Part shown: in pieces, positions 1 through 64,000 of the stretch
Numbering within the stretch: position 1 is the first letter of the stretch
How the letters are laid out: each line of letters opens with the position of its first letter
DNA from: Acidobacteriota bacterium
GTDB taxonomy: Bacteria; Acidobacteriota; UBA6911
Assembly: GCA_963664705.1 (NCBI GenBank)
Contig: OY761556.1
Location: 3,616,001-3,680,000 of the forward strand
DNA: 64,000 nt
Direction of reading: 5' to 3'
Made by a program: the position numbers and the translations under genes
The notes under the pieces: model-generated
Seen by the model: the letters and a program-made list of their open reading frames with translations, nothing else
Database searches by the model: none
What the model was told of the DNA's origin: nothing

Positions 1-96
1 CATGAATGAAGATCGAAAAAATCTCAACATAGGATTTTTGATTCTGGATATCGTGTGGCGATATCCAGTAAGCCAATCAACAAAAACATAACAGAA

Positions 97-807
97 TTAC
101 TTCCCCGTCGTTGTCACGAGACCGCGTTCGTATATTGTAATTTCCGGGGTCCGTCGGCTGCTGGTCTTTACAATGATCGTGCCATAATGATGTCCGGGCT
201 TTGCTTGAGCCTTTTGCGTCGCAATCAGCCGGATTTTCCTGCCATTGCTTCCCGGAACAGCCTCAAGCCTGACGTCAATGTTCGGATCCTTTGAAATCGC
301 GGAGAGAATCTTGATGGGCTTTGGTTCCGGAATAGTCATAATAATTTCCCGAATAACTTCTTTGCCCACCGGGATATTTTCAAAGAAGATTGCCGTATCC
401 GACATCGCAATTTCGGGATCAACGGTAGCCTTGATAGATAGCGTAATGCTCGGATTGCGCGGATCGTTGGTTGCGACCGCAATTCTTTTCAATATCGGCC
501 CGGAGAAACCATCCGTCTTTACACTTGCCTCAATCTGACCGCTTTTCCCGGCTGGAATTTTCTTCGCTGACAGCAAAGTGGCTTCGCATCCTCAGGAATG
601 CTCTATCCCCGCGATTTCGAGAGTGCCGCCCCCTTTATTGACAAACGTAAAAACCTGCTTGATAACATCCCCCTGTTGGACCGTCCCGGCATCTTTGCTG
701 ATATTATCGAACTGAATCCATGGCTTTCCCTGCCCGAACGCGCCCGCAAAGACCAGCATGCTGACAATAACGATCGCAGGAACTCGAGAGATTGGATTGT
801 CTTTCAA
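97..807 (-). CDS. Exported DUF1573/Ig-like domain protein, probable selenoprotein (in-frame TGA at 592-594 read as Sec, UGC motif), 236 aa
   Basis: ORFs 592-807 and 97-576 are in the same frame. The junction reads CAT TCC TGA GGA TGC GAA GCC ACT = H S * G C E A T, matching the DUF1573 SCGC motif. N-terminal signal peptide; TTG start. Confidence 0.85.
562..578 (-). promoter_or_regulatory. Putative bacterial SECIS hairpin (apical stem-loop)
   Basis: Minus strand CTTTGC-TGTCA-GCGAAG: 6-bp stem with one G-U, loop starting 19 nt after the UGA, G at loop position 2. Confidence 0.65.
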
Positions 808-825
808 TGTTTATGATTCCCAGGC

Positions 826-1794
826 TTAAGCGTTTGTGGCGGGATAAGCGCCCCACGTTTTTGCTTCGCGCACGCCTCGCAGAATGGCCATCGACATTGT
901 CTCTGCGGCCAGCGCTCCGATGATCCCTACTTCCACTTTTCTTCTTCCTCGCCAGGCGCCGGTGCTGACGGCGAAAATGGTATCGCCATCCCATGGCATG
1001 TGTGACGGGTACACGCATCGTGCCAATCCATCCTGTGCCATCTGGGCAACCTTCGTGCATTCGGCCTTGGTGAGGCTGGCGTTGGTCGCCACAACACCAA
1101 TCACCGTATTGCCCCGAAAAGGAAGCGGCAGACTACCCTTTCGAAGTTCTTCTATCGCGTCGATAAAACCCTTTCCATCCTTGCGACGCGCACCGGCAAT
1201 AGTCTTGCCGGTTTGGGGATCAATGACATTCCCGACCGCGTTCACCGCCACCAGCGCGCCAACCTTCAATCCCCCCGCAATTGTAACCGACCAGGAGCCG
1301 AGGCCGCCCTTCATGGCGGTCTCCGGTCCCATCATCTTCCCAACAGTTGCGCCGGCGCCGGCGCCAACGTTCCCTTCCGCGACCGGACCTGAATGCGCTG
1401 AACGCATTGCTTCATAACCGGCTTTGGCATCCGGCCTTATATGCGGATCGCCGACCAATAGATCGAATAGAATGGCACCACAGACAATCGGAACCCTGGC
1501 CACACCCGTATCAAACCCGCGGCCCTGCTCCTCGAGAAAGCGAGAGATTCCAGCCCCCGTTTCGAGACCAAAGGCGCTTCCACCGGAGAGAAAAATGGCG
1601 TCAATCTGATCCACGCTGTTCTCCGGTTTCAACAACTCTGTTTCCCGCGTGCCCGGGGCGCCTCCCCGCACGTCAACGCCGGCCACAAAGGGCTTGTCTG
1701 CCGTAATGACCGTGCACCCGGTTGGGCGCTTGCGCAGGGTGTGGTGGCCGACTAAAATTCCATCGATGTCGGTAAGACATGGCGTAGGATTCAT
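826..1794 (-). CDS. P1/S58 family peptidase (DmpA-like L-aminopeptidase/D-esterase)
   Basis: VDVRGGAPGTRET, LSGGSAFGL, GNVGAGAGA and GNT autoprocessing-site motifs; ATG at 1794 chosen over the TTG at 1806. Confidence 0.85.
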   Translation of the reverse strand: MNPTPCLTDIDGILVGHHTLRKRPTGCTVITADKPFVAGVDVRGGAPGTRETELLKPENSVDQIDAIFLSGGSAFGLETGAGISRFLEEQGRGFDTGVARVPIVCGAILFDLLVGDPHIRPDAKAGYEAMRSAHSGPVAEGNVGAGAGATVGKMMGPETAMKGGLGSWSVTIAGGLKVGALVAVNAVGNVIDPQTGKTIAGARRKDGKGFIDAIEELRKGSLPLPFRGNTVIGVVATNASLTKAECTKVAQMAQDGLARCVYPSHMPWDGDTIFAVSTGAWRGRRKVEVGIIGALAAETMSMAILRGVREAKTWGAYPATNA

Positions 1795-2103
1795 AGGGTC
1801 CCCCAAATGGTCTAAAGTCGAAGTTTTTCAAAATTTTGTGATTACCGCAACTCCTTATTCCGTAATTCCTGCTAAACTCCACAGGACACATCATGGACAT
1901 AGAGAATCCAGGCTTTTGGATTGCATTATTGACCGGAGTTTCGTGCCTCGGAATCTTTGTATGGTGGCTTTGGAAGGGCGGCAGGAAATCCCGGTAAAAA
2001 TCGGATAAAGCCCAAGGCAAAAAATGTGTATTGCCCCAACGTTTTTGGTAGATTACTGTGGGTTTGGGGCGATTTACTCTGAAGGCATCTAGGCATCTTT
2101 GGA

Positions 2104-4143
2104 ATGCAGACGACCAGGCATCATATTCTTTTAACTGGCGGTGGCACCGCCGGGCATGTTAATCCGGCACTTGCGATAGGGTCCGCCCTTGCTTCGCCTG
2201 ACACTCGCTTTTTATTCGTGGGCGTTCGCGGCAGAGTGGAAGAAGAGGTAGTGCCGCGCGAAGGCATTCCCATTAAGTACGTTCACGCCTCAGGATTCCC
2301 CAGCGGCATTTCCGCAGACCTGGTCAAGTTCGGAATTCATCTCTCAATCGGAGTTCTGCAATCCCTGCTGATTCTGGTCCGATTCCGCCCGGAGATCATC
2401 ATTGGAACCGGCGGTTATGTGTCCGCGCCGGTTATCATGGCTGCCGCCATCCTTCGTAAGCTGCACCTTTTGAACTCGCGGGTCTACATTCACGAACAAA
2501 ATGCCGTCCCAGGCAAGCTCAACCGGGTCATGGGCCGCTTTGCCCACCGCGTACTGGTAACCTTCCCGGAAACGCTGTCTTATTTCGCCGAAAGCGGAGT
2601 GGTGGTCGGGTATCCATTGCGGAGGCGAATCTCTCGCGTCAGCCGCGAAGAAGCGAGACAACGATCCGCCATCAAAATACCCGAGGGACGTAAAGTTATC
2701 CTGGTTTTTGGAGGATCCCAGGGATCCCGGACCATCAACCGGGCCTTGGTGGATGCGCTCCAGTATCTGCATCCTTACCGGGATAAGATATTTATCGTTC
2801 ACGGAGTAGGGTTGTTCAAGAGCGCCGAATATAATTCCACGGCCGATACGGAAGCGCGCCTGCGTAAGCTCTACAGCGAGCAACAGCGCAAGGAAATCGA
2901 TGGCTTTTATACATACCAGGCATTTTTTCACGATATCGAGCTTCTTTATGCGATGAGTGATCTCGTTGTGGCGCGGGCCGGCGCCGGAAGCCTGAACGAA
3001 ATTTCCGCCATGGGACTTCCCGCAATCATCATCCCGAAATCCAATCTGCCAGGCGACCACCAGGTCATGAATGCCAGGGCCATGGAACGGGCCGGAGGCG
3101 CAGAGCTCCTTTACGAACAAATCGCGCCGGTTGACGGGGCACTTTCCGAATGGGTTGATGGAAGGCTGCTCGCGGACAAGATCATGGCCCTGCTGCAAAA
3201 TGCATCCCGATTGCAGAAGATGCGGGAAAGCAGCGGCTCATTTCTCAACCAGGATGCGCTGATTCATATCGAACGGCTGGTAAGAGGAAATGAAATACCT
3301 GCCGGCCTGAATCCTTCTCCCAAGGACAGCGCGGCGCATAGCATTCCTCTTCCCGGGAACAGGGCTCTCTTGATGCTGCTGGAAAAAGCAGCGATCAAAC
3401 AAAAATCCGCCTACAAACCCGATGTCGTTATTGCACGGGCTGAAGATCAGGAATATTTGAGAAACAGGGCGAGCGCTCTCCTGATTCACCCCGCCTGGCA
3501 GGAGCGAAATGTCGGAGTCAAGCTCCTGGGCCTGCTTCATGCCAAAGACAAGATTCCGGCGCTGTTGACGCTATTCAATGACAGGAAGCGAACATCGCTG
3601 CTGAAAAGGGCTTTTGGAGGCGACTTCGAGCAGGTTGGGTTCATTCGGCGAAATGTGATCTCCTCTCTCGTACGACTAAACGAAATCACTCCCGATGTCG
3701 AAAATGCGCTACTGGCTGGAATGCAGGATCCTTATTATGAGGTTCGGGCGGAAGCGGCGCGGGCTACCGCCTTTTTTGGAGCCAGGCTCTCCTCTCCCGA
3801 CAAATTCATCGATGCGCTTCTGAGTCTTCTTACGGACACGACCATCGACGTGAGTGTGGCTGCAGCGGAGGCTTTGGGCAAAATCGGCAGGGAAACGGAT
3901 GCTTTGCCCGCTCTTCTTGGATTGTGGGACACGCGCTTTTGGAAAGTGCGTGCGGCTGTGCTTCGCGGCCTCTATTACCTGGTTGATCGAGGACAGGTCC
4001 GCCATCTGGAGCTTCTCGAGGCCCAGGTTCCCAAGTTTATCCTGACATCCACCGACTTTGCTCCACAGTTTGAAATCAAGGCAGCGTACCGACAACTTAT
4101 GGAATCTGTGTCCGGGAGAAAAGAAAAGAGACTCGCCCAATGA
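2104..4143 (+). CDS. murG: MurG-family undecaprenyl-PP-MurNAc-pentapeptide GlcNAc transferase fused to a C-terminal HEAT-repeat region
   Basis: GGGTAGHVNPA, GTGGYVS, HEQNAVPG, FGGSQGS, RAGA, HQVMNA motifs; the last ~230 aa carry HEAT-like repeats (DPYYEVRAEAARA, DVSVAAAEALGKI). Confidence 0.88.
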   Translation: MQTTRHHILLTGGGTAGHVNPALAIGSALASPDTRFLFVGVRGRVEEEVVPREGIPIKYVHASGFPSGISADLVKFGIHLSIGVLQSLLILVRFRPEIIIGTGGYVSAPVIMAAAILRKLHLLNSRVYIHEQNAVPGKLNRVMGRFAHRVLVTFPETLSYFAESGVVVGYPLRRRISRVSREEARQRSAIKIPEGRKVILVFGGSQGSRTINRALVDALQYLHPYRDKIFIVHGVGLFKSAEYNSTADTEARLRKLYSEQQRKEIDGFYTYQAFFHDIELLYAMSDLVVARAGAGSLNEISAMGLPAIIIPKSNLPGDHQVMNARAMERAGGAELLYEQIAPVDGALSEWVDGRLLADKIMALLQNASRLQKMRESSGSFLNQDALIHIERLVRGNEIPAGLNPSPKDSAAHSIPLPGNRALLMLLEKAAIKQKSAYKPDVVIARAEDQEYLRNRASALLIHPAWQERNVGVKLLGLLHAKDKIPALLTLFNDRKRTSLLKRAFGGDFEQVGFIRRNVISSLVRLNEITPDVENALLAGMQDPYYEVRAEAARATAFFGARLSSPDKFIDALLSLLTDTTIDVSVAAAEALGKIGRETDALPALLGLWDTRFWKVRAAVLRGLYYLVDRGQVRHLELLEAQVPKFILTSTDFAPQFEIKAAYRQLMESVSGRKEKRLAQ

Positions 4144-5246
4144 TCTATTTTCTTGGTAGGTTCCTGCACCCTCGCTTTGAAATATTTTCATTTTTGCGCC
4201 TCGTCGAATATATCTCGGCCCGGGCAATCGGGGCGGCTTTGACCGCCATCATCCTAACACTTGTCATTACTCCCATGTTCATACGGTATCTGCACCGGCA
4301 CGGACTGGTGGATCAATGGCGGGATACCGGCGTGGCATCCGCATCGGATAAGGCCGGAACGCCGGCGATGGGCGGAGCGGTGGTTACGGGTTGCGTCCTC
4401 CTCTCATGTCTGCTTTGGTGCAACCTGGCAAACGGATACCTGCTGGCGGTACTTCTGGGAATGGCGTGGTTCGGTTTCATCGGGTTTCTTGACGACAAAG
4501 CCAAAACCCGCGCAAAATCGGGAGACCATGGTCTTTCGGAATCGAAGAAGCTTGTTCTCCAGGCAGCTTTTGCCGCCATCCTGGTCGCCTATCTCGCCAG
4601 TCCCTTTTCTCCACTGCCGTCTGGCCAGATGAGCACATTCTATATTCCATTCATGAAAGCGCCGTTGTTTGATTCTCCCTGGATCTACTTCCCGATCGTA
4701 TTCTTTTTCATTTTGGTCGTCGGCAACGCAGTCAATATCACAGACGGTTTGGATGGCCTTGCCATTGTCCCCTCAATGTTCGTGCTTGGAGTACTCGGTG
4801 TATTCGGCTACCTGCTCGGAAACGCCCGATGGGCTCCATACCTGAACTACCCATTCCTGCCGGGAGCTGGCGAACTGACAATCTTCGCTTCGGCATTTAC
4901 CGGCGCCGGAATCGGATTCCTCTGGTTCAATGCCTACCCTGCGCAGGTGTTTATGGGAGACACGGGAGCGCTTGCCATGGGCGGATGCATGGCGGTGCTA
5001 TCCATTGTATTGAAGCAGGAAATGCTCTTCGTGATATTGGGCGGGCTTTTTGTAGCCGAAGCAGTCAGTTCTCAAATACAAGACAAGATCGGAATCAAGT
5101 GGCTCGGACGGCGGTTGTTCCTGAGAGCGCCCCTGCATCACCAGATGCAGCATAAAGGTCTGGCCGAAACCAAGGTGGTCATCCGATTGTGGATTGTGGC
5201 CGGCATCCTGGCCCTGATAGCTCTATCCACCCTCAAACTGCGCTGA
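4140..5246 (+). CDS. mraY: Phospho-N-acetylmuramoyl-pentapeptide transferase
   Basis: KAGTPAMGG, IGFLDD, NAVNITDGLDGL, FMGDTG, APLHH motifs; about 10 TM segments; ATGA overlap with murG. Confidence 0.93.
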   Translation: MIYFLGRFLHPRFEIFSFLRLVEYISARAIGAALTAIILTLVITPMFIRYLHRHGLVDQWRDTGVASASDKAGTPAMGGAVVTGCVLLSCLLWCNLANGYLLAVLLGMAWFGFIGFLDDKAKTRAKSGDHGLSESKKLVLQAAFAAILVAYLASPFSPLPSGQMSTFYIPFMKAPLFDSPWIYFPIVFFFILVVGNAVNITDGLDGLAIVPSMFVLGVLGVFGYLLGNARWAPYLNYPFLPGAGELTIFASAFTGAGIGFLWFNAYPAQVFMGDTGALAMGGCMAVLSIVLKQEMLFVILGGLFVAEAVSSQIQDKIGIKWLGRRLFLRAPLHHQMQHKGLAETKVVIRLWIVAGILALIALSTLKLR

Positions 5247-5277
5247 CGACACAACCGGGTCCCCAGGCCAAAACCTC

Positions 5278-6858
5278 ATGCAAAAAGCCTCTCCTTTAAA
5301 AAAAAGGACATCGAGCCGCAACGCCATCCTCGTGGGGGCAGGCATTCTCTTCAGCCGGGTCATCGGCCTTGTGCGAGAACGCATCTTTGCCCATTATTTC
5401 GGCAACTCCGATGCGGCGGATGCTTTCAAGGCGGCACTGAAGATACCCAACCTGCTGCAGAACCTGTTTGGTGAGGGCGCATTATCCTCGTCCTTCATTC
5501 CGGTATATGCCAACCTGATGGCTACGGGTAAAAAAGAGGAAGCCGACCGCGTCGCAAGGGTTGTTGGCTCCATCCTGGCATTGTCGATGGCTGTGCTTGT
5601 GCTCTTGGGGGTGCTCGGGACGCCCTATCTGATCGATCTTGTTGCCCCGGGGTTCGAGGGGGCAAAGCGCGAGTTAACAATCCGGATGGTGCGCATTCTT
5701 TTTCCCGGTGTCGGGATATTGGTGCTCTCTGCATGGTGTCTTGGAATACTCAATAGCCACAGGCATTTCTTTCTCCCCTACGCAGCGCCTGTCCTCTGGA
5801 ATGCTTCGATGATTGTCGCGCTCCTTGGGTTTGGCGGCACGCGCCAACTCTTTCCCCTGGCGGAGATCGTGGCCTGGGGATCCGTGGTCGGAAGTTTTCT
5901 GCAATTCGGCATTCAATTCCCTTCCGTGCTGCGGCTGGCAGGCAGATTCCGATTCCAGTTCGACCTCGTGTCTGCCAGCGTTCGCGCGGTAATTCGCAAC
6001 TTTATTCCGGGAATTGCCAGCCGGGGAGTAAACCAGGTAAGCAGCTATGTAGATGTCACGCTGGCAAGTCTTTTGCCCAACGCCGGCGCAGTCTCCGCGC
6101 TTGCCTACGCCCAAACAATTTATCTATTGCCCGTAAGCCTCTTTGGAATGTCCATCTCCAATGCCGAATTACCTGAAATGGCCAGCCAGACCGGAACTGG
6201 CGAGAGCATCGCAACCGCCCTTCGGACGAGATTGAATGGAGCGATGCGGCGTGTGGCATTCTTTATCATTCCATCGGTCGCCGCTTTCCTGGCCCTCGGC
6301 GACAGCCTCGTAGCACTGCTCTATCAGACCGGAAAGTTCACGAGAAATGATGTGGAATATGTCTGGATCGTGCTGGCAGGATCTACAGTCGGGCTGCTCG
6401 CCTCCACCCTGGGCCGCCTGTATACCTCCGCATTTTGGGCTCTGCGCGACACCCGGACCCCTTTGAGATTTGCCACCCTGAGGGTTCTGCTGACCGGCAT
6501 TCTGGGCTGGCTGCTTGCCTTCCCCGCACCGAGGTGGTTCGGTATTCCCGCACGGTTTGGGCTTGTCGGACTGACCGTCTCCGCGGGCATGGCAGCCTGG
6601 ATCGAGTTTGCGCTGTTGCGATCAGCGATGAACCGCAAGATAGGAAAAACCGGCCTGCACTATCCAGATATCCTGAAGCTTTGGGGAATCGCCATTGCAG
6701 CCGGATCTCTTGCCTTCCCTATAAAGATATGGACGGCAGCGGTCCCGCCGCTTGTTTCCGGAGCTGTCGTTCTGTCCGTCTACGGGCTGGCCTATTTTGG
6801 ATTCGCCACGGCCCTGCGCTTTCCCGAAACCAAAATATTCAGGATTGGGCAGAAGTAG
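5278..6858 (+). CDS. murJ: Lipid II flippase MurJ (MviN)
   Basis: SRVIGLVRE, ADAF..ALKIPNLL..LFGEGAL..SFIP; multi-TM MOP fold. Confidence 0.92.
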   Translation: MQKASPLKKRTSSRNAILVGAGILFSRVIGLVRERIFAHYFGNSDAADAFKAALKIPNLLQNLFGEGALSSSFIPVYANLMATGKKEEADRVARVVGSILALSMAVLVLLGVLGTPYLIDLVAPGFEGAKRELTIRMVRILFPGVGILVLSAWCLGILNSHRHFFLPYAAPVLWNASMIVALLGFGGTRQLFPLAEIVAWGSVVGSFLQFGIQFPSVLRLAGRFRFQFDLVSASVRAVIRNFIPGIASRGVNQVSSYVDVTLASLLPNAGAVSALAYAQTIYLLPVSLFGMSISNAELPEMASQTGTGESIATALRTRLNGAMRRVAFFIIPSVAAFLALGDSLVALLYQTGKFTRNDVEYVWIVLAGSTVGLLASTLGRLYTSAFWALRDTRTPLRFATLRVLLTGILGWLLAFPAPRWFGIPARFGLVGLTVSAGMAAWIEFALLRSAMNRKIGKTGLHYPDILKLWGIAIAAGSLAFPIKIWTAAVPPLVSGAVVLSVYGLAYFGFATALRFPETKIFRIGQK

Positions 6859-6890
6859 GCTTCCTATATTCAAAGAGCCGCAACCTGAAA

Positions 6891-7448
6891 TTACAGGGTT
6901 TTGAGTTTGGGCTGGATGGCTTTGAATTCATCGGTTCCCGCGCGGCGCAACCATTCAAATACAACAGACTCGGCGGTGCTCAGCATTAACCCACTCTGTT
7001 TCAGACGCCCCAAGGCAATTTTGACGTCGAACGGCCGGCGCGAGGATACGGCGTCGGCGGCAACAATGACGCGCTCCCCTTTATGCGTGAGATCCAGCGC
7101 GGTTTGCGCAACGCAAATATGCGCCTCAATCCCGGTCAGGATGATCTGATCACGATGCAGTGCGGCGAGTTTTTCGCGGAAAGCGTCCCCCGCGGCGCAA
7201 GAAAAATCCATCTTGGGCAATGGCTGAATCTCTGGAATGGATTCGCGGATCTGCGGGATGGTGGGTCCCAGCCCCTTGGGATATTGCTCTGTCAACAGAA
7301 TGGGCACGCCCATCAACCTGGCTCCCGTGATCAGCAGATCGATTCGCGCCAGGAGGCGCTCGGATTCGTGAACATGCGGAAAAAGCTTTTCTTGAACATC
7401 AATGATCACCAAGGCACTTCGATCGCGATCCAATAATTCACCAATCAT
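6891..7448 (-). CDS. Isochorismatase-family hydrolase
   Basis: IDVQEKL, TEQYPKGLG, K..FSC, GIEAHICV.QT motifs. Confidence 0.88.
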   Translation of the reverse strand: MIGELLDRDRSALVIIDVQEKLFPHVHESERLLARIDLLITGARLMGVPILLTEQYPKGLGPTIPQIRESIPEIQPLPKMDFSCAAGDAFREKLAALHRDQIILTGIEAHICVAQTALDLTHKGERVIVAADAVSSRRPFDVKIALGRLKQSGLMLSTAESVVFEWLRRAGTDEFKAIQPKLKTL

Positions 7449-7571
7449 TTAGGTAATCCCCCTACCCTGACATTAGCACACCACGGCAACCGACCTCATG
7501 ATAATTCGGAGATCCAGTGACAGAATCGGCCAATTGGATTAATCTATAGGGTTTTAGAAGCGGAGGCACTC

Positions 7572-8318
7572 ATGAAAAAGTTAGTACTGTTGCGGCATGG
7601 AGAAAGCGTGTGGAATAGGGAGAACCTGTTCACAGGCTGGACCGATGTGGAACTCAGCGAAAAAGGGACTCAGGAGGCCATGGAAGCAGGACGCGTCCTG
7701 CGATCAGAGGGATTTGTTTTTGACGTTGCTTATACATCTGTTCTGAAGCGGGCCATTAAAACTCTCTGGCTTGCACTGGAAGAGATGGATCTGATGTGGA
7801 TTCCGGTCCACAATCACTGGCGCCTCAATGAGCGTCACTATGGCGCCCTGCAAGGTTTGAACAAGGTTGCCATGGTTGACAAGTTCGGGGCAGAGCAGGT
7901 GCGGTTATGGCGCCGCAGCTACGATGTCCCACCGCCTGCACTGGATCCGAATGATGAACGATCTCCCGCCCGGGATCCTCGCTATGCCAGCCTGGAGTCG
8001 AAGGATATTCCTTTGGCTGAATGCTTGAAGGACACAGTCGCGCGTGTTCTGCCGTTTTGGCATCAAACCATCGCGCCGGCAGTACAGTCCGGCCAACGTC
8101 TGATTGTCACCGCCCACGGCAACAGCATGCGCGCTCTGGTGAAATACCTGGATAACATTCCTGATGAAGAGATCGTCGGAGTGAACATCCCCACCGGAGT
8201 TCCGCTGGTTTATGAGTTCAATGACGACATGACGCCCATCCGTCACTATTACCTCGGTGACCAGGATGCAATCCAGAAGGCCGTGCAGCAAGTGGCCGAC
8301 CAGACCAAAAAGAAGTAA
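7572..8318 (+). CDS. gpmA: 2,3-BPG-dependent phosphoglycerate mutase
   Basis: [30 protein letters not shown]; GGAGG RBS. Confidence 0.96.
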
Positions 8319-8371
8319 TCGCCAACATCCATATTCTCGAAGGCGGGACGAAACATGCCCGGCCTTCGAGG

Positions 8372-8836
8372 ATGGCAGGGAAATACATGCTTCCAAAAGC
8401 GGCTTTGCAGGAATTTGTTGATACAACGGTGAATGTGCGTTACGCGGAAACCGACCAGATGGGTGTCGTTTATCATGCCAACTATCTTGTGTGGTTTGAA
8501 GTCGGACGAAACGCCTGGTGCAAAGCCAAGGGGTTTCAGTATGCAGAACTGGAATCCAAATCCAACCGCTTTCTCGTGGTAGCCGAGGCGGGATGCCGGT
8601 ATAAGTCACCCGCGCGCTTCGAAGACGATATCATCGTTAGAACCTCTCTGGCCAAAGCAACGGATCGGGTCATCCGCTATCACTATGAAATCCGAAGAAA
8701 GCGGGACAACCACCTGCTGGCTACGGGAGATACCGCGCATGTTATAACCGACCGGCGGCATCGGCCATCACGCCTGCCGGACAATTACCGCGATTTTTTC
8801 TCGCTCCCACCCAGAAAAACTGCGAGCGATTCCTAA
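8372..8836 (+). CDS. Acyl-CoA thioesterase (YbgC/4HBT family)
   Basis: VRYAETDQMGVVYHANYLVWFEVGR motif; start could instead be 8387. Confidence 0.88.
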   Translation: MAGKYMLPKAALQEFVDTTVNVRYAETDQMGVVYHANYLVWFEVGRNAWCKAKGFQYAELESKSNRFLVVAEAGCRYKSPARFEDDIIVRTSLAKATDRVIRYHYEIRRKRDNHLLATGDTAHVITDRRHRPSRLPDNYRDFFSLPPRKTASDS

Positions 8837-8899
8837 TCGCAGATGCCTTGCATTCCTATTATTGGGATGTCTAAATAGAACGGAATGGGGGTATAGTCT

Positions 8900-9157
8900 A
8901 TGACGTACATCATCACAGAACCGTGCATAAATGTAAAAGACGCAACCTGCATTGAGGTCTGCCCCGTGGATTGCATCCATCCCCGCAAAAATGAGGCGGA
9001 TTTTGCAAAGGTTGCCCAGCTGTACATCGATCCTGACGAGTGCATTGATTGCGGCGCATGCAAGCCGGTTTGCCCGGTAAAAGCCATTTTCCCGGAGCAT
9101 CAAGTCCCGGAAAAGTGGCACAGTTACATCGACATCAATTACGATTATTTTAAATAG
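8900..9157 (+). CDS. 7Fe-type dicluster ferredoxin
   Basis: C..VKD..C.EVCPVDCI and CIDCGAC..VCP motifs. Confidence 0.93.
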   Translation: MTYIITEPCINVKDATCIEVCPVDCIHPRKNEADFAKVAQLYIDPDECIDCGACKPVCPVKAIFPEHQVPEKWHSYIDINYDYFK

Positions 9158-9195
9158 ATAACTTTCATCATATTCGGAATCATCACTGGAAAAAT

Positions 9196-10377
9196 ATGTT
9201 TTCGAGAATCGCGTCGAAGCTTCACGGTGAATCAAATGTCCTTTACAAGGTCCGCAGCGAATTGCAGGATCAAGGGGACGAAATCAAGGACCTTATATCC
9301 GGAAATATCAATGATCAGGGTTTCCTGTTTCCGCAGGATATTCTAGAGGAAATACTCGTGCAGGGCTCCCGGCGCTGCCAGGTATACCGACCGGATTCAT
9401 TTGGCCAGTCCCCCGCGCGTGAAGCCATCTCCCAGTACTACAGGAACGCCGGGCACGACATCAGCACGGAGCGCATCCTCATTACACCGGGAACCAGCCT
9501 ATCCTATTGGTACTGTTTCAAGCTTCTTGCCGATGAAGGAGATGAGTTTCTCTGCCCATGCCCATCGTATCCCCTCTTCGACTATATCGCCTTAATGAGT
9601 GGCGTAAAGCTTGTTCCCTACCGGCTGAAGGAATCGCAGAACTGGAATCTCGATATCGATGAAATCGAGTCATGCATTTCTACGCGGACACGAGCCATCG
9701 TTCTGATTTCACCGCATAATCCAACCGGACACGTCGCTTCCTACGATGAGCTGGCAGCTTTAGCAGAGGTAGCGCGCCGGCACGATCTTGCCATCATCAG
9801 CGATGAGGTGTTCAGCGACTTCCTGATAGGAGACCAGCCGCTGCCGCGCCCGATCGATTGTGCCGCCCCGCTCACCTTTACGCTCAACGGCTTTTCGAAA
9901 ATGTTTGCTTTGCCGGGGATCAAATTCGGATGGATGGCGGTTTCGGGAGATCCGGATAAAGTCCGGCAGGCCTTGCGCGCTCTGGAACTGATTTCCGATA
10001 CATTCCTGCCGGTAAATGAGATTGTTCAAGCCTCCGCCCCGGCAATATTCGAATACGGCAAAGATATCCGAACCCATTTTGCGCGACGGATCCGAGAGTG
10101 CTGGGATACCGCAGAGTCGTTCCTGGTCCAATCCCGAGATTGCAGCTATACCAAGCCTGAAGGGGGCTTTTACGTCACCCTCAATATTCGGGGGCTGGAA
10201 GAAGAAACCGCTGCAGAGCAGATTCTGCGGCGAGACCATATTCTGCTTCACCCGGGGTACTTTTACGATATGAGCCCTAATCATCTCGTGCTGAGTTTCG
10301 TGCAGGATCCGGTATCAATCCGATCTCTATTTCCCGCAATGCTCGGCACCCTCAAACAATTGGAAAAGGGGGACTGA
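9196..10377 (+). CDS. PLP-dependent aminotransferase class I/II
   Basis: SPHNPTG, ISDEVF, NGFSK(PLP Lys)..LPG.K.GW. Confidence 0.9.
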   Translation: MFSRIASKLHGESNVLYKVRSELQDQGDEIKDLISGNINDQGFLFPQDILEEILVQGSRRCQVYRPDSFGQSPAREAISQYYRNAGHDISTERILITPGTSLSYWYCFKLLADEGDEFLCPCPSYPLFDYIALMSGVKLVPYRLKESQNWNLDIDEIESCISTRTRAIVLISPHNPTGHVASYDELAALAEVARRHDLAIISDEVFSDFLIGDQPLPRPIDCAAPLTFTLNGFSKMFALPGIKFGWMAVSGDPDKVRQALRALELISDTFLPVNEIVQASAPAIFEYGKDIRTHFARRIRECWDTAESFLVQSRDCSYTKPEGGFYVTLNIRGLEEETAAEQILRRDHILLHPGYFYDMSPNHLVLSFVQDPVSIRSLFPAMLGTLKQLEKGD

Positions 10378-10378
10378 A

Positions 10379-11140
10379 ATGAAATTTGTGCGCTATCGCG
10401 AGGAAGGCAAGACTGTTTACGGAAGGGTGGAAGGAGAAAAGGTCCTGGAGATCACCGGGCTGCCATTTCCTGGAGCATCCGTCTCTGAAACAGGACGTTC
10501 AAGAGATCTGCCGGGACTGGAACTGCTGTGGCCCTGCGAACCCTCGAAAATCCTCGCGGTCGGGCTGAACTACAGAAGCCATCTCGAAGCACAGAAGCGA
10601 ACCGCGCCCACAAAGCCGGAGATTTTTGTTGTTCCGGTCTCGGCTCTTCTGAAACCGGAGGGGGAAATCAGGATCCCGGTCGACGCACAAAACGTGCAGC
10701 TTGAAGGAGAGCTGGTAATCGTTATGGGAATGGAAGCCAGGAATGTCTCCCCTGCGGAAGCCGAGAAACGCATCTTCGGCTTTACTTGCGGCAACGACGT
10801 CAGCGAGCGCTACTGGCAAAAAAACGATCTTCAATGGTGGAGAGCCAAAGGCAGCGATACCTTCGCACCCTTTGGGCCGGCAATTGTAACCGGCTTCGAC
10901 TGGAGGAATGGACGGATCGAAACCAGACTGAACGGCAAGGTCGCCCAGTCCGGTCAATTCAGCGAACTGCTGTTCGATCCCACCGTGATTGTCAGCCACA
11001 TAAGCCAGTACATAACACTGTCCCCGGGAGATGTGATTTATTCGGGCACACCCGGTGATACGCCTGGAATCAAATCAGGAGACATCATTGAAGTAGATAT
11101 CCCGGGAGTTGGAGTTCTCCGAAACCGCGTTGCGGAATGA
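10379..11140 (+). CDS. Fumarylacetoacetate hydrolase family protein
   Basis: KILAVGLNY..H, EGEL, NDVSER, RAKG.DTFAPFGP, TL.PGDVI.SGTP. Confidence 0.9.
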   Translation: MKFVRYREEGKTVYGRVEGEKVLEITGLPFPGASVSETGRSRDLPGLELLWPCEPSKILAVGLNYRSHLEAQKRTAPTKPEIFVVPVSALLKPEGEIRIPVDAQNVQLEGELVIVMGMEARNVSPAEAEKRIFGFTCGNDVSERYWQKNDLQWWRAKGSDTFAPFGPAIVTGFDWRNGRIETRLNGKVAQSGQFSELLFDPTVIVSHISQYITLSPGDVIYSGTPGDTPGIKSGDIIEVDIPGVGVLRNRVAE

Positions 11141-11229
11141 ACTGACTGGAATAAGTCATTGCTCCTCGGCTTGGCCTGGAATGACCCCGAAGCGCCACGG
11201 AAGTAGCCGATTCCATGGCGCTTATAAAT

Positions 11230-11274
11230 TGGGAACCGTGGAAGTGCGGCAGTTTGCTCTGCCGCCTTTGAAAA
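11230..11274. repeat. Intergenic REP-like palindromic repeat, homologous to 22906-22947
   Basis: TGGGAACCGTGGAAGTGCGGCAGTTTGCTCTGCCGCCTTTGAAAA aligns with the reverse complement of 22906-22947. Confidence 0.75.
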
Positions 11275-11329
11275 CGATAAAAGCCGAAGAGCTTCAGCAT
11301 TGGCCGGAACGGCGGCGCTCCCTGTGGTT

Positions 11330-12046
11330 TTAACCGGAGGTTCCAGTCGCCAGAGCGCCGAATTTTCGCGTTCGCGAGCGGTAGTCCATCAAAGCGCATT
11401 CCAGATCCTCGTCATCAAAATCCGGCCACAGCTTCGGGCTGAAATAAAACTCCGCATAGGCAGCCTGCCAAAGCAGGAAATTGGAAAGACGCCGCTCTCC
11501 CGCAGTCCGAATAATGAGATCCGGATCAGGAACATCCCCAAGATTCCGCGACAAATGTTCTTCGGTAATGCTCTCCGGGCTCAGCTTCTTCGCTTCAACG
11601 TCCCGCGCCAGAATCCGTACCGCCTCGGTAATTTCGTGGCGTGCTCCGTAATCGAGACCGATCCGGAGATGCAGGCGCGTGCATTCCCGAGTGACGGACT
11701 CCGTCAAGGCCAGAGCATCTCCCACACCAAGCGGTAGACGATCGCGGCGGCCGAATGCAGAAACGCGAATATCCTGCTGGAGCAGGTTCTGCCGTTCGGT
11801 AGCAAGATATCGAAGAAAAAGGCTGAAAAGGATTTGAACTTCGTTCCACGGCCGCTTCCAGTTTTCACTCGAGAATGCAAACAGCGTCAAGATCGGGATT
11901 CCCCGGCGGCAGGCAGCCTCCGAAATTCGTCGTACCGCATGGGCGCCCATTTCATGCCCCTTCCAGCGAGGCAAGCCCCTCTGTTCTGCCCAACGCCCAT
12001 TCCCATCCATGATGATTGCTACGTGTTGTATGGAATGCATAATCAT
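11330..12046 (-). CDS. uppS: cis-prenyltransferase (undecaprenyl/decaprenyl diphosphate synthase, UppS family)
   Basis: HVAIIMDGNGRWA, FAFSSENWKRP, DLIIRT.GE.RLSNFLLWQ.AYAE, WPDF, R.FG. Confidence 0.93.
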   Translation of the reverse strand: MIMHSIQHVAIIMDGNGRWAEQRGLPRWKGHEMGAHAVRRISEAACRRGIPILTLFAFSSENWKRPWNEVQILFSLFLRYLATERQNLLQQDIRVSAFGRRDRLPLGVGDALALTESVTRECTRLHLRIGLDYGARHEITEAVRILARDVEAKKLSPESITEEHLSRNLGDVPDPDLIIRTAGERRLSNFLLWQAAYAEFYFSPKLWPDFDDEDLECALMDYRSRTRKFGALATGTSG

Positions 12047-12058
12047 CCATCCGTGAAG

Positions 12059-12077
12059 TTCTTTGTATTATAAAGCA
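12059..12077. promoter_or_regulatory. Putative operator overlapping a TATAAT -10 box upstream of uppS
   Basis: TTCTTTGTATTATAAAGCA, 16/19 identical to the palindrome at 13147-13165; minus-strand TATAAT at 12067-12072. Confidence 0.7.
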
Positions 12078-12116
12078 AATGCACAAAACAATCCCAGCGG
12101 ACGCCTCCATCCTGAA

Positions 12117-12491
12117 TCAACTGTGGGATGCCAGCGGGTGCATATGAAGCCGTCCCTCGCCTGAGTGTCGCACACGATTGAGGTCAGGCAGAAGATTGGC
12201 CAGTGTCTCGAGATATCCTTCCAGCGCAACGCGGCCGGTCGGACTCAGTTGATAGGTGCTCTTGGGTTTGCGCCCTTCGAACTTCTTGTCACAGACAACA
12301 TACCCCGCGGATTCCAGCCGTCGTGCCTGAACGCTCAGATTTCCATCGGTCGTCTGCAAAATGTCCCGCAATTCGGTAAAGGTCAACGAGTCCTGTACCG
12401 CAAGGGCAGATAAAATGCCGAGGCGCAATCGTTCATGAATGATCGGATCCAGCTCATTCGGTGTGGGCCGAGGCGCGCTTTTCTTAACCAT
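12117..12491 (-). CDS. Winged-helix transcriptional regulator (MarR-like, HTH_34 type)
   Basis: LDPIIHERLRLGILSAL..FTEL...TDGNLS....LE.AGYV...K.F.GRKP.S.Y.L...GR; GGAGG RBS before the ATG at 12491. Confidence 0.88.
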   Translation of the reverse strand: MVKKSAPRPTPNELDPIIHERLRLGILSALAVQDSLTFTELRDILQTTDGNLSVQARRLESAGYVVCDKKFEGRKPKSTYQLSPTGRVALEGYLETLANLLPDLNRVRHSGEGRLHMHPLASHS

Positions 12492-13092
12492 TGTACCTCC
12501 GGGCAATGTAAATGCCATAAACCACGTGCAACCAGCCGAATCCAAGCACCAGCCAGGCAAGCCCCGTTCCCTGCGGTGAGATGGCGGCCCCTGCAGCCGC
12601 AACCAAAAAACTCAGCCCCATATAGCGGACAGCAGATACCGATACCTGCCCGCCGTTTGTTACGGCAGCGCCATAGCAGCCGAGCCAGATAACCGGCAAC
12701 CAATCCAGGTTATTGGACTGAATGGCAAGGTGAGTCAGCACCCCACCTACAAAAAGCGCCGGACAGAGACTCCACAATAGCTTTCGCAAAAGCGGCGGCT
12801 GAATGGGAGTGCACATCAGCCGGCTCTTCCGGTAAATGCCCCAAGAGACAATTGCCAGTGATAGGCAGAGAACCACTCCCCAGGTAGCAAGCGCTGTCCG
12901 CGGCAGCGGTCCATGCGCCCATGGCGTTCCTGTGACGTAGGCATTGAAAGCGGCGCCGACGATGGATATACAGCCCGCCGCAATCAAGCCCTTCCCTGGA
13001 ACCGCCGTCAAGTGTCCGGCAGCCTCCAGCGTCCTTCTTATGTACAGCAGATTCTCTCGCGCAGTCTGAACATTTGGCGGATCAAGACTCAT
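12484..13092 (-). CDS. Membrane protein (about 6 TM), overlapping the regulator gene
   Basis: ARENLLYIRRTLE N-terminus, hydrophobic segments, GFGWLHVVYG C-terminus; GGAGG RBS. Confidence 0.75.
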   Translation of the reverse strand: MSLDPPNVQTARENLLYIRRTLEAAGHLTAVPGKGLIAAGCISIVGAAFNAYVTGTPWAHGPLPRTALATWGVVLCLSLAIVSWGIYRKSRLMCTPIQPPLLRKLLWSLCPALFVGGVLTHLAIQSNNLDWLPVIWLGCYGAAVTNGGQVSVSAVRYMGLSFLVAAAGAAISPQGTGLAWLVLGFGWLHVVYGIYIARRYNG

Positions 13093-13146
13093 GGCAGGCG
13101 CCTCCAACAACCATCAGCATGTCACAGCTCATTCAATATCGTCAAG

Positions 13147-13165
13147 TACTTTATATTATAAAGTA
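13147..13165. promoter_or_regulatory. Perfect palindromic operator adjacent to a putative promoter
   Basis: TACTTTATA-T-TATAAAGTA; minus-strand TTGACG (13145-13140), 18 nt spacer, then TGn-CATGCT. Confidence 0.75.
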
Positions 13166-13236
13166 TAAAATAATTTCAACACCGAGGCCGGGCCCGATGT
13201 TGAGATTAATGGATCGGAGGTGCGGGTTGACCGCGA

Positions 13237-14682
13237 TTACTGAGCGGAAAATGAGAACGCAGCGCCAAGCTTTTTGGCCATCCTGTCGCGGATCCAGTGC
13301 CCGTCGCACCATTCATTCGGATTTACCGGAAGCCCCTGCAGAATCGTTGAGAAATGCAGATGATCGCCACCCGCCAAACCCGTTTCCCCGGTCCGGCCGA
13401 TTACATCCCCTTTGGCAACTTTCTGCCCTTCCTTTACAGCGATTGAAGAAAGGTGACCATAAATAGTCTGCAATCCATACCCATGATCAATCAGAACGGC
13501 ATTCCCGTAAATCCCGAAATACCTGGCATACAGAACCACGCCATCATTGGCAGCGGGGACCGGACACTGCTTGGTGACCGCAAGATCCAGTCCCAGGTGA
13601 TCCTGGTGATCAATAATCTTCCCCTGATACAAATAGGTTCTCCGATCCCCGAAGGCCGCCATTGGCTTGCCATTTGGAATCGTTGAAAAGGGTTTTGTCC
13701 ACAAAAAGGCAGCAGCGGATTTTTGCGCGAGAGACTTTATGATCTCTCCATCCTTCTGGCGAAGCTCCCGGTTGATAGCAATATAGTTATCCAACACATT
13801 GCCGCGATCTTTCATCTCCGGAGTCTGCGAAAGGATTTCCGGAACCACCTTATTGAGGAAAGCGTCGCCGATTTCCATATCATCGGATCGAAAAGGCTTT
13901 GGGAAGAACTTATCAATGAATCCTATTTCGGCAGAATTCCCGGCTGCATCCTCAACAACTAATTTTGCTTTCGGCTCATTCATGTCATACGGGATCGCGA
14001 ATATGGAAAATCGGTCCTGCTTGCCTCCACCGGGTAAAGCGAATCCAGGGAACCACCACGAACCTGCGCGGACACCATCCTTGACGGCTGACTCGCCCAC
14101 TCGGTAGACGACAATCTCGCAACCGCCTTGGGAAATGTAGGTTTGGATGGATGTGATTTGGATGCTCGGAGGAGTCAATCGCACGGGCAGAACGACTTCT
14201 TCGACTTGCGGTTTTGGTCTACGAAGCCAAGTCCCTGCTCTTTCGGCCGTAACACGAATAGTTGCCGTCCCACCCGTTAATTCTGACAGGGTCTGTTTGC
14301 CTGCTTCGACCTGAACAATATCTTGGGATGTCTTTGCGCCCCAAAACGCCAATTGCGATGCGAATGGATAGTTCTTATCCGCCAGGCGGGCTGATTTATC
14401 CCCTTGAATCAGATCGACCGTAACATGCGTCAAACCGCGTCGTGGCTCGGATACTTCCACCCTGACGGGCGTCCGTTTGCCGATAACTGGCATTCCGGGC
14501 ACAATCTTGATGGAAGGCGTAGTTCCCGCACGGAAGATTCCCTGCGCAAAAACCGCAAGAATAATGCATCCAACAAAAAACAAAATGATCTTAATCGGAC
14601 TTCCCGAATATCCAGCAAAACGGTCTTCAGCCATAGGTATCCTGCCATTTGAAAGATTCCTTCGCAGTGTACCACTCCGCAA
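13237..14682 (-). CDS. M23 family metallopeptidase with N-terminal membrane anchor
   Basis: HLGLD (HxxxD), YGN, YGHLS, HLHF motifs; true start may be the ATG of MAEDRF. Confidence 0.88.
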   Translation of the reverse strand: MRSGTLRRNLSNGRIPMAEDRFAGYSGSPIKIILFFVGCIILAVFAQGIFRAGTTPSIKIVPGMPVIGKRTPVRVEVSEPRRGLTHVTVDLIQGDKSARLADKNYPFASQLAFWGAKTSQDIVQVEAGKQTLSELTGGTATIRVTAERAGTWLRRPKPQVEEVVLPVRLTPPSIQITSIQTYISQGGCEIVVYRVGESAVKDGVRAGSWWFPGFALPGGGKQDRFSIFAIPYDMNEPKAKLVVEDAAGNSAEIGFIDKFFPKPFRSDDMEIGDAFLNKVVPEILSQTPEMKDRGNVLDNYIAINRELRQKDGEIIKSLAQKSAAAFLWTKPFSTIPNGKPMAAFGDRRTYLYQGKIIDHQDHLGLDLAVTKQCPVPAANDGVVLYARYFGIYGNAVLIDHGYGLQTIYGHLSSIAVKEGQKVAKGDVIGRTGETGLAGGDHLHFSTILQGLPVNPNEWCDGHWIRDRMAKKLGAAFSFSAQ

Positions 14683-14854
14683 GACCGTATTGCGAAATTC
14701 ATGGCAAAAAAGCCTGTCCTGGGCTCAAACTGCCTTTTGTCTTTGCCCAATTGTATTTTTGCGGAGGATTCTTGCCCTAAGCCTACCCTTAAGGGTAAAA
14801 TCGCCCAGGCATTGCAGCGTTTCCTTACAAATCAGGCACTTAAGGAGGCTTGGG

Positions 14855-15208
14855 ATGAAAAAGCTTTATGCGGCCACTATCATAGGGATAGTGCTTCTGC
14901 TTTCCTTCGGTTGTTCGTCAACTCCTTCCGGTACCATTGCAATTAGTGAACTCAATCAAGCTGCGGCTTCCAAGCTTGGCCAGGATGTTGTTGTCATCGG
15001 AGAGGCTGAAACGAAAACACAGCTCTCCTCTTTCAAGATGTTTAAGATTTTCAAGGGAAGTGACTATATCTGGGTCACGATTCCTGATGGAGCCGAAGAG
15101 CCGCCCCAGGCGGTCAAGGTTCGCGTATCCGGCAAACTGCAGCAGAAAGAGTTCAACCTGGTAGGAAAGATTTATTATATCGAAGCAGCCAAAATCAGGA
15201 TGGAATAG
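14855..15208 (+). CDS. Small lipoprotein, possible OB-fold
   Basis: AAGGAGG RBS; MKK + hydrophobic stretch + SFGC lipobox; V.VSGKL beta-strand pattern. Confidence 0.75.
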   Translation: MKKLYAATIIGIVLLLSFGCSSTPSGTIAISELNQAAASKLGQDVVVIGEAETKTQLSSFKMFKIFKGSDYIWVTIPDGAEEPPQAVKVRVSGKLQQKEFNLVGKIYYIEAAKIRME

Positions 15209-15248
15209 TCGACTTCACATTGAGATTTGAGATTCGAGAGACGCTCTT

Positions 15249-16019
15249 CTACTCTCGAATCTCAAGACTCGATGTCAGGCTTAGTTGTTTGGATAAAAAG
15301 CGACTAAGACAATCCTTCGCAATGGAAGAATGGGTTTTCCATTCTCGATATGTTTCCACCATTCCGGTTCCCAGCAGTTGCTTGGTTCGCGCAGGAATGC
15401 CTGCCGACGGGTCATAGGAAAATGGTGCGAGGAAACTGTCTGCCGCCTCATCGCTGATAACGCGGATACAACTTAGCGGTATTCCCTTCAACCCGGCCAC
15501 ACGAGCAAAAGCGGCCGTTTCCATATCCACGACCGCCGCGCTGAATCTTTCATGCAGAAGCTGCTTGTGCACCGGATTTCCAAGTACATGCGCCGAAGTC
15601 AGCGTATCCCCCATGCAGGCGCTCAAGCCTGCAGCCTCTGCAATCTTTATCATGGACGTGTTTGATTTCAGCGCATACTCCCCTTCAACTTCGCAGTGAT
15701 CCCAACCGGGAGAACGATCATTCAACCTCAGAGCAGTCGCTTTCACAATCCCGACAATACAGCCCAGCTTTAGCGCAGGGGCCAGCGCTCCACCATAGCC
15801 GACAACGAGAATTTGGGAAGGCTGCACAACCTGGAGCGCTTCCATCAATCTCTCCGCTGATTTTCTTGGACCGACGCCGGCCCTCATCAAAACAACCGGT
15901 TCATCCCCCAGGAGACCTTTCCAGAGCTTAACCCTGTCAAATGCCATCTTCTCGACATGGACACAAAGCGAGCGGGCCGTCTCCAGTTCTTCATCCAAAG
16001 CCGCGGCAATCATCAACAT
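15249..16019 (-). CDS. Nucleoside phosphorylase / MTA-SAH nucleosidase-like protein
   Basis: IAAL.EE, GVG, GYGGAL...LKLG, VDMETAA, IRVISD motifs. Confidence 0.82.
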   Translation of the reverse strand: MLMIAAALDEELETARSLCVHVEKMAFDRVKLWKGLLGDEPVVLMRAGVGPRKSAERLMEALQVVQPSQILVVGYGGALAPALKLGCIVGIVKATALRLNDRSPGWDHCEVEGEYALKSNTSMIKIAEAAGLSACMGDTLTSAHVLGNPVHKQLLHERFSAAVVDMETAAFARVAGLKGIPLSCIRVISDEAADSFLAPFSYDPSAGIPARTKQLLGTGMVETYREWKTHSSIAKDCLSRFLSKQLSLTSSLEIRE

Positions 16020-16194
16020 GCCGGTAGCATAGGCTATCCTTTATCCGATTCAAACAAAATCGCAACCCGGTGCTGTTGAATCTGGCATTCTCAAAAACGG
16101 CTTGAGAGAAAGGCCGCCTGGCATCATCCAATAGAATGGAGGAATCAAAGCTTGCCGTACACCTCATCCTGAATCTAAAGGTATAATCAAACGT

Positions 16195-17127
16195 ATGAAG
16201 ATGCTGACTCTTTTATTATTGATGCTGTTGACACCGGCCGCCAGTCTTGACGACGCGATTCGCCTGTATGAAAAAGGAGATTTTCGGCAGGCGGCCTCAA
16301 CATTTTCACAACTGAAGAACAGCTCGCCGGATGACTATAAGGCTCACCTTTGGCTTGGGAAAGCCTATCTCAAAATTCGGAACTGGGATGGCGCTGTTCG
16401 GGAAATGGAGAAGGCGGTTCAATTAAAGCCATCTGCCCTGACGAACCTATGGCTTGGAAGAGCCTATGGTGCAAAAGCATCCCACTCCATCTTCTTCACA
16501 GCCGCCGGCCTGGCTCGACGCGTTCTGAAATCATTTGAGACGGCAAAAAGCATCTCCCCCGATGACATGGATGTCCGCTTCGATCTTCTTGAGTATTACC
16601 TGGAAGCCCCGGGAATGCTCGGCGGAGGCAAGGACAAGGCGAATGCCGAAGCCCAGGATATTGCCAGGCAAAACCCATTGAAGGGATATCTCGCCCGCTC
16701 GACGATCTTCAATAAAGACAAGAAATGGGATTTGGCTCAAAAAGAGCTTTCACAAGCCACGGTTGACTTCCCGAAAGATGCGGCGTCCTTCAAGGACCTG
16801 GCCGCATTCCTGCTCGATCGGCAGGATTTCAACGGAGCGCTTCAGAATGCAAAAAAGGCGCTCGCGCTCGATGCGGAGTCCAAAGGAAGTCGTCTGCTGG
16901 TTGCCGCAGCCTCGATTCGCCTGCGGACGAATCTTGATGAATCGTTGAACACTCTGAATACCCTTGTCACCGGCTTATTGACGGATGCCGACCCATCGTT
17001 TGAGGAAGTATACTATTGGTTGGGAGAGTGCTATCTCGCACAGGGAGACAAGGCAAAAGCTCGCGAAGCCTTTAAGTCAGCTCTTGCATTCAACCCCGAA
17101 TATGACAAGGCGAAAGCACGGCTTTGA
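16195..17127 (+). CDS. Exported TPR-repeat protein
   Basis: Signal peptide; repeated HLWLGKAY / YYWLGECY..G....A...F..AL..NP units. Confidence 0.82.
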   Translation: MKMLTLLLLMLLTPAASLDDAIRLYEKGDFRQAASTFSQLKNSSPDDYKAHLWLGKAYLKIRNWDGAVREMEKAVQLKPSALTNLWLGRAYGAKASHSIFFTAAGLARRVLKSFETAKSISPDDMDVRFDLLEYYLEAPGMLGGGKDKANAEAQDIARQNPLKGYLARSTIFNKDKKWDLAQKELSQATVDFPKDAASFKDLAAFLLDRQDFNGALQNAKKALALDAESKGSRLLVAAASIRLRTNLDESLNTLNTLVTGLLTDADPSFEEVYYWLGECYLAQGDKAKAREAFKSALAFNPEYDKAKARL

Positions 17128-17151
17128 ACCCGGGGTCCGAATGCGGCTACA

Positions 17152-17320
17152 AGCCCTGTTGCGCGAAGTCTATGGGGAGCACCGCTGTCCGGGCAGCAGC
17201 AGCGCCATGGAAGCGGTTATGCCCTTGCCGGCGAGACGCCTGATGACGCATGATATTCGCTCAAGGAACTTGGAATCGCAATGCATATCAGGCCTGGTGT
17301 TTCACTCGCGTCGCAGGGCT
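17152..17320. repeat. Structured intergenic element with imperfect terminal inverted repeats and a REP-like unit
   Basis: AGCCCTGTTGCGCGA (17152-17166) pairs with TCGCGTCGCAGGGCT (17306-17320); CCCTTGCCGGCGAGACG (17222-17238) is the reverse complement of 22961-22977. Confidence 0.6.
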
Positions 17321-17393
17321 CAGAACAAATAATATTCGGCATTAGGCGAGACGGCGGCTTAGCAGAGTCCAATTAATCGACTGAGGCATTCGT

Positions 17394-18722
17394 ATGAATA
17401 GATATCGATCTTTGTTTGGCCTGATCAGCTTTGCGCTTTTTATTGCAGCGAGCGGGAACTGGACTGCGTTGCCTAGCGCTGAGCCTCAGAGAGAATCGAA
17501 AGTGGTCACGTTGCAGGAGGCGGTCCGCATGGCCATTTCCCGCTCTCCGGAAGTGCTCATAGCGGAAGCTCAGGCAGTTCGCACTCGCGAGGCTATCCGT
17601 GAAACACAATCTCTGAATCGGCCGCAGGTCATTACGGGCACCGGGCTCGCATACAATAATGGGATGCCGTTGAGCATGGAAGGAGCATCGCCCTCCATCT
17701 TCCAGGTCTCCGCCAGCCAGGCTATTTTCAGCAAAAAGAATGCCAACCTTATTCGCGAGGCAGAGGAATCCGGAAAGGCCGGCCGCCTGGGAGCTGAGTC
17801 CGCACGGAACGAACTGGCGGCAAGAACCGCCTTGGTTTATTACCAGTTTCACCAGTCGCAAAAGATCATTGAAATTGAGAGCCGTCGGCTTGAGCTGGTC
17901 CAGAAGGATCGGGAACAGACGGAAACACTGTCAGACGCGGGACGCGTGCTCCCGGTCGAGGTGAAGATTGCCCAGACAGCGGTTCAGTCTGCAAAACAAC
18001 AGCTCCTGATTGCTCAAGAGCAACGAAACCTCGCCGAGGCGGAGCTTCGCGAATTGACGGGACTGGCAGCCTCGTTATCAGTCAAAACGGCAGAACCGCT
18101 GCTGGAAAATTCCGCTTTTGCATCCCCGGGAGATGCGCTGTTCCGGCAAGCTCTCGCAAGCACGCCGGAAATCCTTCAATCGGAAGCCATGGTCAAAGCC
18201 AAGGAATTTCACGTTGAGGCCGAAAGAGGAGAAAGACTGCCCAAGGCCGACATCATCGGCCAATATGCATTATTCAGCCGAACCAACAATTATCAGGATT
18301 ATTTTAACGTTTTCACCCGGAACAATTTTCTCATAGGACTTTCATTGCAGGTTCCTGTTTTTGATGGATTCCGCACCAGCTCGAGAGTAGCCCAAAGCCG
18401 GCAGGAAGTATCTGAAGCGCGCTACAAACTGGAGGGACAAAAGTCAGGACTGAAACTTAGCATTGAACGAATCCTGAGCGCATTGAAAATTGCTCGAGGA
18501 GCTTCCGAACTGGCTCAAATCGATGCCGAGGCCGCCCGTGAAATGGTGCGTGTCAACGAGGCGCTTCTGGAAAGCGGCAAAATTGGGGCCCAGGCGTTGA
18601 ACGAATCCCGAGCGGCGTTCCATCAGAAGGAAATGGCGTTTTTGGATGCAGAGCAGACGGTCTTTCAGAAAAAGCTGGAACTGTTGAAGGCTATCGGCAC
18701 CGCTTCATCCGCACTTCAATAG
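17394..18722 (+). CDS. TolC-family outer membrane efflux protein
   Basis: Signal peptide, TLQEAV..A....PE, coiled-coil repeats, GLSLQVPVFDGF. Confidence 0.88.
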   Translation: MNRYRSLFGLISFALFIAASGNWTALPSAEPQRESKVVTLQEAVRMAISRSPEVLIAEAQAVRTREAIRETQSLNRPQVITGTGLAYNNGMPLSMEGASPSIFQVSASQAIFSKKNANLIREAEESGKAGRLGAESARNELAARTALVYYQFHQSQKIIEIESRRLELVQKDREQTETLSDAGRVLPVEVKIAQTAVQSAKQQLLIAQEQRNLAEAELRELTGLAASLSVKTAEPLLENSAFASPGDALFRQALASTPEILQSEAMVKAKEFHVEAERGERLPKADIIGQYALFSRTNNYQDYFNVFTRNNFLIGLSLQVPVFDGFRTSSRVAQSRQEVSEARYKLEGQKSGLKLSIERILSALKIARGASELAQIDAEAAREMVRVNEALLESGKIGAQALNESRAAFHQKEMAFLDAEQTVFQKKLELLKAIGTASSALQ

Positions 18723-18743
18723 ATTCAAATTTGCTTCTTGACC

Positions 18744-18794
18744 TTTGCGGCATCGGTGGCAATCAAGGCCTTATTCCGCCACTAATGCCGCAAA
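18744..18794. terminator. Inverted repeat between convergent genes, likely a bidirectional terminator
   Basis: TTTGCGGCATCGGTGGC / GCCACTAATGCCGCAAA. Confidence 0.6.
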
Positions 18795-18836
18795 CATAAT
18801 CCGGCTCAGAGTGTGCCCGGGAATCAGCGCAAGCTT

Positions 18837-19292
18837 TTAGTGCTTTTCCGGCGCAGCCGCATTCGCGGTTGCCCAGGATTTTATTTTATCCCGATCTTCC
18901 TGTTTCAAACGGGCGGCACTGTGCATCATCGAGTAATACCAGGGAGGCATCGCGCCTTCCTCAATCTCTTCCACCATGTGCTTGCGCATATGAGATTGAA
19001 CATCGGCAGGATAATCGCCCCATTCAGAAAAGTTCATCGCATGGCGTGCTTCCTTTACATCACTTCCCACCAGCCAGGAAACGGGAGCTACATTTGAATA
19101 CCAGGGCCAGACTGTTTCATTGGAGTGGCAGTTATAGCAAGCCCGTTGCAGGATAGGCTTAACTGACGCATCCAGGGATGCATCATTTCGTGTGGAAGGG
19201 TTTGTTTTTTCTATCCGGATGAACTGTCCAACGATAAGAGCTGCTACCAAAACAAGAAAACCGATTCGCAGGAATTTCACGGGGCTACCCAT
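18837..19292 (-). CDS. Heme-binding (Haem_bd) monoheme cytochrome c domain protein
   Basis: N-terminal TM, CYNCHS, WPWYS.VAP.SW, MPP..Y...H. Confidence 0.88.
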   Translation of the reverse strand: MGSPVKFLRIGFLVLVAALIVGQFIRIEKTNPSTRNDASLDASVKPILQRACYNCHSNETVWPWYSNVAPVSWLVGSDVKEARHAMNFSEWGDYPADVQSHMRKHMVEEIEEGAMPPWYYSMMHSAARLKQEDRDKIKSWATANAAAPEKH

Positions 19293-19385
19293 TGCACTCT
19301 CTCCCTGAAAGATTCATTTGGATTGCGGAAGCCGCGGCAAGGCAACAGCTCAAGCCTGCCGCGAATCCCGTGAATGGAAACAAGT

Positions 19386-19889
19386 CTATCGTTCATCGGC
19401 CGAGGGGCCATACATTGCCGGCAATGGAACTTCATTCAACCGCAGATACACTCCAAGCTGTGCGCGGTGATGAACCAGGTGATTCATGGACATAAGCCGG
19501 ATCATCTGGAGCCGCGTGCCGGACTCAACAGGCTGGCCATTGATTTGAAGCGACCAGGACTGGCCGAAATGCTCATCGCTTGCGCCGGCAAGAGCCTGCC
19601 TGGCTTCGGCTACATTCTGATCAAATTTTTCAAGCAAATCCGCCTGGGATTCCGGGATGTACGGTTTATATTGCCCGGCAACCATTGGACCGATATCGAT
19701 CATTTCGGTGGTCACAACTCTGCCGGCCCAGGCAGGAAGTTCCGCGACATGCCCTGCGAGCCGCCCCAACAGCATCGATTTCTGATGCGGCTTCCAATCC
19801 GCCTTTTCCACCGGAACCCGCTGCAACAGATTCCGCGTTACTTTCATTTCATGATCAAATTCCGGAAGAAGCATTTCACTGATGGTCAT
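19386..19889 (-). CDS. DinB/YfiT family protein
   Basis: WKPH.KSM.LG.LA.H, NHLVHHRAQL.VYLRL...P.MYGPSADE; GGAGG RBS. Confidence 0.88.
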   Translation of the reverse strand: MTISEMLLPEFDHEMKVTRNLLQRVPVEKADWKPHQKSMLLGRLAGHVAELPAWAGRVVTTEMIDIGPMVAGQYKPYIPESQADLLEKFDQNVAEARQALAGASDEHFGQSWSLQINGQPVESGTRLQMIRLMSMNHLVHHRAQLGVYLRLNEVPLPAMYGPSADER

Positions 19890-20063
19890 TACAGCCTCCG
19901 ATATGGATAAAAACCTGGAGTTCTGGGGCTCCAAAGCACTATTCCCTCAACCAAAAACCTGTCCGATAGTTGGGACAACCTCCTGATAGTGTACCAAATC
20001 ATGGATCGCAAATCGTCAATAGCCCTTTGGATATGTTAGACTCGAAGTGTTTCCGGAGGGCCT

Positions 20064-21791
20064 ATGAACTCCAGTCAGAGCAGGATCGTTTTCATTGCAC
20101 TTGCCATCATCCTTTTTGCGTGGATTACTGCTCCGCTGCTCTTTTCAACGCGGCCGCAGGAGCCATCCCTATCGCAAACAAGGCTATCCTTCGACGCGTC
20201 GGCCGCACATAGCCTCATCCGCGATATTGTAACGCAATTCCCAAACCGTACCCTTGGAAGCCTCGAATCCCGCCAGTCCACCGGCTATATTCATGATTAT
20301 CTCGAAAAACTGGGATATTCATTTACCTACACACATTTTGATGCCCGTATCGCCAGGCGCAGGCAGGTTGGAAGAAATATACTGGCGTTCAAACAGGGCC
20401 AATCCACGGAAATCCTGGCCCTGATCGCTCACCTGGATACCGCGCGAACAACGACACAGGGTGCCATGGACAACGGCTCGGGAGTGGGAGTACTACTGGA
20501 ATTGGCTCGCGTCTTTGCAGCGGGTCCGACCCGCAGAAGTCTGCTCCTTATCTTCTCCGACGGCGAGGAATGGGGAATGCTCGGGGCCAGGGATTTGGCC
20601 GACAATTACCCGGATCGGGGCCGGATTGCGGCCGTGCTTTCCCTGGATCATGTGGGGATTGGAGATCTGGAGCGGTTCTGCCTGGGAGAAACCGGGCAAT
20701 CGAAGGGTTTTACCTCTCCCTGGCTGCGGGAACTAGCGCGCCAAGCCGCGGAGTCTCAGGGGCTCCCGGCACAAAGCTCCTCCGGTTTTTCGGAATTCCT
20801 GCAACGTGCCTTCTATATATCCTGGGCGGATCAGGGCCCGTTCCTGAGCAAGGGTATCCCAGCTATCAATCTAGGAAGCGAATCCAGGGATAAGGCACGC
20901 GAGCGCGAGATTTACCATTCCAAATTCGATACAATCGAGAATCTCAAACCAGCCAGCATCGGAACCTACGGCCGTGCGGCGGAGAGAATCGTGCGCTCGC
21001 TGGATGAAATGAGCACTATCCCTCAAAACACGCCGGATGCATTCAGGTTTTGGGGAACCCGGTATATAGGCTCGGGAGTGATGACTTTCCTTCAGATAAT
21101 CTCGTTTGCACCACTGGTGCTCGTTTTTGCGTTTTTTCTGACAAATCATGCCGCCGGGCTCAATCTGGCGGGCATCGGTCGGGAGTTTCTCGCCTTCCTG
21201 GGCACGGCAATACCTCTCTGGGTGATCTATCCCCTGATTGCGCTTGCCCGAGCCCTGCGACTGATTCCGATCTACACCCTTTACCCGGCAACACTCAAAG
21301 ATCCCATCCTGGATAGTCCTCGATGGGGTGTTCTGGGAGGGATTCTGGGGACGGCCTTCTTTGTAGCTATTGTTCTGTTTATTATCGCCCGGTTTTCTTT
21401 CCGAAGCCTGCCGAAGCCGGAATTCCATACCTCAAAGACGGTTCTCCTGGCGCTGCTGCTGGCCGCTGCCATTCTGTCATTATTCTACAACCCCTATTGG
21501 GCTTCACTCTTTTTCATTCTACCTGCCTGGACGTGGGCGACGGTCGGCAACTGGAGAGCCGGGAACCGCCTTTTCGACAGATTCCTCCTCATTGCAGCGG
21601 GGCTTCCCTACTTTATCTTGGTCGGAATTTATGCATCGAAATTGTACCTGGGATGGAATCTCATCTGGTACCAGGCGATTGCCCTCAGCAACGGATTTTT
21701 CTCAAACGCCGCCTACTTCCTCGCAACCGCAATGATTGCGCTTGGCATCCGGTTTATCGTCATTCAATCGCAGGAAAAGAAGACTTCATGA
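20064..21791 (+). CDS. M28 family metallopeptidase with C-terminal multi-TM domain
   Basis: AHLD, GAMDNGSGV, DGEEWGM.GA, YHS..DT; hydrophobic C-terminal ~240 aa. Confidence 0.85.
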   Translation: MNSSQSRIVFIALAIILFAWITAPLLFSTRPQEPSLSQTRLSFDASAAHSLIRDIVTQFPNRTLGSLESRQSTGYIHDYLEKLGYSFTYTHFDARIARRRQVGRNILAFKQGQSTEILALIAHLDTARTTTQGAMDNGSGVGVLLELARVFAAGPTRRSLLLIFSDGEEWGMLGARDLADNYPDRGRIAAVLSLDHVGIGDLERFCLGETGQSKGFTSPWLRELARQAAESQGLPAQSSSGFSEFLQRAFYISWADQGPFLSKGIPAINLGSESRDKAREREIYHSKFDTIENLKPASIGTYGRAAERIVRSLDEMSTIPQNTPDAFRFWGTRYIGSGVMTFLQIISFAPLVLVFAFFLTNHAAGLNLAGIGREFLAFLGTAIPLWVIYPLIALARALRLIPIYTLYPATLKDPILDSPRWGVLGGILGTAFFVAIVLFIIARFSFRSLPKPEFHTSKTVLLALLLAAAILSLFYNPYWASLFFILPAWTWATVGNWRAGNRLFDRFLLIAAGLPYFILVGIYASKLYLGWNLIWYQAIALSNGFFSNAAYFLATAMIALGIRFIVIQSQEKKTS

Positions 21792-21837
21792 CCTGTCTTC
21801 CGAAGTCTGAGTTTGAATATTTGCAGGTGAGATGGTC

Positions 21838-22680
21838 CTAGTTGCTGGCAGCAACGATATTCCTGAGGATTTTGATGTGGTTTTCGATATTCAAGCGATC
21901 CTCCGCCCCGACCGCATGTTTTAAGTAAAAATCCAAATCCGCGAGAGCCTTGGCAAACAGGCTGGTCTGCATATACAGAAGCCCGCGGTCCCGAATTTCA
22001 GTGGGAACTGCGGGATTGAGCAGCAAAATTTTGTCGATAACGGCCAGAGCTTTCTGGTGCTGCTCTTTCTGAGTGTAAATTCCCTTCAGGTTATACAGCA
22101 TGCGGGTAATAATCGACCTTTTGTCCATAGGATGCAGGAAGGACGGGCTCATGGACGCGCCGCCGGCATGAGCTTTGTCCAAAAGCTCCTGGCAATCATT
22201 TGCCGTGAGAATCCGGCCAATATTGAACGGGTCAATAACAATATCGCGATCGCTGGTCGAATGCTTGACCAGGAAATGACCAGGGAATCCGACGCCCCGA
22301 ATTCGAAAACTGATCCGCCTCGCCACCTCTATATAAATGACCGAGAGAGAGATTGGAATGCCCAGCCTACGATCCAGCACCTCATTTAGAAAGCTGTTGC
22401 GAGGATCGTAATAATCCTCCGCATTTCCCCTTAAGCCTTCCTGAACAAACAGCACCTCGTTGATGGCTTCAATCACATTGACCGGATTGCGATCCAAGCC
22501 GATCAGAACTTCCGCACTGGCAGCAAGGGAATCGAGTTTTCGAAGGTAAGCCTGGATGTTGAGGTCAGGATACTCGTCCAGTCCCAGAGCAAGTGCCGCC
22601 CGATCCAGCGGGAAGGCGGTTTCATCCAGAACCGACAATTCGAGAAAATACTGACGAGCTTTAATGCTCTCGATAATCAC
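21838..22680 (-). CDS. SirB1/transglutaminase-like protein with C-terminal TPR
   Basis: GN..DYYDPRNSFLNEVLDRRLGIPISLS, GVGFPGHFL, IDPF, E.RDRGL. Confidence 0.88.
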   Translation of the reverse strand: MIIESIKARQYFLELSVLDETAFPLDRAALALGLDEYPDLNIQAYLRKLDSLAASAEVLIGLDRNPVNVIEAINEVLFVQEGLRGNAEDYYDPRNSFLNEVLDRRLGIPISLSVIYIEVARRISFRIRGVGFPGHFLVKHSTSDRDIVIDPFNIGRILTANDCQELLDKAHAGGASMSPSFLHPMDKRSIITRMLYNLKGIYTQKEQHQKALAVIDKILLLNPAVPTEIRDRGLLYMQTSLFAKALADLDFYLKHAVGAEDRLNIENHIKILRNIVAASN

Positions 22681-22867
22681 GAGGCCTCTCCAGGGATAAA
22701 AACCGGACTGGCGATCAACGCCACAACCTTTACAAAATAACGCCTTAAGGCTTTCGATTCCAGAGTTGATTCGCGGATATTGCCGGTTCGGCCGGGAGCG
22801 CTAATTGCAGGTGAGCAGTAAAATCTGCCCAATGCTGCATGCAATTTTGTTGAGGTCGAAGCCCAGC

Positions 22868-23002
22868 GGAGGACGGTGGCTTGCCACCGCCTTCACCTTT
22901 TGTGCTTTTCAAAGGCGACAGCAAGCTTCCGCATCCCACGGTTCCCATGCTTGCTTTAGCCGTCTCGCCGGCAAGGGGCGCAGCTGCTTGCCGGCGCTCC
23001 CA
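22868..23002. repeat. Cluster of REP-like GC-rich palindromes
   Basis: CGGTGGCTTGCCACCG, AAAGGCGACAGCAAGCTTCCGCA and GCCGGCAAG..CTTGCCGGCGCTCCC; segments shared with 11230-11274 and 17222-17238. Confidence 0.7.
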
Positions 23003-23009
23003 GTAACAA

Positions 23010-23924
23010 CTAATCCACTCTCAATGGAGCTTGGAGCCGGAACTCCAGGATCGTTTCGGATGGGATTCGCAGAACCTGTCCGCGCGTCATCACCTGAACG
23101 CCGGTTCCAACGGCAGCGCCTGAGGCCGCACCCACCGCAGCGCCGGTTCCGCCTCCTGCGATGGCACCAATGATGGCACCCAGAGCCGCCGTTCCGCCTA
23201 CCGTCGCAGCCGTCCGGTTCGCACGGTTGGCACCTGCCTCCGTATAATCCGATGTCCTCAAATAATAGGACTTGCCATTGCTAACCAATTCCGTGAGTTC
23301 CAGTATCAACTGCGCTTGCCCGGACAATTTGCCCGATTCCTGGGCATAGGCAATCCGTCCCTTTACCGTTGTTCCCCTGGAAAACACAGTCTGATCCCCA
23401 AAGAGAATCGGCTGCTCCAGGGTTGCTTCGAATACATCCCCTACGCGGTTTCTGTCGGTATCGATGTTTGTGGATGTCCGTATTGTCACCGGCGTGCCGA
23501 CGGGCAAGGTCACATCTCCCTTCCGGGTTCCGGTCGATGCAGCGTAGCCGACATCGGTGTTGCGGGTCCTGGGATTAGCGGCTACAGCCGGTGCAGGCTC
23601 CGAAGGTTCCGGCGGAATGTCTGTGGTCATGGTCCGTCCCGGTAATTGACTTGAAGGGGCGGGCGGGGCTGGGGACGCCGGAACTCTGGCAACGCGGCCG
23701 GAGTTCTCCAGTTCCGGTTCTTTGAAGATAATCTGGGCTACATCTATCACTTTGAAGCTCTCCGTTCTGCCCAGAATCCGAAACTCCACCACATTAACGT
23801 CGCCACGGACAAACTTGCCCGAAAACACCGTTCCATCTTTCAGGACGATCTGATCAGCCAGGGCGGCGGTACTTAGCAGCAGCAACCCAAGAACAGTAAG
23901 CCATACCGGGGATTTCAATCTCAT
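23010..23924 (-). CDS. Exported protein with Pro-rich linker and C-terminal glycine-zipper domain
   Basis: Signal peptide, D.I.LKDG....GK module, TLPVGT...IR...[21 protein letters not shown]. Confidence 0.75.
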
Positions 23925-24131
23925 AATCTTTTCCCTTCTTCCTTTGGCTGGAATACCGGCTGAAGCGCCGGCAATTCTCCCCCTTCTATTTTGATTAAGT
24001 TAGCGCCCGCAGGTTTCAGATTCAAAGAAAAGTTATGGGTAGTTTCTGCGCTTAAAACTAAAAGACTCGAAGAACTCCGTCCGGAGCCTTCGAGTCTATG
24101 AGTAACTGAACCTCGGATATCCCCAATCGGG

Positions 24132-24638
24132 CTAGATTGTTCGCTTTTTCGCCTTTTCCACAGGCTCATCCTGGTAACCGTAGCGAAGTATCTTGACCTT
24201 TACGATCCTCCTGCCAAAGTCCTTACAGGCCTCATAGCTGGGAATAAAGATGTCGATGATCTTGCCCTTGATAAGCTCGCCGGTATCCATAACCTGGTAA
24301 ATACCACTCATGAAAGGAGTTTCGACGTAAATCATCGATCCAAGCGGAATAACTCTGGGATCGGCAGCAACATAACCCGGGACTACAGGGACTCCAGAGG
24401 TGGTAAGACCCGTAACACTATAGGCGGTGGCGTGGAATTTTTCTGCCGCCGGCTCCAGGCCGGGTGAATGGACATCGTTCGCGCTGGTTCCGGTAGTGGA
24501 ACATAGCCAGGGACGGTCAGCATTCCTTGCACACTCCCTATGGGTAAAATGAATGATGCAGGCGAACCCAGCAAGGATTGCAATGGTTCGCAATCCCCTG
24601 AGACGCCTCCGATTCATCCTACATGCCTTGTCAAACAC
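24132..24638 (-). CDS. 3D-domain protein (MltA-like/Sps cell-wall lytic domain)
   Basis: ATAYS, T.SG, VAADPRVIPLGS, DTG..IKG..IDIF, FGRR; GAGGAGG RBS. Confidence 0.88.
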   Translation of the reverse strand: MFDKACRMNRRRLRGLRTIAILAGFACIIHFTHRECARNADRPWLCSTTGTSANDVHSPGLEPAAEKFHATAYSVTGLTTSGVPVVPGYVAADPRVIPLGSMIYVETPFMSGIYQVMDTGELIKGKIIDIFIPSYEACKDFGRRIVKVKILRYGYQDEPVEKAKKRTI

Positions 24639-24802
24639 GTTCCCTCCTCAAAGGACACAAAGAGATCCTCCCCAAAACCCGGCGGAAGATGCAGAACTCG
24701 GTTCAAGCTGATAAATCGAATTTCGCGGGGGAAAGAGACGGCAGTACTCTCGAATGAAAGATTCCGGTTTTCGTCTCTCTGAAGTTGCTCAACATGGGAA
24801 AT

Positions 24803-24831
24803 AGGCTAGCATCCGGCAGAACCTTGATCAA
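24803..24831 (-). promoter_or_regulatory. Putative sigma70 promoter of the 3D-domain gene
   Basis: TTGATC, 17 nt spacer, (TGc)TAGCCT on the minus strand. Confidence 0.5.
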
Positions 24832-24860
24832 CTACTAATTTAGTGTCATAGGTTTAGCGA

Positions 24861-24880
24861 AAATGTGACCCTTGTCACAT
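24861..24880. promoter_or_regulatory. CRP-family-type binding site
   Basis: AAATGTGA-CCCTTG-TCACAT, an exact TGTGA-N6-TCACA match. Confidence 0.55.
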
Positions 24881-24998
24881 GGGGAAATTTGTGATATAGG
24901 CCTCCGCCTTTACCCAGGGGACCGTTTCTACAACTATACAGGCAGTAGAGTCCGCGTCCTCCAGGTCCTGGAGTCCCGGAGCCGATGGCGTTGCCGGA

Positions 24999-25427
24999 TC
25001 AGCGGGCTATGGACTGGAGGAATCGGTCGATCCCTGCCTGGGAAACCTCCCGGTCCTGCTCCGGGGAACCGGAACTGCATCCCACGCCGCCGGCAATCAT
25101 TCCATTAATGAATAGCGGCAGCCCTCCCCCAACAATCATGAAGCGGCCTTGGTTGGAAGTATGCATCCCAAAGGATGGCCCCCCGGCTCCGGCTACCGCG
25201 GCATACTCATGGGTACCCCGGCGGGCGCAGGCAGCGGTAAAGGCCTTGTTTATGGAAACGTCAATGCTGGTCAGGCGAGCCCCGTCCATTCGGACAAAAG
25301 CAAGCAGGTGCCCGCCGTCATCCACCACCGCGATATCCATGTCGACCCCGATTTCCCTAGCCCTGGCTTCGGAACCTTCCAGAATGATCCTGGCATCACT
25401 GAGCGTGAGTCTGGGAGACGTTATCAT
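24999..25427 (-). CDS. GlcG/HbpS family heme-binding protein
   Basis: IAVVDDGGHL..F.RMDGA...SI...INKAFTA, GGGLP....G...GGVG.S. Confidence 0.88.
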   Translation of the reverse strand: MITSPRLTLSDARIILEGSEARAREIGVDMDIAVVDDGGHLLAFVRMDGARLTSIDVSINKAFTAACARRGTHEYAAVAGAGGPSFGMHTSNQGRFMIVGGGLPLFINGMIAGGVGCSSGSPEQDREVSQAGIDRFLQSIAR

Positions 25428-25563
25428 GGCGTTCCCTCCTGAATACAGGATGCAGGAAACCCAACCCGGGATACAAGCGCCTTCCAAAAACCTCAAATTG
25501 CGGGAACTGGGAACGAGTGAAGCCATGTGTTATGCTAGGCCTGTCTGACAGGTTCACACCCAT

Positions 25564-25926
25564 ATGCACGAATTAGGAATCGCACAGAACATCCTGCAAA
25601 TTGTTCAGCAGTCAGTGCCCGAGACCGGTGAAGCCAGTGTCCGGATCATTCGCATCCGGGTCGGCCAGCTTTCCGGAGTTGTCCCCGATTCGCTGGACTT
25701 CTGTTTCAGTGCCATTATCCATGACACCGAGATGAAGGATGCCAGGCTCGAGATCGAGCAGGTACCCCTGACATCCGAATGCAGGGACTGCCGGCAGCGG
25801 TTCCCGGTCAGCGAAATGGAGTTCTACTGTCCGGCATGCAAAAGTACCAACCTGGAACTGATTTCCGGCCGGGAGCTGGAGGTCGTGGAAATCGAAATGG
25901 CAGACGAAAGCGATGGGACGCCATGA
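25564..25926 (+). CDS. hypA: Hydrogenase maturation nickel metallochaperone HypA
   Basis: MHELGIA, two CxxC motifs, GREL. Confidence 0.95.
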   Translation: MHELGIAQNILQIVQQSVPETGEASVRIIRIRVGQLSGVVPDSLDFCFSAIIHDTEMKDARLEIEQVPLTSECRDCRQRFPVSEMEFYCPACKSTNLELISGRELEVVEIEMADESDGTP

Positions 25927-26579
25927 GCGTGATTACGATTGAGCGAAAGGTTTTGGAAAAGAACGAGGAGGTTGCCGGGCGCAACCGGGAGATTTTCCGG
26001 GAGCGCGGCATTGGGGTTCTCAATTTCGTCAGTTCTCCAGGGGCGGGCAAGACGACCATCCTGGAAACCACCTTCCAGAAACTGCGCGGACAGATGAAGT
26101 TTGCGGTTATCGAGGGGGATGTCCAAACCGACCTCGATGCCCAGCGAGTCGCCAAATACGGAGTCCCGGTCGTTCAGATCGTCACCCTTGGGGGTTGTCA
26201 CCTCGATGCGAAGCTCATCCAGGATGCCCTCGGCCAACTCGATTTGAATGGATTGGACCTGCTATTCATCGAAAACGTCGGAAACCTCGTGTGCCCCGCA
26301 AACTACGACCTCGGGGAAGCGCTGAAGGTTGTTGTCCTGAGCACCACGGAAGGGGATGACAAGCCGCTGAAATACCCCGCGATGTTCCTGAATTCTACGG
26401 TGCTGATCATCAACAAGATCGACCTTGTGCCCCACCTGCGCTGCGACTTGAATACTTTGAAAAGGAATGCACTCCAGATCAATCCATCTCTCCGGGTATT
26501 TGAGATCTCCTGCTTTACAGGTGAAGGGATCCCGGAATGGTGCGACTGGCTTAACAAGAAGGACTTTTCCGGACAGTGA
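25923..26579 (+). CDS. hypB: Hydrogenase nickel incorporation GTPase HypB
   Basis: SSPGAGKTT, IEGD, CHLDA, ENVGNLVCP, EGDDKP.KYP; ATGA overlap with hypA. Confidence 0.95.
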   Translation: MSVITIERKVLEKNEEVAGRNREIFRERGIGVLNFVSSPGAGKTTILETTFQKLRGQMKFAVIEGDVQTDLDAQRVAKYGVPVVQIVTLGGCHLDAKLIQDALGQLDLNGLDLLFIENVGNLVCPANYDLGEALKVVVLSTTEGDDKPLKYPAMFLNSTVLIINKIDLVPHLRCDLNTLKRNALQINPSLRVFEISCFTGEGIPEWCDWLNKKDFSGQ

Positions 26580-28858
26580 TTCGCCGAATGCACATCGCCC
26601 TCCGCGGCGCCGTACAGGGAGTAGGGTTTCGCCCTTTCGTGTATCGGCTTGCCTCGGAATTGAAGCTGCCCGGCTGGGTGTTGAATTCGACAGAAGGTGT
26701 GTTTATTGAAGTGGAAGGCGCAAAGGACCTTCTGGACACCTTCCTCCTTCGCCTGCAGAAAGAAAAACCGACTCCGGCCTTTATTCAAAGCCTCGAATTT
26801 TCCTACCTGGACCCCATTCACTTCGACGGCTTCGAGATACGGAACAGCGAGCAGACCGGGGCAAAGACAGCCCTCATCCTCCCGGACATTGCGACTTGTG
26901 GCGATTGCCTCCGTGAAGTATTCGATCCGGCTAACCGGCGCTATCGCTATCCGTTCACCAATTGCACCCACTGCGGCCCGCGGTTCACGATTATCGAATC
27001 CCTCCCCTACGACCGCCCGAATACATCCATGAAGTTTTTTGAAATGTGCCCGGACTGCCGCAGGGAATATGAAGACCCGTCCGATCGGCGATTTCATGCT
27101 CAGCCAAACGCCTGCCCCGTATGCGGTCCTGTCCCGGAAATGTGGGATGGAACAGGAAAGGTTCTGTCCAGACAGGACAATGCCATCATCGAAACGGTGG
27201 CGGCAATAAGAAGTGGAAAAATCGTGGCCATCAAGGGGCTTGGGGGATTCCACCTCGTTGCGGATGCCAGGAATACAGAAGCGGTGGAGCAGCTGCGCAA
27301 AAGAAAGCACCGCGAGGAAAAGCCCTTCGCCTTGATGTACCCCTCGCTCGAGCGAGTTCTGGACGACTGCGTTGTTTCGCCCTTTGAGGCCAGGCTCTTA
27401 TGCTCGGCCGAATCGCCCATCGTACTGCTCGAGCAAAAGGAAGCACGCGCCAGGACCCTATCGCCTGCGGTAGTCCCCGGAAATCCCTATCTCGGAGTGA
27501 TGCTTCCCTACACTCCCATGCATCATCTGATTATGCGGGACCTCGGGTTTCCCATCGTTGCCACCAGCGGAAACCTCTCCGACGAGCCCATCTGCATCGA
27601 CGAACGGGAGGCGCTGGCGCGGCTTTCGGCTATTGCGGACCTTTTCCTGGTTCACAATCGGCCCATTGTGCGGCATGTCGACGATTCCATTGTGCGCCTC
27701 GTGCTCGGCCGAGAGTTGGTATTGAGGCGGGCCAGGGGATACGCGCCGCTTCCGTTGCGCTGCAAGGGCCTGGAGCCGAACCTGCTGGCGGTGGGTGGAC
27801 ACCTGAAAAACACCATCGCCCTGTCGGTAGGGGATAATGCCTTCGTCAGCCAACATATCGGAGACCTGGAAAACAATGAGGCTTCCGAAGCTTTCCGTAA
27901 TGTAATCGGGAGCTTTCGCCGTCTGTATCAAGTCGACCCGGTCCGGGTTGTTTGCGACATGCACCCGGACTACATGTCATCGAAGCTTGCCCGGCAAATC
28001 GGACCACCCGTAATCGAGATACAACATCACTATGCCCATGTTGCCGCCTGCATGGTGGAGAATGAACTTGAAGGAGAGGTCCTGGGAGTAGCCTGGGATG
28101 GCACAGGGTATGGTCTTGACGGGACGATTTGGGGGGGTGAGTTCCTTCTCACCAACTCCACCAGCTTCACCCGCGTCGCCTCCTTCCGGAAATTCCGGTT
28201 GCCCGGAGGCGCAGCCGCCGTTCGAGAGCCGCGTCGCACAGCCCTCGGGTTGCTCTACGAGATTTATGGTGAACACGTTTTTGAAAAGGTTAACCTGGCG
28301 CCGCTCCACGCGTTCACGGAACAGGAACTCCCGGTGCTGGCCCAAATGCTTCAGAAAGGAATCCATTCTCCCTGGACGACCAGTGCCGGGCGCCTGTTCG
28401 ACGCAGTCGCTTCTCTTTCCGCCCTCCGGCAGAGAATGAAATTCGAGGGGCAGGCCGCCATGGAACTGGAGTACGTGGTCTCCCGGGAAGGGGTCGAACA
28501 AAGTTACCCGTTTGAGATCGGACAGGCCAATGATTCAGGAATGTCCCTTGACTGGGAAGCCCTGGTGCTCGCCATCATTCACGACGTTGAGCTCGGCACT
28601 CCGATTCCCATGATCGCGAGAAAATTTCACCTCGCACTTGGAGAGATGATCCTTGCCGTCGCCCGGCGTACCGGGAAAGAGCGTGTGGTACTGACCGGAG
28701 GTTGCTTCCAGAACAGGTTCCTCCTCGAACAAACAGTGAACAAGCTGGAGAAGGCCGGGTTCAGGGCGTACTGGCATCAGAGAATTCCGCCCAACGATGG
28801 AGGAATCTCGCTCGGGCAAATTGCCGCCGCCTCACGTATACTTAGGAGAGAACAGTAA
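26576..28858 (+). CDS. hypF: Carbamoyltransferase HypF
   Basis: G.VQGVGFRPFVY, zinc fingers, KGLGGFHL, QHHYAH, DGTGYG.DG, NDGGISLGQ. Confidence 0.96.
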   Translation: MIRRMHIALRGAVQGVGFRPFVYRLASELKLPGWVLNSTEGVFIEVEGAKDLLDTFLLRLQKEKPTPAFIQSLEFSYLDPIHFDGFEIRNSEQTGAKTALILPDIATCGDCLREVFDPANRRYRYPFTNCTHCGPRFTIIESLPYDRPNTSMKFFEMCPDCRREYEDPSDRRFHAQPNACPVCGPVPEMWDGTGKVLSRQDNAIIETVAAIRSGKIVAIKGLGGFHLVADARNTEAVEQLRKRKHREEKPFALMYPSLERVLDDCVVSPFEARLLCSAESPIVLLEQKEARARTLSPAVVPGNPYLGVMLPYTPMHHLIMRDLGFPIVATSGNLSDEPICIDEREALARLSAIADLFLVHNRPIVRHVDDSIVRLVLGRELVLRRARGYAPLPLRCKGLEPNLLAVGGHLKNTIALSVGDNAFVSQHIGDLENNEASEAFRNVIGSFRRLYQVDPVRVVCDMHPDYMSSKLARQIGPPVIEIQHHYAHVAACMVENELEGEVLGVAWDGTGYGLDGTIWGGEFLLTNSTSFTRVASFRKFRLPGGAAAVREPRRTALGLLYEIYGEHVFEKVNLAPLHAFTEQELPVLAQMLQKGIHSPWTTSAGRLFDAVASLSALRQRMKFEGQAAMELEYVVSREGVEQSYPFEIGQANDSGMSLDWEALVLAIIHDVELGTPIPMIARKFHLALGEMILAVARRTGKERVVLTGGCFQNRFLLEQTVNKLEKAGFRAYWHQRIPPNDGGISLGQIAAASRILRREQ

Positions 28859-28951
28859 AGAACGGGTACCGGCAAGACACACAATATCGCTTGTGCTCAA
28901 CAGGGCAAGCCGGCGCTCCGGATGGAGCAGGAAGCTTAAGGAGAATCCATT

Positions 28952-29209
28952 ATGTGCCTGGCAGTTCCGGGAAAGATCATCAGTATCGACGGCACCGATC
29001 CGGTGTTCCGCAGCGGCAAAGTCAGCTTTGGGGGAATCCACAAACAGGTGAACCTTGCCTATGTGCCGGAGGCCAAGGTCGGAGATTACGTCCTGGTCCA
29101 TGTCGGATTTGCCATCAGCACAATCGACGAGGCGGAAGCCGAAGAGGTGTTCGGGTATCTGCGCGAAATGGGTGAGCTGGCCGAACTGGAAGAAAGCGGC
29201 AACCAATGA
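28952..29209 (+). CDS. hypC: Hydrogenase chaperone HypC
   Basis: [19 protein letters not shown]. Confidence 0.96.
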
Positions 29210-30297
29210 AATTCATCGACGAATATCGCGATGCGAAGGCAGTGCAAAGTTATGCGCAGGCTCTGAAGCGCATCACTACAAAGCCCTGGACCATTATGGA
29301 AGTCTGCGGAGGGCAGACGCACTCCATTGTGAAGTTCGGCATCGATGAACTCCTTCCGTCCGATGTCACGCTCGTTCACGGCCCCGGCTGCCCGGTCTGT
29401 GTCACACCGGTGGAGTTGATCGAAAAGGCGATCGAGATCGCCTCCATGCCGGGCGTCCTGTTCTGCTCTTTTGGCGACATGCTTCGCGTACCGGGAATCT
29501 CCAAGGACCTGCTGACGGTCAAAGCCGCAGGCGGGGATGTGCGTATTGTCTATTCGCCGCTCGATGCGCTGAAGCTTGCCATCGACAACCCGAAGCGTGA
29601 GGTCGTCTTCTTTGCGGTTGGATTCGAAACTACGGCGCCGGCAAATGCCATGTCGGTTTTCCAGGCCAAGCAGCAGGGCATTAAAAATTTTACTCTCCTG
29701 GTTTCCCACGTCCTGGTTCCTCCGGCCATGGAGGCGGTTCTTTCTTCACCGGAAAATCGAGTCCAGGGGTTTCTGGCGGCAGGCCATGTATGCGCGGTCA
29801 TGGGCTACACGGAATATGAACCGATCGCGCAGAAGTATAAGGTTCCCATTGTTGTGACCGGGTTCGAACCGCTCGACATCATTCAGGGAATCTATATGTG
29901 CATTCACCAGCTCGAGGAAGGGCTTGCCGCCGTCGAAAACCAGTACTCCAGGTCCGTGCGAAGAGAGGGGAATCTTCCGGCACAGAAGCTGATCCGCGAG
30001 ATTTTCCATGTCGTGCCCCGAAAGTGGCGTGGGGTCGGAGAGATCCCCCAGAGCGGTTTGGGCCTCCGGGATGAATATTCAGAATTTGACGCAGAGCTGC
30101 GTTTCGGAGTGGCTCAACACACCGCCGATGAGCCGGCCGAATGCATGAGCGGGCTGGTCCTTCAAGGAATCAAGAAGCCGCACGAGTGCCCCGCTTTCGG
30201 CGCGCGCTGCACTCCGGAGCATCCATTAGGCGCCACCATGGTCTCCTCTGAGGGAGCCTGCGCGGCCTATTATCAATACCGACGAAGAACTCACTGA
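29206..30297 (+). CDS. hypD: Hydrogenase formation protein HypD
   Basis: [38 protein letters not shown]. Confidence 0.96.
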
Positions 30298-30309
30298 ACG
30301 GACCTTGCC

Positions 30310-31368
30310 ATGGATTCTGTTATAAAGCCGGGCGGATTTGTTTGCCCTATCCCGATTGAACAATATCCGAATGTACTGCTCGCGCATGGCGGCGGGGGCC
30401 GGCTGACCCAGCAACTCATCGAGAAGATGTTTATGCCGGCATTTGGGAACTCCCTGCTGGGATCGCGGCATGACGGCGCGGTCTTCCAGCTGCCGGGACA
30501 ACAGCTCGCCTTTACAACCGACTCTTATGTCGTCCATCCGCTCTTTTTCCCCGGCGGAGACATCGGGACGCTTGCCATCAACGGGACCGTCAACGATCTC
30601 GCCATGTGCGGCGCACGCCCTCTCTATCTGAGCGCCGGCTTTATTATTGAAGAGGGCCTTCCCATGGATACCCTGTGGAGGGTTGTGCAATCGATGGCCA
30701 GCGCCGCCCGCGAAGCGGGCGTGCAACTGGTCACCGGGGACACGAAGGTGGTAGACCGGGGCAAAGGGGATGGAGTCTTTATCAATACCGCCGGCATCGG
30801 TGTTGTCGAATCCAGGCAGCCGATTTCGCCCATAAGCGTGAAGCCCGGAGATGCCATCCTCCTGAGCGGCGATATTGGCAGGCATGGTATTGCCATCATG
30901 GCCGTCCGCGAAGGGCTGGAGTTTGAAAGCACAATCCTGAGCGATTGTGCCCCCCTGGCCGGCATTGTGTCCGCTCTGTTCTCCGGAGGAATTGAAGTCC
31001 ACTGCCTGCGGGATCTGACTCGCGGCGGACTTGCCAGCGCTCTCGTCGAAATAGCAGAAGCCGCTCATCTGCACATTGAAATTGAAGAAGCCGCCATTCC
31101 GCTCCTCGAGGATGTAAAAGGAGCCTGCGAAATTCTTGGCTTTGATCCTCTCTATGTTGCGAATGAAGGACGTTTCATCAGTTTCGCACCCGCGAACCAG
31201 GCCGAACACGCGCTGCAGCTTTTGCGAAGTCATCCTCTGGGGGCGCAGGCCTGCATCATCGGGACCGTGATGCATGACAACCCTGGACTCGTAACGATGC
31301 GAAGCCGCATTGGCGCCACCCGCGTCGTGGATACCCTCAGCGGAGAACAACTCCCCAGAATCTGCTGA
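30310..31368 (+). CDS. hypE: Carbamoyl dehydratase HypE
   Basis: [23 protein letters not shown]-terminal PRIC. Confidence 0.96.
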
Positions 31369-31543
31369 CAGTCGTTCCCGAAGAGGGCAGAAAAGCGGCC
31401 ACGAATTTCCACAAATTGCACGGAGAGCCTCCGAGTTTCCTAGAGCGAGGCGCATCGGCGCTCTGCTTTGAGATTAAACAATTTCGTAATTCGCAATTTG
31501 GGCAAAATGAGGTAGGCTGAAAATATTCCAAAGGAGCAGCACA

Positions 31544-32875
31544 GTGGCATTAGCGCAGCGGTTCCAGGAAATCCGAAAGGGCTTTCAGTCGACCTTCTGG
31601 GTGGCCAATATCACAGAGCTTTTCGAGCGCCTGTCCTATTACGGGGTAAATGCAGTTCTTGCCATCTACCTGAACGAAACGCTCAAGTTCTCCCAACAAC
31701 AAACCGGTGAGATGATCGGCTTTTTCGGCGGAGTCGTCTGGTTCCTGCCGATCATCGGAGGGACTCTTGCCGACCGGCTCGGATTTCGACGCTCGTTGGC
31801 CGGCGCCTACCTTGTCCTGGCGCTCGGTTACTTTTTGCTTGGCTCTCTGTCCGCCTCATGGATGGAGCCTCTGAAGCAAGCCCTGCCGCTCGCGGTAGTC
31901 GTGCAACTGATACTCTGCGTGCCGGCCCTCGGCCCCGCCATCGTAAAGCCGTGCGTTGTCGGCACCACGGCGCGGGCCTCCAGCGAAAATGTCCGCTCGC
32001 TCGGATATTCGATCTACTACACGCTGGTGAACATAGGCGGCACTCTGGGCCCGATTGTAGCCTTTGCCGTCCGGCGCACCATCGGCATTGAAAATGTTTT
32101 TCGCGTTTCAGCTGTCAGCGTTCTCCTGATGTTTTTCGCCACTCTCTTTTTTTATAAAGAGCCGGACCGCCTTGTGGAAAAGCAGGTTGCAAGCCTTGCC
32201 CAGGCTTTTCGAAACATGTTTGTGGTCCTGGGGAATATCCGGTTCATGACGTTTCTCCTGATCTTCTCCGGCTTCTGGGTAATGTTCTGGCAGGAGTTTA
32301 TCGCGCTTCCGCTTTTCATCCGGGGATATGTGAACGCCAACGCCGATGTCGATCTGCTGACCACGGTGGATCCGCTCGCGGTTATTCTCTTCCAGATTCT
32401 GATCAGCTATCTGACGCGCAAAGCCAGGCCCTTCGCGGCTATGACCGCCGGGATCCTCATCACCAGCCTGTCCTGGCTGATCCTGGCCGTCTGCGATTTG
32501 CGCTGGCAGATCCAGACCACGCTGCATATTGGCTCCTGGACCGTGCCGATCCAAGGGCTGCCGGTGTATGCCACCGTCGCCCTGGTTATACTGGCGATCG
32601 GAGAAATGGTTCAGTCCCCGCGTTATTATGAGTATGTGTCGCGGCTGGCCCCGCCCGGCCAGCAAGGCACATTCATGGGATTTTCCTTTCTGCCGATTGC
32701 CATCGGGTTCGTGGTTGCAGGCCAGATCGGCGGACGGCTTGTGAATTATTTCGGCGATGTGCTGCACCGTCCACATCAACTCTGGTTCGTGATTGCGGGA
32801 GTAGGGGTCCTGACCACGCTTCTGATGTGGATCTACGATAAGGTGGTTAAGCCTTCTGAGCCCGAAAAACCATAG
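31544..32875 (+). CDS. MFS transporter, POT/PTR peptide-proton symporter-like
   Basis: ELFERLSYYG (ExxERxxYY), GG.LADR.G.R, GEM..SP. Confidence 0.87.
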   Translation: MALAQRFQEIRKGFQSTFWVANITELFERLSYYGVNAVLAIYLNETLKFSQQQTGEMIGFFGGVVWFLPIIGGTLADRLGFRRSLAGAYLVLALGYFLLGSLSASWMEPLKQALPLAVVVQLILCVPALGPAIVKPCVVGTTARASSENVRSLGYSIYYTLVNIGGTLGPIVAFAVRRTIGIENVFRVSAVSVLLMFFATLFFYKEPDRLVEKQVASLAQAFRNMFVVLGNIRFMTFLLIFSGFWVMFWQEFIALPLFIRGYVNANADVDLLTTVDPLAVILFQILISYLTRKARPFAAMTAGILITSLSWLILAVCDLRWQIQTTLHIGSWTVPIQGLPVYATVALVILAIGEMVQSPRYYEYVSRLAPPGQQGTFMGFSFLPIAIGFVVAGQIGGRLVNYFGDVLHRPHQLWFVIAGVGVLTTLLMWIYDKVVKPSEPEKP

Positions 32876-32917
32876 AGACAAGATGCCGGATTCCGTATCC
32901 TATCCTCTGCATCCTGC

Positions 32918-33649
32918 ATGGAGGCGTTGATGTTATTTCGAATTGAAGAATCCGTATTTCAGATGTTTCCGCAGTTCTGCCGTGGAATCGTAACAGCCGC
33001 AGGCATTGATAACAGCCGCCCTTCCGCCGAACTGGAGAATCTGTTGCGGCAGGAGGCGGAAAGGATGCTGCAGGATCCCGCGATGGATCTGGCGACACAT
33101 CCCCGCCTGCAGGTATGGAGGGATGCCTACCGGCAGTTCGGGTCGAATCCGAACAAGTTCACTCCTTCCATCGTGTTTCTCGCCAAGCAGGTCAAGGCAG
33201 GAAAACCGGTGCGGTCCATATCTCCCGCAGTCGATATTTTCAATATTATCAGCCTTCGCCACATCATCCCCTGCGGGGGAGATGACATGAACAGCGTGGA
33301 TGGAGATGTGACCCTGGGACGGGCCGCCGGGGACGAGACCTTCGCCGCCATCTTCAAACCCGAAGAGATTGAGCGCCCGGACCCTGGCGAGGTTATTTAT
33401 GTAAATCGCAAGACGGGCAGAATCCTGTGCAGACGCTGGAATTGGAGAAATGGAGATTTCTCCAAGCTCGCTCCGGAAACACGGAATCTTGGAATCAATG
33501 TCGATGGAATGCTGTCCTCTATCGGTCGCGATGAACTGGAGCAGGCGGCGGAAGAGTTGAAGGAATTGCTGCTTCGTTACTGTGGCGGGAGCATTGCCAT
33601 TCACTATCTCGATGCGGAGCATCGGGAGATTGAGCTTCCCTTTCAGTAA
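32918..33649 (+). CDS. B3/4 domain protein (PheRS beta-related, stand-alone)
   Basis: WRDAY..FG.....PS, I.P.VD..N..SL, GG.D, GEVIY, CRRWNWR. Confidence 0.85.
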   Translation: MEALMLFRIEESVFQMFPQFCRGIVTAAGIDNSRPSAELENLLRQEAERMLQDPAMDLATHPRLQVWRDAYRQFGSNPNKFTPSIVFLAKQVKAGKPVRSISPAVDIFNIISLRHIIPCGGDDMNSVDGDVTLGRAAGDETFAAIFKPEEIERPDPGEVIYVNRKTGRILCRRWNWRNGDFSKLAPETRNLGINVDGMLSSIGRDELEQAAEELKELLLRYCGGSIAIHYLDAEHREIELPFQ

Positions 33650-33709
33650 ACGGCAAACTGGCAGCTTGTTGAATTGCGGCGTTAGCCGGGACGGCCACGT
33701 TATCGGTCT

Positions 33710-34345
33710 CTACGAGCGGAATTGCGGAAGCGATTTTCCCTGGAACAGACCGATGCCGGCAATCCCCGCGGCACCGGCTTTGAGTACAGAGTCCCTCCGC
33801 TCCGGGGTGATGCCGCCCAGTCCCAGAACTGGCACATTGGAAGCGGCACAGGCATTCCTCAGCCGGCGCAAACCGAGCGGCGCCCCAAAGCCCGCTTTGG
33901 ACTCCGTTGGAAAAATGTGTCCGACCAGCAGGTAGTCCGCACCCTGAGCGCATGCGCTTCGAATTTCAGACAGAGTGTGGACCGAGACCCCGATCAGGAA
34001 ATCATCCGGAACCCATTTGCGGATGTCATCAATCTGAAGGCCTTTTGAAGGAAGATGAACTCCGTGGGCCCCGGCTGCCAGCGCAATATCGGCGCGGCCG
34101 TTTACGAGGACGCGGCATTGCGTCAGGTTTGCATGGGCCAGCGCCCCGCGCGTCAATCCAAAAATCGTGCGGTCATCCAGATCCTTTTCCCGGATTTGAA
34201 CAAAATCGACGCCACACTCTATGGCTCTGTGGATACACGCCATCAGGGACATTCCGGACAGGCGCTTCCGGTCGGTAATGTAGTAGAAAAGCGGACGCCT
34301 AGATGGAAGGGTGCTTTCTTTTCCAGTTGTTCTTGATTTGTACAA
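33710..34345 (-). CDS. thiE: Thiamine phosphate synthase family protein (ThiE/TenI)
   Basis: YYITDR, VQIREKDL, VN.R.DIA, GVHL, GVSVH, IFPT.SK, LGGI; start codon uncertain. Confidence 0.78.
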   Translation of the reverse strand: MYKSRTTGKESTLPSRRPLFYYITDRKRLSGMSLMACIHRAIECGVDFVQIREKDLDDRTIFGLTRGALAHANLTQCRVLVNGRADIALAAGAHGVHLPSKGLQIDDIRKWVPDDFLIGVSVHTLSEIRSACAQGADYLLVGHIFPTESKAGFGAPLGLRRLRNACAASNVPVLGLGGITPERRDSVLKAGAAGIAGIGLFQGKSLPQFRS

Positions 34346-34634
34346 CCTCGTGAATCCCGATCGCGATATTGGCAATACCCAGCCCCATAACAAAGCCCTT
34401 GAAGAAAGCATTGGAGACCAGCGGCCGGAATTGGGGATACAGGTATAGCAGGTAGTTGTTTTCCCAGGACCTCATCCAGGGCATGAAAAGCAGGAGCATT
34501 CCAAGCTCGAATGAGGCCAGAATATAGATGAAATAAAGGGAGACCCACAGCCACCCGACAATTCGGGCAAGCGTAATACTCCCACCCTTTGGATCCGTCT
34601 CTGCGGGAGGAGTATCTGTAATTCTAGGGTGCAT
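34299..34634 (-). CDS. Small membrane protein
   Basis: ELG.LLL..PW...W..N and F.KGFV.GLG..N hydrophobic segments; overlaps both neighbours. Confidence 0.7.
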   Translation of the reverse strand: MHPRITDTPPAETDPKGGSITLARIVGWLWVSLYFIYILASFELGMLLLFMPWMRSWENNYLLYLYPQFRPLVSNAFFKGFVMGLGIANIAIGIHEVVQIKNNWKRKHPSI

Positions 34635-37356
34635 GCCTTTCAGAACCACTCTTGGGGCCTGTCGATCCGCAGGCCTTCAATTCATCAATCTTCTGCGCTA
34701 CATCGCGATAGCCCGGATCGATCCCGAAAATCTGACGAAAACACTCAAGTGCCCGATCCCGATCACCGGCCATTGAATGCGCGATTCCCATATCATAGCG
34801 GAGCGCCATCGATTCGTGGGAAGAAATATCTACAATTCCTAATCCGGTCTGGCACCATCGAAGGGCTGAACTGGGCATTGCCTTCTTCAGGTAGCAGGTA
34901 CTCAACATGCCGCAACACTGAATGATACGCGATCCTTCCTTCTTCAGATCAGCAATTTTCAAGGCAAACTGAAATTCTTTGATCGCCTCTTCCGTCAGTT
35001 CCATATCGCGGTATGCCGTTCCCAGGCTGAAATGGTCCTCGAACGATTCCCGCAGCACTTCCTGATCGGAGACCGCGCCGAATTCCTCCATCAGATCCGC
35101 AAACATTTCGTTGGCCGGAGTGCTGTCGATCGCCGAAACAGGAGCAGGAACTGGAGCCGGTGTAGCAATAACCTGCGGAGGGACGATCGCGAAACCGGCA
35201 GAAGCCGGCATCGGGGTCGGCGCAGAGGGTCTTTCTTCCGGCATTTCGAATTTATCTGCGCTGAATACATCGAGGTTGTCGAGAGTCTCGGTCAGATCCA
35301 AGTCGTCAAAGACTCCGCTCAAATCCTGAGAAGGCGGTTCGGCATGCTTCCCGAAAAGGGGAGCTTCTTCCGAGACAGTGGATACTGTCATGGGGTTTTC
35401 AGATGGCGCCGGCGCGCCCAACTTTTCGTATCGTGAAATGACCTCAGAATCGGTGGGATGGATTTTGGCTATTTCATTCAACTTGGCGAGAGCTTCTTCA
35501 CTGAATCCGAGGCGGATGTAGAAATCGACTTCCTGCAACTGCTCTTCAAGCGATTTGGCAGCGCTAGCCGAAGACAAATCCTGTGGGTAGGCTTCGGGTA
35601 TTGATCCATGCGCATCCAGGGATTCCTGGTCCGGCTCGCCCTCTTCACCCTCCGCTTTATCGTTTGAGAAAAAGATATCCAGCAGGTCTGACGAAAGATC
35701 AACTTCGGCTTCCCCATGCTGCATCTCGCCCGAAGCAGCGGGAGCCTCCGGCTCAATGCCGCTGCGGCGCGCGAATCCATCCAGATCTTTTTCATATTCC
35801 TGAACGTCAGGAGATAGTTGCTTTGCTTCGGACAGGCAGCTCAACGCCGCCTCTTCATTGCCGGAACGGCGATGCAGAACCGCCAGAAGCAACAACTGCT
35901 CGGCAGCTTCGGTATTTTTATTTTCGAGCTTGAATATGGAAACCAGGCGAACACGGACTTCCCTATCATAGGGGTCGCGCATTTCCAAGCCTTGAAGCAG
36001 ACCCAGCGCCTTTTCCTTCAGGCCGTAATTGAGCAGCAGGTCGGCTTCCACGATTTCGGGCGAAACTTTGGCTTCGGGAGCCGCATGCTCTCGTCGCTCC
36101 ACGGGAGATCCGGGAGCAATGCTGATTTCCGGCGGCTCGGAAGGGGCCACATACGGCGTATCCGGATAGACTTCGGCAAAGATCTCCCGATGAAGTCTAC
36201 GGTGTTTTGCGCTCTCGGGGTCTGCGTGGAGAATCTTTTCCAGGTACTCCAACGCCTCCGCCGGGCTTTTCTTCTCGATATAGTGATCCGCTATGCTGTC
36301 CAGCAGGGCTACATAGCGAATCTGGTCGCCGGTAGCAGAACAGACAGATGCCAGCTTCACCATTGTGAGGATGTGGCCGGGCTCGCGCTGTAGAACATCC
36401 TGATAGAACTGGACCGCACGTTCGGTCTCCCTGCGCGTTATCAGAATGGGGACGATATCATCAAGGGAGGAGGTTGCCCGATCATATTCGCCTTGTTCCA
36501 AATAGGACTTGGCAACGTCGAAGAAATTGCCGTATCTCGAGTCATCCATCGACAGTACTGTCTGGAAGACCTTAACCGCCGATTCAGGATCTTGATTGGC
36601 AAGGTATGCCTGCCCCAGTAGTTCCCGGAAATCCAGGTTGTCCGGAGCCGACTCGACGGCTTGCTTGAGCTGGTTGAGCGCGGGGACAGGCGTGCTTAGC
36701 TTCAGGCAGCAGTCCAGATAGCCTCGCATGGACTCGACATCCTGCGAATTGAGAAGAACCGCATGATGGTAGGAATCCGCGGCACCCTGGATATTACCGG
36801 CTTTCCCCATTGCACGGGCGGCACCGATCCAATGGGAGCGCGATTTTTCACTGGCTCCTTCAGCCAGGTAAAGCTCGGCCAGTTTTCGCTGGATAGCAGC
36901 ATTGGAAGGATCGATCTCAACCACCTGCTCGTAGGCATCCATCTGCTCCCGCGCCCGGCCTTCTTTTTCAAACAGCGCCGCAAGGCGCAGATACTGGTTT
37001 TTCGCATCGATACTCAAACCCTGCTTCGCATAAAGCGATGCCATGGTTGAGTTGATATCCAGATTGTTCGGGTCGGCGTTGAGGATTTTTTTGTAGACGG
37101 CGATTGCTTTGAGGAAGAAGTTGTTCTGAACGTAGTTCTCAGCCACCTGATTGAAGTACCGGTTGGCCTCAGTGCTTTTGCCCTGCCGCAGGTACAGATC
37201 GCCGATGGTATTGAGTATGAGAACGTCGTTGGGATCGAACTTTACAATCTTGAGATATTCGCCGATAGCCTGCGGAACCTTACCGTGGAGCACGTATCTT
37301 TCGGCGTCTTGAAGAAATTTTGCCTTGCTATCAGCGGCCACCATGCCCTCCTGCAA
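34624..37356 (-). CDS. Large cytoplasmic TPR protein with acidic linker and C-terminal TPR module
   Basis: Many TPRs, acidic Pro/Ser-rich region, DHFSLGTAYRDMEL..EAI.EFQ; start may be the ATG of MVAAD. Confidence 0.82.
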   Translation of the reverse strand: MQEGMVAADSKAKFLQDAERYVLHGKVPQAIGEYLKIVKFDPNDVLILNTIGDLYLRQGKSTEANRYFNQVAENYVQNNFFLKAIAVYKKILNADPNNLDINSTMASLYAKQGLSIDAKNQYLRLAALFEKEGRAREQMDAYEQVVEIDPSNAAIQRKLAELYLAEGASEKSRSHWIGAARAMGKAGNIQGAADSYHHAVLLNSQDVESMRGYLDCCLKLSTPVPALNQLKQAVESAPDNLDFRELLGQAYLANQDPESAVKVFQTVLSMDDSRYGNFFDVAKSYLEQGEYDRATSSLDDIVPILITRRETERAVQFYQDVLQREPGHILTMVKLASVCSATGDQIRYVALLDSIADHYIEKKSPAEALEYLEKILHADPESAKHRRLHREIFAEVYPDTPYVAPSEPPEISIAPGSPVERREHAAPEAKVSPEIVEADLLLNYGLKEKALGLLQGLEMRDPYDREVRVRLVSIFKLENKNTEAAEQLLLLAVLHRRSGNEEAALSCLSEAKQLSPDVQEYEKDLDGFARRSGIEPEAPAASGEMQHGEAEVDLSSDLLDIFFSNDKAEGEEGEPDQESLDAHGSIPEAYPQDLSSASAAKSLEEQLQEVDFYIRLGFSEEALAKLNEIAKIHPTDSEVISRYEKLGAPAPSENPMTVSTVSEEAPLFGKHAEPPSQDLSGVFDDLDLTETLDNLDVFSADKFEMPEERPSAPTPMPASAGFAIVPPQVIATPAPVPAPVSAIDSTPANEMFADLMEEFGAVSDQEVLRESFEDHFSLGTAYRDMELTEEAIKEFQFALKIADLKKEGSRIIQCCGMLSTCYLKKAMPSSALRWCQTGLGIVDISSHESMALRYDMGIAHSMAGDRDRALECFRQIFGIDPGYRDVAQKIDELKACGSTGPKSGSERHAP

Positions 37357-37433
37357 TCAAATATGGTGCAAACTATCCGAAGTCCGCCGATAACAAGGCA
37401 AGAATTGCTTGAACGCTCCCAGAGCTGGCGCCT

Positions 37434-37811
37434 TTAGGCTTTGGCTGCTCTTTCGGGTGCGCGCTCGATTCTTCCTACCTCTTTCAACCGGGCAGCTTTG
37501 CCGCGGCGGCCTCGGAGATAATACAGCCGCGCTCGGCGCACTTTTCCGCTCTTCACCACTTCCAACTTTTCAATAATTGGCGAATGCAGAGGGAAAATAC
37601 GCTCGATGCCATATCCAAACGAAACCTTCCGAACTGTGAAGGTTGACGAAATGCCGTTATTCTTCTGAACAATAACGACACCTTCAAAAACCTGGATCCG
37701 GTACTTGTCCCCTTCCTTGATCTTTACGTGAACACGTACCGTGTCTCCTGGACGGAAGCGGGGAAGATCGGTCCGAATTTGGGAATTATCGACTGCCCGT
37801 AGCAAATCCAT
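37434..37811 (-). CDS. rplS: 50S ribosomal protein L19
   Basis: [34 protein letters not shown]. Confidence 0.97.
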
Positions 37812-37823
37812 GACAAATACTCC

Positions 37824-38519
37824 TTAATTGTGGGCTGATTCCTTTATCAGCTCCGGACGGGCCCGTTTGGTTTTTTCAAGGGCCTGTTCTTTACGCCACT
37901 TATCAATCTTTGCATGATCTCCCGAGAGAAGGACCTCCGGAACAGCCTGTCCTCTATATTCGGCGGGCCGCGTGTACTGCGGATAATCCAGCAAGCCCGT
38001 TGAAAAACTCTCGTTTACGGCCGATTCCGAGCATCCAAGCGCGCCCGGTATCAACCGTACAACCGAATCGAGGATGACCATTGCCGGAATCTCCCCTCCG
38101 GACAGAACAAAATCCCCGATCGAGATTTCTCTGTCCACGAGATTGTCGATAACCCGCTGGTCCACTCCTTCGTATCGGCCACAAACCAACATTAGATGCG
38201 GAATTGTAGCAAATTCCGCAGCTAATTTTTGATCCCAAGTCTTACCTTGGGGGGTCAGGAGTACTACCTGGCCATTCTGGCCACTCTCCTGCCCCTTACA
38301 GAACTCAATCGCCTCGTATAGCGGCTCGGGCATGAACACCATCCCTTCACCGCCTCCGTAGGGACGATCATCTACGGATCGATGCTTATCTTTGGTGAAA
38401 TCCCGCAGATTGACGATGCGGATATCTACCAGCCCCGACCGGGCGGCGCGTCGAATGATTCCGCATTCCGTAACGCCCGCAAACAGTTCGGGAAAAATCG
38501 TTATAATATCAAACCTCAT
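37824..38519 (-). CDS. trmD: tRNA (guanine37-N1) methyltransferase
   Basis: VDDRPYGGGEGM, CGRYEGVDQR, SIGDFVLSGGE, PQYTRP. Confidence 0.97.
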   Translation of the reverse strand: MRFDIITIFPELFAGVTECGIIRRAARSGLVDIRIVNLRDFTKDKHRSVDDRPYGGGEGMVFMPEPLYEAIEFCKGQESGQNGQVVLLTPQGKTWDQKLAAEFATIPHLMLVCGRYEGVDQRVIDNLVDREISIGDFVLSGGEIPAMVILDSVVRLIPGALGCSESAVNESFSTGLLDYPQYTRPAEYRGQAVPEVLLSGDHAKIDKWRKEQALEKTKRARPELIKESAHN

Positions 38520-39049
38520 TTGCCCAGGTCCAACAATCCTTCGGGTGGATCGATCAGAATTCTTTTTTCCGGAATCGAAATCCGGATGCAAATGCTGTCC
38601 ACGGCCGGGATCATGTATTCTCTATCGGGTCCCTTAACCACCAACAGATTATTTCCGGCAATCCGAAGAACTTCTTTAACCACTCCCAGCTCGTTGCCGC
38701 CGGTATCCCTGACGCCGCATCCGATGAGATCATGGTCAAAATATGTACCTTCAGGGAGTTCCATCGCTTTATCGGATGGAACCTGCACCCAGCAGCCCAC
38801 ATAGGCCTCGGCGGAACTGATATCGTTCACGCCGGTAAATTTCAGCACTATCCGCCCTTTATGCTCCCAGGTATCTTCAATGGCGATACGAAGCCTGTGG
38901 CCGTCTGCGAACTCCAGCCATACCTCTTCGAGCTCATTGAAACGATCGGGAAAATCCGTATACAAGTCGGCCAGGACTTCGCCGCGGTTCCCTCGGGTCC
39001 TGGCGATTCGGGCGATTGCAATATAAGAAGGCGGTGCGTCCGGCTCCAC
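38516..39049 (-). CDS. rimM: Ribosome maturation factor RimM
   Basis: I....G..GE, LPEG.YF..DLIG, PRC barrel, PPEGLLD; GTG start overlapping the khpA stop. Confidence 0.9.
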   Translation of the reverse strand: MEPDAPPSYIAIARIARTRGNRGEVLADLYTDFPDRFNELEEVWLEFADGHRLRIAIEDTWEHKGRIVLKFTGVNDISSAEAYVGCWVQVPSDKAMELPEGTYFDHDLIGCGVRDTGGNELGVVKEVLRIAGNNLLVVKGPDREYMIPAVDSICIRISIPEKRILIDPPEGLLDLGK

Positions 39050-39279
39050 TATTCCAGGATTTCCAGAACAAACCGCTTTTTGAGCTTCATGCCTGCCGCT
39101 CCGAGAAGCGTTCGGATGCATCGGGCGGTTCGACCCTGCTTCCCGATAACCTTGCCAAGGTCGCTGGGCGCCACGCGAAGTTCCAGAACTGTAGTCTGCT
39201 CACCTTCAACTTCGGTAACCACAACCTGCTCGGGGTTATCCACAAGCGCTTTCGCAATCATTTCGACTAGATCTTTCAT
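39049..39279 (-). CDS. khpA: KH-domain RNA-binding protein KhpA (YlqC)
   Basis: [20 protein letters not shown]; position between rpsP and rimM. Confidence 0.93.
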
Positions 39280-39357
39280 CTCCGCCTCTCCTCCGAGACC
39301 ACTCTAAACCACATAGAACTCGGGCGCTATCCGGATTCAGCAATGGGAAAGAAGGTC

Positions 39358-39615
39358 TCAGCTGGCGGCCACGGGCGTAGGGGGAGCGGCCTTTTTCAAC
39401 AGGGAGTGCACTGTCTCTGAAGGTTGTGCGCCGCATGCCAGCCAATGACGAACTCTATCCATGTTGAGATCAACAATAGGAGGATTCGTTTTCGGGTTGT
39501 AATGACCCAGGATTTCAACGAAACTCCCGTCTCGAGTCTGCCTTTGCTCCATCACTACCACTCGATAAAAGGGCTTCTTTTTTGCCCCCATGCGTGTCAA
39601 ACGTATTCTAAGCAA
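39358..39615 (-). CDS. rpsP: 30S ribosomal protein S16
   Basis: IRLTRMGAKKKPFYRVVV, GAQPSETV; TTG start with GAGGAGG RBS. Confidence 0.97.
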   Translation of the reverse strand: MLRIRLTRMGAKKKPFYRVVVMEQRQTRDGSFVEILGHYNPKTNPPIVDLNMDRVRHWLACGAQPSETVHSLLKKAAPPTPVAAS

Positions 39616-39880
39616 AACTCCTCCTCGTAATAAAAGACCTTAAATCTAAACAATTCTTGCATGTAACGCAATCGGATTCAACTGGGGAACACTGTCCGAC
39701 AGGACGATCCGACCGGTCGTAACCGACTAAGTCCAGAGAAATCCTAAGGTTGCATTGTGCGCGAAATCACGAGAAACTTCGACGCTTATCCGCAAAAAAC
39801 TTGATGAAGAACAGCCCTTTGCCCGCTGATTTCCCAAAATTTCACAAAATCCGGGACGTTTCTTCAATCTACATCAATAT

Positions 39881-41218
39881 CTACATCTGAGGGAATTTCA
39901 TCCCGCGCATCAGGCGAGGCATAATCCCCTTGCTCAAGCTGCGCATCATCTTGCGCGTTTCCACATACTGCTTGAGCAATTGATTGATCTGATTCACCGG
40001 CCTCCCGCATCCGCGGGCAATCCGCTTTCGCCTGCTGCCGTTCAAAATCGAATGGTTGCGCCGCTCTTCCGGGGTCATCGAATTGATGATTGCCTCGATG
40101 TGAACCAGCTCCTTCTCATCTACCTTCATCTGGTTCAATCCACGCAGAGGCCCCATGTTGGGAAGCATCCCAAGGATCTGATCCAAGGGGCCCATCTGCC
40201 GGATCTGCCGCAATTGATCGCGAAAATCATCAAGGGTAAACTCATCTTTTCGGATCTTCTCGGCCAGTTCAGCCGCCTGCTCCCTATCCACGGACTCTTC
40301 CGCTTTCTCAATAAGGGAAAGCACATCGCCCATGCCGAGAATGCGGCCAGCCAGGCGGTCGGGGAAAAACGGCTCCATAGCATCCACTTTTTCGCCGGTT
40401 CCGACAAATTTGATCGGCTGTCCGGTCACCGACTTGATAGAGAGCGCGGCACCACCCCTCGCATCGCCATCCATCTTCGTCAGGATCACGCCTGTCAGCC
40501 CCAGACGTTCGTGAAATTCCTTCGCGCTGCGAACAGCGTCCTGTCCCGTCATAGCATCGGAAACCAGAAGGATTTCCACCGGTGGCGTTGCTTTCCGAAT
40601 TCGCTCGAGTTCCACCATCATCTCATCATCAATATGGAGACGGCCGGCGGTATCGATCAGCACAACGTCGTAGCCGCTGTTGCGAGCATGTCGCAACCCC
40701 TGCTCCGCTCTCGACACGGGATCCATATCCCCAGGGACATCGAAATAACCCAAATGAGCGGCCTCGCACAATACGCGCAGCTGTTCAATGGCCGCAGGAC
40801 GGTAGACGTCCACCGACAGCAGCAGCGGCGTATGGTTGTTTTTAGTAAGCCAGTGAGCCAGCTTTGCCGTGCTGGTCGTTTTCCCGGATCCCTGAAGCCC
40901 AACCATCAGAAACACACTGGGCGGCTGCTTGGAAAATTGAAGCTCCGTCTGCGATCCACCCAGCAATTCAATGAGCTCGTCGCGCACGACCCGGATAATT
41001 TGCTGGCCGGGAGTCAGAGATTCGAGAACTTCCTGGCCCAAAGCCCGCTGTTTGACGCGCTCAACGAAATCCTTGGCAATTTTGAAATGAACGTCCGCGT
41101 CAAGCAGCGCGTTTCGTATTTCCCGGGCGGCCTCTTCTACGTGGCGGCTGGAAACTCTTCCTTGCCCCGTCAGGTTTCGCAGAATTTTCTGCAGCTTATT
41201 CGATAAATTATCCAGCAT
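39881..41218 (-). CDS. ffh: Signal recognition particle protein
   Basis: GLQGSGKTT, DTAGR, TKMDGDARGGAALS, Met-rich M domain. Confidence 0.97.
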   Translation of the reverse strand: MLDNLSNKLQKILRNLTGQGRVSSRHVEEAAREIRNALLDADVHFKIAKDFVERVKQRALGQEVLESLTPGQQIIRVVRDELIELLGGSQTELQFSKQPPSVFLMVGLQGSGKTTSTAKLAHWLTKNNHTPLLLSVDVYRPAAIEQLRVLCEAAHLGYFDVPGDMDPVSRAEQGLRHARNSGYDVVLIDTAGRLHIDDEMMVELERIRKATPPVEILLVSDAMTGQDAVRSAKEFHERLGLTGVILTKMDGDARGGAALSIKSVTGQPIKFVGTGEKVDAMEPFFPDRLAGRILGMGDVLSLIEKAEESVDREQAAELAEKIRKDEFTLDDFRDQLRQIRQMGPLDQILGMLPNMGPLRGLNQMKVDEKELVHIEAIINSMTPEERRNHSILNGSRRKRIARGCGRPVNQINQLLKQYVETRKMMRSLSKGIMPRLMRGMKFPQM

Positions 41219-41363
41219 CGTCTATCTTTTCTCCAGGGCCATAATATTACCTGAGGTTATGGCAGAAGTGTGGCAGAAAGTGGGGAGGATCTTCTTGCTC
41301 CATGCTTCTTGCGCCTTGCTCCTTTTTTCTGGCTTCCACTTGCATTAAGATATGCATCCAATC

Positions 41364-43262
41364 ATGAGACACGTAATCGTAGGGACAGCAGGACACATTG
41401 ACCACGGGAAAAGCGCTCTGGTTCGGGCTCTGACAGGGGTCGATCCCGATCGGCTGAAAGAAGAACAACTTCGCGGCATCACGATCGACCTGGGATTTGC
41501 CCACCTGGACCTCGGAGATGTGCAGGTCGGTTTTGTCGATGTGCCCGGACACGAAAAATTCGTTAAAAACATGCTGGCTGGCGTCGGTGGAATCGATTTT
41601 GTTCTACTGGTGATCGCGGCCGATGAATCCATCATGCCCCAGACGCGGGAGCATTTCGATATCTGCCGGTTGCTCGGCGTTCGCACGGGAATCGTGGTAA
41701 TCAATAAAGCAGATCTGGTCGACCCGGAAATGCTGGAACTGGTTCGCGATGAGATTGCCGAGACAACGATCGGATCCTTTCTCGAAAACGCGGAGATCGT
41801 CACCGTCAGCTCCAGGACAGGCCAAGGGATTGAAAACCTGAAAAAGGTGATCCACGATCTGTCTCTTGCGATCCCCTCGAGGCCGTCCGACCGACTCCTG
41901 CGGCTGCCGGTTGACCGTTCGTTCAGCATCCGTGGGTTCGGCACAGTTGTGACCGGCACCCTCACCTCCGGCGAGATTCAAAAAGATCAGGAAGTCGAGT
42001 TAATCCCCGGAGGATTGACCACCAAGGTTCGCGGCCTTCAAGTCCACGGGAATATGACCGGTCGCGCCGTGGCCGGCCAGCGTACCGCGGTAAACCTTCA
42101 GGGCGTAGATTTGGATCAGGTGGAACGGGGCATGGTCATCACCGTCCCGCATCTTTTCCAGGCAACCCAAATTCTGGATGTACGTTTACAGCTTCTTCCA
42201 ACCGCGAAACCGCTGAAAAACCTGGTCAAAGTCAGGTTTCATCAGGGAACGCTGGAAATTCTGGCCCGCGTCGCCCTCATCGGGCAGGACACTCTTCTGC
42301 CGGGACAATCCGGGTACGCACAACTCCGGCTGGATGGACCGGTTTTCTGCCTCCATGGAGACGCGTTTATCATTCGGCAGTTCTCCCCGACGATCACGAT
42401 CGGCGGCGGAATCATTCTGCATCCGAACCCTTCCAAACACAAAAGCACCGACATGCAAACCCTCGCCGCTTTGCAGCGGCTGGACAAAGGGAATTTGCAG
42501 GAAAAAATCCCCGTATTACTGGAAGCCGATGTTCATCAGGCCATGGATCTCAATCGATTGAACTCCCTGCTGGGATTTCCCGAACCGCAACTCGTCAAAA
42601 TCTGCTCGGAGCTTGCGAAATCGGGACAGGTAGTGATGGTTCAGGCACCATCTCCCATTCTTGTCGTGCCGGCACTCATGGAGTCTCTGAAGAAAGAAGT
42701 GATTGCCCAGGTCACCGCCTTTCACAAGGAAAACGCCCTGCAAAAGGGGATATCCAAGGAAGAGCTCCGCAAGCGGATTTTTGACAACCTGCCCCTTGAA
42801 GTCTTCCGCTTCTGCCTCGACGCGCTCGTCGAAAAACGAAAGATCGCTTTCCAGGAAGACACCATTTCATTGTTTGGCCGCGAGGTTCAACTCACCGCGG
42901 AAGGACACCAGATCCGCGAAAAAATCGAAGCCATATTCCAGAAAGCGGGTTTTCAGCCTCCGGTATTTACCGATCTGCTGAGCCTGGTGGATGCGAATCC
43001 GGAAGAAACCAAAAGGATTTTCTTTTGGATGATCAAGGAAAAGATCCTGGTCAAAGTGGCCGAAGACGTCGTTTATCATCGGGCGACTATGGATAGCATC
43101 AAGCAACAGATTCGAAGCAAATTCACTCCGGGGAGCAAATTCGGCGTCGCTGACTTCAAGGAACTCTTCGATATCACGCGAAAGCATGCGATTCCGCTGC
43201 TGGAATACCTGGATCGCGACCGCTTCACTCGCCGTCTCGGCAATGACCGCGTACTGCTTTAG
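41364..43262 (+). CDS. selB: Selenocysteine-specific translation elongation factor
   Basis: [35 protein letters not shown]-terminal winged helix [13 protein letters not shown]. Confidence 0.96.
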
Positions 43263-43304
43263 TCAGGAGCGAGGAGCCAATAGGAGACGCCCCCTTTTGG
43301 CTCC

Positions 43305-44804
43305 TCACTCCCGGACTCTTACTCTCTGAATGATCTTCACTCCACAGCGCCAGTCTTCGTTAACCGAGATTTTCCAAACTTCTATGTCAGGTTCGAGATA
43401 GCCAAGCAATACTTCTGTCGTGTCATGGAATGAAAAGATGGGAGACACCAGATATATCCGCGGCCGGCGTCGCGTGAGACGAGTCTCCGAAAAATAGCCG
43501 CGCCGTTCGAAATCTCCGCTCTCATTGTGCTGAATGACCCGGCCCCAATAATCCAAAGCCTGTATCGGAAGATCAGGATCCTCTGAAACCTTCAGCTCCA
43601 TGACAACCAGCGTACCATTTCGGTCCGCACCCAGGATGTCGATTCGCCCGTTGTCATGCCCGAGATATACGGGGATCTGCGAATACACCGATTCTGGCGC
43701 CAATTCGGGAAAAAGCTGCGGAATACTCTCGAGGATCAAAGCCTCGAGCCATCGTTCTGATTGAAGCCGGTAATAGGGGTGGCGTATATCCGGACTATCC
43801 GCCCGACGAAAATAAAGTATTTCACGAACCAGATCGTTGAGGGAGTCGAGAGTCTCATCCGTCAATTCGATCCGATGGGGCCCAACGCCAAAGAAGATGC
43901 GGTCGCGCTCCTGTCCTGCAACCTGGGCAAATTCGAGCCCCCACAGCCTCAACGAATCGTAATCATGGAATCGCGGATAGCGTCGGATAAGTTCCGGAGC
44001 AAGATCCAGGACGCTCTGCAATTGAGCACTCCATCGAAACGGGCCAAGTACAGGCCAGCGAAAATCCCTGTTTTCCTCAGGCGGTCGCGGGGGAGGCGCC
44101 TTGGAAAATACTGGGAAATCGGGCGCGGCTTCATACTCCCAAATCTCCGTCCGGATTCGACTCTTGTCAAGAAAACGGGATCGATGCAGCAAGCCGGCCG
44201 AAGCTCCGGCGGGCACCAGAAAATACACTCCCATCGCGCAGGGCATTGCGGGAATGCCACAGACGGAAAGGTACCGCAAGGCTTGCCCGATCGCGTGTGG
44301 AATATCGGCAGCTGAATCCTCGTCGGCCGCAAGCAGCACACGGCTTTCCCCCGCATGCCGGAATAACACACGCAGGAATGCGCCTGAAAGCGTGAGAGAA
44401 AGGTCTGAGCTTCTGGTTGCACGCAGAATTCGATATCCCGGGAATACTTTTGCCAGCCATTGCCTGGATACCTTCCACAAATGATGGGGATCCAAGGCGG
44501 CGGAATCCTTTTCCTCCCAAAACATTTCCAGAATCTCAGCAATGGGACTGGCGGCATCAAGCAGTGACACGGAGATTCCGCCCGGCCATTGCTTTATCGT
44601 GCCGACCCAATAGCTTAGCAATCGCCCCTGGCAACGAAACTGGAACTGGATTTTCTCTCCCCGTTCGAACCAGTATGGATTTGCGGACTCCCAGGAAATC
44701 CATTCTGCCGTGCGCCATCGAATCCGGACCTGCTCCGATCGCTGTTTGGCCAGCGCCAGAAGCATACGGTTGCGCTGCAGTTGTGTAGCGATAATTCTTT
44801 TCAT
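43305..44804 (-). CDS. Uncharacterised protein with C-terminal PD-(D/E)XK (NucS-like) nuclease domain
   Basis: ERWLE...YSQ.P...IDILG....G.LVV.ELK...D...QALDYW. Confidence 0.72.
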   Translation of the reverse strand: MKRIIATQLQRNRMLLALAKQRSEQVRIRWRTAEWISWESANPYWFERGEKIQFQFRCQGRLLSYWVGTIKQWPGGISVSLLDAASPIAEILEMFWEEKDSAALDPHHLWKVSRQWLAKVFPGYRILRATRSSDLSLTLSGAFLRVLFRHAGESRVLLAADEDSAADIPHAIGQALRYLSVCGIPAMPCAMGVYFLVPAGASAGLLHRSRFLDKSRIRTEIWEYEAAPDFPVFSKAPPPRPPEENRDFRWPVLGPFRWSAQLQSVLDLAPELIRRYPRFHDYDSLRLWGLEFAQVAGQERDRIFFGVGPHRIELTDETLDSLNDLVREILYFRRADSPDIRHPYYRLQSERWLEALILESIPQLFPELAPESVYSQIPVYLGHDNGRIDILGADRNGTLVVMELKVSEDPDLPIQALDYWGRVIQHNESGDFERRGYFSETRLTRRRPRIYLVSPIFSFHDTTEVLLGYLEPDIEVWKISVNEDWRCGVKIIQRVRVRE

Positions 44805-44882
44805 ACACGGGTAGTTTGCACAGCCCGTGGCTTATATCCGGCAAATTGATGAAAAACGATCGGAATCAGGGGCGCAATGGGA

Positions 44883-45197
44883 TCAGCGCCCCATATTGCC
44901 GAGCCATTGAAGATAGGTAGAATCCCCGGCAACTATCGGGATCGCGATGACTTCAGGTACCTTATACGTATGCAGTTGGTGAATCCGCGCATTGATGGCA
45001 TCAAACTTTTCAGAGGTGGATTTGATCATGAGAAGGAACTCGGTCTCATCGCACACCTTCCCTTCCCAGCGATAGATGGATCGAATCCCTGGAATAATGT
45101 TCACGCAGGCGGCTTCATCCGAATCCAGCAGGGCGGCAGCAATCCTTTGCGCCAGCTCGACGGTATCGGCGGTGCTCAATACCAGTATTTCGTTCAT
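44883..45197 (-). CDS. cutA: Divalent-cation tolerance protein CutA
   Basis: AACVNI.P...SIYRWEG, H.Y.VPE.IA. Confidence 0.93.
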   Translation of the reverse strand: MNEILVLSTADTVELAQRIAAALLDSDEAACVNIIPGIRSIYRWEGKVCDETEFLLMIKSTSEKFDAINARIHQLHTYKVPEVIAIPIVAGDSTYLQWLGNMGR

Positions 45198-45300
45198 TTC
45201 AATATCCTAAACTATCATTTTGAAATCGATAACCATTGCATGGTGCATAGGACATGAGTATTATGCAGTTGTTGAATGAAACTTCACTGAAAAATATCTG

Positions 45301-45621
45301 ATGACACACTCAAAACGTCACACATCCCATAAAAAAGAGCTCTATTACCTGGTCTGCATCCTGTCGGTACTGGTAATTCTGATCCTCAGCTTTATGGGAC
45401 CGGGCGGATACAGAGATCTCCGGAGAGCCCGTCTCGAATTGCAGGAACAGCGTATGCGCGTGGATCGTCTGACGCAGGAAAACGCGGAAAGGATGCTGGA
45501 AATCGAGAAGCTGCGTGGAGATCCGAACGCGCTGGAACAGTATGCCCGCAAAAAGGGCTTCGGCAGGCCGGATGAGATTATTCAAACGCTCCCCGAGAAA
45601 CCAGCCTCCGGGAAGCGCTGA
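45301..45621 (+). CDS. Septum formation initiator (FtsB/DivIC family)
   Basis: Single TM + G..G + coiled coil + LE.YAR..GF..PDE. Confidence 0.82.
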   Translation: MTHSKRHTSHKKELYYLVCILSVLVILILSFMGPGGYRDLRRARLELQEQRMRVDRLTQENAERMLEIEKLRGDPNALEQYARKKGFGRPDEIIQTLPEKPASGKR

Positions 45622-45624
45622 CGC

Positions 45625-46902
45625 CTACAGGGACCAGACGACTTTACCCTTCACGATTGTCATCGCGGGCCCGCCGCGCAATTTCCAGCCGTTGAATGGA
45701 GTATTGCGGCTTCTGGAAAGGAACTGCCGAGAATCCACCTGCCAGCTCAGATTCGGGTCGAGAACCGTGATGTCCGCCCACGATTTTTCAGCCAACGTCC
45801 CCCGCTCGAGATGCAGAATACGGGCTGGATTTGTCGAAAAGAGCTGAACCAGGCGTTCAACGGTGATGATCTCGGTTCTTACAAAACGGTCGAGAATCAG
45901 ACCAACAGCGGTTTCAAGCCCAACAATTCCAAAGGGAGCCCGGTTAAACTCCACCATCTTGTCGTTAATGTTGTGGGGCGCATGATCGGTCGCAATCGCA
46001 TCGATGTCGCCGGAGGCAATTCCCTTCACAAGCGCGTCCACATCGTCCTGAGAACGAAGAGGCGGATTCATTTTCATGTTGGTGTCGTAGGATGACACCT
46101 GCGCATCGGTCAACAGCAGATGGTGCGGAGCGACTTCACACGTGATCTTTGCCTTGTCCTCTTTTTTTGCACGCAGAACGGCTTCAAGAGAACGGCGCGT
46201 AGACAAATGGGCGATATGCACTTGGGCACCAGTCTGCTTTGCCAGAATTGCGTCGCGCAAAACGTGGATCTCTTCCGCAGCGGGGTTCATGCCTCTCATG
46301 CCAAGAAGCGTGGAATAGTACCCTTCGTTCATCACGCCGCCGGCCACGAGGTCTTTGTCTTCGCAGTGATCGATCACCGGGAGATTAAACAGGCGGGAGT
46401 ACTCCATTCCGCGGCGCATGACCTGGCCATCCTGCACGGAATGGCCGTCATCGCTGACCGCAACAATTCCCGTACGATACATCTCGCCGATTTCGGCAAG
46501 CATTTTCCCCTGGCTTCCTTTGGTAATGGCACCCACGGGATAAACGGCAATCTTCGATACTTCTCGCGCCCGCTGCAGGATGAAGGATGTCACCGCTTCC
46601 GAATCATTGACCGGATTTGTGTTTGGCATGCAAGCCACGGCGGTGAAACCTCCGCGTGCAGCCGCATTCGTCCCGGATTCGATCGTTTCCGAATCTTCGC
46701 GACCCGGCTCCCGCAGGTGAACGTGCATGTCAATAAAGCCTGGAAGCACGAGCAGCCCGCGCGCATCAATTTCCTTGCGGCCGGTCTGACGGATTTTGGG
46801 CGATATTTCGGCGATTCTGCCGTCTTCAATGCCCAGATCGGCAACCTTGTTCAATTTTTGGGATGGATCGACGATTCGTCCCTGACGCAGTATCAGTTGC
46901 AT
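45625..46902 (-). CDS. pyrC: Dihydroorotase
   Basis: PGFIDMHVHLREPG, MPNT.P, KMNPPLR, ATDHAPH. Confidence 0.95.
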   Translation of the reverse strand: MQLILRQGRIVDPSQKLNKVADLGIEDGRIAEISPKIRQTGRKEIDARGLLVLPGFIDMHVHLREPGREDSETIESGTNAAARGGFTAVACMPNTNPVNDSEAVTSFILQRAREVSKIAVYPVGAITKGSQGKMLAEIGEMYRTGIVAVSDDGHSVQDGQVMRRGMEYSRLFNLPVIDHCEDKDLVAGGVMNEGYYSTLLGMRGMNPAAEEIHVLRDAILAKQTGAQVHIAHLSTRRSLEAVLRAKKEDKAKITCEVAPHHLLLTDAQVSSYDTNMKMNPPLRSQDDVDALVKGIASGDIDAIATDHAPHNINDKMVEFNRAPFGIVGLETAVGLILDRFVRTEIITVERLVQLFSTNPARILHLERGTLAEKSWADITVLDPNLSWQVDSRQFLSRSRNTPFNGWKLRGGPAMTIVKGKVVWSL

Positions 46903-46908
46903 AAGCGC

Positions 46909-47859
46909 TCAACGAGTATTTTTTTTCAGCTTCAATCCGGCATTTCCGGAGAGCAGATATAGGACAGCCATGCGGGTTGCGACACCGTTCGCAACCTGGT
47001 TCAAGATAACGGAGTAGTCCGCATCCGCCACGTCGGAGTCAATTTCAACTCCCCGATTCATCGGGCCAGGATGCATGACAATGGTATCTTTTTTTGCCAG
47101 ACGCATTCGTTCCCGGGTCAGGCCGTAGAAGTTATAATATTCGCGTGTCGAAGGAACGAAAGCTTCATTCTGCCGCTCGAGCTGCATGCGCAGCATCATG
47201 ATGACATCTGCCCCATCAATGGCTTCGTTCATCTGCCCGGTTATGCGGCAGCCGAGTTTTTCGAATTCCCAGGGAATCAGCGTCGGCGGGCCGCAAACCC
47301 ACACATCCGCCCCCATCTTATGGAACAGAATGGTATCGGAGCGCGCGACGCGGCTGTGGGCAATGTCCCCGATAATGGCGATCTTCAGTCTATCCAGCCG
47401 CTTCTTGTAGGTTCGGATGGTCAGAGCATCAAGGAGTGCCTGGGTCGGATGCTCGTGCATGCCATCCCCGGCATTGACGACCGAGGACCGACATTCCCGA
47501 CCAAGAAGATGCGGGGCTCCGGCCGACTCGTGACGAATAACGATGATATCCGGCGCCATTGCCTCGAGATTGCGGGCAGTGTCCAACAGCGTTTCCCCTT
47601 TGGTAACGCTGCTCGCAGAAGCCGTAAAGTTCAGGATATCGGCGCTTAAACGCTTTTCAGCCAGTTCGAAAGAGGATCGGGTCCGTGTGGATGCCTCAAA
47701 AAACAGATTCACGACGGTTTTCCCACGAAGTGTGGGGACCTTTTTGACCGGTCTTGCCGAAACTTCCCGGAGAGCTTCAGCGGTATCAAGAATGAGATTG
47801 ACGTCATCTACGGAAAGCTGCTCAACGCTCAGCAGGTCTTTGTGGCTAAGGGATGCCAT
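46909..47859 (-). CDS. pyrB: Aspartate carbamoyltransferase catalytic subunit
   Basis: [35 protein letters not shown]. Confidence 0.96.
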
Positions 47860-48016
47860 GACATTCCCCTGCGGTCAGGCCGCACGATAATGAAACCGTC
47901 TACAAAATCACAAATCGGGAACTTCCCGCGCGGATGCCTGATTTTGTACCTGAGTACGGTCAGGCCTATGTCCCAAGAAACTGGCGAACGAGCGGGACGC
48001 CTCCGATTTTAACGCA

Positions 48017-48592
48017 TTACACGCTCTCGACCACAGCCGGCGGCGGCATCGGTCTTTTAACGAGGACAACACGCTCTTCCTCATCCTCCTCATTCAACCG
48101 AACTTCGACGATCTCATCCTCATCGGTTTGAATGAACTTGCCGACGTAATCCGCCTGGATCGGCAACTCACGGTGGCCGCGATCAATCAACACGGCTAAC
48201 TGGACCTTTTTCGGGCGGCCCATGTCCACCAGTCCATCCAGCGCCGCACGAATGGTCCGCCCCGTGTACAAAACGTCATCCACCAGAACAAGGCTGCGGT
48301 CGCTGATGTCGAAATCGATCAACGTCTCCCGCAACATGGGTCGGTTGCTGACGGTTGTGAGGTCATCCCGGTATAAGGTAATATCCAGGATGCCGAAGGG
48401 AACGGGACGTTTGAGAGTCGCTTCTATCTTTGCACACAGTCGCTGGCCCAAAGGCACGCCACGCCGACGGATTCCTATGATAGCGAACTCGTCGCTCGGG
48501 CCCAGTTTTTCAATTATCTCGGCCGAGATCCTTGCCAGCACAAGGTCCATTTCTGCGGCCGTCATCAGGAGCTTACCCTTTATTTTTTTCAT
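48017..48592 (-). CDS. pyrR: Bifunctional pyr regulator/uracil phosphoribosyltransferase PyrR
   Basis: LDITLYRDD, VDDVLYTGRT, DRGHRELPI. Confidence 0.95.
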   Translation of the reverse strand: MKKIKGKLLMTAAEMDLVLARISAEIIEKLGPSDEFAIIGIRRRGVPLGQRLCAKIEATLKRPVPFGILDITLYRDDLTTVSNRPMLRETLIDFDISDRSLVLVDDVLYTGRTIRAALDGLVDMGRPKKVQLAVLIDRGHRELPIQADYVGKFIQTDEDEIVEVRLNEEDEEERVVLVKRPMPPPAVVESV

Positions 48593-48696
48593 TGGATTTT
48601 CGCGCTGCCAAGTGGTGCTTTCGTCAATTGCGCGGCGATGATATCACACGGAAAAAGGCGTTGCAAACGTCGAGTTACAACCTATACTGAATTGGA

Positions 48697-49536
48697 ATGC
48701 TAGATAAAAAAGTTAAGGTAAAAGAAATCAGGGATCTCGGCGCTCGAAACTACCTGCTGACCGTCAGCACGCCTGAACAGGCGCGCCTCGTACGCCCGGG
48801 TCAATTCATCATGTTGAAGTGCGTGGAACAAGTGGACGAAAATCCGCTGTTGCGCCGCCCTTTCACCATTTTCAACATTCATCGAAGTGCGCGCAGCGGA
48901 AAGCCTGACGGGCTGGAACTGCTGATCAAGGATGTCGGAGCCGGAACGACCAAGCTGACCAAGGTGCGTCCGGGCCAGATGCTCGACTGCCTTGGCCCTC
49001 AGGGGCACGGATTCCAGATTACGTCCGAATTGCGGAATCGCGTGGATACCGCCTGCATGGTCGCGGGCGGCGTCGGAATCGCGCCTCTGTTTCTGCTTGC
49101 CCAGGGACTGCTGGCCCAGAATGTACAACCGATTCTGTTTTATGGCGGCGCAAGAATGGAAGACCTGGTTCTGCGCGAGTATTTTGAACGACTGGGCATG
49201 CCCACCCACTATACGACGGAAGACGGCTCCTTCGGCGAGCGCGGTGTTGTTACCCAGCCGCTCGCTAAGTATTTGAAGGAAAACGCTCGGAAATCCGTTC
49301 GCATCTACACCTGTGGACCATGGGGAATGATGAAGGCTGTGCATCAAATCGCAGCCCAGGCGAATGTGCAATGCGAGGTCAGCCTCGAAGCGAGGATGGG
49401 TTGCGCACTCGGTGCTTGTCTGGGATGCGTGGTGGGCAGCAAAGATCATAATGGAGAGACTCAATTCCTGCGCGTCTGCCAGGACGGTCCCGTTATGAAC
49501 AGCCGTCTGATTGATTGGGATACCGTACCTGTTTGA
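48697..49536 (+). CDS. pyrK: Dihydroorotate dehydrogenase electron transfer subunit
   Basis: PGQF, LRRPF, GGVGIAP, CGP..M, E.RMGC..GAC.GC, C.DGPV. Confidence 0.92.
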   Translation: MLDKKVKVKEIRDLGARNYLLTVSTPEQARLVRPGQFIMLKCVEQVDENPLLRRPFTIFNIHRSARSGKPDGLELLIKDVGAGTTKLTKVRPGQMLDCLGPQGHGFQITSELRNRVDTACMVAGGVGIAPLFLLAQGLLAQNVQPILFYGGARMEDLVLREYFERLGMPTHYTTEDGSFGERGVVTQPLAKYLKENARKSVRIYTCGPWGMMKAVHQIAAQANVQCEVSLEARMGCALGACLGCVVGSKDHNGETQFLRVCQDGPVMNSRLIDWDTVPV

Positions 49537-49617
49537 AGGACTGACAATGACAAACCTCGAAGACTCGAAGTCTCCGTGGACTTCTTTGAATCTTTGCGTC
49601 TTTGAGGCCAACCACTT

Positions 49618-50562
49618 ATGAACAATACCGAAACATACAAAGCTCCGCATCTTGCCGTGGATATCGCGGGAGTGCGATTCAAAAATCCGGTCCTGACTGC
49701 CAGCGGCACCTTCGGCTACGGGTTGGAATTTGCCAATCTCATGGATCTCAACTCACTGGGCGGAATCGTCGTCAAAGGGCTTTCGATGACGCCGATCAAA
49801 GGGAACCCTCCTCCGCGCGTCTATGAAACAGCCTCCGGAATGCTCAACGCCATCGGCTGGCAAAACATAGGCGCAACGGAATTCGTGACCAAGAAACTCC
49901 CGATGCTGAAGAACTACGATACGAACGTTGTCGTAAACATCGTGGGATTCGAGCTCAGTGATTATCTGGAGGTCACAAAGTTCCTGAATGACTGTCCCGG
50001 CGTCAAGGCGCTGGAGCTCAATATCTCGTGCCCAAATGTCAAAAAGGGCGGTTTTCACTTCAACAAAAATCCCAAAGATACCTTCACGATAACGGCGGAA
50101 ACCAAAAAGGCTTCCCGTCACCTTCCGCTATGGGTCAAATTGTCACCCAACGTAACCGACATTCGTGAGTTTGCCAAAGCATGCGAAGATGCAGGCGCGG
50201 ATGCGATCTCGGTCATCAATACATTTGTAGGCATGGCCATCGATGTGGAAAAACGGCGCCCACGACTCCGTTTCATGACCGGAGGCTTATCCGGACCGGC
50301 CATTAAACCTGTGGCATTACGCATGGTCTGGGAAGCCTGCCAGGCAGTAAAGATACCGGTCATTGGAGTAGGCGGTATTGCCAACACCAACGATGCCCTG
50401 GAATTTCTGATTGCCGGAGCCCGCGCCGTTCAGGTCGGAACCGCCAACTTTTATCAGCCGGATGCATCGCAGCGCATCGCGCTCGGGTTGCAGGAGTACT
50501 GCCGTTCGCACAAGATAGACGACATCAACGAAATTATCGGGAGCCTTCATCCCTATGAGTGA
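49618..50562 (+). CDS. pyrD: Dihydroorotate dehydrogenase family 1B
   Basis: NPV.TASGTFGYG, ELNISCPNV, VKLSPNVTD, GGLSGPAIKP. Confidence 0.95.
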   Translation: MNNTETYKAPHLAVDIAGVRFKNPVLTASGTFGYGLEFANLMDLNSLGGIVVKGLSMTPIKGNPPPRVYETASGMLNAIGWQNIGATEFVTKKLPMLKNYDTNVVVNIVGFELSDYLEVTKFLNDCPGVKALELNISCPNVKKGGFHFNKNPKDTFTITAETKKASRHLPLWVKLSPNVTDIREFAKACEDAGADAISVINTFVGMAIDVEKRRPRLRFMTGGLSGPAIKPVALRMVWEACQAVKIPVIGVGGIANTNDALEFLIAGARAVQVGTANFYQPDASQRIALGLQEYCRSHKIDDINEIIGSLHPYE

Positions 50563-51259
50563 TCCTCGTTCAAGACTGATTGTGGCGCTGGATGTCCCGG
50601 ACCGGGCCTCGGCCATTAAAGCGGTAGAACAACTGTCCGGTCACGTCGGCTACTTCAAAGTTGGTCTGGAAATTTTTGCGGCCGAAGGACCGCGCCTGGT
50701 CCAGGAGATTCGTGATCGCGGCGAGAAGGTATTTCTGGATTTAAAGCTTCATGACATCCCGAACACCGTTGCCGGCGCCGTACGATCTGTCTGCAGGCTT
50801 GGAGTTCAGATGCTGACTGTCCATGCATCCGGCGGCCCCAAGATGCTGGCGGCAGCCTGCCAGGAGGCAAAATCCGCTGCAGCGCCACCCATGATTCTTG
50901 CCGTTACGGCCTTGACCAGTCTCTCCGAAACAGATATCAATGGGATGGGAATCCCGGGCGCAGTAGAACAGTGGGTTGAGCGCCTTGCCGCCACAGCCAG
51001 GGAAGCAGGCGTTCCGGGACTGGTAGCCTCGAGCAGCGAACTGATGATGCTTCACCGAAAATTCGGAAATGCGCTGCGATACATAATCCCGGGAATCAGG
51101 CCGGCCGGATCTGCAACGCAAGACCAGTCGCGTGTCGCGACACCAGGACAGGCCATCCGCGATGGTGCAGACTTCATCGTTGTAGGTCGGCCGATCATGC
51201 AGGCTCCGGACCCTGCTCAGGCCGCGGATGCCATCGTCAAGGAAATCGCTCAGGCCTGA
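50555..51259 (+). CDS. pyrF: Orotidine-5'-phosphate decarboxylase
   Basis: IVALD, FLDLKLHDIPNTV, PGIRP, VVGRPI. Confidence 0.96.
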   Translation: MSDPRSRLIVALDVPDRASAIKAVEQLSGHVGYFKVGLEIFAAEGPRLVQEIRDRGEKVFLDLKLHDIPNTVAGAVRSVCRLGVQMLTVHASGGPKMLAAACQEAKSAAAPPMILAVTALTSLSETDINGMGIPGAVEQWVERLAATAREAGVPGLVASSSELMMLHRKFGNALRYIIPGIRPAGSATQDQSRVATPGQAIRDGADFIVVGRPIMQAPDPAQAADAIVKEIAQA

Positions 51260-51287
51260 ACAAGGGACTCCGGCTCTCCCGGTACCG

Positions 51288-52130
51288 CTATGGATAGTAT
51301 TTTTCCTGCTTGATATCGAAATCGGCCAGGAAACCGCGCCCGGATAGAGTATTGACAACGATATCCACGGTGCCGGGATGACCGCAGACATAAACCGCAT
51401 GCGTTGCCGGACACATCAGCGTTGAAAGCATCTCTTTCACTGTACAGGCGAGATCCGGAGCCTCCCGTTTTTTACTTTCCGGTAGTTCCAGGATCGTTTC
51501 CGCACGCCCTGTCAGGCCTGTCCAGGAAGGGTTCATTAAAGGTCTGCTGATAGTCGGCAGATAAACGAGCGAGAGCTTCCGATTGGCATCCCCAAGACTC
51601 TCAGCCGCCAGCTTCTCCAATTCCTCGCGATAACCCAGGTGGCTTGGATAACTGACGCCGTGGATCAAATAGATCCTGCGCGGAAGAAAGAGTTCGGGGG
51701 CGTGCAAATAATCCTCATTCAGCTTGCGGATCATGCTGATAAACGGCGCCAGACCGGTTCCCGAGGCCACAAAAACAAGGTCGCGTAAATCGGCAGGATC
51801 CAGTGTGAAAATGCCGCGAGGCCCGGTAATAGCGGCCACTGTCCCGGGATCTCTGCGGCGCAACCCTTCAATGACTTCGGATTCAAATAAGGAAGGGGTC
51901 AGCGTCCCCTGTTTTACCAGGTTGATATAAAACTCAACATAGCGCTTTTCAGAGGGTGAGGAAGAAACCGTGTAGGGACGCGCGATCGTTTTCCCCCCAT
52001 GGGTCAGCCACAAAGTCGCATACTGGCCCGGGGCAAACAGGAAATCGCGTTCCAGGCTGAATCGGAAAATGGCCAATCCTTCGGATACTTCGATCCTCGA
52101 TTCCAGTTGCGCCGGTATTTTGTCGTCCAT
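51288..52130 (-). CDS. Ferredoxin--NADP(+) reductase-like flavoprotein
   Basis: F.PGQY, RPYTVSS, G.LTP.L, ASGTGLAPFISM, YVCG.P, C-terminal EKYY. Confidence 0.87.
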   Translation of the reverse strand: MDDKIPAQLESRIEVSEGLAIFRFSLERDFLFAPGQYATLWLTHGGKTIARPYTVSSSPSEKRYVEFYINLVKQGTLTPSLFESEVIEGLRRRDPGTVAAITGPRGIFTLDPADLRDLVFVASGTGLAPFISMIRKLNEDYLHAPELFLPRRIYLIHGVSYPSHLGYREELEKLAAESLGDANRKLSLVYLPTISRPLMNPSWTGLTGRAETILELPESKKREAPDLACTVKEMLSTLMCPATHAVYVCGHPGTVDIVVNTLSGRGFLADFDIKQEKYYP

Positions 52131-52143
52131 CCTTTGCACGCCA

Positions 52144-52839
52144 CTAGCTTCGCGCATTGTTGATAACTTCCCGAGCCCGACGAAAGATCGAGTGGAACAT
52201 GGGCCGCGTCAGCTTTCCGGTCTGAGTGTTTTGCTGGCTTGGATGATATGAAGCAATCAAAACCACATCGCCAGGCAGATTCCATTCTCCTCCATGGCTG
52301 AATTTGAGCTTTGCGGGCGCGGGAAGGCCGACGCTTTCCCGCCAGAGCCGGAGAAAACAGCGGAATGCGACCTGCCCCAGCGTCACAACCACTCTCTTGT
52401 TGCCGGCCAGTTGAAGCTCATGCAGAAGATATTCCCTGCAGTTCTCAATCTCAGACGGCAATAACTTATTTTCCGGTGGAGCACAGCGAGCGACGGCGGT
52501 TACCAGGCAATCGCGCAATTGCAATCCGTCCCGGATGCCGACAGACGAGGATTGATTGGCAAAACCAAAAGCATGCAGGGCTTCGTACAACCAGTCGCCG
52601 CTCCGGTCCCCAGTAAAAATGCGCCCGGTCCGATTACCTCCGTGCGCTGCCGGAGCCAGCCCGATTACTACCATTGCGCCATCGGGCATGCCAAACGCCG
52701 GCACTGGCCTTCCCCAATACTCCTCGTTCCGATATCTGCGAACCTTTTCGCAGGCAACGCGCTCCCGCCACTCGACCAGGCGAGGGCATCGACGACACTG
52801 CGTGATCTCATGTTCCAGTGCAAGGAAGTCCTTCTCCAT
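52144..52839 (-). CDS. Uracil-DNA glycosylase family 5 (UdgB-like, Fe-S)
   Basis: C..CPRL, GLAPAAHGGNRTGR.FTGD, HPSQQNT.TG. Confidence 0.9.
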   Translation of the reverse strand: MEKDFLALEHEITQCRRCPRLVEWRERVACEKVRRYRNEEYWGRPVPAFGMPDGAMVVIGLAPAAHGGNRTGRIFTGDRSGDWLYEALHAFGFANQSSSVGIRDGLQLRDCLVTAVARCAPPENKLLPSEIENCREYLLHELQLAGNKRVVVTLGQVAFRCFLRLWRESVGLPAPAKLKFSHGGEWNLPGDVVLIASYHPSQQNTQTGKLTRPMFHSIFRRAREVINNARS

Positions 52840-52911
52840 CAAACTAAGAGTAGCACAGCCTCAGGAACCACTAACCATGTACCACCAACAACTGGTACTA
52901 TGGATAGCTCC

Positions 52912-54333
52912 ATGGGAAACAACAGTGATTTAACAATCGCGCGGCTGGCGCCACTGATTCGGAACAAAAAGGTATCGCCCGTCGAGCTCACGAAGTACTT
53001 CCTGAAGCGGATTGAAGAGCTTCAGCCGTCTATCAACGCGTATATCACGGTAACGCCAGAGGCAGCTCTAAGCCAGGCTCGGCGTGCGGAACGCGAAATC
53101 ATGAAGGGCACCTACCGCGGAGCGCTCCATGGAATCCCGATCAACTTAAAGGACCTTTTCCTTACCCAGGGCATCCCCACCACCGCGGGGTCCAAAGTGC
53201 TGAGCCGGTTTATCCCTGATTCCAATGCGGTGATCGTGGACCAGCTACTCGACTCCGGATGCATCATCCTGGGGAAGACCAACATGCACGAGTTTGCCTT
53301 CGGCTCCACCAACCTGCATTCGCACTATGGACCGGTATGCAACCCCTGGAATCTCAGCCACATTTCGGGCGGATCCAGCGGGGGAAGCGCCGCTTCCATC
53401 GTTTCCGCGCAATCACTCGCATCCTTCGGAACCGATACGGGCGGATCTATTCGTATCCCGGCGGCGGCGTGCGGATGCGTTGGATTCAAGCCCAGCTATG
53501 AAAGAGTCTCGTTGAACGGCGTCATCCCACTATCGTCAAGTCTTGATCACGCAGGTCCACTCAGCCGCTGTGTTCTGGATGCAGCAATTCTGCTTGATGC
53601 CATTGCCGACCTGACGCTGGAGCAGGATACCAACCGCCTGATTCGAGCAGTTCGCAGCGGGATACGGTCCCTGGTGATTGGCGTGCCACGGCAATACTTT
53701 TTTGATCGCATTCATCCCGAAGTGCGCCGGTGTGTGCTGACCGCCATCGGCGAGTTCAAGCAACTGGGAGCAAAAGTTTGCGAAGTCACATTGAAAGGAA
53801 CAGAGGAGACCGCTCGCATCGCGGCGGATATCACCGGAGCTGAAGCGTACGCCTTCCACGAAAAATGGCTTCGATCCAGGCCCGGAGATTATGGGAAAGA
53901 CGTACGATCCCGGCTGGAACAAAGCCAAGGAATGACAGCCGCGGCCTACATTAAGTCGATACAGGACAGGCTTGCTTACAGCCGCGATTTCGACCAGGCA
54001 TTCGAGTCGGTGGATTTGATCGCCGGGCCGACGCTCCCAGTCGCAGCGCCGCCGATGAGCGATCGTGACACCCAAATCGGCAGAACGCGCGAAGAAGTTC
54101 GCACGGCAATGCTCCGGTTAACCCGTCCGGGAAACCTGTCCGGGTTGCCTGCCATTTCTGTTCCTTGCGGATTTACCAAAGAAAAGCTCCCGGTGGGCCT
54201 TCAATTGATCGGCCGGCGATTTGATGAAATGACCGTGCTCCGGGCGGCCTATGCTTTTGAATCAGCGACTACATGGCACAAATATTTTCCGGAAGACAGT
54301 GGTAAGAAGCAGGCAGCCGGAAGCCGGAAGTAA
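52912..54333 (+). CDS. Amidase signature family protein
   Basis: G.LHGIP..LKD, GKTNMHEFA.G, GGSSGGSA, GTDTGGSIRIPA. Confidence 0.9.
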   Translation: MGNNSDLTIARLAPLIRNKKVSPVELTKYFLKRIEELQPSINAYITVTPEAALSQARRAEREIMKGTYRGALHGIPINLKDLFLTQGIPTTAGSKVLSRFIPDSNAVIVDQLLDSGCIILGKTNMHEFAFGSTNLHSHYGPVCNPWNLSHISGGSSGGSAASIVSAQSLASFGTDTGGSIRIPAAACGCVGFKPSYERVSLNGVIPLSSSLDHAGPLSRCVLDAAILLDAIADLTLEQDTNRLIRAVRSGIRSLVIGVPRQYFFDRIHPEVRRCVLTAIGEFKQLGAKVCEVTLKGTEETARIAADITGAEAYAFHEKWLRSRPGDYGKDVRSRLEQSQGMTAAAYIKSIQDRLAYSRDFDQAFESVDLIAGPTLPVAAPPMSDRDTQIGRTREEVRTAMLRLTRPGNLSGLPAISVPCGFTKEKLPVGLQLIGRRFDEMTVLRAAYAFESATTWHKYFPEDSGKKQAAGSRK

Positions 54334-54399
54334 AGAATCCATTTCTGATTTCTGTCTTCCGTCTTCTTGCATTCAGCTACTTGCACCAAACTTTATCTC

Positions 54400-55434
54400 A
54401 TGGACGAAACGCCCCTGATCAGCGTGGTTGTGGTGAACTGGAATGGGATTTCCTTTCTTCCGGGCTGCCTTGGCTCGCTTGAGAAACAAACCTGGAAAAA
54501 CCTGGAATTCATCATCGTCGACAACGGCTCCACGGATGGGAGCACGGAGCTGATTCGTGCCTGGACCGAACGCATCCCAAAGGCACAACCGCTCTTTCTC
54601 AAAAGAAACACCGGCTTCTGCGAAGGCAATAATCTCGGGATCGCAAAAACCCGTGGAGAATGGATTGCGCTTCTGAACAACGACGCAATAGCAGAGCCGG
54701 ACTGGATAGAACGGCTGGTCAGTCACGGGGATGCTGCCAACAAAATTGGAATGCTGGGGAGCAAAATCCTATTTGTCGATCCGGCCAATGTCATCGATAA
54801 GGTGAGCCACCTTATTTACTGGGATGGGCAGAACCGCGGGCGCGGCACCATGGAAATCGATGCCGGGCAATACGATAAAGATGAAGAAATACTCTGGCCT
54901 GACGCATGCGCCGCACTGTATCACCGCCGCCTGTTCGAGGAAACGGGGGGATTTGATGAAAGCTTCTTTGCTTTCGGCGACGATGCCGACCTGGGAATGC
55001 GAGCTCGTCTGCTTGGATGGACAGCCTGGTATGTACCCCAAGCCGTCGTGCATCACCTTCATTCTGCAACGGCCGGAGTATACTCCCCTCTCAAAGTAAT
55101 GCTGGTGGAACGCAACCGGCTGCTTCTCGCCCTGAAGAATTTTTCACTCCCGCTGCTTCTTGCGAATCCCTATTGGTCGATCCGCCGTGTTCTGTGGCAC
55201 GTGTATGCCGCATCCAAGGGTCAGGGAGCCTCAGGACAGTTGGTTGCCTCCCAGGGCTGGGTAAGAACCCTGGGCATCATGATCTGGGCGCATCTGAGTG
55301 CCATGAAGAATCTGCCGTCCGCATTGAAGAACAGGCGGAAGATACAGCGGACGAAGCGCCTGTCGAACAGAGAGGTGCAGGCGTTGCTGCGCCGCTTCCA
55401 GATTGACCTCCGTCAACTGACTCTCCGCGATTGA
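54400..55434 (+). CDS. Glycosyltransferase family 2
   Basis: SVVVVNWNG, VDNGSTDG, N.G, LLNND, GGFDE.FF...D.DL..R. Confidence 0.9.
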   Translation: MDETPLISVVVVNWNGISFLPGCLGSLEKQTWKNLEFIIVDNGSTDGSTELIRAWTERIPKAQPLFLKRNTGFCEGNNLGIAKTRGEWIALLNNDAIAEPDWIERLVSHGDAANKIGMLGSKILFVDPANVIDKVSHLIYWDGQNRGRGTMEIDAGQYDKDEEILWPDACAALYHRRLFEETGGFDESFFAFGDDADLGMRARLLGWTAWYVPQAVVHHLHSATAGVYSPLKVMLVERNRLLLALKNFSLPLLLANPYWSIRRVLWHVYAASKGQGASGQLVASQGWVRTLGIMIWAHLSAMKNLPSALKNRRKIQRTKRLSNREVQALLRRFQIDLRQLTLRD

Positions 55435-55525
55435 TTTTGCAGTGGCTCCTCGCAGCAGCGTGGATGGCAAAACCTGAAAACTTGAAACTTGCATCGCCAG
55501 GCAGCGCTTGTGCTATCTTTTTTGC

Positions 55526-57160
55526 ATGAAAATAGCATTGGCGCAGGTAAACACGGTTGTCGGGGATGTTGGCGGCAATCGCGACCGCGTGCTCGGAATC
55601 ATGAAAAAGGCAAGGTCTCTGCATGCAGATATCACTGTTTTTCCGGAATTGTGCCTCACGGGGTACCCACCGCGCGACCTGCTTGGAATGCACGGTTTTG
55701 TCGAGCTGAACCTTCAGGCACTTCAGGACATTGCATCCCAAACAGATAAAATGGGTGTCGTCCTCGGTTTTGTCGACCGCAATCCGAACCAAGAAGGTCG
55801 CGATTTCCACAATTCTGCAGCCTTTCTCGCCGAAGGAAAAGTTCAGGCGGTTGTCCACAAAACGCTTCTCCCGACCTACGATGTTTTCGATGAAGACCGT
55901 TACTTCCAACGTTCAGATCGCGTGGAGGTTGTGCGCTTCCGCGGCCGCACGCTAGGAATTTCGATTTGTGAAGATGCCTGGAATTCGGAGGACTTCTGGC
56001 CCAAACCTCTGTACGCCACGGATCCTATACGGAACCTGATTGAAAAAGGAGCCGACCTGCTCATCAACATTTCGGCATCGCCGTTTGAGATAGACAAGCC
56101 GAAACTCCGATACAAGATGCTGCAGGATCACGTTCAGAAGCATCGAGTTCCGCTCGTATATGTCAACCTGGTCGGAGGAAATGACGATCTCCTCTTCGAT
56201 GGCAATAGCCTCGTTCTTGGCAAGAATGGGAATGTAATCGCCCAAGGAAAGAGCTTCGAGGAAGACCTCCTGATCGTCGATTCAGAAACACAGGAAGACA
56301 GGGGGTACCGCATGGGGGAACCGCTGCAGGACCTCTTTCGTGCCCTTGTCATGGGAACCGCGGATTATGCAGGCAAGTGCCGTTTTACTACCGCGGTTCT
56401 CGGGCTCAGCGGCGGCATCGATTCATCCGTTGTAGCCTGTATCGCAGCGGAAGCATTGGGACCGCAGAATGTAATGGGAGTGTCCATGCCCTCCGTGTAC
56501 TCCGCACAGGAAAGCTTCGACGATGCGCGCGCGCTGGCAAATAACCTGGGAATCCGATTCGAGTCCATTCCCATCCGCCCGCTGTTCGATCAGTTCGAAA
56601 ATTCCATGGCACCCCTATTTGCAGGACATTCTCCGGATGAAACGGAGGAAAACCTGCAGGCACGGATTCGCGGAACCATCCTCATGGCCCTATCCAACAA
56701 ATTCGGACATCTCGTTCTTGGTACAGGAAACAAATCAGAATTATCTGTCGGGTATTGTACCCTTTACGGTGATATGGCGGGCGGCCTGGCCGTGATTTCG
56801 GACGTGCCCAAAACGATGGTCTACCAACTGGCCGGGTTCATCAACAGAAAGAGAGAAATCATCCCACGAAACGCCATCGCACGCCCTCCTTCAGCGGAAC
56901 TGCGACCAGACCAGACCGACCAGGACAGTCTACCCCCATATGAAATTCTGGATGGCATTCTGCACCTGCGGATCGAAGAACAGAAGAGTTTGGATGAAAT
57001 CATTTCCGACGGCTATGAACGGAGCGTCGTCGAAAAAGTCGCTCGCCTGGTTCATATCAATGAATACAAGCGAAGGCAAGCTGCAACTGGATTGAAGGTA
57101 ACGACTCGGGCATTCGGAACGGGCCGGCGAATGCCGATTGCATCCATAGTCAGTATTTAG
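55526..57160 (+). CDS. nadE: Glutamine-dependent NAD+ synthetase
   Basis: Nitrilase domain (FPEL, K..LP.Y.VFDE.RYF, ICED) plus LGLSGGIDS, ENLQARIRG, GNKSE. Confidence 0.95.
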   Translation: MKIALAQVNTVVGDVGGNRDRVLGIMKKARSLHADITVFPELCLTGYPPRDLLGMHGFVELNLQALQDIASQTDKMGVVLGFVDRNPNQEGRDFHNSAAFLAEGKVQAVVHKTLLPTYDVFDEDRYFQRSDRVEVVRFRGRTLGISICEDAWNSEDFWPKPLYATDPIRNLIEKGADLLINISASPFEIDKPKLRYKMLQDHVQKHRVPLVYVNLVGGNDDLLFDGNSLVLGKNGNVIAQGKSFEEDLLIVDSETQEDRGYRMGEPLQDLFRALVMGTADYAGKCRFTTAVLGLSGGIDSSVVACIAAEALGPQNVMGVSMPSVYSAQESFDDARALANNLGIRFESIPIRPLFDQFENSMAPLFAGHSPDETEENLQARIRGTILMALSNKFGHLVLGTGNKSELSVGYCTLYGDMAGGLAVISDVPKTMVYQLAGFINRKREIIPRNAIARPPSAELRPDQTDQDSLPPYEILDGILHLRIEEQKSLDEIISDGYERSVVEKVARLVHINEYKRRQAATGLKVTTRAFGTGRRMPIASIVSI

Positions 57161-57245
57161 TGGGCGGTGGGCAGTGGGCAATGGGTGGTTAAGTTGACAA
57201 ATAGAGATTACCAATCTTTGACTTGAATACTGCCGACTGCCGACT
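57159..57245. repeat. Heptamer-repeat hairpin (GGCAGTG/ACTGCCG units)
   Basis: AGTGGGC-GGTGGGC-AGTGGGC ... ACTGCCG-ACTGCCG-ACT enclosing an inner AGAGATT-acc-AATCTTT stem. Confidence 0.6.
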
Positions 57246-57259
57246 CAAGGAGAGATAAC

Positions 57260-58696
57260 GTGTTTACGAGAGCTTTGCTTACCGATTTCTACGAACTGAC
57301 AATGGCGGCAGCCTATCTTGAACAGGGGAAAGCAGCCGACACCGCAACCTTCGACCTCTACTACCGGCACAACCCCTTCAACGGAGGGTATGGAATTGCC
57401 GCTGGTCTTGAGGATGCTGTCCGCGCCGTCCTGGACACTGCGTTTGGCAAAGATGATCTTCAGTTCCTGAGATCACTGAAATCCTCGACGGGCGCGCCCG
57501 CTTTTTCGGAGGACTTCATTCAATATCTTGCAGCCTATCGTTTTAGCAGCAATATCCGTGCGGTTCCGGAAGGTACCGTCATATTCCCGAATGAACCAAT
57601 CGTACAGGTTAGCGGCAACCTGATGGAATGCCAACTGGTCGAGACCATTCTGCTGTGCCACGTCAACTTTCAGACTCTCGTGGCAACCAAAGCAGCCCGT
57701 ATATGGGAAGCCGCCAATCACGGCACCGTCATCGAATTCGGGCTGCGTCGAGCGCAGGGGCCCGACGGCGCTTTGAGTGCATGCAGAGCGGCCTATGTTG
57801 GAGGCGCGGATGCCACTTCAAACGTTCTCGGCGCCGCAATGGCCGGGATTCCGGCGCGTGGCACCCATGCCCACAGCTGGATACAAGCCTTTGGCTCTGA
57901 ACTTGATGCGTTCAGGGCTTATGCCCATTCGTTTCCGGATGATTGCACGCTTCTTGTCGATACCTATAACACGCTGAAAAGTGGTGTGCCGAATGCCATC
58001 AAGATTGCGAAGGAGCTTGAATCCAAAGGACGACGACTTGCAGGCATCCGAATTGACAGTGGGGATTTGGCGTTCCTGAGTGCCAGATCCCGTCAAATGC
58101 TCGATGATGAAGGATTGCCTTACGTAAAGATCGTCGCCTCCAATGAACTGGATGAATTTATCATCTCTGACATCCTGGCGCAGGGCGGAAAAATCGACAT
58201 CTGGGGCGTCGGCACAAATCTTGTAACCGGATCCGGTCCCGGAGGCTGTGCCTTGGGCGGCATTTACAAAATGGTGGAGCACAATGGCCGGCCCAAAATC
58301 AAGCTGAGCTCCAATCCGGAGAAAATGACAAATCCCGGCGCAAAAAGGGTGGTCCGATTTCATGACCGGGACGGTTTGATGGATGCCGATGCTTTGGCCG
58401 ACCAGTCCGAAGATCTGCGCAGCGCGGAAGTGCTCATCATCGATCCCAACAATCCGCTGCGTCGTAAAAGATTGAATTCGGACAAGCGGGTAGAATTGCT
58501 TCAGCCTGTTGTCGTATCCGGGCAGAAGGTCGGAGAATTTCCTTCGCTGGATCAGATTCGCAGCCACCGGATGGACCAACTGGCGCACCTGCACGAGAGC
58601 CACCGTCGACTTCACAATCCGCATGAATACAAGGTCGGGCTCACGCATGTTTTGTGGCAGCAGAAGGAAAATATGCTGAACCAGGAAACTGTCTAG
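57260..58696 (+). CDS. pncB: Nicotinate phosphoribosyltransferase
   Basis: LLTDFYELTM, EFGLRRAQG, GTHAHSW, LVDTY, RIDSGDL. Confidence 0.93.
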   Translation: MFTRALLTDFYELTMAAAYLEQGKAADTATFDLYYRHNPFNGGYGIAAGLEDAVRAVLDTAFGKDDLQFLRSLKSSTGAPAFSEDFIQYLAAYRFSSNIRAVPEGTVIFPNEPIVQVSGNLMECQLVETILLCHVNFQTLVATKAARIWEAANHGTVIEFGLRRAQGPDGALSACRAAYVGGADATSNVLGAAMAGIPARGTHAHSWIQAFGSELDAFRAYAHSFPDDCTLLVDTYNTLKSGVPNAIKIAKELESKGRRLAGIRIDSGDLAFLSARSRQMLDDEGLPYVKIVASNELDEFIISDILAQGGKIDIWGVGTNLVTGSGPGGCALGGIYKMVEHNGRPKIKLSSNPEKMTNPGAKRVVRFHDRDGLMDADALADQSEDLRSAEVLIIDPNNPLRRKRLNSDKRVELLQPVVVSGQKVGEFPSLDQIRSHRMDQLAHLHESHRRLHNPHEYKVGLTHVLWQQKENMLNQETV

Positions 58697-58707
58697 GAAC
58701 GGGACCG

Positions 58708-58753
58708 AGATGATTTGTGAAATCAAGGGCTGCCCCGATTTCACAAATCATCT
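58708..58753. terminator. Perfect 17-bp inverted repeat after pncB (terminator-like hairpin)
   Basis: AGATGATTTGTGAAATC / GATTTCACAAATCATCT; no U-tract. Confidence 0.6.
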
Positions 58754-58842
58754 GGAATCCCAGGGCTCGCAAAGCCATCCCACATGCCTCTATATCGCCG
58801 TATGTTCGTGGCGGTACAATTGAAGAATGGAGGAGGCAGCAC

Positions 58843-59613
58843 ATGGCCCCCACCTTCCCAAAGATCATCATCGTTCTCCTGGTCAGCCCATTTTTCTCTT
58901 TTTGTCATGGAGGATGCTCCGTGAATCCGTTTGTTGCAGCACAGAAGACACAACGGGAAAACCCGGCCGCTGAAAGCGAGTATGCAAAACGCCGCCAGCG
59001 GATGGTTCAAGAACAGCTTCAGAGAAGGGATATCACCGATGAGCGGGTACTTGCGGCAATGCTCAAGGTCCCCAGACACGAGTTTGTTCCCCGAGAACTG
59101 ATAGATTCGGCATACGAAGACAATGCGCAGCCGCTAATTCTGGGGCAAACGATCTCGCAGCCGTACATCGTGGCATACATGACGCAGGCATTGGATCTTC
59201 GTGGAACCGAAAGGGTGCTTGAAATCGGCACCGGTTCCGGCTACCAGGCCGCGGTTCTCGCCAGCATCGTGCCCGAAGTGTATACAATCGAGATTCTGCC
59301 GGCGTTGCAGGAACGCGCTAAAGAGATTCTGTCCAGGTTGGGGTATGGAAACATCCATTATCGTGTTGGGGACGGATATATTGGCTGGCCCGAATGCGCT
59401 CCCTTCGATCGAATAATCGTCACGGCAGCCCCTGAGGACATCCCGCAGCCACTGATGGATCAGCTCAAGGAGGGTGGGAAGCTAGTGATTCCAATCGGTT
59501 CGATGAGGCAGGATCTGATCGTGGTGACCAAGGAGAAATCGGGAATTATCCGTCGAGCGACAATCGGTGTCCGGTTTGTGCCGATGACAGGAATCGCGAG
59601 CGAAAAGAAATAG
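58843..59613 (+). CDS. pcm: Protein-L-isoaspartate O-methyltransferase
   Basis: VPRHEFVP, GQTISQPYIVA, VLEIGTGSGYQAA, APFD.I.VTAA, VRFVPM; alternative GTG start at 58921. Confidence 0.93.
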   Translation: MAPTFPKIIIVLLVSPFFSFCHGGCSVNPFVAAQKTQRENPAAESEYAKRRQRMVQEQLQRRDITDERVLAAMLKVPRHEFVPRELIDSAYEDNAQPLILGQTISQPYIVAYMTQALDLRGTERVLEIGTGSGYQAAVLASIVPEVYTIEILPALQERAKEILSRLGYGNIHYRVGDGYIGWPECAPFDRIIVTAAPEDIPQPLMDQLKEGGKLVIPIGSMRQDLIVVTKEKSGIIRRATIGVRFVPMTGIASEKK

Positions 59614-59657
59614 CCCGCAACTTCACCCGAAAAATCGCGGATATCCTTGCGGCCGAA

Positions 59658-60566
59658 TTACAGGATCTTTTCGCCCAACGCCGACAGAATCAGCTCGCAG
59701 CCCAGAATGGCGGTAGAATTCTGGTGGTCGAGAATCGGATTGACCTCCACAACATCCAGCGCAACCATGCTCTGACTGTCCGCCACCATTTCCATTACCA
59801 GGTGCGCTTCTCTGTAGGATAATCCTCCCCGGACCGGAGTTCCCACTCCCGGTGAGACGGAGGGATCTACTCCATCCATATCAAATGATACATGCAGGGC
59901 AGCCCCGTCGCTGCATATGGCTTCGAGCGCTCTTTCCATAACGACGGCCATTCCATGCCGGTCGATATCTTTCATCGTATAGGCGTGGACACCAGATTGC
60001 AGGACCAGTTCCTTTTCACGCTCGTCGAGGTTGCGCAGTCCGACAACAGCACACCGGGCGGGGCTGACTTTGGGACTGAAGTCTCCAATGCTCACAAGTT
60101 CCGGCGGCCCCTGCCCGAGCACACATGCCAGCGGCATGCCATGCACGTTTCCGCTGATGGTAGAGTCGGGCGTGTTCATATCGCCGTGAGCATCAACCCA
60201 CAGAAGCGCCAGGGGACGATCCCGTTCACGCATGGCACTGGCCGTTCCCGCAATGGAGCCGGCAGCCAGGCTGTGATCGCCGCCAAGACTCAAGGCGATG
60301 TGTCCAGCCAATACACTCTCACGAACCTTCAGGAAAAGAGCCTGGCACGCCGCCCCGATCTCCCGGGCATACCGCGCTCTCTGATCCTGGACCCCGATAA
60401 GCTCAGGAATCGGAACAAGTATGTTTCCCAGATCGTTGACCTGATACCCGAGTTTGCTGATGCGCTGACCGATGTTGGCAATGCGGAAAGCGGAGGGGCC
60501 CATGTCGACACCTCGTCTTCCGGCTCCGAGATCCAATGGAACGCCGCAGATATCAACAATTTTCAT
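59658..60566 (-). CDS. rocF: Arginase
   Basis: GRRGVDMGPSA, GGDHS, DAHGD.NTP...SGNVHGMP, SFD.D..DP..PGVGTPV.GG, VEVNP. Confidence 0.93.
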   Translation of the reverse strand: MKIVDICGVPLDLGAGRRGVDMGPSAFRIANIGQRISKLGYQVNDLGNILVPIPELIGVQDQRARYAREIGAACQALFLKVRESVLAGHIALSLGGDHSLAAGSIAGTASAMRERDRPLALLWVDAHGDMNTPDSTISGNVHGMPLACVLGQGPPELVSIGDFSPKVSPARCAVVGLRNLDEREKELVLQSGVHAYTMKDIDRHGMAVVMERALEAICSDGAALHVSFDMDGVDPSVSPGVGTPVRGGLSYREAHLVMEMVADSQSMVALDVVEVNPILDHQNSTAILGCELILSALGEKIL

Positions 60567-60605
60567 GGCAATGATTTTACTGCCGGGAAAGGGATGACAG
60601 CAAGG

Positions 60606-60642
60606 GGCAGTGGGTAGTGGGTACTTCCCACTACCCACTGCC
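60606..60642. repeat. Perfect 16-bp inverted repeat built from heptamer units; possible terminator of the fumarase gene
   Basis: GGCAGTGGGTAGTGGG-tactt-CCCACTACCCACTGCC. Confidence 0.7.
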
Positions 60643-60648
60643 GACTTT

Positions 60649-62175
60649 CTAAAACACGGGATCGGCCAGCTTGGACAAAAGGATGCCGGAGGCATCTTCC
60701 ACATCCGCATGAAGCGATTTGCCGTGTGAATCCATGGTAACGATGGCAGGAAAGTCCTCGACTTCTATATTCCACAGGGCTTCCGGAATACCGAATTCCA
60801 TCAGGTACACATTCTTCACCGACTTGATGCATCGCGCGTAATATTGAGCTGCGCCGCCAATGGCCTGCAGATACACTGCGCCAGACTCCTCCAAACCGGC
60901 AAGTGTCTTGGCTCCCATACCGCCCTTACCTATCACGGCACGCAGTCCAAACCGCTTGATGATATCAGCCTGGTAAGGTTCCTCACGAATGGAAGTCGTA
61001 GGACCGGCGGCCACCATTTTCCAGCCGCTATCCTCTTTCAGAACAACCGGGCCGCAATGATAGATGACGCCACCCTTAAGATCCACCGGCGCAGGATTTT
61101 TAATTAAGTGGGCATGAACCGCATCCCGGCCTGTGTACATTTCACCGCTGATAAGAACAATATCTCCGACATTCAGTTTGCGAATCTCGCTCTCGGAGAT
61201 CGGTGCCTTGAGAGCAATTTCCTTCCCGGTCAGGCGGAATCCCTCGGCCGTCCCCATGCCTTTTGGAGTCTGATTCGGATCGCGATAGAGCCAACGCTTG
61301 ATGGCCCCGGTCTTGGCATCGAGAACAACTCCCAGACGGCGGAATGCCCAACAGTTGTAGGCCACGGAGACAAAGAAACTGGCCGGCAATCTGTTTTGGG
61401 AGGCAACCTTGCAACCGATCAGGGATACACCGCCACCGAAACCCATGGTGCCAATCCCCAGCGTGTTGGCTGTGAGCATGACGTATTGCTCGAGGTCCGC
61501 CAATTTCGGATCCGGATTGACATCATCCAACGGGCGGAACAACTGCTCTTTCGCGCAGGCATATCCTCCGGGCCGATCACCGCCGATACAGACTCCTATC
61601 GCCCCGGGAGAACATCCCTGCCCCTGGGCTTGCCACACCGCATGCAAAATGCACTTTCGTACACCATCCAGTGTCCGGTCGACACGGCCGAGGTGCGGCA
61701 GTTCACACGGGATGGAATACTGAATATTCATGTTTTCGCATCCGCCCCCTTTTAGCAGGAGCTTGACCTCAATCTCGTCGCTGTTCTCCCATTGATTCCA
61801 ATGCAGCACAGGCGTTCCCGGACCGAGATTATTCCCGCTGTTTTTGCCTGTGATCGAGTCGACCGAGTTGGGCCTCAATTTGCCCAGTTTGGTTGCTTCA
61901 GCAACCGCTTCCTCAATCTGCCTTCGCATCACCACCTGATTCGCGCCTGCAGGCGTGTGAATCTCAAACGTCGGCATTCCGGTATCCTGGCAGATGGCGC
62001 CGACACAGGTTGTTGCCATATCGATATTGGTGGCAATCACATCCAGAGCCGAAGAGGATTGGTTCCCTGCTGTTTCTTTTGTCATGGCTTCCGACATTGC
62101 AACGCGCACATCCGCCGGAAGATTGGTCGAAGTCTGTATGATCAGGTCAAGCATGCTGGCTTTAAATTGTTCCAT
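60649..62175 (-). CDS. Class I (Fe-S) fumarate hydratase, fused alpha/beta
   Basis: ICQDTG, KGGGCEN, GC.PG, TGRD..H, GPTTS.RE, GKGGMG, GG.A. Confidence 0.92.
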   Translation of the reverse strand: MEQFKASMLDLIIQTSTNLPADVRVAMSEAMTKETAGNQSSSALDVIATNIDMATTCVGAICQDTGMPTFEIHTPAGANQVVMRRQIEEAVAEATKLGKLRPNSVDSITGKNSGNNLGPGTPVLHWNQWENSDEIEVKLLLKGGGCENMNIQYSIPCELPHLGRVDRTLDGVRKCILHAVWQAQGQGCSPGAIGVCIGGDRPGGYACAKEQLFRPLDDVNPDPKLADLEQYVMLTANTLGIGTMGFGGGVSLIGCKVASQNRLPASFFVSVAYNCWAFRRLGVVLDAKTGAIKRWLYRDPNQTPKGMGTAEGFRLTGKEIALKAPISESEIRKLNVGDIVLISGEMYTGRDAVHAHLIKNPAPVDLKGGVIYHCGPVVLKEDSGWKMVAAGPTTSIREEPYQADIIKRFGLRAVIGKGGMGAKTLAGLEESGAVYLQAIGGAAQYYARCIKSVKNVYLMEFGIPEALWNIEVEDFPAIVTMDSHGKSLHADVEDASGILLSKLADPVF

Positions 62176-62289
62176 AATCACTCCTTGGGGATGGTATTCA
62201 ATTATAGCACTCCGGCGGATAACCTGCCTCCAAAACCACCTCGGTTCGCGCAAAATGGTACAATTTCGTTAGCGGTCGCGGGGGGGCAG

Positions 62290-62586
62290 ATGATTTTTTC
62301 AGTGGATACTTGGCTGTTGCCGGCAATTGCGGCAGGCTCATCCTCCTACCTGGTCTGCCTGGCATGGGAACGAATCAGGACAAGCACTGCACCAAGTGGC
62401 CGACTCTCTGCCTTTTTGGCTGGCCTGAGCTTTGTCATGGGAGCCATTTGCGCCTATTACAGGCATACAGTCTTTGGGCCAACCCTCGAAAGCAACGTCA
62501 TTATCATGTTTATTGTGGGCGCCAGTACAACGTATTTCTGGCTACTGCTCAGAAAGTATTTTCCCGGCTTCAAACGCAGAAGCTAG
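62290..62586 (+). CDS. Small 3-TM membrane protein
   Basis: Three hydrophobic segments and a basic C-tail; TACAAT upstream and a G-rich RBS. Confidence 0.55.
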   Translation: MIFSVDTWLLPAIAAGSSSYLVCLAWERIRTSTAPSGRLSAFLAGLSFVMGAICAYYRHTVFGPTLESNVIIMFIVGASTTYFWLLLRKYFPGFKRRS

Positions 62587-62860
62587 GAGCATCCTCTTCC
62601 CAGCCTTAGGATGTATATATAAATGCACAGGATCGCTAACAGTGTATATTGATGGATAGTGTGGAATGGAGTGCAGAATGTGGCGCGCGGGACGCAACAT
62701 GACAGGCGGTCCCCTCACCCGTGTAATCTTAACCGAGCGCTTCTCCGCCTAACACGAACGCCCCACGCATATGCACTTGTGAATCCGATGTACATATCGT
62801 CTCACCCCAAGGAATGTTTAGCTGTTATTTATCAGTTTCTTAACCCAATCCAATCCCGTA

Positions 62861-62890
62861 TTGACTTGCGCATCGGGCGATACTTACAAT
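62861..62890 (+). promoter_or_regulatory. Near-consensus sigma70 promoter
   Basis: TTGACT, 18 nt spacer, TACAAT. Confidence 0.7.
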
Positions 62891-62925
62891 GAAAAGTAAT
62901 ACACAGCTCGATGAAAGGATATCTT

Positions 62926-63183
62926 ATGCCGAGTGACCGTCGCAGGATATTGGAATTGGCGCTGGAATCGCTACAAAACCAGCGTAAAAGGCTGGATGAG
63001 GAAATCGCTGAGATTGCCCGTGAGATCCGGGGCGGATCCACACGCTCATCCGGAGTTGCCGTAAAAACAGCTGCTCCGGCGCGCTCCCGCAAATCATCTC
63101 GGTTTACAAAAGAGGAACGGCAGAAAAGATCCGCACGGATGAAGGCCTATTGGGACAACTGGCGGAAGAAGAAAAAACAGTAG
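62926..63183 (+). CDS. Small basic coiled-coil protein, possible nucleoid-associated/DNA-binding protein
   Basis: N-terminal heptad helix, flexible linker, basic FTKEERQKRSARMKAYW tail; AAAGGA RBS. Confidence 0.7.
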   Translation: MPSDRRRILELALESLQNQRKRLDEEIAEIAREIRGGSTRSSGVAVKTAAPARSRKSSRFTKEERQKRSARMKAYWDNWRKKKKQ

Positions 63184-63281
63184 ACGGATGACAGGAGACA
63201 GAATGGCAATAATTGAAGTGTATATGCGGCTATACAAATGCGCCATTCTGCCTCCTGATAAATTCAGAAGGAGGGGCATAT

Positions 63282-63878
63282 ATGTCGTTTAGTAAAGAAC
63301 AACTGTTGCCGGGAGAAAACCTGGTTATTCTTTCGCGACAACACTGGCTTGTATTGTTCCGGCCGGTACTATTGAATGTCATCATTCTGGCGGTACTCAT
63401 CGGATTGGCATATATATCCCAGCGGGCGTGGTTTCTGTTGTTCATTCTGGTCCCGTTACTCTATCTCGTTTGGGAATATCTGGCCTGGCACCGTCGGGAA
63501 TACGTTTTAACCGATCGTCGAGTTGTAAAGCAGGAAGGCGTATTCTCCACTTCCTCATTTGATGCCCCGCTGGACAAAATAAACAACGTGTTCCACAACC
63601 AGAGTTTCATGGGACGCATCTGGAAATACGGAGATGTCGGGCTGGAAACCGCGAGCGAACAGGGTACCACTGTCTTCGATTTTCTATCTCACCCGCTGGA
63701 TTTCAAGAATGAAATCGTGCGGCAAAGGGAAATGTACACTGGGAATTCCCGGCCCGGCGCAGCCCCATCCAAATCTATTCCACAACTGATCGATGAACTG
63801 GCCTCGCTTCGCGATCGCGGCATCATCACGGAATCCGAATTTCAGGTAAAGAAAAGAGCTCTCCTGGAAAAAATGTAG
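63282..63878 (+). CDS. Membrane protein with bacterial PH domain and C-terminal SHOCT
   Basis: L.PGE..., 2 TM, YVLTDRRV....G, YGDV..ETA, LASLRDRGIITESEF..KK..LL. Confidence 0.85.
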   Translation: MSFSKEQLLPGENLVILSRQHWLVLFRPVLLNVIILAVLIGLAYISQRAWFLLFILVPLLYLVWEYLAWHRREYVLTDRRVVKQEGVFSTSSFDAPLDKINNVFHNQSFMGRIWKYGDVGLETASEQGTTVFDFLSHPLDFKNEIVRQREMYTGNSRPGAAPSKSIPQLIDELASLRDRGIITESEFQVKKRALLEKM

Positions 63879-64000
63879 CGCTATCGGGTGTTGTACTCCT
63901 GTTGCATCGGCGAGTTCATTTATCGCTGCCATTCATGATACTCTTCAGACCGTGAAAAGAACGTCCGTCCGGCTACTCATTCTTGCGTTGGTATTTCTCG

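Follow-up and report, generated by a model that had tools for sequence, protein, structure and literature searches.

The gene at positions 97 to 807 on the minus strand of the window, the whole 64,000-nucleotide stretch of DNA analysed here, encodes a 236-residue DUF1573 protein whose single in-frame UGA is almost certainly read as selenocysteine (Sec), judging from its sequence and those of its orthologs. By Pfam domain and motif the gene belongs to the listed DUF1573/OS_HP2 selenoprotein family. This family is already known, and the outcome is an annotation gap and its correction, not a new system. Taken as a whole, sequence comparison and a structure model tip the balance slightly towards an exported protein of two Ig-like domains with a UGA-decoded Sec, in which Sec72-Gly-Cys74 is the likely site of thiol-disulfide exchange in the envelope.

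The in-frame UGA and its alternation with cysteine codons

Features of the coding region, in window coordinates:

97..807, minus: 236-aa DUF1573 selenoprotein gene, with an inferred TTG start, a TAA stop, one in-frame TGA, a PF07610 match and 19 full-length orthologs
592..594, minus: in-frame TGA, inferred Sec72, aligned to the first Cys of CGC
586..588, minus: Cys74, the partner residue and sole Cys of the protein, Cys in 20/20 orthologs
574..576, minus: TTG (Leu78) within the SECIS stem, taken by gene callers as the start of a 159-aa fragment
562..578, minus: putative upper hairpin of the bSECIS, CUUUGCU-GUC-AGCGAAG, with a possible weaker lower stem over 550-591

Re-read on the minus strand from 807 to 97, the frame comprises 236 codons and TAA and holds exactly one TGA (594-592), flanked as in IEHS-TGA-GC-EAT. 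This frame is shared, as the initial annotation had reported, by the 71-aa piece (807-592) and the 159-aa ORF (576-97, TTG start), with 71 + U + 5 (GCEAT) + 159 residues making up the 236. The joined protein matches PF07610 at 70.6 bits (cut-off 26.1) over residues 31-129, with the TGA in mid-domain, and PF22544 at 43.2 bits (cut-off 25.5). It combines the two marks of a DUF1573 selenoprotein, a PF07610 score above gathering and a UGC motif with Sec at the first Cys of CGC. The proposed read-through protein with an Ig-like DUF1573 domain and a U-G-C motif is supported. Scans for promoters and terminators at the gene remained at chance level (2 vs 2.7; 3 vs 3.8).

A search of 61 genomes (the gene's own and 60 relatives) returned matches in 40 of them. 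Among the 20 full-length two-domain orthologs (E <= 8e-52, the window gene included), the Sec column holds TGA in 14 and TGC or TGT in six, and the second Cys is invariant. Cys and TGA thus alternate at this column as had been anticipated, with neither Trp nor any other non-Cys residue among them. At the motif, 21 of the 30 loci compared from the 61-genome search carry TGA and nine a Cys codon, and the 73 genes compared in all divide into 51 with TGA and 22 with TGY; one locus from a contig search (L002, from 292 candidate stretches) duplicates L013, which lies in a genome of the same genus, and is left out of the counts. In the TGA alleles the frame past the TGA stays open over its full length, with no pseudogene-like decay; the exceptions in length are genes cut by contig ends and L007, whose C-terminus is slightly shorter. 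Short-read contigs from two runs of one sample show 0 differences over window positions 1-2000; since these contigs may be the source of the assembly, the 13 other orthologs with TGA are the better guard against a read or assembly error.

All of the Cys-allele orthologs (6/6) occur in selA-positive genomes, and their persistence there suggests that selection for Sec is weak. On a midpoint-rooted tree of 35 rows, in which any row taken from a database is necessarily a Cys form, there are 7-8 changes between Sec and Cys, at least three of them forced by well-supported branches. As judged from these sequences, Sec is widely kept yet replaceable by Cys, and it is not required in the clade. One same-locus ortholog (L008:1651-1659) has C-S-C for U-G-C together with a decayed hairpin and is sister (100/99) to a TGA allele, with which it forms a natural Sec/Cys pair.

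The SECIS hairpin and the selenocysteine machinery

The hairpin at 578-562 comprises seven pairs, one of them G-U, and its loop starts 19 nt (as a 5-nt loop, UGUCA) or 20 nt (as a 3-nt loop, GUC) past the UGA, in agreement with the stem-loop originally described. The bSECIS consensus in the available text of PMC13188914 asks for a 3-9-nt loop, an upper stem of 4-16 bp, G at loop position 1-2 and a distance of 16-37 nt from the UGA; the hairpin conforms with a loop of 3 or 5 nt, 6-7 bp, G then U, and 19-20 nt. The energy rule of that text (<= -7.5 kcal/mol) is reached with the lower stem included (-10.5 and -12.0) but not by the upper hairpin alone (-6.4 and -7.4). Against shuffled sequences the stability is unremarkable (z = +0.50, -0.22, -1.30 and +0.69 in four windows), and in a 101-nt window another fold beats the hairpin. 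Hairpin stability alone is not beyond chance, whereas hairpin conservation is.

Across codons +6..+10, the 14 TGA alleles are identical at silent sites in 429/442 pairs (0.97) against 3630/8568 (0.42) in the rest of the gene; the sequences are related and the pairs non-independent, but both figures come from the same genes. Among 171 other 5-codon windows the highest value in the TGA alleles is 0.61, and the six Cys alleles show 20/42 (0.48) at codons +6..+10, equal to their background of 0.48. The stem is kept in 14/14 TGA alleles; L018 has a two-sided change (U-A to C-G) and the window gene a G-U pair, and the unpaired stem cells in the alignment all come from Cys alleles. Covariation within the clade is thin, with three cells changed on both sides, 41/500 shuffles scoring as high and one slid control scoring higher. 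Other subfamilies of the phylum have hairpins of unrelated sequence at the same place. Across the phylum (starts of 14 to 30 nt scanned), the loop begins 17-21 nt after the codon in 44/46 distinct TGA alleles vs 4/22 Cys alleles, and G occupies loop position 1-2 in 37/46 vs 10/22. TGA and Cys alleles cannot be told apart by folding energy, either among the orthologs (p = 0.20) or across the phylum (p = 0.078).

A selB gene lies in the same window, as the initial annotation had pointed out:

41352..43262, plus: selB, one of two in the genome (TIGR00475, 386 bits; cut-off 242)

The rest of the machinery is found elsewhere in the genome, which carries two each of selA, selB, selD and tRNA-Sec, all above cut-offs; both tRNA-Sec genes have G-CCA ends and score 70.6 bits on RF01852. 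By the known bacterial pathway, SelB would bind the GUC-loop hairpin and deliver Sec-tRNA, a step about which we have very little doubt.

Among 251 genomes of the phylum, PF07610 is found in 140 and selA in 198. The best 150 of 256 PF07610 matches come from 112 genomes and include 32 that hold TGA, in 32/32 cases at the first Cys of the motif. Of these 112 genomes, 24/24 with a TGA allele have selA and 0/29 selA-negative ones have a TGA allele; another 59 (including G083, an unpublished genome) have selA and only Cys alleles among the matches listed. The Fisher p of 0.0004 for this co-occurrence overstates it, as kin are non-independent. Among the closer relatives, two genomes, G023 (71% complete) and G008 (76% complete), match with a paralog that bears TGA but lack a selA match, which we tentatively put down to genome incompleteness. 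The expectation that TGA alleles occur only in Sec-positive genomes holds across the phylum matches, with these incomplete genomes as exceptions to note.

A UGA read as Cys or Trp through a suppressor-type tRNA or a changed code, or one that truly ends translation of a split gene or a pseudogene, is highly improbable. ARAGORN does call a third tRNA, of 72 nt and with a UCA anticodon (G000:C1:1625651-1625722, minus), but its acceptor stem is broken and it adjoins what is presumably an rtcR/rtcB/rtcA-like RNA-repair cluster, whereas the true tRNA-Sec genes end in G-CCA. Moreover, TGA is otherwise an ordinary stop, both genome-wide (533/1733 long ORFs) and in 4/12 housekeeping genes checked within the window, and on these grounds an alternative code or suppressor tRNA was rejected. 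The TTG start 15 nt past the TGA and the database listing of the second half as a protein would fit a split gene; a stop at this point would, however, halve domain 1, and the second half would lack a signal peptide; that half is intact in the TGA orthologs.

Beyond the window gene, a second and compact Sec cluster lies at G000:C1:3068672-3079894 (L036, L039, L043), the first set being scattered. It contains selB2 (34% identical to the window selB), selA2, a 95-nt tRNA-Sec and a 545-aa selD2, which is Cys-type and has a Cys-rich N-terminus and a C-terminal CMD domain, along with an ArsM-like ORF with an in-frame TGA (DAWST-U-IAGAL), a LysR-like gene and what we take to be methyltransferase/corrinoid-like genes. 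The two SelB/tRNA-Sec pairs might read different SECIS types; two selA matches occur in 5/61 related genomes. A second DUF1573 gene (L033, G000:C1:6757007-6757747, plus) carries its in-frame TGA at 6757229 within the motif U-A-C; it begins with a signal-like sequence and has a hairpin of its own with the loop GGA, and its relatives with U-G-C adjoin cytochrome c554, rhodanese and YeeE/YedE sulfur-transport genes. Long ORFs that are paralogous to one another and share the motif H-U-S-x-C, at least seven in number (TGA on G000:C1 at 2633983, 3995510, 4763923 and 6758420, plus, and at 2646040, 3553263 and 6243067, minus), presumably resemble UGSC-type selenoproteins. A genome-wide screen for TGA read-through yielded 2067 candidates, mostly noise. 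The genome looks selenoprotein-rich.

Predicted export and fold, and proposed function of the U-G-C motif

Features of the protein and its upstream neighbour:

733..807, minus: predicted signal peptide, residues 1-25, with probable cleavage after A-F-G, based on hydropathy and ortholog N-termini
421..717, minus: domain 1, DUF1573, with a PapD/ASH-type Ig fold that carries U-G-C (Pfam; model pLDDT 95.8)
112..417, minus: domain 2, a second Ig-like beta-sandwich in the model, with no Cys and no Pfam match
826..1806, minus: peptidase S58 gene, upstream, 18 nt from the start, not adjoining the orthologs examined

The protein is predicted to be exported by a cleavable signal peptide of about 25 residues, as had been proposed. 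Its N-terminus has one hydrophobic stretch (11-residue Kyte-Doolittle peak of 2.99 from residue 11), and the orthologs start with M-K/R and a hydrophobic run at the same place. A model of the mature protein (47-row alignment, U read as C; pLDDT 95.8, pTM 0.79) is all-beta with two domains. Domain 1 matches the Ig domain of 4lk4 (Z 12.4, rmsd 1.9, 97 aligned), and the second Ig-like domain of the initial annotation appears in the model as a beta-sandwich that matches an SbsC S-layer domain (Z 9.7, rmsd 2.8, 85 aligned). A sequence search of the PDB gave only a chance match to ribosomal L12 (E 0.35). U72 and C74 are the only Sec/Cys residues of the protein; in the model, U72 sits on a turn between strands 38-45 and 49-53 (model numbering), and C74 opens the second strand.

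In seven genomes of the genus, this one included, the upstream side has a divergent murG-type gene and the downstream side a PMT_2 glycosyltransferase gene, with Pfam covering 5/7 of the PMT_2 genes. Across the 50/84 flanking ORFs scanned (1.5 kb flanks), the neighbourhood gives no redox or metal clue. The MurG-type glycosyltransferase of the window (2104-4143, 679 aa) has C-terminal HEAT repeats and is followed by mraY-like and murJ genes, and a hydrogenase maturation cluster (hypA, hypB, hypF, hypD, hypE) lies at 25564-31368. On the far side of the downstream PMT_2 gene, just left of the window, are genes for topoisomerase VI B and A (L001:5755-8560).

At least one C-[GSA]-C occurs in 122 of the top 150 relatives. 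Among 44 mostly long relatives, fusions are to thioredoxin-like/AhpC-TSA domains (3), cytochrome c (1), peptidase C39 (5), OmpA (1) and a secretion tail (1), and the rest have Ig-type repeats only. A two-CxxCH cytochrome tail is fused to DUF1573 (U/C-G-C) in seven of the loci compared (L023, L025, L026, L027, L029, L085 and L086), three of them with TGA. Several cytochrome-tail loci adjoin O-antigen-ligase-like or ABC-2 genes.

We give an even chance to envelope thiol-redox exchange by Sec72-Gly-Cys74, a reading that we place ahead of metal binding and of a structural staple. It is preferred because of the fusions to thioredoxin-like and cytochrome c domains, in themselves a weak clue, the position of U72 and C74 as sole Sec/Cys residues on a turn, and the potential of the CGC peptide. 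For the free CGC tripeptide, the available text of a preprint (bioRxiv 10.64898/2026.01.27.701630) reports disulfide exchange in vitro and a potential of -0.167 V, similar to that of PDI. Following export and predicted cleavage after residue 25, domain 1 would present U-G-C on the turn between two strands that the model predicts. Sec72 would then attack a disulfide or oxidised thiol of an envelope protein, Cys74 would resolve the resulting bond by closing a strained Se-S ring, and Sec72-Cys74 might be recycled by a partner of the thioredoxin-like or cytochrome c kind. Domain 2 may serve as a binding surface or spacer, and Sec may speed a chemistry in which Cys can replace it.

Several findings weigh against a redox role. 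Most long relatives are plain domain repeats, and the commonest fusion, to peptidase C39 (5/44), is not to a redox partner; the folds matched belong to domains for scaffolding, adhesion and chaperoning that have no known redox activity; and the neighbours (murG-type, PMT_2 glycosyltransferases, topoisomerase VI) are not redox genes. The protein also falls outside the thioredoxin fold with CxxC, having an all-beta model, CxC spacing and no thioredoxin Pfam match; the listed fold matches include no thioredoxin, which excludes nothing.

Binding of a soft metal (Cu(I), Hg, Ag or As(III)) by U-G-C, which would make the selenoprotein an envelope metal chaperone or sink, is unlikely. The model offers an exposed chalcogen ligand pair on a small beta-sandwich, and His70 stands two residues before U72 in the window protein, but this His is present in only 2/14 TGA orthologs and the flanking ORFs scanned include no copper or metal-resistance family. 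A PCuAC score came from a single relative, one with 10 repeats, the window protein has no PF04314 match, and no copper chaperone is among the listed fold matches, which again excludes nothing. We think it improbable that U-G-C has a structural part, either as an Se-S or S-S staple or as a link between subunits, in a surface protein for scaffolding or adhesion where Sec brings no catalytic gain. The tandem ASH/PapD scaffold and S-layer Ig domains of the fold would suit such a role, as would the relatives, which are often pure repeats and in some cases carry an OmpA or secretion-tail domain, and the recurrent Sec/Cys interchange on the 35-row tree. A plain staple would not, however, repay the upkeep of a SECIS with 97% silent identity and of many separate hairpins in the phylum, and CXC rings are strained and make poor staples.

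If disulfide exchange is indeed the function, an Ig-fold, CxC-type class would be added to envelope redox chemistry. Tentatively, DUF1573 proteins with U/C-G-C could form a widespread Ig-fold relay for envelope thiol-redox reactions, wired to c-type cytochromes and thioredoxin-like partners, and could be among the commonest hidden selenoproteins of Acidobacteriota.

Comparison with the OS_HP2 family and related folds

The initial annotation was unsure whether this family is listed among selenoproteins, and comparison with the published lists settles that it has been since 2007, as OS_HP2. In the available texts, OS_HP2 is one of six new families in Olavius symbionts in 2007 (PMC1976440), is equated with pfam07610 and given the motif UxC in 2008 (PMC2398784), appears as 'DUF1573 domain-containing protein, UGC' among 71 predicted families in 2022 (PMC9312934) and is listed again in 2026 (PMC13188914). 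The openly available main texts searched hold no function test of DUF1573/OS_HP2; the Bacteroidetes papers have DUF1573 in tables only, and the deep-Sep main text does not mention it. For a family predicted some 19 years ago, such a test would have a convenient object in a small, well-folded two-domain member whose natural alleles within one genus include both Sec and Cys forms.

Database matches to this branch are largely truncated: 17/28 are 155-159-aa second halves that start at the TTG inside the SECIS, and the full-length matches are Cys forms. NCBIfam NF041425 (OS_HP2) scores the window protein at 66.5 bits and its mature form at 67.1, below the curated cut-off of 100, so that the model would not name this branch. 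With this model, 47/47 alignment members match at E <= 0.001, three close Cys relatives reach 73-85 bits, and a class-level TGA relative (L024) passes at 127.5. The branch is thus present in databases as fragments and missed by the NCBIfam model, and Sec use in these genomes is under-counted.

As a whole, the model matches the uncharacterised 2QSV from Porphyromonas gingivalis, with two tandem Ig-like domains in 220 residues (Z 11.8, 196 aligned; Foldseek E 1.3e-7); it differs from the window protein in domain angle (rmsd 11.7), with 11% identity and no sequence match. Domain 1 shares its fold with the ASH/PapD-like domains of Hydin, CEP192 and OCRL and the VesB Ig domain (Z 10-12, rmsd 2-2.6), which are interaction or scaffold modules, and a shared fold shows no function. 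The closest known system is OS_HP2 itself, which, in the available literature, was found first in Olavius symbionts and ocean metagenomes, whereas the window gene comes from an Acidobacteriota-related genome; it is listed as predicted, not experimentally verified (PMC9312934), and these texts do not mention export. As far as those texts describe it, OS_HP2 and the window gene are alike in Pfam domain, in UGC at the same Cys, in a downstream bSECIS-type hairpin and in having Cys homologs, and the window protein differs in its second, Cys-free Ig domain.
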